In this document: positions 1-32,000 of the stretch, piece by piece | Position numbering within the stretch: the first letter of the stretch is position 1 | Layout of the letters: each line of letters opens with the position of its first letter | Source of the DNA: Candidatus Kuenenia stuttgartensis | GTDB taxonomy: Bacteria > Planctomycetota > Brocadiia > Brocadiales > Brocadiaceae | Reading direction: 5' to 3' | Assembly: GCF_900232105.1 (NCBI RefSeq) | Contig: NZ_LT934425.1 | Span: forward strand, 1,590,001 to 1,622,000 | Length of the DNA: 32,000 bases | Position numbers and translations under genes: made by a program | The notes under the pieces: generated by a model | What the model was told of the DNA's origin: nothing | Database searches by the model: none | Seen by the model: the letters and a program-made list of their open reading frames with translations, nothing else

Positions 1-733
1 TCATATATGTCGCCCATGAATTAGTTATAAACATAAGCCCTGTGCCAAAGAGATTAAGCATGATGCCAAGCGCAATGTGGCACCACTTCTTCGTCGAAGT
101 CCCTTTTAGGACATCCCACGAATAATAGTAACCATACAATGTGAACGCCTCGCCAAAAAACATTAGCGAATAGACATACATTGTTGGAGCAAACACACTG
201 GTCAAATGGCTCATAAATTCAGGGTATAAACCGAACAAACAAAAGGCCAGCAGCCCCCCTAGCGAGGCTGTTGTTGCAAATGCAGCAGACAACAACTTGG
301 TAAACTCCTTCGCCATCTTATCATATTTTATATCGCCGCTTTTAAATCCAACGATCTCGACAATAACCGCAAATATTGGCACACCAAGTACAAATGCTGC
401 GAACATCAGATGCAGCTCAGACACGATCCATACAACCACACGCGAATCCAGTCCAAAGAATGACCGGTATTGAACCGGCTCCAACTCACCCTCTTCTTCG
501 GCTGGCGCCGCGCCTTCTACCACACCTTCAGCAGTACCCTCCGCAGATTGCGGCGCTCCGGAATCCGTCTCGCCCTCAAACGCAGGCAATTCAACACCGA
601 TGTCTTCAGCATGCGCAACAGAGAGCAGCGAGATATCCTGCCGGAAAAAAGAAAGAGCCGCACCGAATGCAATAACCAACAAAAGTACAAAAATGCTTTT
701 TTGCTTTATCGACAATAACTTATAATTATTCAT
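1..733 (-). CDS. cytochrome bd-type quinol oxidase subunit I-like membrane protein (5' part only; 3' end lies beyond the window start)
   Basis: Absent from the supplied track because the frame never closes. ATG is at 733..731, followed by 244 sense codons with no in-frame stop down to base 1 (checked triplet by triplet). The translation begins MNNYKLLSIKQKSIFVLLLVIAFGA (signal/TM), then an acidic linker. It continues WIVSELHLMFAAFVLGVPIFAVIVEIVG...YDKMAKEFTKLL...SLMFFGEAFTLYGYYYSWD...FITNSWATYM, resembling CydA helices 1-4 (helix-1 His, acidic residues in helix 3, NSW-M motif). Plus-strand ORFs 376..675 and 470..718 are antisense shadows. Confidence 0.5.
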   Translation of the reverse strand, partial: MNNYKLLSIKQKSIFVLLLVIAFGAALSFFRQDISLLSVAHAEDIGVELPAFEGETDSGAPQSAEGTAEGVVEGAAPAEEEGELEPVQYRSFFGLDSRVVVWIVSELHLMFAAFVLGVPIFAVIVEIVGFKSGDIKYDKMAKEFTKLLSAAFATTASLGGLLAFCLFGLYPEFMSHLTSVFAPTMYVYSLMFFGEAFTLYGYYYSWDVLKGTSTKKWCHIALGIMLNLFGTGLMFITNSWATYM

Positions 734-790
734 TAATGGTACGCCTTTTCACAAGTAAGTTACACAAACCATAAAAACCCATCATCACAC

Positions 791-1534
791 TTATTTTTTC
801 TGATACACAAAATCTACGACCACTTCCCCACCGGCCGTTACGACAGCCTCACTCTTTCTCTTACCCAGCTTCTCTTGCCATACTGATATCTCATACGTAC
901 CGGCAGGAACATTGTCTATCCTGAATTTACCATCAGCATCCGTAACCGCAAAGTAAGGATTCCCCTTCACCAAAAGGTACGAACTCATCCACTTATGAAC
1001 ATCACACGTTATTTTCACTATTTCAGGAACATCAAACTTCTTTACCATTTTGCCATTACCGGAAACACCTTCATTAAAAGCAGGGTTTCTAATCGACCAT
1101 GAGTGCAGATTATGCATAATGGGGTCACTGTTCAGCAAATTCACTTCGGTACCCGCACACACCGCAACAACGTGTGGTTCAAATACGCAGCCTTTCTGGT
1201 CCAAGGAAACAGGAGTCGTATCCAATGCCTTTCCAACCTCAATACTGTCCAAAGACACAACCGCATTCTTGATGCCCATATTGCCCGAATTAATCACCAG
1301 ATCTTCTGACGCCTTCAACCCATGACCACATGTCTGCTCATCTTTATCAATCTTCAACATCTTTGCGGCAGGCACACCACCCTCAAGCTTTACCGTACCT
1401 GCAATTGTCCCGCCGTTTTTCACTTCAATCACATTATAAACAGGCGCTTTCCCCTTTGCCATTACCGTTTGATTAACGCTCACCAAACTTAGCACAATAC
1501 CACTTACCAAGATAACAATGTTTAAGCTTTTCAT
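791..1534 (-). CDS. secreted cupredoxin (type-1 copper)-like protein with C-terminal carboxypeptidase-regulatory-like beta-sandwich
   Basis: Track ORF is 791..1549. I prefer the second ATG (1534) because GGAGGGTGGAG lies just upstream and it gives a classic signal peptide MKSLNIVILVSGIVLSLVSV. Copper-ligand-like pattern: His in IMHNLH, then C-x2-H-x2-M in ITCDVHKWM (amicyanin/pseudoazurin-type spacing). The C-terminus DADGKFRIDNVPAGTYEISVW is a CarboxypepD_reg-type motif. Confidence 0.75.
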   Translation of the reverse strand: MKSLNIVILVSGIVLSLVSVNQTVMAKGKAPVYNVIEVKNGGTIAGTVKLEGGVPAAKMLKIDKDEQTCGHGLKASEDLVINSGNMGIKNAVVSLDSIEVGKALDTTPVSLDQKGCVFEPHVVAVCAGTEVNLLNSDPIMHNLHSWSIRNPAFNEGVSGNGKMVKKFDVPEIVKITCDVHKWMSSYLLVKGNPYFAVTDADGKFRIDNVPAGTYEISVWQEKLGKRKSEAVVTAGGEVVVDFVYQKK

Positions 1535-1936
1535 CACTCCACCCTCCATACTTCCAAATATCCAAAATTAACAACAGAAACCATCTGTTAAATGCACAAC
1601 AAAATACGAATCATATCAAAACGGTCGGATATGATACTTTTGCAAAATTAAATTGTCAACCAGAAACTTACAGACAAACCGGTAAAAATTCTCCGACACG
1701 TGAAATTTCAGCAATAGCCAAAACACACGTACAATATGCGTGCCTTTTTCAAAAAAAATATAAAAAAATAAAATAAATTGTGTAACTAATGAATCTTCAA
1801 TTTCTTAGTTTCTCGAAAGGGGAAGGGTAGTCTATCACGACTCAAAAAAATGAGTTTCACAAATGAAATGACCGTTTCGCTTTTACAATGCAAGCCTTTC
1901 AGCGTAACGATGAAAAAATTTTTGTACTTTTTATTA

Positions 1937-3010
1937 TTAGTTTAACGTTCTTTTCAAAATTTCAATGTCTCTCGGTTTTATTGTTTTCCCGGACTCCACA
2001 ATAATATCAGGCTCCATTTTGAAACGCCTTACCCACGTAGTTTCCAATGGAGGCTTCCAATATAATTTATATTCGCCAGGCATAACATTCATAAAATGAT
2101 AATAACCCTCATCATTCGTTACCATTTCAAGTTCCAAGGCACCATCTACCAGACGATAATCCCTCGACAACAGACCACCTTTCTCAAGTCTGCGCAGTTG
2201 CACCTGGCAATCTTTTATGGGTTTTCCGCTTTTTAATATCCTTCCTTCTACGCTGCCAAGACTAGCGTCTTGCAAGACCGTTGCCTCTTCTGCTACTTCC
2301 CCATCAGTATCAACCGCCTCCTCAGGCAACAATTTATCTGCTTCAACTCCGCTTGCGCCAGATGTTTTTTCCTCCCATATCCGGGTTGCCCCGTCGTCCG
2401 CGTTCGTTCCGAAATCAACAAATTCATTTTTATCGAAGGCATCTTCTTCCTCAAAAACTTTTTTTGTTTTGAAACGATAATATTTCTTTGCATTTGATTT
2501 ACCAACGATGCCTGTCCTTAATTCATCTGTCAATTCTTCTTCTCTATTATCTGTCAAGTTTTGTATTTGAGATTCAAGAGATTCGCTCTGCCGCTCTTTT
2601 TTGCTATCCATGCGTTTCCCCGTTTCCGCCACATGCGATTTGTACATTTTTTTAGCCGGAAACGTTTCCTCAACTCCATTCTCCTGAAATGACATCTGCA
2701 GAGAAGATACCGCAAGCGTAGGAATCATTACGATTATTTCGTCTTTTTTTATTTCTTTCACCTTACATTTTAAAGATATTTCCTCTGTATTCAGATGAAT
2801 CACGTCCGGGAAAGTATCCCTTTGTAAAAACAACATATCTAAAGACTTCATGTCTTTTTTTGGTATTTCTATACTCACATACTCATCCGTGACCCCCAGT
2901 ATCCTGAAATCAATCTTTTTATCGATATCTTTCAACACGATTATATCTCCACGGACAACGGTAAAAAATTGCATGCCCAAAAACAAAACTGTTACGTATA
3001 ATTTAACCAT
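1937..3010 (-). CDS. hypothetical secreted protein with acidic central region and C-terminal carboxypeptidase-regulatory-like domain
   Basis: 357-aa ORF with an N-terminal hydrophobic signal (MVKLYVTVLFLGMQFFTVV) and an acidic low-complexity middle. The C-terminus VEGRILKSGKPIKDCQVQL...TNDEGYYHFMNVMPGEYKLYW is typical of prealbumin-like/CarboxypepD_reg folds. No recognisable catalytic motif. Confidence 0.6.
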   Translation of the reverse strand: MVKLYVTVLFLGMQFFTVVRGDIIVLKDIDKKIDFRILGVTDEYVSIEIPKKDMKSLDMLFLQRDTFPDVIHLNTEEISLKCKVKEIKKDEIIVMIPTLAVSSLQMSFQENGVEETFPAKKMYKSHVAETGKRMDSKKERQSESLESQIQNLTDNREEELTDELRTGIVGKSNAKKYYRFKTKKVFEEEDAFDKNEFVDFGTNADDGATRIWEEKTSGASGVEADKLLPEEAVDTDGEVAEEATVLQDASLGSVEGRILKSGKPIKDCQVQLRRLEKGGLLSRDYRLVDGALELEMVTNDEGYYHFMNVMPGEYKLYWKPPLETTWVRRFKMEPDIIVESGKTIKPRDIEILKRTLN

Positions 3011-3370
3011 TTAATTCATTTTCTCGCTGCAATGCATTCCTTATAAATCAGTTTCACTTTTCTCAAATTCGCATCCTTCCCGTAATCACTCTATTGTCAA
3101 TTGCCAAAAAGATTTATTTAATCATTCGCATTAGTTTATCATTCATTAATTGCATATCAAATAAAAAAGAGGGATATATACATTTCGCAAACTGCCGCAA
3201 GGGCAATGCATGTAGGGGCATAAAAAGGCAGAAATCCAAATACTTGCATCGCTAACGGCCTTCCGGCCTGCGAAAAAATCCCGAAATACTTCCCTCCTTC
3301 GGATAGATGAAAGTACTGTACCAAATTTCACACACACCATGAACCTTTATACATGCACAGTTTATTCAAC

Positions 3371-3409
3371 AAAAAAGGGACATCACACCTTCATCGTGAT
3401 GTCCCTTTT
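3371..3409 (-). terminator. rho-independent terminator after the 3440..4321 gene (hairpin is flanked by A/T runs on both sides, so potentially bidirectional)
   Basis: Perfect 10-bp inverted repeat GGGACATCAC (3377-3386) / GTGATGTCCC (3396-3405) with a 9-nt loop. On the minus strand it is followed by T6 (3376-3371). It lies about 35 nt after the stop at 3440. Confidence 0.7.
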
Positions 3410-3439
3410 CCAAACATTTCTAAAAAATTAAGCATCTTT

Positions 3440-4321
3440 TTATTTTTTTCTTACCTTCACTACCAGTTTTGCCTTGCCTTTTTTGCCTTTTATTCCATCG
3501 GCCTTAAATGTTACTTTTGCGTTGCCATTCTTCTCCTTGGCAGTAATGGTGAACCTCGCCTCCCCATTTTCATTCGTTTCCACACTTTCAGGAGATATTT
3601 CTACGCGTTTCTTACCCGCCTTACTTAATGATGCAGTAACTTTCACACCTTCTGCCACACAATCACTATCCCCCGTTACCCTGACTGCCACTTCATCATT
3701 TTCCCCAAACAACAGCTTTATTTTTGAATTAGGGACATCTATACTTTTTGCCGCACACGAACCTGGCACTGCATCTTCAGCAACCATTGAGGCCGTTGTC
3801 GTATAAATATAATCACCCTTATTGGTTCCGTTGCCATTTGCCTCATTCCCTGCACCGTAAATTGTAACAGGGTCATCGGCAGGACTAGAAGGCGCCATCC
3901 ACACTACCGTCCAGCTTGAACCATCAGTTCCTCTTTCTGTGTGTGAAATATAATCACCTTCTCCGGTTTGCGTCTTATTATCAACATTGTTAAAAAGCCC
4001 GACGTGCTCATTTTTTGCATCCAAAGCAGAAAGCTGAAAACCATGTTTTGCACTGCTGGAATCACTAAATAATACGGTAATACTTACTTCTTCTCCAGGT
4101 GTATATGTGTCTGGCGCAGAAATGGAAAACACCGCACTGCCGGAATTTAATACAAAAGAATCATGACACCCTGCTGTCGCACAGGTAGCAAAATTATCTG
4201 CAGGAGATCCTGTGCGTCCATCTTCAGGCCCCTTAAGAAATGCATGCGCGACATTCATGCCGACGCTCATCATCGATAAAGAAAAAATGACACTTGCTGC
4301 AAACGTAAAAAGGCCTTTCAT
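3440..4321 (-). CDS. secreted protein: N-terminal Reeler / choice-of-anchor-like beta-sandwich domain plus C-terminal bacterial Ig-like (Big_1, invasin-type) domain
   Basis: 293-aa ORF with SD AAGGGGG upstream and signal peptide MKGLFTFAASVIFSLSMMSVGMNVAHA. The N-terminal motif RTGSPADNFATCATAGCH, then HGFQLSA and WTVVWMAPS...VTIYGAGNEANGNGTNKGDYIY, resembles Reeler-like secreted domains as I remember them. The C-terminal VAVRVTGDSD...ETNENGEARFTITAKEKNGNAKVTFKADG looks like a Big_1 Ig-like domain. The family naming is from memory, not a search. Confidence 0.6.
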   Translation of the reverse strand: MKGLFTFAASVIFSLSMMSVGMNVAHAFLKGPEDGRTGSPADNFATCATAGCHDSFVLNSGSAVFSISAPDTYTPGEEVSITVLFSDSSSAKHGFQLSALDAKNEHVGLFNNVDNKTQTGEGDYISHTERGTDGSSWTVVWMAPSSPADDPVTIYGAGNEANGNGTNKGDYIYTTTASMVAEDAVPGSCAAKSIDVPNSKIKLLFGENDEVAVRVTGDSDCVAEGVKVTASLSKAGKKRVEISPESVETNENGEARFTITAKEKNGNAKVTFKADGIKGKKGKAKLVVKVRKK

Positions 4322-4398
4322 AAAAAGCCCCCTTTCTTTAAAAAAGTTTCGCTATAATCGTCCTGCATATTTGCCACGCCTGTAATCAAATCGCGCAT

Positions 4399-4427
4399 AT
4401 TATATTACGCACAACATTTCATGTCAA
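4399..4427 (-). promoter_or_regulatory. consensus sigma70-type promoter for the 3440..4321 gene
   Basis: On the minus strand: TTGACA (4427-4422), a 17-nt spacer, then TATAAT (4404-4399). This matches both hexamer consensus sequences exactly, about 78 nt upstream of the ATG at 4321. Confidence 0.5.
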
Positions 4428-4492
4428 TATAGGTGCTGGAGGGGTTATGCAAGGCGATTACTAAATCTTAAACATGTCTTGCAAACTGGGGG

Positions 4493-4741
4493 TTACGCGA
4501 CAAAGTCAATGCTATGTTTTAAATTATGGATTGCGTCACCATCTTTAAATTTGAATTTAACCATATGCGGCAAATCCTTTTCCTCTTTGTCGCTAATATT
4601 AGATTTGTCAGACTGGCTTGATGACTGTACTTGCGCCATCTTCCGGGCGGCTTCTTTTTTGGGATTATAGTGTGGTACAAGAGCCGCTGCATTCGCAACA
4701 ACGTTTGTATTATCCCCTATCCTCGCCAATGCGTTTAACAT
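4493..4741 (-). CDS. hypothetical small protein (82 aa)
   Basis: ORF with AAGGG 7 nt upstream of the ATG. Composition is plausible (Ser/Lys-rich middle, C-terminal VKFKFKDGDAIHNLK). No family recognised. Confidence 0.35.
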   Translation of the reverse strand: MLNALARIGDNTNVVANAAALVPHYNPKKEAARKMAQVQSSSQSDKSNISDKEEKDLPHMVKFKFKDGDAIHNLKHSIDFVA

Positions 4742-5052
4742 AACTTGCCCTTTATGTTAAAATGTTAATGATTATAAACTGTAATCAGATGAATAAAATT
4801 CTCCGCTACACATCGAATCCTATCATTTTCCATATAAAGCGCAAGTTTTTTTTGAATTTTATTTCTTTGTTTAGCCCGAAATTCTCACATTTACTTATAA
4901 ACCTTCCATGAAAATAAGATATCGTTCCCCTTCTTTCTTTTTAAAACCCACCGGATTATTTATCCATTTCCCCTTGCGTGCAAACGTGCGGGGAATATCT
5001 TCTGTTTAAACAATAGATATGCACTTTCATAAATCCAGCGTCCGAAGGGCTT

Positions 5053-5766
5053 TCATGTACTGCCGCCTGTTGCCTTGCCTATTCTATGGTCTAAATCAAT
5101 AAGCCTTACGTTGCAATTGCCGCAAGAATGATATTTTGCGTCTTTTGCCATGAAACAAAGTTCTTTGACGATTTTAGGATTGCCGCCTGAAAACTTATAG
5201 ATGTCTTTTCTGAAATCGTCCGTGTGGTTCACCTTAATATTGAATTCTTTAACAAAATAATCTACCAGTTTATCCGTGGCGGGTTTTTCAAGATTCGTTA
5301 TTTCCACCTTTATAAAATCAAATAAAATCATGCGTAAATGGTCGATATCTTTTTTCCTTATTCCACGGCTTATCATTATGAGAGGAATTTTTTTATCCAT
5401 TAAATACAGGAAGAAATAATAGAGTCTCGGCGTAACTAATTCTACATGGTCAAAAATGATATATGCGGGTTTTTCCCTGTCAAGCATGCTAAAGAATGCT
5501 TTTCTCAACATTGCAATATTCTTGTTCTGAACATCTTTAGTCTCTTTACCATGAAAGAGAATAGGATTTATTAATGATTCCCTTAATGTCTTGCTGCTGT
5601 GAGAATAAAGTAACTTTTCTGCCTTCCTCCGGCTTACTGTTTCATGAATAATGGCGCTTTTACCCGTTCCTTCCTCACCGTAAATAATGATATTCTTCCT
5701 GCCGTTCATTAAGCCGGTTATAAATTGGCACTCTTTTTCTCTTCCAAACAACACATCTTTTTCCAC
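5053..5766 (-). CDS. AAA+/ORC-like P-loop ATPase (AAA_16-type)
   Basis: 237-aa ORF starting at GTG. N-terminal FGREKECQFI followed by Walker A IIIYGEEGTGKSAI, Walker B-like AYIIFDHVE, and a C-terminal CxxC (HSCGNCN). An in-frame TAA directly precedes the GTG (see findings). Confidence 0.7.
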   Translation of the reverse strand: MEKDVLFGREKECQFITGLMNGRKNIIIYGEEGTGKSAIIHETVSRRKAEKLLYSHSSKTLRESLINPILFHGKETKDVQNKNIAMLRKAFFSMLDREKPAYIIFDHVELVTPRLYYFFLYLMDKKIPLIMISRGIRKKDIDHLRMILFDFIKVEITNLEKPATDKLVDYFVKEFNIKVNHTDDFRKDIYKFSGGNPKIVKELCFMAKDAKYHSCGNCNVRLIDLDHRIGKATGGST

Positions 5767-5964
5767 TTATGCACCGTTTCTGCTCACTATTTTTTCCAAC
5801 TCATCGCATAAAGGACAGTACTTCATATTTTCTGCCAGCAAAGCATTAATATCATATCCTTACTTCTTAAATATATTAACCAGAAGAAGGACGCCGATAA
5901 TTCGCGAATATACCTCGTTTGCTCTATCCATTTATTTTGACTCTTAATTATTCAACTCGCTTTT

Positions 5965-6351
5965 TCACTGTGATTTAGTAATGTACCTGTATGTCAAGTC
6001 CCTTGCCGTTCTCCCAACAATTCCCACTTCCAAATCAGATCGATTTACAATAAACTCTACAGACGTGGGAATTCCTATTTCCCAGAGAGTATTGAGTATT
6101 GCAATCTTTAAAAAGGTACTGTCCGTTTTTTTAAAGAGTGTAATAAGAGGTTTCACCGCTTTTTCACTTTTCAGCCTGCCTACGATATATACTGCCCGCA
6201 GAACTGTTTCCGGTTCTGTATGCCTTAGCGCATTTATCAATTTTTTCTCATAATCCATGCCTTCATATTTCAATATATCCGCATTACAGAAAGGACATGT
6301 TTCCTCAACCGCATTTATTTCCTTCCAACATTCCGGACAATAAAATGTCAT
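5965..6351 (-). CDS. zinc-ribbon plus HEAT-repeat (PBS-lyase HEAT-like) protein
   Basis: The track ORF 5965..6528 would overlap the upstream FNT gene by 89 nt with a hydrophobic junk N-terminus. The internal ATG at 6351 gives MTFYCPECWKEINAVEETCPFC (two CxxC pairs) followed by HEAT-like repeats LINALRHTEPETVLRAVYIVGRLKSEKAVKPLITLFKKTDSTFLKIAILNTLWEIG. Confidence 0.6.
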   Translation of the reverse strand: MTFYCPECWKEINAVEETCPFCNADILKYEGMDYEKKLINALRHTEPETVLRAVYIVGRLKSEKAVKPLITLFKKTDSTFLKIAILNTLWEIGIPTSVEFIVNRSDLEVGIVGRTARDLTYRYITKSQ

Positions 6352-6439
6352 GATACATCCATCCTTTGAATTAAATGAGAATCCAGAGAAATGAAACAGA
6401 AAACCGGATTGCTGCTTTCGCAGGAATAACAACTTACTT

Positions 6440-7330
6440 TTATCGCTTACTATAGCAGTTGTGAGGCCGCAGGTAAATAAACCAGAATACCACGCCCACC
6501 AAAACAACGCCGCCCACAAAGTTTCCAATGGTGACCGGAAAGAGGTTATTTATAAAAAATCCCTTCCATGTAAGTTGTGAAATATCTAATGTTTTACCTG
6601 CCATCTCTTCTGCAGCAGCAACGACAGCCTGGTTTTTCCGCAATACCAAACCCATCGGGATAAAATACATGTTCGCAACACAATGTTCAAACCCGCTGGC
6701 AACAAAACCGCCGATAGGAAACAGAACCGAAAGCACCTTATCTGCCATGCTTCTACCACTATAACATAACCAAACATTAAGGCATACCAAGGCATTGCAA
6801 AGCACACCTCTTGCCAGGGCTGCCTCAAAAGAGAGGGTAGTCTTTTTGTGGGCAATAAGCAACGCCTTTGCGCCCGTCATAAAATGAAAAAATTCCCATT
6901 GATGAGCCAGATACATCCAGAAGACCATCAGGATCCCGCCTATAAAGTTACCCACATACACAATAATCCATATCCTGAGCAAGTCCCGGGTTGTAATACG
7001 TTTGCTAAGATAGCCCATAACGTTGAGATTGTTACCGGTAAAGAGTTCGGCCCCGGCGGTTTCAACCAGTATGAGTCCGAGTGAAAACACTATACCCATA
7101 ATAAGAGAGGTAATGCCTAAATGGAGAGCAGAATCACTCGTTACAAAAGTAGCAAACTGTGCGCCCATGGCAACAAATATCCCGGCCATGATACTCAATA
7201 TAAAGGTCTGCATAACACGCAATCCTGCCCTTGCGACAGCCTTGTTTTCAACAATGGCAGCGGTTTGCACAGGCGAATGCGCGGCACCGGCATGTGCTGC
7301 CCGGCGGAATTCTGACATATCGTTTCCCAT
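6440..7330 (-). CDS. formate/nitrite transporter family channel (FocA/NirC-type), paralogue 2
   Basis: 296-aa polytopic membrane ORF with the FNT signatures GAELFTGNN (omega-loop Thr) and SGFEHCVANMYFIPMG (S-loop His). A perfect SD AAGGAGG is embedded in the 3' end of the upstream paralogue, with only a 5-nt gap. Confidence 0.9.
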   Translation of the reverse strand: MGNDMSEFRRAAHAGAAHSPVQTAAIVENKAVARAGLRVMQTFILSIMAGIFVAMGAQFATFVTSDSALHLGITSLIMGIVFSLGLILVETAGAELFTGNNLNVMGYLSKRITTRDLLRIWIIVYVGNFIGGILMVFWMYLAHQWEFFHFMTGAKALLIAHKKTTLSFEAALARGVLCNALVCLNVWLCYSGRSMADKVLSVLFPIGGFVASGFEHCVANMYFIPMGLVLRKNQAVVAAAEEMAGKTLDISQLTWKGFFINNLFPVTIGNFVGGVVLVGVVFWFIYLRPHNCYSKR

Positions 7331-7335
7331 TAACC

Positions 7336-8247
7336 CTAAACCTCCTTTCCCTTCTCAGGAAAGCGTAAATATACAAACCAGTACGCACCTGCAACTAACA
7401 CAACACCACCGATTACATTTCCGAGAACGACAGGACACAAATTATCGAATAAAAATCCTTTAAAAAAGGTGAGATTGGAAAGGTCTAGTCTCCCACCATG
7501 TACCTTTTCTGCAACGGTCAGCACCATTCGGTTGTCTTTCAGAATAATCCCCATGGGGATAAGCCACATATTGACAGCACCGTGCTCAAACCCACATGCC
7601 ATGATACAGGAAACAGGCCACAGCAATGACAGTATTTTATCAATATTGCTTTTACTGCAGTAACACAGCCAAACACCCAGACATATCAGTGCATTGCCCA
7701 TCATTCCGCGCGCCAGGAGTACACCAAACGAGGTGTTTACTTTCTCGTTAGCCATGAGAATAATTTTTGCGCCCAGCAGGTAATTGCTCATCATCCACTG
7801 CTCAGATTTGTATATCCATACCACCAAGGTTAACGCTCCAATAAGATTACCAATAAACGCTATGATTACATTCCTCGTAAATGCCCTGCCGGTAATTTTC
7901 CCGGATAGAAAAGACATTGCGACAAGAGGGTTTCCCATAAAAAGTTCTGCGCCGGTGATTACTATTAAAACCATCGACAGAGTAAAAGCCACACCCCCGA
8001 CAAGTTGGTTTAAACCATAGCTAGAGGTTGCGGTATGGGTTACTAACACGGATAGTTGCATACCAAGCGCAATAAAGACCCCCGCAAGTATACCGAGACC
8101 AAGCAGGGTTAAAGCGTCAAGATTCGTCCTTGCACGACCTACCAGCCCAGCTTTCTTAGCCGTTTCAAACGGCTCACAGGCATCGGCCCCAGTAACCAGT
8201 TTGTTACACTTCTGATTGCTTATATCAGTACCTTTTGTTTCTGACAT
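7336..8247 (-). CDS. formate/nitrite transporter family channel, paralogue 1 (omega-loop Thr replaced by Met)
   Basis: 303-aa ORF, colinear with paralogue 2 and with FocA as I remember it. S-loop CGFEHGAVNMWLIPMG retains the His, but the omega loop reads GAELFMGNP. SD AAGGAG sits 8 nt upstream. Confidence 0.9.
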   Translation of the reverse strand: MSETKGTDISNQKCNKLVTGADACEPFETAKKAGLVGRARTNLDALTLLGLGILAGVFIALGMQLSVLVTHTATSSYGLNQLVGGVAFTLSMVLIVITGAELFMGNPLVAMSFLSGKITGRAFTRNVIIAFIGNLIGALTLVVWIYKSEQWMMSNYLLGAKIILMANEKVNTSFGVLLARGMMGNALICLGVWLCYCSKSNIDKILSLLWPVSCIMACGFEHGAVNMWLIPMGIILKDNRMVLTVAEKVHGGRLDLSNLTFFKGFLFDNLCPVVLGNVIGGVVLVAGAYWFVYLRFPEKGKEV

Positions 8248-8535
8248 AAAATCGACTCCTTATATAATGTCTTGTTGGACTTTTCTAGTAAAAGACGTCC
8301 AATATGAAAGCCAGTATACCGAGAACGAGTAGGATAAAAGCGAGGGTTGCCCTGGCGGTACCTACCGGTGCCGCTTCCTCAGCCGTTTCTGAAGGCACAC
8401 AGGCATCGACCTCAATAACTGGCGTGCCATACCCCCGATTGTTTATATCGCCATCTTTTATGTTTATCATAAAATCGACTCCTTTTCTGATTTTCCGCCT
8501 GGCTTTTCTAATAAAAGACGTTCCATATCAAAAAT
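8087..8535. repeat. diverged tandem duplication (unit about 224 bp) covering the leader plus first ~55 codons of the FNT gene
   Basis: Copy A (about 8087-8310) and copy B (about 8311-8535) align end to end. Examples: AGTATACCGAGACCAAGCAGGGTTAAAGCG vs AGTATACCGAGAACGAGTAGGATAAAAGCG, CATAAAATCGACTCCTT in both, and GGACTTTTCTAGTAAAAGACGTCC vs GGCTTTTCTAATAAAAGACGTTCC. Confidence 0.7.
8285..8470 (-). pseudogene. 5' remnant (N-terminal ~55 codons) of an FNT gene, retained as a 61-codon ORF with its own SD
   Basis: MINIKDGDINNRGYGTPVIEVDACVPSETAEEAAPVGTARATLAFILLVLGILA aligns with MSETKGTDISNQKCNKLVTGADACEPFETAKKAGLVGRARTNLDALTLLGLGILA of paralogue 1. The same leader (AAGGAGTCGATTTTATG) precedes both. 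Homology ends where the copy abuts the leader of paralogue 1. Confidence 0.6.
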
Positions 8536-8699
8536 CAAATCAATAATTCCATTAAGGTGTGGGTCGAGAACGTCTTCAAGCTCATTTGCAACGACTCCAT
8601 ACCTTTTCAACTTCCTTGCTTTGGCATCTTCAAGGATACACCAGCATGAAGACATTTTCCGTAACACTTTAGCTTTTTGAAAAATTCCGAGAAAAAAGG

Positions 8700-8880
8700 A
8701 GAACCCCGAAGGGGTAATATGATTATAGAAAAACACGGTAAAACCACGCCTAATCCCGAAGGGATGACATAATCGCCATTGTCCGGTGTTTCATGAAAGA
8801 TAAAATTATATCACCCCTTCGGGGTTAATTATGGGTTTTTCGTATAATTTCTATAATCATTTCATCCCTTCGGGATTATT
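8700..8880. repeat. nested inverted repeat (MITE-like) built from four tetraloop hairpin units
   Basis: Four mini-hairpins: CCCCGAAGGGG (8704-8714), TCCCGAAGGGA (8754-8764), CCCCTTCGGGG (8814-8824) and TCCCTTCGGGA (8865-8875). They are arranged symmetrically around about 8789. The left two-unit module (..CCCGAAGGGGTAATATGATTATAGAAA..TAATCCCGAAGGGATGACATAAT) is the reverse complement of the right module with a few mismatches. Confidence 0.65.
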
Positions 8881-8896
8881 GGAATTTTTCAAAGAA

Positions 8897-9169
8897 CTAA
8901 AGTGTTACCATTTTCCCAAAAATCTCCTTTATCGGATCTCTCAGTTCCTTTTCAAGATCAAATCTTTCTGAAAGCGCCTTTATTCTGTTTTTTATAAGCA
9001 ATGTCCTTTTAAAAATTTCTCTTTTGACTCCTTCGTCCATGTTGCACTTCGTATCGTAAAGGATGCCATTATAGTCGTCGTTATTGAATACTTGTTCAAT
9101 ATACCGGATATTTTCCTCCATAATACGAAGGGCTATCGTAAGTCCTCTTTTTTGATCTTTATTCAGCAT
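8897..9169 (-). CDS. hypothetical 90-aa helical protein, last gene of the dynamin-like cluster
   Basis: ORF with SD AAGAGGA 6 nt upstream of the ATG. The sequence is heptad-like and charged (LTIALRIMEENIRYIEQVF...IKNRIKALSERFDLEKELRDPIKEIF). No family recognised. Confidence 0.6.
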   Translation of the reverse strand: MLNKDQKRGLTIALRIMEENIRYIEQVFNNDDYNGILYDTKCNMDEGVKREIFKRTLLIKNRIKALSERFDLEKELRDPIKEIFGKMVTL

Positions 9170-9284
9170 GATGCATCCTCTTTATCACTTTCCTTGCCAT
9201 CCTTCTCATTACACCAGCATGGGAATCCATCAAATTAGGTATGCACGGTAACAATTCACGTGAGTGGCAAGACACGCGTTGCCA

Positions 9285-10112
9285 TTACGCGGTTAAAAGT
9301 TTCCGATGGACTAATTTACTAATTCCATTTTCTGCGCTTCGTTGTGTTATCCCCTCTTGCATAGCTTGTTCTATTCGCGCAATAGGGTCGTTCCCAAGGC
9401 CTTTCAGTTGCCGGGTATAATATTCAATCGTTGCGCAAATCCCTGTTGTGGCGTCACAGAGTATCCTGTCGCAATTACTGCTGACGTTGGATGCTATTTC
9501 TGATATCATCTCATGTAAAACCAGTTTTCGGCGGGCCGGTTGTGAAAGAAAGGAGTGCAGAATGGAATGAAACTTATTACCAGAAGTTGTCGTATGCTCC
9601 TGGACTATGCAATAAAAATTACCATCCTTGTATATATCCATAGAATATTCAAATTGGCCCATAGGTATCTCAAAGAGGATTTCTAAGGCTGTTTCAAACT
9701 CACGGATCATGTCTCTGGTATGCCGCAGAAGATGGTCGACAGTCTCTTGCATATTCTTTAAGATTGCCCTCTCAAAGTCATTTTGAAACACATCAAACCC
9801 CTTACCAATTTCCTGCTTGATAATTTTCTGCATTTCATTTCTCAAAACGGTGGAATTGGTATCCGGACTTTTTCCAAAAAAATCATGGAGACATTGCTTT
9901 GTCCTCAGTATTTCCTTTTCCTCAAAATCCTTTACCATTTCCTTTGCCTTTAAGCACAACATACCCAATTTGTCCTCGATCAAATACAAAATATTTTCCT
10001 TATCCTGTTTTAGGGTTGCGGCAAGGTGGCGGAAGGTGTCAAACACATTTTTCACGTCTTCCCAAGATGCATCTCGTATTTTTTTCTCAATAATGCCAAT
10101 TGCTTTTTCCAT
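9285..10112 (-). CDS. GTPase-less paralogue of the adjacent dynamin-like protein (stalk/C-terminal region only)
   Basis: 275-aa ORF with a strong SD AGGAGGGAG. It is colinear with residues ~305-590 of the 600-aa protein: TLKQDKENILYLI vs NLKQDREDIAYLL, RTKQCLHDFFGKSP vs RIKQCLVDFYEKNP, MIREFETALEILFEI vs IIREFKTAAELLFEV, VLHEMISEIASNVSSNCDR vs VFHEMMERVSSDVSRNCGR. No P-loop is present. Confidence 0.8.
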   Translation of the reverse strand: MEKAIGIIEKKIRDASWEDVKNVFDTFRHLAATLKQDKENILYLIEDKLGMLCLKAKEMVKDFEEKEILRTKQCLHDFFGKSPDTNSTVLRNEMQKIIKQEIGKGFDVFQNDFERAILKNMQETVDHLLRHTRDMIREFETALEILFEIPMGQFEYSMDIYKDGNFYCIVQEHTTTSGNKFHSILHSFLSQPARRKLVLHEMISEIASNVSSNCDRILCDATTGICATIEYYTRQLKGLGNDPIARIEQAMQEGITQRSAENGISKLVHRKLLTA

Positions 10113-10190
10113 ATCTCCCTCCTATAAAAATTCGACAAGGGCATTATTTCTTTTGCTTATATTTCAATTTGGAAATATAACGGCATAACA

Positions 10191-10311
10191 AAAAACCCCT
10201 TGTCAAGACTAATGCTCCGACAAGAGATTTTCCCCAATAAAAACACCTGTCGAAGCAAGACTTCAATAGGAGTTATCAGCTATCACATAGCAATCAGGCG
10301 AACTCCATCGC
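10191..10311 (-). promoter_or_regulatory. structured intergenic module, copy B (conserved stem-loop block followed by hairpins with U-runs)
   Basis: Minus-strand reading: GCGATGGAGTTCGCCTGATTGCTATGTGATAGCTGATAACTCC, a degenerate hairpin plus T5, then CTCTTGTC-N14-GACAAGGG followed by T6 (10195-10190). It lies between the stop of the 600-aa gene (10333) and the start of the 275-aa gene (10112). It is homologous to 12293..12414. Confidence 0.55.
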
Positions 10312-10332
10312 CTCTTTATTCAGAACCACACC

Positions 10333-12135
10333 TTATACCATTACCATGTTTATTTGCTCCTGCTTTACGTCAACCAAATTAATGGCATCCCAAATATTTG
10401 TCAGTTTTCCTTTGTGTTCTTCCAGCTTCTTAGCCTTGCTTGCCAATAACTCTAACTCAATCCGTACAAACTCATCGCCCGCCTTTCGTCTCTCCTGACC
10501 CTTTTGAATAGCTTGTTCAATTTGCTCTATAAGGTCGCTTCCAAGGTCTTTCAATTGTTTTGCATAGTAGTTAATGGTCTTGTGAATCCTTGTTGTAAGG
10601 TCTGAGCGTGTTCTGCCGCAATTCCGGCTTACATCAGAAGACACCCTTTCCATCATCTCATGAAAAACCATCTTCCTGCTCATAGATTTAGGCAGAAAAG
10701 TACGCAGAATAGACTTAACTTCTTCTTCGGTAGGCGCCGTATATTCCTGCACCATATAATAAAAGTTATTGTCTTTCGTCAGTTCCACTGCAAATTCCGT
10801 CGTGTCCATAGCTACCTCAAAGAGTAGCTCGGCAGCCGTTTTAAACTCACGTATAATATCGTTGGAACGTTTCGTAAAACGGTTAAAGGCCTCCTGCATA
10901 TTATTAGAAATCACCTGCTCGGAATCCTTTCTAAACACATCGAATCCCCTGACAATCTCTTCTTTGATAACCTTTTGCATCTCATCCCGAAAAACTGTTG
11001 GACTAAACTCAGGATTTTTTTCATAGAAATCCACAAGACATTGTTTTATTCTCGCTGTCTCTTTTTCTTCTAAAGACTTTAGCATATCCTCCACCTTCAA
11101 ACACAACTTGTCGGATTCGCCCTTGAGCAGATAAGCAATATCCTCTCTATCCTGTTTCAGGTTTGTAACCAGTTTATAAAAGGTGTTTAGCTTATCCTCT
11201 AATTCTTCACCGGAAGCCTCCAATGTTCTCTTCTCAATAGCTATCTGAGATAATTTCCGGGAGATAAACCGCTGTGTCTTGGATATTGTTGTATTCAGGA
11301 CAATCTTCCCTTTTTCTGAAGAAAGAAAACTCCCCAACGCGTCTGCAAGTTCCAAAAGACCACTCTGTAAAAGCTGAACGTCATTGTTGATTATTTTTGC
11401 CTTCAGTGCTTCTCTGGCAGAAATAGGCCAGATTTTATGCACGGCAAACCCCATCTCCTCTAACACCTGTTTATTAAAGGCGACTATTTCCTCCATCTCG
11501 TTCGAAGTCAGATTATCAATCTTGTTTAACACGAAGAATATCTTCTGTGTGGAATCTTTGATGGTATCAAGGAGTTCCTTTTCCACCTGTGAGATGGGAA
11601 CATCAGCGCTCATAAGGAACAATGCGGCATCAAGGTGGTCTAAAAATCCATACGTCGTTTCCGTGTTATGCAGAAAGGTTGATCCCACTCCCGGGGTATC
11701 GACCAGCATCATCCCCGCTTCAAGAAAAGGTGACGGATATTCAATGATAGCGCATCGCACTCTGCGTACATTTCCTGGATTTTCCTTTTCAGTAACATAC
11801 CGAGGTAATTCCTCCACACTAATTTCCCTTTCACTACCATCTTCCATGAAAATTATACATCTGATTTCATGGCTAAATCTCAGGATCGTCACAATAGAAG
11901 TTAATGGGACTACCGATGATGGGAGGACTTCTTTGCCAATTAAACTGTTGATAAGAGTCGTTTTGCCTCTTTTAAACTGTCCTAAAACCACCAGATTAAA
12001 GCTGTTTGTTACCAACCGTTTCCTGACCATAGCAAGCAGGCCGTCTCCAATCCCAGCATCATTTTTTGACAAGTCCTCTATATTTTCAATTACACTCAAT
12101 ATTTCTTTCTTATGTTCTACAAATTCATCTAACAT
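10333..12135 (-). CDS. bacterial dynamin-like GTPase (dynamin family protein)
   Basis: 600-aa ORF with G1 LVVLGQFKRGKTTLINSLIG, G3 MLVDTPGVGS and G4 FFVLNKIDNL, followed by a long helical stalk. No obvious transmembrane paddle. Confidence 0.9.
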   Translation of the reverse strand: MLDEFVEHKKEILSVIENIEDLSKNDAGIGDGLLAMVRKRLVTNSFNLVVLGQFKRGKTTLINSLIGKEVLPSSVVPLTSIVTILRFSHEIRCIIFMEDGSEREISVEELPRYVTEKENPGNVRRVRCAIIEYPSPFLEAGMMLVDTPGVGSTFLHNTETTYGFLDHLDAALFLMSADVPISQVEKELLDTIKDSTQKIFFVLNKIDNLTSNEMEEIVAFNKQVLEEMGFAVHKIWPISAREALKAKIINNDVQLLQSGLLELADALGSFLSSEKGKIVLNTTISKTQRFISRKLSQIAIEKRTLEASGEELEDKLNTFYKLVTNLKQDREDIAYLLKGESDKLCLKVEDMLKSLEEKETARIKQCLVDFYEKNPEFSPTVFRDEMQKVIKEEIVRGFDVFRKDSEQVISNNMQEAFNRFTKRSNDIIREFKTAAELLFEVAMDTTEFAVELTKDNNFYYMVQEYTAPTEEEVKSILRTFLPKSMSRKMVFHEMMERVSSDVSRNCGRTRSDLTTRIHKTINYYAKQLKDLGSDLIEQIEQAIQKGQERRKAGDEFVRIELELLASKAKKLEEHKGKLTNIWDAINLVDVKQEQINMVMV

Positions 12136-12292
12136 GAAACTTCAAATCCTCCGGAAAAACAAACGTAGCTGTTCATCTACTTAATTGAATTAATTAGGTC
12201 TTAGGCGACTTTTAACTGAATAAACAAAACGGGGAAACACATGCAATGCGTCTCTACAAAAACTTTGAAATTCCTATACGTAAATTTAACAG

Positions 12293-12414
12293 AAAAACCC
12301 CTGCCAAAACCATTCGTTTGACAGGGGTTTTTCAAAATAAAAAAACTCCTGCCAGAGGAAATCTTTGACAGGAGTTATTAGCTACAATAGCAGCGATTAA
12401 GCGAACTCCATCGC
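12293..12414 (-). promoter_or_regulatory. structured intergenic module, copy A: conserved stem-loop block plus two tandem rho-independent terminators after smc
   Basis: Minus-strand reading: GCGATGGAGTTCGCTTAATCGCTGCTATTGTAGCTAATAACTCC. Next comes hairpin CTCCTGTC-N13-GGCAGGAG (12374-12346) plus T7 (12345-12339), then hairpin CCCCTGTC-N14-GGCAGGGG (12327-12298) plus T5 (12297-12293). Confidence 0.6.
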
Positions 12415-12500
12415 ATATATATTTGTTCTTATTTCAACAACTGCGGGTAATGATACTCACTCCTTCATCTGTTGTCAAACACATTTTGCCATTCTGCGTA

Positions 12501-15500
12501 TTAAGCAACCTTTTTCTCAATCTCATCAAACTTCACGGCAATCTTTTTTGATACCCCTGGTTCCTGCATCGTGATGCCATAAAGCACATCCGCAATGCTC
12601 ATAGTAACTTTATTATGCGTAATCATGAGAAACTGCGTGTCTCTGGTAAACTCTTTAATAATAAGACTGAACCTGTTGATGTTGCTTTCATCCAGGGCGG
12701 CGTCCACCTCGTCGAGGATGCAAAAGGGGCTTGGTTTTGTCTGAAATACCGAAAACAGCAACGCCACGGTGATCATCACTTTCTCTCCCCCGGAAAGGAG
12801 CGTGATTGAACGAAGTTCTTTGTTGGGTGGCTGCGCAACTATTTCAATTCCCGCTTCGAGGATATCAACGTTCTCCTCCAAAATTATATCTGCTTTTCCT
12901 CCGCCAAACAGCTTCCGGAACATCATTTGAAAATTTTCACGGATTTCATGGAAGGTTTTTTCAAAAGATTCACGGCTCGTATGATTAATTTTTTTTATCA
13001 GATTCAGCAGACTCGTATGCGACTTTTCAAGATCCTCCTTTTGGGTGAGGAGAAAACCCTCCCGGCTTTCAAGGTCTTCCTGTTCCGCAATGGCTTCCAG
13101 ATTCACATTGCCCAAACGCTCCACTTTTCCTTGTAATTCTTCTATTTCAACAGAAACCGCTTCCCAAAATTCCTCCGGTGAAACGTCGGACTGAGCTTGC
13201 TTCTCCTTCAAACTGCTGAGTTCCTGCTCAATTTCTTCACGGTTACTGTGTAGTTCGGAAATTTCAAGTTTATATTCTTCTCTTATCCGTTCCTCAAGAT
13301 TGGTTATACGGATATTATATTCATTTTCTTTAAATCGCAATTCCTGAAGATGCTGTTCTACACTCCCATATTCTGCCTGGTTTCCTTCCAGGGATGTACG
13401 TAATTCCGCGGCATGATAATCATTTCTTTCTATTTCTGCACTCAGATTTTCCGTCCTTTCATCAATAACAATTTTTTCTGATTGAAGCGCCTCAATGTGT
13501 TGTTCCGTATTTTTGATTTCTATTTCCGCATCAAATATTTTCTGCTGACAATTTTTATGCTCATCTGCTATATCCCGAACCTGTTCTTCCATTTCCTGCA
13601 GGTCTGCGGAAAGTTTGTTTAACGTCTCTGCCAGACTGTCTTTTTTCTCTTCTTTCTGTGCAAGCATCACCTTTAAAGACATAATTTCTTCCTGCATTTC
13701 CTTCCTTATAACTTCCTTTTCTTTAACAAGCATCGATGTCTCTTCGATTTGTTCTTTTAATGCTTCATGGCGTTGATTGAGGACTTCCAATCTTTCCCTC
13801 AATAAAATTTCGCGTTCATGGGTGTTTTCTATTTCGCCGTTTATTTCGTCTGATTCCTCTTCGTTCATCTTTTCTTCTGCCAGAAGTTCTTCCTGTTTTT
13901 GTCTGTTTTGCGAAAGTTCATTTTCCTTTGACATTTTCAGTAAATTCAACTGTTCTATCTTTACCGCCAATTGGGCAGTTTTCTCTTCAAGCCCGGTCAG
14001 TTCGCCCACATACGTATACTTTTCCCCCTCAAGCCTCTCCAGTTCCTCCTGTATACGGAGCAATTCATCTTCAATTTTCTCCAATTCACTTCTTCGGGAA
14101 ATAATGCCTACCTGCCCCTGCTTTCTGCCGCCGCTGATTGTCCCGTCCAATTCAAACAACTCTCCATTCAGTGTTACACAGCGAACATTGATGCCTTGGC
14201 TATTCAGCCACATTGCAGCTTCAAGATTTTCAACAACAAGGACATTGCCCAAAAATCCCTCTATTACCTCCCGAATATCTTCCCTGCAATTAACAAGACG
14301 GCTTGCAACGCTAATGACATTTGGTTTTTGTAAAATTTCCTCATTGCGAGAAGATTGCCCATGCATACGGTCTAATGGGAAAAAAATGGCATTTCCTTTT
14401 TGATGTTCCAGTAGAAAGGCAAGCGCCTCTATTGCATTTTGCGTGGTGCTCACAACAATGCCTTGCACCTTATCTCCCAATGCAGCTTCAATGGCAAGAG
14501 CATACTGCAAATCCACCTTCAGCATATCCACAATCATGCCTTGTATACCTTTCAAAACAGAATCTGTTTTCTGCGATTCTCCAACGATACATTTTGCCCC
14601 TGAATCAATACCCTCTGCGCGAACCTCATAGTCCATCAGTACTTCATGTCGCGATTTTTTACTGCTTTGCAATTGTTTTTTTAGGTTAATTTGGTCTTCT
14701 AAGGAACGGATTGTGTTAATAATTTCTTGTATACGGCCTTTTGAAGCGAATAAATTGCTTTCTAAAATATCATACTCTATCGTAATAGTATTTTTTTCAT
14801 CTGCAACGGTCTCATATCTCGATTTCAACATATTCAGAGATGAAGCAATTTCGTCCTGCCTTTTTTGAAGCCTCATCACTCTCCCCATCAATGTTTCTTT
14901 TTCCATAGTCAAACTGCCGATTTCATTCTGTACGCCAGATTCTTTTTGCAGTGTAGCAATAACCTCCGCCTTTTTTTCTTCCATGCCCTGATACAAAATA
15001 TCGCATTCAAGGTTTATTTGTTTACTTGAAATTTCTTTATTCTGATGGTCGTTTTGTACCGTTCCTATATCCCGCGTCAATACGTGTAGCATTTCCTCAG
15101 ATTTTAAAATAGTGTTTTTTGTTTCGCCTATCTTATTTTCCAATGTCTTTTGCTGTTCCAAGAGTCTTTCGCGCCGGGTTTTTAATTCTTTAATACGTTC
15201 GGTATTATATTTTATTTTATCCTCGTCTTTTGATATTTGCGACTCAAGGCTCATTTTTTCCGTCTGTAATGCCGCTGATTGCAGTTCCAATTGTTCCAAG
15301 GCCTCTTCAACTTCATCTATTTGTAATTTAAGAGTATCTATAATAGTGGTTACTTTTTGTCTTTGTTCTTCTATTTGTTTTATTTGTTCAGAAACAGACG
15401 CCTTATTGTCACCAAGCTCTCTGTAATTTTTAAGCGAAAGTCCTACCTTTAGTTTTTTTAATTGTTCTCTGTACTCCTGATATCTTCTAGCCTTCGATGC

Positions 15501-16124
15501 CTGAACTTTTATGGAACGAAGCTGCTTTTGTAGCTCCTCAACAATGTCGCCTATTCGTAACAAATTTTGTTCCACATGTTCTAATTTAGACAAAGCAGCT
15601 TTTTTCTGTAATTTGAATCTGCTGATACCTGCGGCCTCTTCAAACAATGCACGCCTTTCGTGAGCATTCGCTCTGAGTAACGCATCGACATTCCCTTGTT
15701 CAATCACAGAATACGCATTTGAACCAAAGCCTGTATCTACAAAAAGTTCGCGTATGTCTTTTAATCTGCTGGTTTGCTTATTAATAAGATATTCAGATTC
15801 TCCGGAAGCATACAGCCTGCGCGTAATACACACTTCAGTATATTCCAGAGGCAATAGTCCCTTATTGTTCAAAATAGTCAACGATACTTCCGCATAACCA
15901 AGAGAGGGCCTTTTTTCGGTGCCATTAAAAATAACATCCGACATTTCATTGCCTCTCAACGATTTAACGCTTTGTTCGCCAAGCACCCATTTAACAGCAT
16001 CCACTATATTACTCTTGCCGCATCCATTGGGACCGACAATTACATTTATGCCGTCCTCAAAAACAACTTCGGTTTTTTCGGCAAACGATTTAAATCCGAA
16101 CAATTCCAGCTTCTTTAATTTCAT
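12501..16124 (-). CDS. smc: chromosome segregation protein SMC
   Basis: 1207-aa ORF. N-terminal Walker A FGFKSFAEKTEVVFEDGINVIVGPNGCGKSNIVDA, long coiled-coil arms, hinge region (GIQGMIVDMLKVDLQYALAIEAALG), and C-terminal signature LSGGEK with Walker B CILDEVDAALD. Confidence 0.97.
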   Translation of the reverse strand: MKLKKLELFGFKSFAEKTEVVFEDGINVIVGPNGCGKSNIVDAVKWVLGEQSVKSLRGNEMSDVIFNGTEKRPSLGYAEVSLTILNNKGLLPLEYTEVCITRRLYASGESEYLINKQTSRLKDIRELFVDTGFGSNAYSVIEQGNVDALLRANAHERRALFEEAAGISRFKLQKKAALSKLEHVEQNLLRIGDIVEELQKQLRSIKVQASKARRYQEYREQLKKLKVGLSLKNYRELGDNKASVSEQIKQIEEQRQKVTTIIDTLKLQIDEVEEALEQLELQSAALQTEKMSLESQISKDEDKIKYNTERIKELKTRRERLLEQQKTLENKIGETKNTILKSEEMLHVLTRDIGTVQNDHQNKEISSKQINLECDILYQGMEEKKAEVIATLQKESGVQNEIGSLTMEKETLMGRVMRLQKRQDEIASSLNMLKSRYETVADEKNTITIEYDILESNLFASKGRIQEIINTIRSLEDQINLKKQLQSSKKSRHEVLMDYEVRAEGIDSGAKCIVGESQKTDSVLKGIQGMIVDMLKVDLQYALAIEAALGDKVQGIVVSTTQNAIEALAFLLEHQKGNAIFFPLDRMHGQSSRNEEILQKPNVISVASRLVNCREDIREVIEGFLGNVLVVENLEAAMWLNSQGINVRCVTLNGELFELDGTISGGRKQGQVGIISRRSELEKIEDELLRIQEELERLEGEKYTYVGELTGLEEKTAQLAVKIEQLNLLKMSKENELSQNRQKQEELLAEEKMNEEESDEINGEIENTHEREILLRERLEVLNQRHEALKEQIEETSMLVKEKEVIRKEMQEEIMSLKVMLAQKEEKKDSLAETLNKLSADLQEMEEQVRDIADEHKNCQQKIFDAEIEIKNTEQHIEALQSEKIVIDERTENLSAEIERNDYHAAELRTSLEGNQAEYGSVEQHLQELRFKENEYNIRITNLEERIREEYKLEISELHSNREEIEQELSSLKEKQAQSDVSPEEFWEAVSVEIEELQGKVERLGNVNLEAIAEQEDLESREGFLLTQKEDLEKSHTSLLNLIKKINHTSRESFEKTFHEIRENFQMMFRKLFGGGKADIILEENVDILEAGIEIVAQPPNKELRSITLLSGGEKVMITVALLFSVFQTKPSPFCILDEVDAALDESNINRFSLIIKEFTRDTQFLMITHNKVTMSIADVLYGITMQEPGVSKKIAVKFDEIEKKVA

Positions 16125-16316
16125 AACTCTGCGCTACTTTTTTTAATTAGGTTGGGTTTTAAAAAACAAAACCCCGACGGTTTTTATTTTACCTACCCCT
16201 CGATCCTCTCCCGGGAGGTGACATCCAAAGTTCTCCTCATTGACAGGACAAGCGTATTGCATTTCATGTCATAAAACCATGCAAGGATACATGGCCTACC
16301 ATAGGGGCCGCATTGG

Positions 16317-16384
16317 GTTTGTTAATTGCTTAACTAAAAAGATTGAAATTCCTTAACATCAAATTCTGCCATCTTTGGCAACGA
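16317..16384. repeat. intergenic direct repeat, copy 1
   Basis: GTTTGTTAATTGCTTAACTAAAAAGATTGAAATTCCTTAACATCAAATTCTGCCATCTTTGGCAACGA aligns with copy 2. It is preceded by GC-rich hairpin-forming sequence. Confidence 0.5.
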
Positions 16385-16505
16385 CTTTTTAAGGTTCCGC
16401 TCCAAAAAAAGAGGACAGGTTGTATGTAAAGACTTTTCTACCTGCCCTAAACCCCCTTCCATGAGGGGACAGCTAAAATTCCCCTCTCGAGAGGGATAGG
16501 AATAT

Positions 16506-16571
16506 GTTTATTAATTGATTTGTTAAAAAGATTAAAACTTCTTGTGCTAAATTAATCTTTTGGCTAACAGA
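16506..16571. repeat. intergenic direct repeat, copy 2
   Basis: GTTTATTAATTGATTTGTTAAAAAGATTAAAACTTCTTGTGCTAAATTAATCTTTTGGCTAACAGA. It is preceded by the perfect 14-bp palindrome CCCTCTCGAGAGGG (16482-16495) and the hairpin CCCCT-TCCATG-AGGGG (16453-16468). Confidence 0.5.
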
Positions 16572-16716
16572 GACGCGAGGCATTTACATCTCTACAGACT
16601 CGATGCTATTCTGGAATTTTGAAAACCTTCATTCCGTAGCCCACGATTTACTGTTAAAAACGGGCGGGGAGAGGCGGAACACATGATCCTTTAGTTGGCT
16701 AATTAATGACAAAGAA

Positions 16717-16743
16717 GGACGTTCCGATAGAATCGAAACGCCC
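16717..16743 (-). terminator. candidate terminator hairpin downstream of the H1-like gene
   Basis: Minus strand GGGCGTTTCGAT-TCT-ATCGGAACGTCC forms a 12-bp stem (two G-U pairs) followed by the T-rich TTCTTTGTCATT. It lies about 137 nt after the stop at 16880. The U-tract is weak. Confidence 0.35.
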
Positions 16744-16879
16744 TTCCCCCATTACACATAGATTGGTCCCATACCAATAAAAATACGTATGCAAAACTGT
16801 CTCGTTCCTAATAACCTGTATACATAAATACTTTTGAATACATGTGTCTGCTAAAATATAAATAACATTAAACTGGCTA

Positions 16880-17059
16880 TTACTTTTTCGCCTTCTTTGC
16901 AGCAGGCTTGGCTTTTGCTTTTGTCGTCGTCTTCGCTTTTTCTGTTGTTGTCTTTGCTTTTGTTGCGGTTTTTGCTTTTGTCGTTTTGGTGCCAACACTC
17001 TTTGTAGCTGTTTTTTTTGCTCCTGTTTTTGCGGAAGTACCACACTTCTTTACCGGCAT
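16880..17059 (-). CDS. lysine/threonine/alanine-rich histone H1-like (Hc1-like) basic protein, 59 aa
   Basis: Below the 60-aa cutoff of the track. ATG at 17059 is preceded by GAGAGGGGGTGATATTTA (strong SD). Translation checked codon by codon: MPVKKCGTSAKTGAKKTATKSVGTKTTKAKTATKAKTTTEKAKTTTKAKAKPAAKKAKK, stop TAA at 16882-16880. Track ORFs 16699..17043 and 16851..17069 are the other two frames of the same low-complexity DNA. Confidence 0.6.
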   Translation of the reverse strand: MPVKKCGTSAKTGAKKTATKSVGTKTTKAKTATKAKTTTEKAKTTTKAKAKPAAKKAKK

Positions 17060-17108
17060 TAAATATCACCCCCTCTCATAGATTATTGGGACCAACGGTA
17101 TAATGAAC

Positions 17109-17843
17109 CTACCAATTTCTCGATAAAACTTTTCCTTCATCTCCCCGGACACAGCAATAATTAACATATTTGCCTGCCACCATTGCAAATTCCCTGAGCA
17201 TTTCAAAAGAATAGGGCTTTTCATTTAACATATCCGTATTCAAACAATGATTCGGTTTAAAGGACTGTATGATATATCGTTCTGCACCCCTTATGGACAT
17301 TGAGATATCCTCGATATCATATTGATCCAATTGTGAAGGACAGACCGTAGTACGGAATTCATACTCAATGCCACTCTCCATAATAATATGAATACTATTT
17401 ACAATATCCTCTACATTACAGGGAGTTCCAGCTATTTCTTCATACTTATTTTTACGAAGAGGCGCTTTTACATCCATTGCAATACAATCCAAAAGGTCTT
17501 TTTCGATTAAATCTTTCAATGCATAAGGATTCGTTCCGTTTGTATCTAAGCGCACCAGAACACCAATATCCTTGAATATTTTCAGCAATTCGCCTAATTC
17601 CTTATACATGGTGGGTTCTCCGCCCGAAACAACAACGCCATCTATCCACCCAAAACTTTGCTGTAGTTTTTTCGTTACTGACTCCAAAGGTATTGATTCT
17701 AATTTATTCGGGGTTTGCACCAAATGCGGGGCATGACAATAATGGCAGAGAAAATTGCACGTTGGCAGAAAAATGATGGAGGCAATCTTTCCTTCCCACT
17801 CTAAGAGACTATTTTCAATAAAACCTTTAATTGGTATATTCAT
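17109..17843 (-). CDS. nrdG: anaerobic ribonucleoside-triphosphate reductase activating protein (radical SAM)
   Basis: 244-aa ORF with the CX3CX2C cluster motif CNFLCHYCHAP and VVVSGGEPTM. It lies directly downstream of nrdD. Confidence 0.9.
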   Translation of the reverse strand: MNIPIKGFIENSLLEWEGKIASIIFLPTCNFLCHYCHAPHLVQTPNKLESIPLESVTKKLQQSFGWIDGVVVSGGEPTMYKELGELLKIFKDIGVLVRLDTNGTNPYALKDLIEKDLLDCIAMDVKAPLRKNKYEEIAGTPCNVEDIVNSIHIIMESGIEYEFRTTVCPSQLDQYDIEDISMSIRGAERYIIQSFKPNHCLNTDMLNEKPYSFEMLREFAMVAGKYVNYCCVRGDEGKVLSRNW

Positions 17844-17912
17844 TCAAAAAATCTAAATAAAAATTTGAAAAACATCACCACTACCGCTGCCATGTTAAAT
17901 AAAGCTCGTATT

Positions 17913-20351
17913 CTAACTTTTTGCCGCACAAGATTCTACAGAAGCACTCTTGCCCGTAAAAATATCCTCTACACGATAATTGCCCTTATGCCTGTCCGCC
18001 AATTCACTTATTTTAGATTTGTTCCAATTATTTATACGGCTGAAATAGCCTACGATTCTTGTTATACCATAAACATTTCTCGACCCGCAATAGCCGCAAA
18101 TATCCGTAAGTTTTTTTGTGACTTTTTTACAATCGTTGCAAATGGTGAACTCGGGAGATATGGTAACCTGAGCAGCCTGTGTATTCTTAAATGTTTTTTT
18201 CACGAGATTCAAAATGCTGGAGGCCGGCGGCCTTTCTTCTCCTACAAATGCATGTATTATTGCACCAGATTCAATCATCGTGTGAAATTTACTCTGAAGG
18301 TATATTCTGGTAATCATATCTACCGGGGCATCCGGGCGAAGATGTATGCTATTGGTATAATACAAGCCGTCCCTTTCGTCATTTCCTTTTACAACGTCCG
18401 CCGCTTCAGGGAAATTTCGCATATCCACCTTTGCCAATCTTCTACTTGCACTTTCGGCGGGAGATTCTTCCAAAGAAAACTTCAACTTATGCTTTTTCCC
18501 TGCTTCCTTCACACGCGTATACATGTGGGAAACCACGCGCAAACCCTGGCGGATCATATCATCGCCTTCATGTAATTCTTTTCCCGTCATAAACTGCAAA
18601 CATTCATTTAACCCAATAATGCCTACAATATATGTTGACGCCTCAAGATCTACGTATGGACGACCATCTTTTGCTTTCTTTCCAATTTCCCAAAGAGGCA
18701 TTTCCGGTCCCGACATTAGTTTGCTGATAAATTTCTTTTTTTGAAGATGCGCCTTTACCGCAATTTCAATTGCTTTATCAATCTCTTTGTAAAGCGCATC
18801 CCAATTACCTTTTCCCGCCTTATAGGAGGCCTGGGGCAGGTTAATCGTTATATTTTGAAAGCCGCAAAAACGCATGCTTTCAGGATGTTTGATCATATAA
18901 TTATCATCAATTGTAGTACGTAAACGGCAGCATGCAGAGAGGGTTATCTCATCCCTGTCAAATACAAAGTATGGTACGCCATTCTCACTGGCAATCTGAC
19001 AGGCATATTCCAAAAGCTCATATTGTTTCGGATCTTTAAACGATTCTTCATTTATGTGAAAATCACATTTAGGAAACGCAAAGACATGGCCATAGCAATC
19101 CCCTTCCCTCCAAACATCCAACATCGCCAGAGTAAACCTCCTCGCCGTTTCCGCATACTCTCCATAAGTTTTTCCCGTCGGTTTCCCACCAGGACCTATA
19201 GCGGGTATATCTTTTAAATAACCGGGAATGCCTGTGTGTATATTAAAGTCAAGAAATAACGTCTGCCCCCCCCTGGAAAAAGCGCTCTGCGAACAGCTAA
19301 ATATGAGGTGTTGTGCCTCCTGCTTCATTTCCTGATGGCTCATCCCTTCAAGGTAAGGAGCATACATAATATTAATATACCCCACACCTAACGCCCCGGC
19401 ATAATATGCCTGCATGGAAGCCAGGAATGTATTTAAATGGCCTGTCAATGTACGCGCGTGCTTCGCTGGCGCTGAATCGGTATCTAAATTCTCAAGCGAC
19501 AATCCATATTTTTTTAAATACTCTAAAGAATGAGAAGAGCAATATACTCTGGTCGGATATCCAAGGTCATGAAGATGTACCATCCCACTTAGATGTGCCT
19601 CAGAGACCTCTTTGGAAAAAACCTCCTGAAGCGCGTATTGTTTTAAAGTGTTTTCTGCAATTGCAAGATTTATTGCTTCCGGATTATTAGTGGCAATGTT
19701 GCTGTTTTCCTTATTTTTTGACAGTATTAACTCATCGAGATCATATTTGGGCATACCAAGCACGGCCTGTTTTTCCAGTTTTTTACTGTATCCACGCTCA
19801 AACAATTCATTATCCACCAGCTCCCGGATTAAAGACGTTGAAATACGGTTCAACCCTGAAGAAAACACCCTTTGCTCCACTACGCTTGCAATTTCTTCAG
19901 CAACCTCTCCGGAGATATCCGCCTCCTTTTCCAGCGCTACGGCGACTTTTCTTTTATCCCAGGGAAAAGTTTCGTCCTTTGTCTCCGTATCGACCATGAG
20001 AGAAACATCTGTAGTATCCACTCTTTTCTGGGATTGCTTTCTTACCCTCAGCGAATCACGAATTCTTGCCCTTTTGTCTCTATATATAATGTAAGCCTTC
20101 GCTGTTTTCGCATGCCCCGTCTCAATAAGTACCTTTTCCACCACGTCCTGGATATTTTCTATGCCCGGGGGATTTCCATTGTATTTCTTCGCCAAAAACA
20201 TAGAAACCACTACAGCCAGTTCTTCTGCCAAAGCACGATCATTACCCCCAACAGCCTGCGCCGCCTTAAAAATCGCATCAGCAATCTTTTTTTCAACAAA
20301 AGGAGCTGTCCTTCCGTCTCGTTTTACGACATACTCTATCATATTACCCAT
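17913..20351 (-). CDS. nrdD: anaerobic (class III) ribonucleoside-triphosphate reductase
   Basis: 812-aa ORF. N-terminal ATP-cone (VVKRDGRTAPFVEKKIADAIFKA), C-terminal Zn site CNDC...CGYCGS, and glycyl-radical motif TRIVGYFSR. SD AGGAGG upstream. Confidence 0.95.
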   Translation of the reverse strand: MGNMIEYVVKRDGRTAPFVEKKIADAIFKAAQAVGGNDRALAEELAVVVSMFLAKKYNGNPPGIENIQDVVEKVLIETGHAKTAKAYIIYRDKRARIRDSLRVRKQSQKRVDTTDVSLMVDTETKDETFPWDKRKVAVALEKEADISGEVAEEIASVVEQRVFSSGLNRISTSLIRELVDNELFERGYSKKLEKQAVLGMPKYDLDELILSKNKENSNIATNNPEAINLAIAENTLKQYALQEVFSKEVSEAHLSGMVHLHDLGYPTRVYCSSHSLEYLKKYGLSLENLDTDSAPAKHARTLTGHLNTFLASMQAYYAGALGVGYINIMYAPYLEGMSHQEMKQEAQHLIFSCSQSAFSRGGQTLFLDFNIHTGIPGYLKDIPAIGPGGKPTGKTYGEYAETARRFTLAMLDVWREGDCYGHVFAFPKCDFHINEESFKDPKQYELLEYACQIASENGVPYFVFDRDEITLSACCRLRTTIDDNYMIKHPESMRFCGFQNITINLPQASYKAGKGNWDALYKEIDKAIEIAVKAHLQKKKFISKLMSGPEMPLWEIGKKAKDGRPYVDLEASTYIVGIIGLNECLQFMTGKELHEGDDMIRQGLRVVSHMYTRVKEAGKKHKLKFSLEESPAESASRRLAKVDMRNFPEAADVVKGNDERDGLYYTNSIHLRPDAPVDMITRIYLQSKFHTMIESGAIIHAFVGEERPPASSILNLVKKTFKNTQAAQVTISPEFTICNDCKKVTKKLTDICGYCGSRNVYGITRIVGYFSRINNWNKSKISELADRHKGNYRVEDIFTGKSASVESCAAKS

Positions 20352-20402
20352 ATCTTTCCGTACCTCCTAACAGGTTTAATACTATAACTTGTAGTTGTTC
20401 TT

Positions 20403-20873
20403 TCATCGCATCTTCTTCTTGGTTCCCTGCATAAACGGTTTTAGCTCATCTATAAATTCCGAAATATCTTTAAATTCCCTGTATACAGAAGCAAAACGAA
20501 CATAAGCAACCATATCAAGAATCCTTAATTTCTGCATTACCAGAGAACCAATAAAGTTTGCATTTACTTCACGGTCGAATTTGCTATATATTTCGCGCTC
20601 TATTTCATCAACGATATTTTCTATTATATCGGTAGAGACAGGCCGCTTCTCACACGCTTTCAGCAAACCATTAAATACTTTTTTCCGATCATACATCTCG
20701 CGCCGTCCATCTTTCTTAACGACACGCAATGGATTTTCTTCAACTCGCTCGTATGTAGTATATCGACGACCGCAGTCCAAACACTCCCGCCTGCGCTTAA
20801 TACTTAGACCATCCGCTGTTGTACGAGAATTAATCACTTTGTCATTATCCGCTTTACAAAACAAGCATTGCAT
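20403..20873 (-). CDS. nrdR: transcriptional repressor NrdR
   Basis: 156-aa ORF. Zinc ribbon MQCLFCKADNDKVINSR...CLDCGRRYTTYERVE followed by an ATP-cone. There are 51 nt between its stop and nrdD. Confidence 0.95.
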   Translation of the reverse strand: MQCLFCKADNDKVINSRTTADGLSIKRRRECLDCGRRYTTYERVEENPLRVVKKDGRREMYDRKKVFNGLLKACEKRPVSTDIIENIVDEIEREIYSKFDREVNANFIGSLVMQKLRILDMVAYVRFASVYREFKDISEFIDELKPFMQGTKKKMR

Positions 20874-21052
20874 GCGCCCTTAACCTAACATGGAGAAGCC
20901 AGAACCAAACAAGCACGAAACACGAAAGACGCGCTCGTTTGGAATATAAAATCATTTTATCATTAGAATTCGTTTCGTATCCAGTATTTCGGGTTTCACT
21001 ATTAAATATTTTAACAAAAACCGTTAAAGAAATTACTGATAAGGTACCAAAA

Positions 21053-21113
21053 ACACATTTATAGCTATATATGTTAGTCTGAAGTATATATCATACAAGA
21101 TATATGATGTCAA
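21053..21113 (-). promoter_or_regulatory. candidate nrdR-nrdDG promoter with overlapping NrdR-box-like palindromes
   Basis: Minus strand: TTGACA (21113-21108), a 17-nt spacer, then TATATA (21090-21085). The spacer contains ACATCATATATCTTGT (21110-21095), a 12/16 match to the remembered NrdR box acaCwAtATaTwGtgt. A second AT-rich palindrome, ACATTTATAGCTATATATGT (21055-21074, 18/20 self-complementary), lies just downstream of the -10. Confidence 0.4.
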
Positions 21114-21243
21114 GAAGATTTACCAAAAAACCTGCTTTATTGATTTTCAAGCAAAAATAATTCAACGTTTTTACTGTATTATTGAGTTTAACACGTATAC
21201 TATCGAGGACAAAAACTTTTTATTTTTGAAAGGCGTTTTGTTA

Positions 21244-21720
21244 CTATTTTTCATCGCCCACAACAGGTTCTTCAAGCCCTGCAAAGTCAACCGGGACATT
21301 TGCCATATGAAGTATTTCTTTTGCAAGGGCATCGGGGTAATCGGAAATGGCAACAATACGCTTTATTCCGGCATTCACCAGCATTTTAGCGCACAAAGAA
21401 CATGGACAGGTTGTGCTATACAAGGTTGCTCCCGAAATTTTTATTCCGTAGCGCGCTGCTTGTATAAGAGCATTCATTTCAGCATGAAGCCCCCGGCATA
21501 ATTCGTGGCGTTCGCCAGGCGGCACTCTTAATTGTTCCCGCAAACAGCCAATTTCCAGACAGTGCTGAAGCCCGCTTGGCGCTCCATTGTAACCTGTGGC
21601 TAGAATATGTTTTTCCAAAACAAGAACAGCACCTACCTGTCTGCGCAGGCATGTTGACCGCCGCGCAACTTCTTTTGTAATCCTCAAAAAATATTCGTCC
21701 CATGAAGGCCTCTCGCGCAT
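21244..21720 (-). CDS. deoxycytidylate (dCMP) deaminase, ComEB-type
   Basis: Zinc-binding CDA motifs HAEMNAL and [10 protein letters not shown], with an N-terminal [18 protein letters not shown]. The track start 21732 overlaps mnmE. The ATG at 21720 is preceded by GGGAAGTGAA and sits 2 nt after the mnmE stop. Confidence 0.9.
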
Positions 21721-21721
21721 T

Positions 21722-23128
21722 TCACTTCCCAATACAAAATTCCTGAAATATTTTATCTAAAATATCCTCTGTCGTAATTTCACCTACTACTTCACCAAGA
21801 ATGTCCACTGCCATTCTCAGGTCCATGGCAATAAATTCATCGCTCATAGTATCTCTGAAAGACGCTATCGCCTGTTCTATTCGTTCGTACGACCGTTGCA
21901 TGGCGTCTTTTTGATAAACATTGAAAAAATGAAGTGTGTTTGATCGTTCTATCTGCCCGGCCAAAACTTTATCAAACATAAGTGTCTTTAATCTCTCCAA
22001 TCCCTCGCCGGTTAATGCAGAAACATACACAACAGTATATTTTTTTACTTCTTCCGGCAGTTCAAAGGAAGAACTCTCCGGCATTAAATCGCATTTGTTG
22101 ACCACCACAATTACATTATTGGCAACCTCACTATGATTTATTTCCAATGATTGGATATCCATTTTTTCATTACCGGCAAAAACAAGCAATAACAGATGTG
22201 CACTTTTCAAGGCACCTTGAGCCTTTTCTCTTGCTTGTAAAAAAACAGGTTCTCTTGCTTCATCGAAACCCGCTATATCTGTTAATTTAAAACACACGCT
22301 TCCTATTTCCAAAACTCCGGTAACCATATCCCGCGTAGTCCCTGGTCTGTCACTTACAATAGCTCTTTTCTCCCCCAGCAGCGCGTTAATCAAACTCGAT
22401 TTTCCCACATTCGGTTTGCCATATAGTACCGTACGAATTTCTTCAGAAGATATTTTATCCGTCAACGGCTTATTCATTAGATTAACAATATCATTTCTAA
22501 TATCTTCCATTTTGTTTATCATTTCCATCCGGGATATTAATTCAATGTCCTGGTCTGAAAAGTCAATGGACATTTCAATATATGTACAAAGGGAGGTTAT
22601 TTTGTTTTGAATATCTTTAATTCGCAGAGAAGCATTTCCTGACAATTGCAAAATTGCCAAATCGAGTTCTGAATCTGATTGCGAACGAATGAGGTTTTTT
22701 ATCGCTTCCGCCTGCGCAAGATCTATTCGTCCGTGCAAAAATGCTCGTTTTGTAAATTCTCCCGGCCGCGAAAGCCGCAAACCGTCTTTTAATCCTTCTT
22801 TTTTTTGTAAAATATATTGCAGAATCATTTCTCCGATTGGCCTGCCTCCCAAAGTGTGAATCTCCACGATATCTTCTTTTGTATAGGAATGTGGCTGCCT
22901 CATCACATATAAAACAGCAGGAATTTTTAATGACTCCGCAGGCAAACAAATACATCCTTTTATAGAAACAAATGTTTGTAAGTTTTCTAGTTTTATATTA
23001 GCAGAAGGAACAAATATTTCATGGATCGAGGGAATTGCTTCTGATCCGCTTACCCTGATCACTGCGTGAAAGGATCTGCCTGCTGGCGTTGCTACGGTAA
23101 GAATGGTATCCTGTACTTCAGGAAGCAT
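21722..23128 (-). CDS. mnmE: tRNA modification GTPase MnmE (TrmE)
   Basis: 468-aa ORF with G1 [15 protein letters not shown]4 VVNKCDL and the hallmark C-terminal CIGK. Confidence 0.95.
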
Positions 23129-23208
23129 ATGATGTCACGGTTATATTAGGGATATTTTTTGCCTGTTGAATATTTAGCTATGGGAGCGCAAAAAAAGGGG
23201 GGATCACA

Positions 23209-24900
23209 CTAAACTATTTTTATTTTTTTAATAGATTTTCTAATGAATAGGCTTTCAACGATGCTGAATATAGTGCTTGTTGTCCAATAAAGGGTAAGTC
23301 CTGAAGGCATTTTATATAAAATGAACGCAAACATAATTGGCATAAATGACATCATTTTTTGCTGCGCCTGAGCCTGTGGGTCAGTGGCTGGAGATTTCGG
23401 CGTTAATTTCATCTGAACAAAGGAAGCGCCTGTCATTATTATCGGCAGGATATTCAGGGTATTACCGAGAAAAGGGATGGTAAACGGCAAATACATCAGT
23501 GTGTCAGGCATGGAAAGATCATTTATCCAAAAAACAAAAGGTGCCTGCCTCATTTCAAAAGAGAGCTGCAGTGTTCTGAACAGTGCAAAAAAAACAGGCA
23601 ATTGCAATATCATTGGCAAGCAGCCGCTCATTGGATTTACACCATATTTTTTAAACAACAACACCTGTTCCTGGCCTATTTTTTGCTTATTGTTTTTATA
23701 TTTTTCCTTAAGCTGGTTAATCAGCGGTTGCAACTGTTGCATCCTAAACATGGAAACCTGGCTTTTTCTCGTTAACGGAAACAAAAGAGCCTTGATAATT
23801 ATCGTTAATACTATGATGGAAATGCCATAATTGGGAATTACGTTATGAACAGCATTTAAAAAACCAAGGAGCAGTTTGCTTATGACATTTAACCACCCAT
23901 AACTTATGATAGCATCCATGGTGCCATACTGACCCAAAACCTCTTCTTTCTTCGGGCCTACAAAATAGAGATATCCATGTCTGACGGACGTATGCGGAGC
24001 TATGTGTATTCTCCCCGTCTGCAAGCTGACCATAAAATCACCCTGTTCCGCCTTTTCCTCTGAAGGCATACCTTGCATATCAAATGCCTGAAGATGAACA
24101 GATGCTACCCATTCACTGGAAGCAGGCTTCAACACTGTGGCAAAATACTTATTCGTTGAACCCGCCCAAACAATGCCACGAGACTCATTTTTGGCAGGAA
24201 ACCCTTTCGGTGCGGTGGATACTAATTTAATTTTATGGTTCCCCATATCGATGCCGACAAGCCCTGCAATATCTGTCGAAATTACGCCTTCGTGCGTAAT
24301 CATGGAGGAGGCAATGATATCGTATGCTAAAGAAATTTCAGCGTCTGTATTGTTTTCCAATACAATTTCCATATCCACTTGGTATTTACCATCCGGTATG
24401 GAAACGGTCTTGATAAGATTAAGTCCGCTTTCCAGGCTTGTGCTAAACGAAATCCTTCCCTTGCTTCTATCCGTTATCCTGTATCTCTGTCTTTGGAAAT
24501 CTGCCTTTTGATATATATAGCTTATGGCGAGGGGGCGATATTCCGTATCAGCATCTTTTATTAATTCTAAAGTATCTTTCGAATCCTGACTTTTAAAATC
24601 CTTTAGTTTAACCGATTTGAGCGCCGCACCGTCATTTATCCACACTGTTCTAATACATTCATTTTCAATCACCACTTCTTCTTCATGTATGTCCATCTCA
24701 CGCAAAGTTTCCTGAGAAGGCAGCAACGCAGGAATGACCGTCCTTATTTCATTTTTTGTTTCGAGGCGTCGTTTTTCGGCAGAGAGTTCCTCTTGTGTTA
24801 CCTTCTCTGTTTTTGGAGATAGCAAAGGCAGTATAATGGGGTAGTATAATAACATTATTACCCCGCAAATGATTAATGCAATCAGCGATTTTCTATCCAT
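23209..24900 (-). CDS. yidC: membrane protein insertase YidC
   Basis: 563-aa ORF with an N-terminal TM, a large periplasmic domain, and the conserved insertase core (YGISIIVLTIIIKALLFPLT, NPMSGCLPMILQLPVFFALF, LYWTTSTIFSIVE). Confidence 0.95.
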   Translation of the reverse strand: MDRKSLIALIICGVIMLLYYPIILPLLSPKTEKVTQEELSAEKRRLETKNEIRTVIPALLPSQETLREMDIHEEEVVIENECIRTVWINDGAALKSVKLKDFKSQDSKDTLELIKDADTEYRPLAISYIYQKADFQRQRYRITDRSKGRISFSTSLESGLNLIKTVSIPDGKYQVDMEIVLENNTDAEISLAYDIIASSMITHEGVISTDIAGLVGIDMGNHKIKLVSTAPKGFPAKNESRGIVWAGSTNKYFATVLKPASSEWVASVHLQAFDMQGMPSEEKAEQGDFMVSLQTGRIHIAPHTSVRHGYLYFVGPKKEEVLGQYGTMDAIISYGWLNVISKLLLGFLNAVHNVIPNYGISIIVLTIIIKALLFPLTRKSQVSMFRMQQLQPLINQLKEKYKNNKQKIGQEQVLLFKKYGVNPMSGCLPMILQLPVFFALFRTLQLSFEMRQAPFVFWINDLSMPDTLMYLPFTIPFLGNTLNILPIIMTGASFVQMKLTPKSPATDPQAQAQQKMMSFMPIMFAFILYKMPSGLTLYWTTSTIFSIVESLFIRKSIKKIKIV

Positions 24901-25079
24901 TAAGATTCCTTCTCTTTCGTTTCTGGCAACGCTGCTTCATCTATAAGCATAACCGGTATATCATCTTTTACAGGATACCTTCGCCCGCATTGCACACAAA
25001 TAATCCTGTCGCCCTCCAGTCGAACATCTGTTTTGCACAGCGGGCATGCGAGTATTTCCAACAATTCCTTAGAAACCAT
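24900..25079 (-). CDS. Trm112/YcaR (UPF0434) family small zinc-ribbon protein, 59 aa
   Basis: Below the track cutoff. Translation checked codon by codon: MVSKELLEILACPLCKTDVRLEGDRIICVQCGRRYPVKDDIPVMLIDEAALPETKEKES. It carries the family pattern LLEILACPxCK...C..C...YPv.DgIPVML.DEA. Its stop TAA (24902-24900) overlaps the yidC ATG by 1 nt (TAATG). Confidence 0.8.
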   Translation of the reverse strand: MVSKELLEILACPLCKTDVRLEGDRIICVQCGRRYPVKDDIPVMLIDEAALPETKEKES

Positions 25080-25399
25080 AACCTATTATCTCCAAATGAC
25101 ATTTCAATGCCAAAAACATTTTTTTAAATACTTTTTAAGCAGCCGCAGCCAAAAATAAAACTCACATTTATGTCCGCGTGTTTATTTTTAGGCGGTAATA
25201 CCTGCCTTACGAGACAAACAAAGAAGCAAAGATACTAACAAACTAACGAATTAAATTCAAATTAAAACTATGTATGCCAATGTTATAGGATACGATTGCA
25301 CAAAAAAGAGGTGAAAAAGTGGCGAGTTAAAGTATTTGTAATTAATTGTATAAAGATATTTGTACGTCGGAGTAATTTAGTGGCTGTTCTATTCTTACC

Positions 25400-26080
25400 T
25401 TATTCTGCCTTACCAGTTCTAATAGCGCCAAAAAAAAAACCAATGATGCGACGTCTTTCTCTTATCCCTTCAAAAAGCGCAAAAAAAGAAACAGGGGCGC
25501 TCTGTTGAACACGCAATAGAACGGCCTCCATATAATCCTTTACCGGGGTATCGTCGTAAACAATTGTTCTGCCCTGAACATCAAACAATGTTTGACTCAT
25601 CAGGTCTGAAAATTTTTGCAACAAATCCCAAAGGCTCACCCCTTCTAGAGGAATTTTCTCTTCGTTTTCTGTCGCTGTTTCTAAGGGATTTTCATAATAT
25701 AACCGTTTCCATTTTCTGCCCCAATGATCCGCTTTATGAGACAAGACGATAGAAGTTTCCTTGTATTTTTTATATTCTAACAATTGTTTTACCAAAGAAG
25801 TCCTTGGATCTTCAATTTCATCTTCATCTTTCATTTCGGTCTTTGGAAGGAGCATATACGATTTTATATACATTAACGTTGCGGCCATTATCAAAAAATC
25901 GCCGATATTGTTCATGTCAAGCGTCTGCAATGCATCTACATAGTGCAAATAGTGCTCTGTAATCCTGGAAATAGGAATGTCATAAATATTTACCTCATCC
26001 TTTTTAATCAAATAAAGGAGCAGATCTACAGGTCCGTTATAAATGTCTAAATCTACTTTATAATTATCCGCTATTTCCAT
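25400..26080 (-). CDS. scpA: segregation and condensation protein A (kleisin ScpA), reading frame broken at a homopolymer
   Basis: The N-terminus MEIADNYKVDLDIYNGPVDLLLYLIKKDEVNIYDIPISRITEHYLHYV is typical ScpA. The track ORF ends ...IIGFFFGAIRTGKAE right after a T10 run (A10 on plus, 25430-25439). Removing one T gives ...IIGFFLALLELVRQNKVRIEQPLNYSDVQISLYN, with the stop at 25344-25342, which is the canonical ScpA C-terminus. Confidence 0.85.
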   Translation of the reverse strand: MEIADNYKVDLDIYNGPVDLLLYLIKKDEVNIYDIPISRITEHYLHYVDALQTLDMNNIGDFLIMAATLMYIKSYMLLPKTEMKDEDEIEDPRTSLVKQLLEYKKYKETSIVLSHKADHWGRKWKRLYYENPLETATENEEKIPLEGVSLWDLLQKFSDLMSQTLFDVQGRTIVYDDTPVKDYMEAVLLRVQQSAPVSFFALFEGIRERRRIIGFFFGAIRTGKAE

Positions 26081-26146
26081 AAAGCTTATCCTGCTAAAAG
26101 TCCTGCATTTTTCTCTGGCGCTTCAAAAAAAAGGCTATCATCCCTT

Positions 26147-26728
26147 TTAAGATAACCCTGAGAAAAGCTTCAGGAAGTATTTTATCGGCGGGCCAAGCAC
26201 CAGGCTAAGAATAGACACCCCAGTAAAATTTCCCATTACAATAAGCCCTAACAGGATAAAGGGTCCGTAACGTTCTATTTCTTTGTATCGGACGGATAGA
26301 CGATACGGCAATAAACCTTCCAGGATATGTGAACCGTCAAGAGGAAAAATTGGGATCATATTAAAAAATGCCAATGACAGGTTTACGACAATCATCGTGA
26401 TTAATAAGTTAAATATCATCGTGGAGAGATTTGACGGCAGGGGAATATTGCGCAACAGTTGAAATACCATGCCAAATAAAAATGCCGAAATGAAATTAGA
26501 TGCAGGGCCTGCAAATGAAACAATCATGTTATCCCTGCGTGGAGTTCTAAAATTATTGGGATTTATGGGAACGGGTTTGCCCCATCCAAAACCTGCAAAA
26601 ACAAAACATAACGCACCCATAATATCAATATGGGCAAGCGGGTTTAACGTTAATCTGCCTTGTAGTCTTGCTGTTGGGTCACCACACCTGTTTGCCGTCC
26701 AACCATGAAAAAATTCATGTATTGTCAA
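26147..26728 (-). CDS. site-2 protease family (peptidase M50) membrane metalloprotease
   Basis: HEFFH zinc motif, GDPTARLQGRLTLNPLAHIDIMG and PLDGSHIL are typical of the small M50B family. The track start (TTG 26728) leaves only 3 residues before HExxH. The frame is open to 26797 (see findings). Confidence 0.85.
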   Translation of the reverse strand: MTIHEFFHGWTANRCGDPTARLQGRLTLNPLAHIDIMGALCFVFAGFGWGKPVPINPNNFRTPRRDNMIVSFAGPASNFISAFLFGMVFQLLRNIPLPSNLSTMIFNLLITMIVVNLSLAFFNMIPIFPLDGSHILEGLLPYRLSVRYKEIERYGPFILLGLIVMGNFTGVSILSLVLGPPIKYFLKLFSGLS

Positions 26729-27410
26729 CGCATAAAGGATTGCTGGTATTGTTATGATTAAATTGTTTATATTAAAAATCGCTCTGTCCCTATTATTAAA
26801 ATTTTAAAAAATATAAAAAATATTAACACAATAAAAATATGTTGTCAAGCTAGCAGAACAATTTGATTTATGCAAATTTTCTTTTCTTTTAGCACAAATA
26901 GGCGTATAAATTTTAATTGCATTGCATATGTGTAGTGAAAGCCGAATATAAAGAAACATATGCGAAATTATACCAAAAGCACCCGAAGGCGTACAAACAT
27001 AACCCGGTCTCTCATCAAATGTGTTGTATGTGGCCAACGGTTATACCACAAGACATCATTGAAGATACCAAACAGATACTTGATAGAGAAAATGGCCGGA
27101 TTTTATTAGGGAACCGAAAGGAAAAACGAAGCGAAACAATTAACAGAAAGGGTAAAAAAGTGAGGGGAAACAGGGGATTGTGTTTTTCTAAAACAATTTT
27201 TTAGAAACCTGTTAAATAATATTTGCTGAATGCTTCTTGTCTTCGTAAACTGTTAAAGAAATCGCGGCACAAGGATTATTGAAAACCTGAGAGGAAAAAC
27301 GGTTGTTCATTAAGAGATTTTTCGGTTCAGCCCTGGCGAAAGCGGCAATCTTACGGCCACTTCATTGCTACCTGTTATACAGCGTGCATTATAACCTGAG
27401 AGGGCGTTAA

Positions 27411-27863
27411 ATGCAGATACTCGTCGATGCTGATGCGTTTCCAGGTGTGATAGCGGATATCCTATTCCGGGCAGTTGAGCGCGTTCGCATTCCGTTGCTT
27501 CTGGTCTCAAATAAGCATCTGAAGGTTCCTCAATCTATGTACATTTCAAGTATTACGGTATCTGCAGGTTTTGATGTGGCAGATAATCGTATCGTTGCGA
27601 TGGCTCAACAGGGCGATCTGGTTATCACTGCTGATATACCACTTGCATACCGTGTTGTTGAGAAGGGAGCATATGCGATTGACCCGAGAGGCGATCTCTA
27701 CACGGAAGCAAACATAAAACTGCGGCTGGCCATGCGCAATCTCCTGGATGAACTCCGGGCCGGCGGTATGATTACCGGAGGCCCATCTTCGTTTGGACGG
27801 AAAGACATTCAGTCGTTTGCCTGCCAACTGGACCGTTTTCTGACAAAACATTGTAAGAGTTGA
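27411..27863 (+). CDS. yaiI: YaiI/YqxD family protein (UPF0178, DUF188)
   Basis: 150-aa ORF with MQILVDADAFPGVIADILFRAVERVRIPLLLVSN...DVADNRIVAMAQQGDLVITADIPLA...GGPSSFGRKD, matching the UPF0178 pattern. SD GAGAGGG lies 7 nt upstream. Confidence 0.9.
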   Translation: MQILVDADAFPGVIADILFRAVERVRIPLLLVSNKHLKVPQSMYISSITVSAGFDVADNRIVAMAQQGDLVITADIPLAYRVVEKGAYAIDPRGDLYTEANIKLRLAMRNLLDELRAGGMITGGPSSFGRKDIQSFACQLDRFLTKHCKS

Positions 27864-27936
27864 AGGTGCATAACAATGGCATGCATGCGGTCGCTTCATG
27901 CTTCGCGCCGATTATGCTTACGTGAGAAATTTAAAA

Positions 27937-28206
27937 ATGAATAATTGGTTTTTGTATTTGATACGATGTAAACATGGAAGATTATATACAGGCATTACCA
28001 CCGATGTGGAAAGAAGATTTGCAGAACACTCAAGTGATGATAAAAAAGGATCAAAATACTTAAGAGGGAAGGCACCTTTAACGCTGGTTTTGAAAAAGAA
28101 GATTGGAAGCAGGAGTATTGCATTAAAGATGGAAGCAAGGGTAAAAAAATTACCAAAAATAAAAAAGGAAATGTTCGTGGAGGGTAAAATCCAAATAAAT
28201 ATATGA
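27937..28206 (+). CDS. GIY-YIG nuclease family protein (UPF0213/YhbQ-like)
   Basis: MNNWFLYLIRCKHGRLYTGITTDVERRFAEHSS is the GIY-YIG N-terminal module. The track ORF starts at 27898, but family members normally begin a few residues before the first beta-strand. The stop overlaps the pepF start (ATGA at 28203-28206). Confidence 0.8.
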   Translation: MNNWFLYLIRCKHGRLYTGITTDVERRFAEHSSDDKKGSKYLRGKAPLTLVLKKKIGSRSIALKMEARVKKLPKIKKEMFVEGKIQINI

Positions 28207-29993
28207 ACAAAAATAAAACACGGAATCAAATAGAAGACAAATACAAATGGGATTTGTCTGTTTTGTATGCATCGGATGATTGTTGGGAGAAAGACTACCG
28301 GAAGGTGGAAAAAGGACTTCCTCAACTCATGGCGTTTAAAGGTGCTCTTGCCGATTCCGGCAAACTCGGGCAGTTCATGCAGTTATACATTGATCATTCT
28401 GTCGTAAGAGAAAATTTACATGTGTATGCGCATGTACGCTTTTTTGAAGATACCCGGAATGCCGTGTATGAAGAGATGAAGGGCCGTATTGAACTGCTTG
28501 TTTCAAAGATTTCTGCAGAAACTGTTTTTATAAAAAAAGAGCTGTCGTCTTTATCGCTTGATGATATCGATACGATGATTCACGAAAATTCTCAGCTTGC
28601 AGGGTATCGCTTCTTTTTGAAAAGCTATGCCCGATACAAAACCGCACATCCTTTCGGAGGAAACGGAAATTGCTTTAGCAGAACTGAAAATTGCCTTAAA
28701 AAGCCTGATGATGCTTTTTTGGCCTTTCATGATAACAATATTTTATTCGGGGAATTTGAACACAAGGGAGAAAAAATCCACCTCTCTCATGCAAAATATG
28801 CCCAACTATTAGAATCTCCTGACCGGGATCTCCGGCAAAAGGTGTTTGATTATTATTACCGGCCTTTCCGTCAGAATATTGATGTACTGGCAAATATCTA
28901 TGCTGCAAACGTACTTGCAAACATTAAGCTGGCGAAGGTACGCAACTATGCGTCAATGCTGGAAATGTCCCTGTTTCCCGATTATGTGCCACTGCCCAAA
29001 CAAGGTATTCAGCAATCTCGTTGAAGTTGCAAAAGAAAATATTGATGTGATTAGCGAGTTCAATGCACTGAAACAGGAAGAACTCGGCATAGAAGCATTA
29101 CACTTCTATGATAATTATGTGCCCTGGTTGGTGAAACTGCTAAAAATATTCTTATGAAGAGGCGCGTACTCTGGTTCGTACTGCACTTGAACCGCTTGGG
29201 GCTGAATATCTCAGGAAGTACGACGCTACCGTTAGTGCACGGGTAATTGATGTTTTTGAATCTCCCGGCAAAAGATCAGGGGCATTCTCATGGGGGAGTT
29301 ATGCGAGCCGGGGATTAATTTTCTTAAATTACACGGAAAAGTTTTCGGATGTTTCAACATTTGCACATGATTCGGCCACTGCCTGCATCGGGATTATTCC
29401 ATTGAAAATCAACCATACATTTATTATCAGAATCCCATCTTTCTGGCAGAGATAGCCTCTACATTCAATGAAGCGCTGTTATTTGATCATATGTCAAAGA
29501 TTGCCGAAACCCGCGCGAGGAGAAGAAATTTTATCTGTATCATAATATGAAACGTATAGAGGCAACCTTCTATAGACAGACCATGTTCGCAAATTTTGAA
29601 AAAGATATTCACGAGATGGCAGAATCCGGCAAGGTGCTGACCTCGAAAAGCATAACCGGCATTTACCTGAAAAATCTTGAAACCTATCTGGGTAAGGGAA
29701 TGGTTATTGATGTGCAATTAAACTACGAGTGGGCTAGAATTCCTCATTTTTACAATGCCTTTTATGTCTACAAATATGCTACCAGTTTGTCCGCGGCAAT
29801 AGCTTTGTCTGAACGCGTAACCTCCGGTGAAAAAGGCGCCGTCGAAGACTATCTGACATTTCTGGGAGCAGGATCACACAAAGAACCGCTTGAAATCCTG
29901 AAAGACGCCGGGGTTGACCTTACCGGAAAAGAAGCATATGAAGTGACGGTTTACAAATTCAGGAAATTACTGAAAGAATACAAGTCATTATAA
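28203..29993 (+). pseudogene. pepF: oligoendopeptidase F (M3B, PepF) pseudogene with at least seven frame changes
   Basis: PepF-like sequence is recovered only by hopping frames. Frame 0: 28203 to ~28640 (..SYARYK). Frame 1: to ~28700 (PHILSEETEIALAELKIALKS). Frame 0: to ~28995 (PDDAFLAF..SLFPDYVPLP). Frame 1: to ~29124 (NKVFSNLVEVAKENIDVISEFNALKQEELGIEALHFYDNYVP). Frame 0: to ~29150 (LVGETAKNI). Frame 2: to ~29370 (YEEARTLV..GKRSGAFSWG..STFAH). Frame 1: to ~29512 (FGHCLHRDYSIENQPYIYYQNPIFLAEIASTFNEALLFDHM). Frame 0: to the stop at 29993 (EEKKFYLYHNMKRIEATFYRQTMFANFE..). The catalytic HExxH is itself split (CAT GA- TTC GGC CAC). Confidence 0.85.
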
Positions 29994-30132
29994 GGGGTGT
30001 GATTTGTAGTGGCAAGGCGTACCTCATACGCATCAACCTAACTTTTACTGAAAAGCCAGCAGTTGAAGCAAAGCAGAAGTAAAGAGATTAATTTTTCAGA
30101 ATGGGGATTCACCTCCCTCATATACTAAGAAC

Positions 30133-31083
30133 TTATTGGGATTGTTGTAACACGGAACGGAATTCTCTGCACAGTGGATACACCATTATTAATTTTACAT
30201 TTTCGTAAAGTTTGGAATAATCTCCCAATTTCCCCCTCCCCTTCGTTTCTCCTAAATAAATCCAATTTGCTGCCTTATAGCATGTACCCCTGAAACGTTT
30301 TTTTTCTACAAACGTCTCTAACATTACAGGCCGGTATTTGTAACGATCTTCCCAATCATTCGGCAGTTTTTTGGCGACTAAGCCCAATACCCTTGATGCA
30401 AGATTCCTTGACTTTATCCAGGGCAAAATCAAAAACCGGCAATTATTTACTATCAGATTGAGATTTTGTTCCCGAATCTGCCTACTCCATCCGATAAAGT
30501 CTTCTCTTGCCTGCACATTCCACGCTGATGCACCAAAACCTAATGCCCCAAGTACGCCGTAACGACTGTTTATCTGATAGCGAAGTTGGGCGCCTACCAA
30601 TCTTTTATATCCTAAATAATGCCAACGATGAATCATTTCGTTCCATATACGGGATTCTACAGGGGTTTTTACTATATCCAGACTTATATCTCCAATCTCT
30701 CCGGCTGATAGGTTGAGCAATGGCTGGTTATCATTTAACATATTACTATGCTTGTACGGCTTGCCATCGCCATTCCCATTTCGATTCAAAGATGGCGGCA
30801 AGGAGAACCACCCATCTCTTTCCATCCGCAGCAGCGCTACACGGCAACTCATATCCTTTAGCTTGCCGTCTGCCTTTCTCCACTCAAAGCGCTCACATAT
30901 CTTCACCGAAATAGCCGTCCGGCACAAACCCTTTGTCCTGACTATTTCACTAATAATTTTCATTTCTTCCATCGTAAAGTCGCGCCCACAATAACGAACC
31001 GGCGCGGCAGACTGATGCAACGCAACGGCAGATTTGATTCGTTCAGGCTCTTTGAGAATATGATTCCTGTTGTCCCCTGTCAT
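30133..31083 (-). CDS. DUF4338 domain protein (DruA-like)
   Basis: 316-aa ORF. WHYLGYKRLVGAQLRYQI...LGFGASAWNVQAREDFIGWS...IVNNCRFLILPWIKSRNLASRVLGL...DWEDRYKYRPVMLETFVEKKRFRGTCYKAANWIYLGETKGRGK matches my memory of the DUF4338 (PF14236) core. The ATG overlaps the transposase stop (ATGA, 31083-31080). Confidence 0.7.
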   Translation of the reverse strand: MTGDNRNHILKEPERIKSAVALHQSAAPVRYCGRDFTMEEMKIISEIVRTKGLCRTAISVKICERFEWRKADGKLKDMSCRVALLRMERDGWFSLPPSLNRNGNGDGKPYKHSNMLNDNQPLLNLSAGEIGDISLDIVKTPVESRIWNEMIHRWHYLGYKRLVGAQLRYQINSRYGVLGALGFGASAWNVQAREDFIGWSRQIREQNLNLIVNNCRFLILPWIKSRNLASRVLGLVAKKLPNDWEDRYKYRPVMLETFVEKKRFRGTCYKAANWIYLGETKGRGKLGDYSKLYENVKLIMVYPLCREFRSVLQQSQ

Positions 31084-32000
31084 AGTGAAAAACCCTCTAA
31101 AAATCCAACCTGTCCACTTATTAATTCAAGGGTTGTTTTGCGCCGCCTCTTTTGTTTTAACAGTCCTTTGGGGAAACTCTTTAACAATTCTTCCATAAGC
31201 GCCGGAAGCATATTATCTGCAATCGCACGGCTCAGACGCCCTTTTCTTTGTAACCATTGAATTAGCTTTACCCCACTCACCTCCCGGCACATAGTACTAT
31301 GACAATACCATGCGCTTAGCGCATATATCCGCGTTACGATACATATCATTATCAACCGGCCATATAACAAACAACGAATCCTTTCTTCACGGGTACCCCT
31401 CATTACATCCATCCGGAATAATTGTTTCCATTGCTTAAATACCAACTCTATCTGCCACCTTATCCGGTATATTGTGCCTACTACTTCCGGCGACCAGATT
31501 TCCGCCCCTACATTGGTGATATAGAAGCTATAGTCTAACCACTCTAAATATTCACGGGACAAGGTCTTTCCACTCTTTTGTACCGCTCTTTTGGCTTTGC
31601 GTCTGCGCTCATTTATTACATGCCCGGGCGCACGGTACGCTATCAGACGGCTGCATATCCTCTCTTCTCCAAGATAAACCTCCATGTCTGCGAGACCTTT
31701 ATTGCCTATGTGTTTCTTTACATATGACACAAGGTCTATGGCTTCTGCACCGGGATCTGCGCTTAAATAGACTTTGGTACTCTTGAAGAAGCGGCTTAAA
31801 TAATATGCCCCTTTTCCTTCAATATCCCCTAATACCGAAAGATCAAAATATCCCAAATCCCTCAACAGCAAATCCCTTTCCCCTATATGTTTCAATACCT
31901 TTGCTCCGTTTTTCTGATCAGGATAGGTGCCTTTCGTAATAGAAACTTCTTTCAATATATGATGTACCGCCTCATATAATAAATCTATCTTTACGGATGA
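31080..32000 (-). CDS. IS4-family DDE transposase (C-terminal 306 codons; N-terminus beyond the window end)
   Basis: The frame is open from base 32000 (921 nt = 307 triplets including the stop). The track shows only the part from an internal TTG. DDE_Tnp_1 features: LLLRDLGYFDL, FYITNV, and YRIRWQIELVFKQWK, the Y-x2-R-x3-E-x6-K signature of IS4-type enzymes. Confidence 0.85.
   Translation of the reverse strand, partial: SSVKIDLLYEAVHHILKEVSITKGTYPDQKNGAKVLKHIGERDLLLRDLGYFDLSVLGDIEGKGAYYLSRFFKSTKVYLSADPGAEAIDLVSYVKKHIGNKGLADMEVYLGEERICSRLIAYRAPGHVINERRRKAKRAVQKSGKTLSREYLEWLDYSFYITNVGAEIWSPEVVGTIYRIRWQIELVFKQWKQLFRMDVMRGTREERIRCLLYGRLIMICIVTRIYALSAWYCHSTMCREVSGVKLIQWLQRKGRLSRAIADNMLPALMEELLKSFPKGLLKQKRRRKTTLELISGQVGFLEGFSL

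Follow-up and report, generated by a model that had tools for sequence, protein, structure and literature searches.

A bacterial dynamin-like GTPase of 600 amino acids (aa) and a 275-aa GTPase-less paralogue of its stalk, here called ST, are encoded near one another in the anammox bacterium Ca. Kuenenia stuttgartiensis, each behind its own fluoride riboswitch. Both genes lie on the reverse strand of the window, the stretch of 32,000 nucleotides that was analysed, as do the leaders, the promoter and the downstream genes described below. The first-pass annotation had proposed that a full-length dynamin-like protein and a GTPase-less copy form a pair, and alignment and domain searches bear this out. 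The locus is probably a fluoride-inducible stress island made up of two units. The first, gated by riboswitch 1, would supply a GTPase of the BDLP/IniA type. The second, gated by riboswitch 2, would begin with ST, followed by a 148-aa gene that is broken here by a MITE-like insertion and then, possibly or probably, by two formate/nitrite-transporter (FNT) channels and a Zn-ribbon/HEAT protein. ST would serve to tune the GTPase polymer.

Two fluoride riboswitches with tandem terminators

The same structured RNA-like module had been noticed ahead of each paralogue, and both copies are fluoride riboswitch aptamers (Rfam RF01734). Aptamer 1 (12362–12424), which belongs to the GTPase gene's leader, is marginal, scoring 34.2 bits against a gathering score of 34, with near-identical leaders of other Kuenenia genomes falling below that score. 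Aptamer 2, in the ST leader (10260–10321), scores 41.5 bits against the same gathering score and starts 12 nt past the GTPase stop codon. Two tandem terminator hairpins follow each aptamer. Expression platform 1 (12292–12376), as read from the sequence, comprises two hairpin and U-run terminators, T1 at about 12338–12376 and T2 at 12292–12333; T1 contains the 3' pseudoknot strand of the aptamer, ACUCCU, and T2 was also found by a terminator scan. Platform 2 (10190–10274), placed by leader alignment, has its T1 at about 10238–10274 and its T2 at about 10190–10231.

Covariation across 30 leaders supports these structures. In P1, P2, T1 and T2, 95.6% of cells are paired, with 12 compensatory pairs, a result equalled by none of 500 shuffles; the P2 pair 29:36, for example, is CG in 15 leaders, UA in 11 and AU in three. 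T1 includes columns 46–50 (ACUCC), which are 97% paired, and thus constitutes a competing expression platform. Two of the leaders have an anti-SD arrangement in place of the terminator platform. The terminators of the ST leader in the window are the weakest of the 30, with T1 at -11.0 and T2 at -14.4 kcal/mol, compared with -16 to -21 and -17 to -29 kcal/mol, respectively, elsewhere.

When fluoride is absent, the ACUCCU strand is predicted to pair into T1, with the second terminator coming next, leaving the genes off; when fluoride is present, the aptamer would capture this strand and permit transcription to read through. Unless the two terminators are coupled, the second could stop transcription from reading through. 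Such coupling is only suggested, by a seg2:seg3 pairing that is 88% paired and shows a compensatory change in one lineage.

A sigma-70-like promoter, TTGACA-17-TATCAT (12450–12478), lies just 5' of riboswitch 1; it matches 11 of 12 consensus positions and is a consensus match only. No promoter was found ahead of the ST riboswitch in the Kuenenia stuttgartiensis window. Transcriptomes of K. stuttgartiensis give 92/136 RPKM for smc, 9.7/9.0 for the next gene, that of the GTPase, 1.6/8.2 for ST and 7–12 for the FNT genes (PMC7438415 supplements). In the detection column of the supplement table, the GTPase and ST are flagged ND, taken here as not detected (PMC7438415). The cluster is near-silent in these fluoride-free cultures (PMC7438415).

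The smc gene (12501–16124) is directly upstream of the GTPase gene. The cluster had been described as sitting immediately downstream of smc, which is true in the window; the arrangement is, however, specific to Kuenenia, being absent from four other loci (L002, L006, L007 and L009) and from Scalindua. This adjacency in Kuenenia, along with the presence of the GTPase in all anammox genera at 60–95% identity and under strong purifying selection, would fit a housekeeping factor acting in chromosome segregation, linked to smc in the manner of CrfC, or in division of the anammoxosome. Such a role is nevertheless very improbable. Apart from the missing adjacency elsewhere, a riboswitch and two terminators intervene between smc and the GTPase gene, and the GTPase is expressed tenfold below smc, with an ND flag on the protein in growing cultures (PMC7438415).

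The dynamin-like GTPase and its riboswitch-linked family

The 600-aa protein (10333–12135; kustd1726/KSMBR1_1480 by gene order) had been assigned to the dynamin family, correctly as it proves. Pfam Dynamin_N matches it with an E-value of 1.5e-27 (97 bits against a cut-off of 27), which establishes a dynamin superfamily GTPase domain, and the G1 (GQFKRGKTT), G3 (DTPG) and G4 (NKID) motifs are readable. The exact sequence carries the database name ‘putative dynamin like protein’ from Ca. Kuenenia stuttgartiensis. In its AF2 model (pLDDT 74), helices at residues 260–306, 309–373, 379–439, 487–529, 533–550 and 554–585 make up a neck and trunk, the stalk, whose tip (445–483) has a pLDDT below 50 and is without a hydrophobic stretch. 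The best PDB folds found by Foldseek are BDLP (2j69, 4e-20) and IniA (6j72, 2e-18), and the alignments to BDLP, IniA and Cj-DLP span 610–677 columns.

Like BDLP of Nostoc punctiforme and IniA of Mycobacterium, the GTPase has a Dynamin_N domain and, after it, a long helical neck, trunk and tip. Unlike them, it lacks a hydrophobic paddle, is paired with a GTPase-less copy instead of a second full GTPase and stands behind a fluoride riboswitch; its identity to them is only 15–18%. IniA is induced by isoniazid stress and functions in membrane maintenance, and both IniA and DynA contribute to membrane remodelling or repair under other membrane stresses. By analogy, the GTPase may remodel or repair membranes under fluoride (HF) stress.

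The presence of a dynamin-family GTPase is shared with Eleos (LeoABC), and the pair might accordingly be an anti-phage system of that kind. The GTPase does match the PADLOC LeoA model (1.3e-15, 55 bits), partially, over residues 140–423, and the LeoBC model (6.5e-6). These scores are, however, such as any dynamin-family protein would give, and LeoA appears only at rank 24 in the fold search. ST matches the LeoBC model at an E-value of only 0.042, and the locus contains no second GTPase-bearing partner; an Eleos identity was rejected because the LeoBC-type second dynamin-like protein (DLP) is missing. Both genes lie behind fluoride riboswitches, and their neighbours are concerned with metabolism and ion homeostasis and do not form a defence island. 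The chance that the pair serves in phage defence is negligible.

The link between the GTPase and the riboswitch extends well beyond the window, and the GTPase family is probably a widespread member of fluoride regulons. A fluoride riboswitch comes before the GTPase gene, or before a 66-aa ORF ahead of it, in 17 of 17 Brocadiaceae loci with upstream sequence (12 with an Rfam match at the gathering score, four of Kuenenia type with an aptamer core found by motif search, and the window), and most of these have a further riboswitch ahead of the next gene. In Scalindua japonica the GTPase gene is present and a recognisable aptamer was not found. In 45 of the 80 metagenome loci of the GTPase family from outside the anammox bacteria, an aptamer lies on the same strand as the GTPase gene and ends no more than 450 nt before it; in total there are 88 aptamer matches in 59 loci. 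Rfam confirmed the gene-proximal aptamer in 16 of 19 sampled non-anammox loci. A single locus may hold up to three riboswitches in anammox bacteria and up to four elsewhere. At one locus, L024, the family member is split into a 256-aa GTPase part and a 308-aa stalk part.

The genes around the non-anammox GTPases include MFS transporters (20 loci), enolase (16), Na+/H+ exchangers (14), Usp (13), DUF190 (12), Zn-ribbon/HEAT_2 proteins (11) and MutS_V (7). Usp, DUF190 and MutS-like genes are typical members of the fluoride regulon. Enolase and Na+/H+ antiporters are classes listed for fluoride riboswitches (PMC11139923). The locus has in common with that regulon (crcB motif, RF01734) an aptamer at or above the gathering score, a terminator overlapping the 3' pseudoknot strand and, in relatives, enolase, Na+/H+ antiporter, Usp, DUF190 and MutS-like neighbours; it differs from the regulon as reviewed in that each leader carries two tandem terminators. 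The review lists exporters, antiporters, pyrophosphatase, enolase, HAD, formate hydrogen lyase and chorismate mutase, and no dynamin-like GTPase (PMC11139923); nor was a description of a dynamin-like GTPase linked to a fluoride riboswitch found in the literature searched for both terms.

A broader proposal, plausible but held with somewhat less than even confidence, is that this GTPase subfamily, with its P-loop GQFKRGKTT and often a Zn-ribbon/HEAT_2 or, less often, a DUF6062 partner, acts as a core effector, so far unrecognised, in the response of bacteria to fluoride, switched on by fluoride riboswitches across many phyla. In anammox bacteria it would have been joined by a trunk-only paralogue without the GTPase, under a fluoride riboswitch of its own. 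As ST binds no nucleotide, it would escape fluoride-nucleotide trapping, and under fluoride stress it could tune the GTPase polymer or take its place.

ST, a paralogue of the trunk and tip

ST (9285–10112; KsCSTR_07750/Q1PZH0, kustd1725 by gene order) is limited to the stalk's trunk and tip. It had been reported to have its own Shine-Dalgarno sequence, to be colinear with the C-terminal part of the GTPase alone and to lack a nucleotide-binding domain, and all three observations hold: AGGAGGGAG can be read at 10115–10123, ST aligns without gaps to GTPase residues 300–552 (48% identity over 253 aa, E 3e-82), no Pfam domain is found in it, and no Pfam or NCBIfam GTPase model matches it. The G domain of the GTPase, its N-terminal helices and its last helix are all missing from ST, which should for this reason be unable to bind or hydrolyse GTP or to form G-domain dimers. 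By its sequence, then, ST is a derivative of the dynamin superfamily and not a member as defined by the GTPase domain. Its AF2 model (pLDDT 80.7) has three long helices and a disordered tip at residues 148–178, a possible membrane-binding region that is modelled with low confidence and is not hydrophobic, and a fold search returned weak matches to the stalks of BDLP and IniA.

Paired or split bacterial DLPs (IniA/IniC, BDLP1/2, Cj-DLP1/2, the DynA fusion, and LeoA with the split LeoB/LeoC) are encoded by adjacent dynamin-derived genes and are expected to form hetero-oligomers (PMC4159319). Two dynamin-derived genes likewise lie side by side at this locus. In the known systems, however, the genes jointly encode two complete GTPases, LeoC and LeoB being two halves of one DLP split within the G domain (PMC4159319), whereas ST is an additional trunk and tip beside an intact gene. 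ST is not one half of a split DLP, as the neighbouring 600-aa GTPase is complete with its own stalk, of which ST duplicates residues 300–552. ST is probably a modulator of GTPase assembly: contacts made by the trunk and tip may allow it to co-assemble with the GTPase, thereby limiting or tuning the polymer.

ST arose once, in the Brocadiaceae, when the trunk and tip of the stalk were duplicated; the short copies form one clade (200 of 200 bootstraps). It might have been a full-length GTPase that recently suffered a 5' deletion, but none of 20 homologues is full-length and ST is therefore not a recent deletion. The homologues range from 177 to 294 aa; 17 are of 256–294 aa and the three shorter ones are apparently fragmentary. 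The copies share a common start residue and have their own riboswitch and SD. Wherever the flanking sequence suffices, at nine loci in all, ST is on the same strand as the GTPase gene and within about 5 kb of it, in varying gene order. Co-occurrence is thus conserved at these nine loci but is patchy overall, ST being absent beside the GTPase gene at six Brocadiaceae loci (L011, L012, L015, L016, L019 and L022).

The claim that the truncated copy is maintained, and does not decay, holds only in part, ‘maintained’ being too strong a word. At least 10 lineages, reaching down to 42% identity, retain an intact ORF that begins at the same place, and random change would have closed the frame (P about 0.0004 at 22% divergence). 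The alignment has 43 invariant columns among 19 sequences, including ST-specific Cys residues. Constraint is nonetheless weak: omega (dN/dS) is below 1, at 0.24–0.57, compared with 0.03–0.19 for the same columns in the GTPase, and differences by codon position are nearly even (55/46/68, against 107/69/299 in the GTPase). In one Kuenenia lineage (L003–L005) there is a 97-aa in-frame deletion within ST.

Given its weak constraint, its frequent absence and the internal deletion in one lineage, ST may contribute little. It could be a dispensable duplicate that is slowly being lost, adds little or nothing to GTPase function and is retained for now by its position within a riboswitch-flanked cassette. 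The low expression of ST, the weak terminators of its leader in the window and the MITE-broken gene that follows agree with this. It is, however, an unlikely explanation: set against it are the frame kept open in so many lineages, the invariant columns, an omega clearly below 1, and the conservation of a riboswitch, an SD and, in some genomes, a promoter belonging to ST itself.

A second alternative, slightly less likely again, is that ST has a function independent of the GTPase, for example as a cysteine-based metal- or redox-sensing scaffold for co-transcribed P-II, FNT or HEAT proteins. In addition to its own riboswitch, ST has its own promoter at L025 and L009, and at L002 it heads a different operon, 4 kb away from the GTPase gene. 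A derived ST clade has gained the invariant cysteines C168, C219 and C226, and the family-wide NCGRxRYD is changed to NCDRxLCD. The evolutionary history of ST also differs from that of the GTPase, and ST appears to have been exchanged between lineages. Yet none of the nine loci with enough flank has ST but lacks the GTPase gene, the conserved stalk motifs of the family are kept in ST, and the earliest-branching ST forms are without the extra cysteines.

Downstream genes and a MITE-like insertion

Two FNT family channels (6440–8247) are encoded downstream of ST, by focA_4/kustd1721 (7336–8247) and focA_3/kustd1720 (6440–7330), with Pfam Form_Nir_trans E-values of 1.3e-56 and 3.2e-71, respectively (assigned by gene order; names from PMC7438415). 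They are possibly co-transcribed with ST. A Zn-ribbon and HEAT_2 protein (5965–6528, Pfam), 93% identical to a 154-aa protein of L003, probably has its real start near 6443. Homologues of this protein are found beside the GTPase gene at L026 and L028 as well as at the 11 metagenome loci counted above, making it a recurrent partner both inside and outside the anammox group.

A 90-aa helical protein had been put forward as the third gene of the cluster, but this ORF (8897–9169; its exact product is annotated KsCSTR_07760) corresponds to the first 89 residues of a 139–148-aa protein that is intact in related genomes. The ORF extends into a MITE-like insertion and stops inside it. The 5' part of the 148-aa gene (8909–9169) is 83% identical to residues 1–89 of the intact L003 protein, and the 3' part (8467–8660, within an ORF at 8467–8736) is 70% identical to residues 79–148.

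Between the two parts lies the insertion, 248 bp in length (8661–8908). It is short and non-coding, as expected of a MITE, and has internal CCCGAAGGG hairpins, 33-bp terminal inverted repeats (88% complementary) and an 8-bp target-site duplication, GGAAAATG, at 8653–8660 and 8909–8916. DNA alignment with L020 and L003 reveals a gap of exactly this extent, that is, a precise empty site in relatives. The terminal repeat occurs at only these two places in the window, which thus contains one copy of the MITE.

The dynamin-like pair and its neighbours

In the window, nrdD, nrdG, a 59-aa ORF and smc are followed by the GTPase cluster, an order that agrees with KSMBR1_1484 down to KSMBR1_1473 of strain MBR1. 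The gene directly downstream of smc (10333-12135, minus strand; kustd1726 or KSMBR1_1480 by gene order) encodes a 600-aa protein that matches Pfam Dynamin_N at 1.5e-27, with readable G1, G3 and G4 motifs, and its exact database match, from Candidatus Kuenenia stuttgartiensis like those of the two ORFs below, is named 'putative dynamin like protein'. In the AF2 model (pLDDT 74) a GTPase domain is followed by long helices, with a low-confidence tip at residues 445-483. The closest solved structures are Nostoc BDLP (4e-20), IniA and the Campylobacter DLP pair; LeoA appears at rank 24. An Eleos/LeoABC reading of the cluster was rejected, as the PADLOC scores are generic and a LeoBC partner is missing.

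The gene 3' of it, ST (9285-10112, minus strand; kustd1725 by gene order), encodes a 275-aa paralogue identical to database entry KsCSTR_07750 / Q1PZH0. It aligns without gaps to GTPase residues 300-552 (48% identity, E 3e-82), and a domain search with it returned no match. Its AF2 model (pLDDT 80.7) consists of three long helices and a disordered tip, and Foldseek against the PDB gave weak matches to long helical bundles, including the stalks of BDLP and IniA. Relative to the GTPase, it is missing the G domain, both N-terminal helices and the final long helix (554-585); thus ST is trunk and tip only. The first-pass annotation had described a GTPase accompanied by a GTPase-less paralogue, and on this evidence the pair is both real and unusual. 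ST constitutes a natural experiment on the behaviour of a stalk-only dynamin fragment beside its parent protein.

A 90-aa helical protein had been proposed as a third member, but the ORF is a fragment rather than a genuine small protein. Its product, identical to database entry KsCSTR_07760 / Q1PZF2, covers residues 1-89 of a protein (139-148 aa) that other Kuenenia and Brocadiaceae genomes encode in full; the rest of it is found in the ORF at 8467-8736. This conserved 148-aa gene is split by a 248-bp element (8661-8908), which DNA alignment with two relatives reveals as a clean insertion. Terminal inverted repeats of 33 bp and a target duplication of 8 bp, GGAAAATG, are the marks of a MITE; four CCCGAAGGG hairpins lie inside this MITE-like element. 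In K. stuttgartiensis the interrupted form of the gene is the common allele, occurring on 226 contigs.

Close by, a 61-aa ORF (8285-8470) duplicates the 5' end of the adjoining FNT gene, as seen in a direct repeat (8128-8309 versus 8351-8532, 71% identity). This duplicated fragment is found in comparison loci L001 and L020 and is absent from L003.

Fluoride riboswitches in the leaders

The proper frame for the pair is a fluoride-riboswitch-controlled island around a dynamin-like GTPase. The repeated structured RNA-like module seen ahead of the two genes is real, and it is the fluoride riboswitch (Rfam RF01734, gathering score 34). The aptamer in the GTPase leader (riboswitch 1) lies at 12362-12424 and scores 34.2 bits, while that in the ST leader (riboswitch 2) lies at 10260-10321 and scores 41.5 bits. 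Two U-run hairpins stand behind each aptamer (12292-12376 and 10190-10274, respectively), and such tandem terminators, T1 and T2, are found in every transcriptional leader. Pairing in P1, P2 and the two terminators amounts to 95.6% across an alignment of 30 riboswitch leaders and includes 12 compensatory pairs, a result reached by no shuffle. T1 includes the 3' pseudoknot strand, ACUCCU; a terminator that holds this strand is the usual ON-switch design. In the same leaders the 3' half of T1 and the 5' half of T2 are complementary (88% paired, -12 to -21 kcal/mol). It may be hypothesised from this complementarity that T1:T2 pairing would tie both terminators to one aptamer, as a coupled four-segment attenuator.

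A good promoter match is present ahead of riboswitch 1, and none was found ahead of riboswitch 2 in the window. T1 and T2 of the window's ST leader are the weakest among the 30 leaders compared. A short repeat, CCTAATT...TATAGGAATTTCAAAG (12195-12275), lies downstream of the riboswitch and ahead of the GTPase start codon, and recurs there in several genomes (comparison loci L006 and L021); other Brocadiaceae carry a 66-aa ORF in its place. Fluoride riboswitches of translational type, whose ACUCCU strand complements the Shine-Dalgarno sequence, precede an 87-aa Zn-ribbon ORF in two comparison loci (L001 9675-9735 and L011 11821-11881).

Transcriptomes of K. stuttgartiensis MBR1 are available from fluoride-free reactors under two conditions (PMC7438415). 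There, smc is expressed at 92 / 136 RPKM, the GTPase gene next to it at 9.7 / 9.0, ST at 1.6 / 8.2, the two FNT genes at 7-12 and the HEAT gene at 7 / 30 RPKM. The detection column of the same dataset carries D for smc and ND for the GTPase and ST, the latter flag being read here as not detected in the proteome. Low RPKM values and ND flags in the absence of fluoride fit switches that are held off, and argue against a housekeeping role. The reactor silence of the FNT channels focA_3 and focA_4, and of the hypothetical genes of the cluster, would be explained in the same way. The idea that the cluster works together with smc, or in the manner of CrfC, was rejected, since the adjacency is confined to Kuenenia and expression drops tenfold past smc. 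Between smc and nrdG, the 59-aa Lys/Ala/Thr-rich ORF (16880-17059; kustd1728 by gene order) is among the most highly expressed genes, at 8600/15612 RPKM in the published transcriptomes.

We infer that the GTPase helps under fluoride, and that ST may cap, tune or replace the GTPase polymer. To our knowledge, few natural triggers of bacterial dynamin-like proteins have been found. Fluoride would be a defined and cheap inducer for a whole DLP subfamily, making function directly testable.

Conservation in anammox bacteria and the history of ST

Kuenenia, Brocadia, Jettenia and Scalindua all retain the GTPase, with identities of 60-95%. Among Brocadiaceae loci that have upstream sequence, a fluoride riboswitch lies ahead of the GTPase gene, or of the 66-aa ORF preceding it, in the window as well as in each of the 16 others; 12 of the 16 have an Rfam match at the gathering score, and in four Kuenenia-type loci the aptamer core only was recovered, by motif search. 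In most of these loci the following gene (ST, P-II or an 84-87-aa Zn-ribbon ORF) is also preceded by a riboswitch, and an anammox locus has up to three. The island points to a dedicated fluoride response in anammox bacteria; literature searches on fluoride and anammox, and on the locus tags, found nothing useful. In Scalindua japonica the GTPase gene stands alone behind pst-phoU, with no recognisable aptamer before it and only a T1-like hairpin (L023 7900-8000). This hairpin is nearly identical to T1, and the leader may be a decayed switch. In a Brocadia genome, a c-di-GMP-I riboswitch (L022 15459-15571) lies ~4 kb from the GTPase gene.

ST is present in Kuenenia species, in the lineage of loci L002, L007, L009 and L018, in L006, in a Brocadia MAG (L014) and on a contig from groundwater (L025); six other loci have the GTPase gene with no ST next to it. 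Wherever flanking sequence is sufficient, ST shares the strand of the GTPase gene and lies within ~5 kb of it, at a variable position. All copies share a start position and fall into a single clade (200/200 bootstraps). The reading of ST as a recent 5' deletion of a full GTPase was rejected, since the ST homologues found are all devoid of a GTPase domain and group in this single clade.

Over the same columns, omega is 0.24-0.57 for ST versus 0.03-0.19 for the GTPase, and ST differences are spread nearly evenly across codon positions. Under random change, the frame would stay open at 22% divergence with a chance of 0.04%. An in-frame deletion of 97 aa is found in L003-L005. Invariant columns number 43, including cysteines C168, C219 and C226, which are missing from the GTPase and from the earliest-branching ST forms. 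The derived clade has the pattern FYC...NCDRxLCDxxxGIC (residues 168, 214, 219, 226), where the GTPase has FYY...NCGRTRSDLTTRIH, and the cysteines may form a new metal or redox site.

Synonymous sites were compared between the window ST and those of L002, L006, L007 and L009. Identity at four-fold degenerate sites is 0.63-0.88 for ST versus 0.19-0.57 for the GTPase, P-II and HEAT genes of the same genome pairs; relative to its neighbours, ST is thus far more conserved at synonymous sites, and amino-acid changes are commoner. This low divergence suggests that the ST cassette moved between lineages later than the host split. The conserved riboswitch leaders may have acted as recombination arms for the exchange.

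Family members beyond anammox bacteria

A profile of ST run against 1.84 billion representative proteins gave 92 matches, nearly all of them full-length GTPases of 570-620 aa. Independent stalk-only proteins elsewhere were rejected, as the sole non-anammox short match inspected, P0166, makes up one half of a split gene; the other short matches begin part-way through the protein and are possibly fragmentary.

With 30 non-anammox family members as queries, a scan of metagenomes yielded 80 loci. The aptamer covariance model has 88 matches in 59 of these, and in 45 of the 80 an aptamer on the same strand ends no further than 450 nt ahead of the GTPase gene. Of 19 loci drawn from the lowest-scoring ones, 16 had their gene-proximal aptamer confirmed by Rfam. 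Repeatedly found nearby are genes for MFS, enolase, Na+/H+ exchanger, Usp, DUF190, Zn-ribbon/HEAT_2, histidine phosphatase and MutS_V proteins. Usp, DUF190 and MutS-like genes are members of the fluoride regulon, which is thought to comprise exporters, ion-homeostasis proteins and fluoride-sensitive enzymes. To these would be added a putative membrane-remodelling GTPase with HEAT, DUF6062 and MFS partners.

Enolase and Na+/H+ antiporters are among the gene classes listed for fluoride riboswitches in a review (PMC11139923), from whose list a dynamin-like protein is absent. No paper joining the fluoride riboswitch or crcB with dynamin was found in the literature library searched, and a search on DUF6062 yielded nothing useful. 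DUF6062 proteins rich in CxxC repeatedly adjoin the GTPase family in both anammox and non-anammox loci (L026 451-1890; L028 6235-6777; L001 10413-11075).
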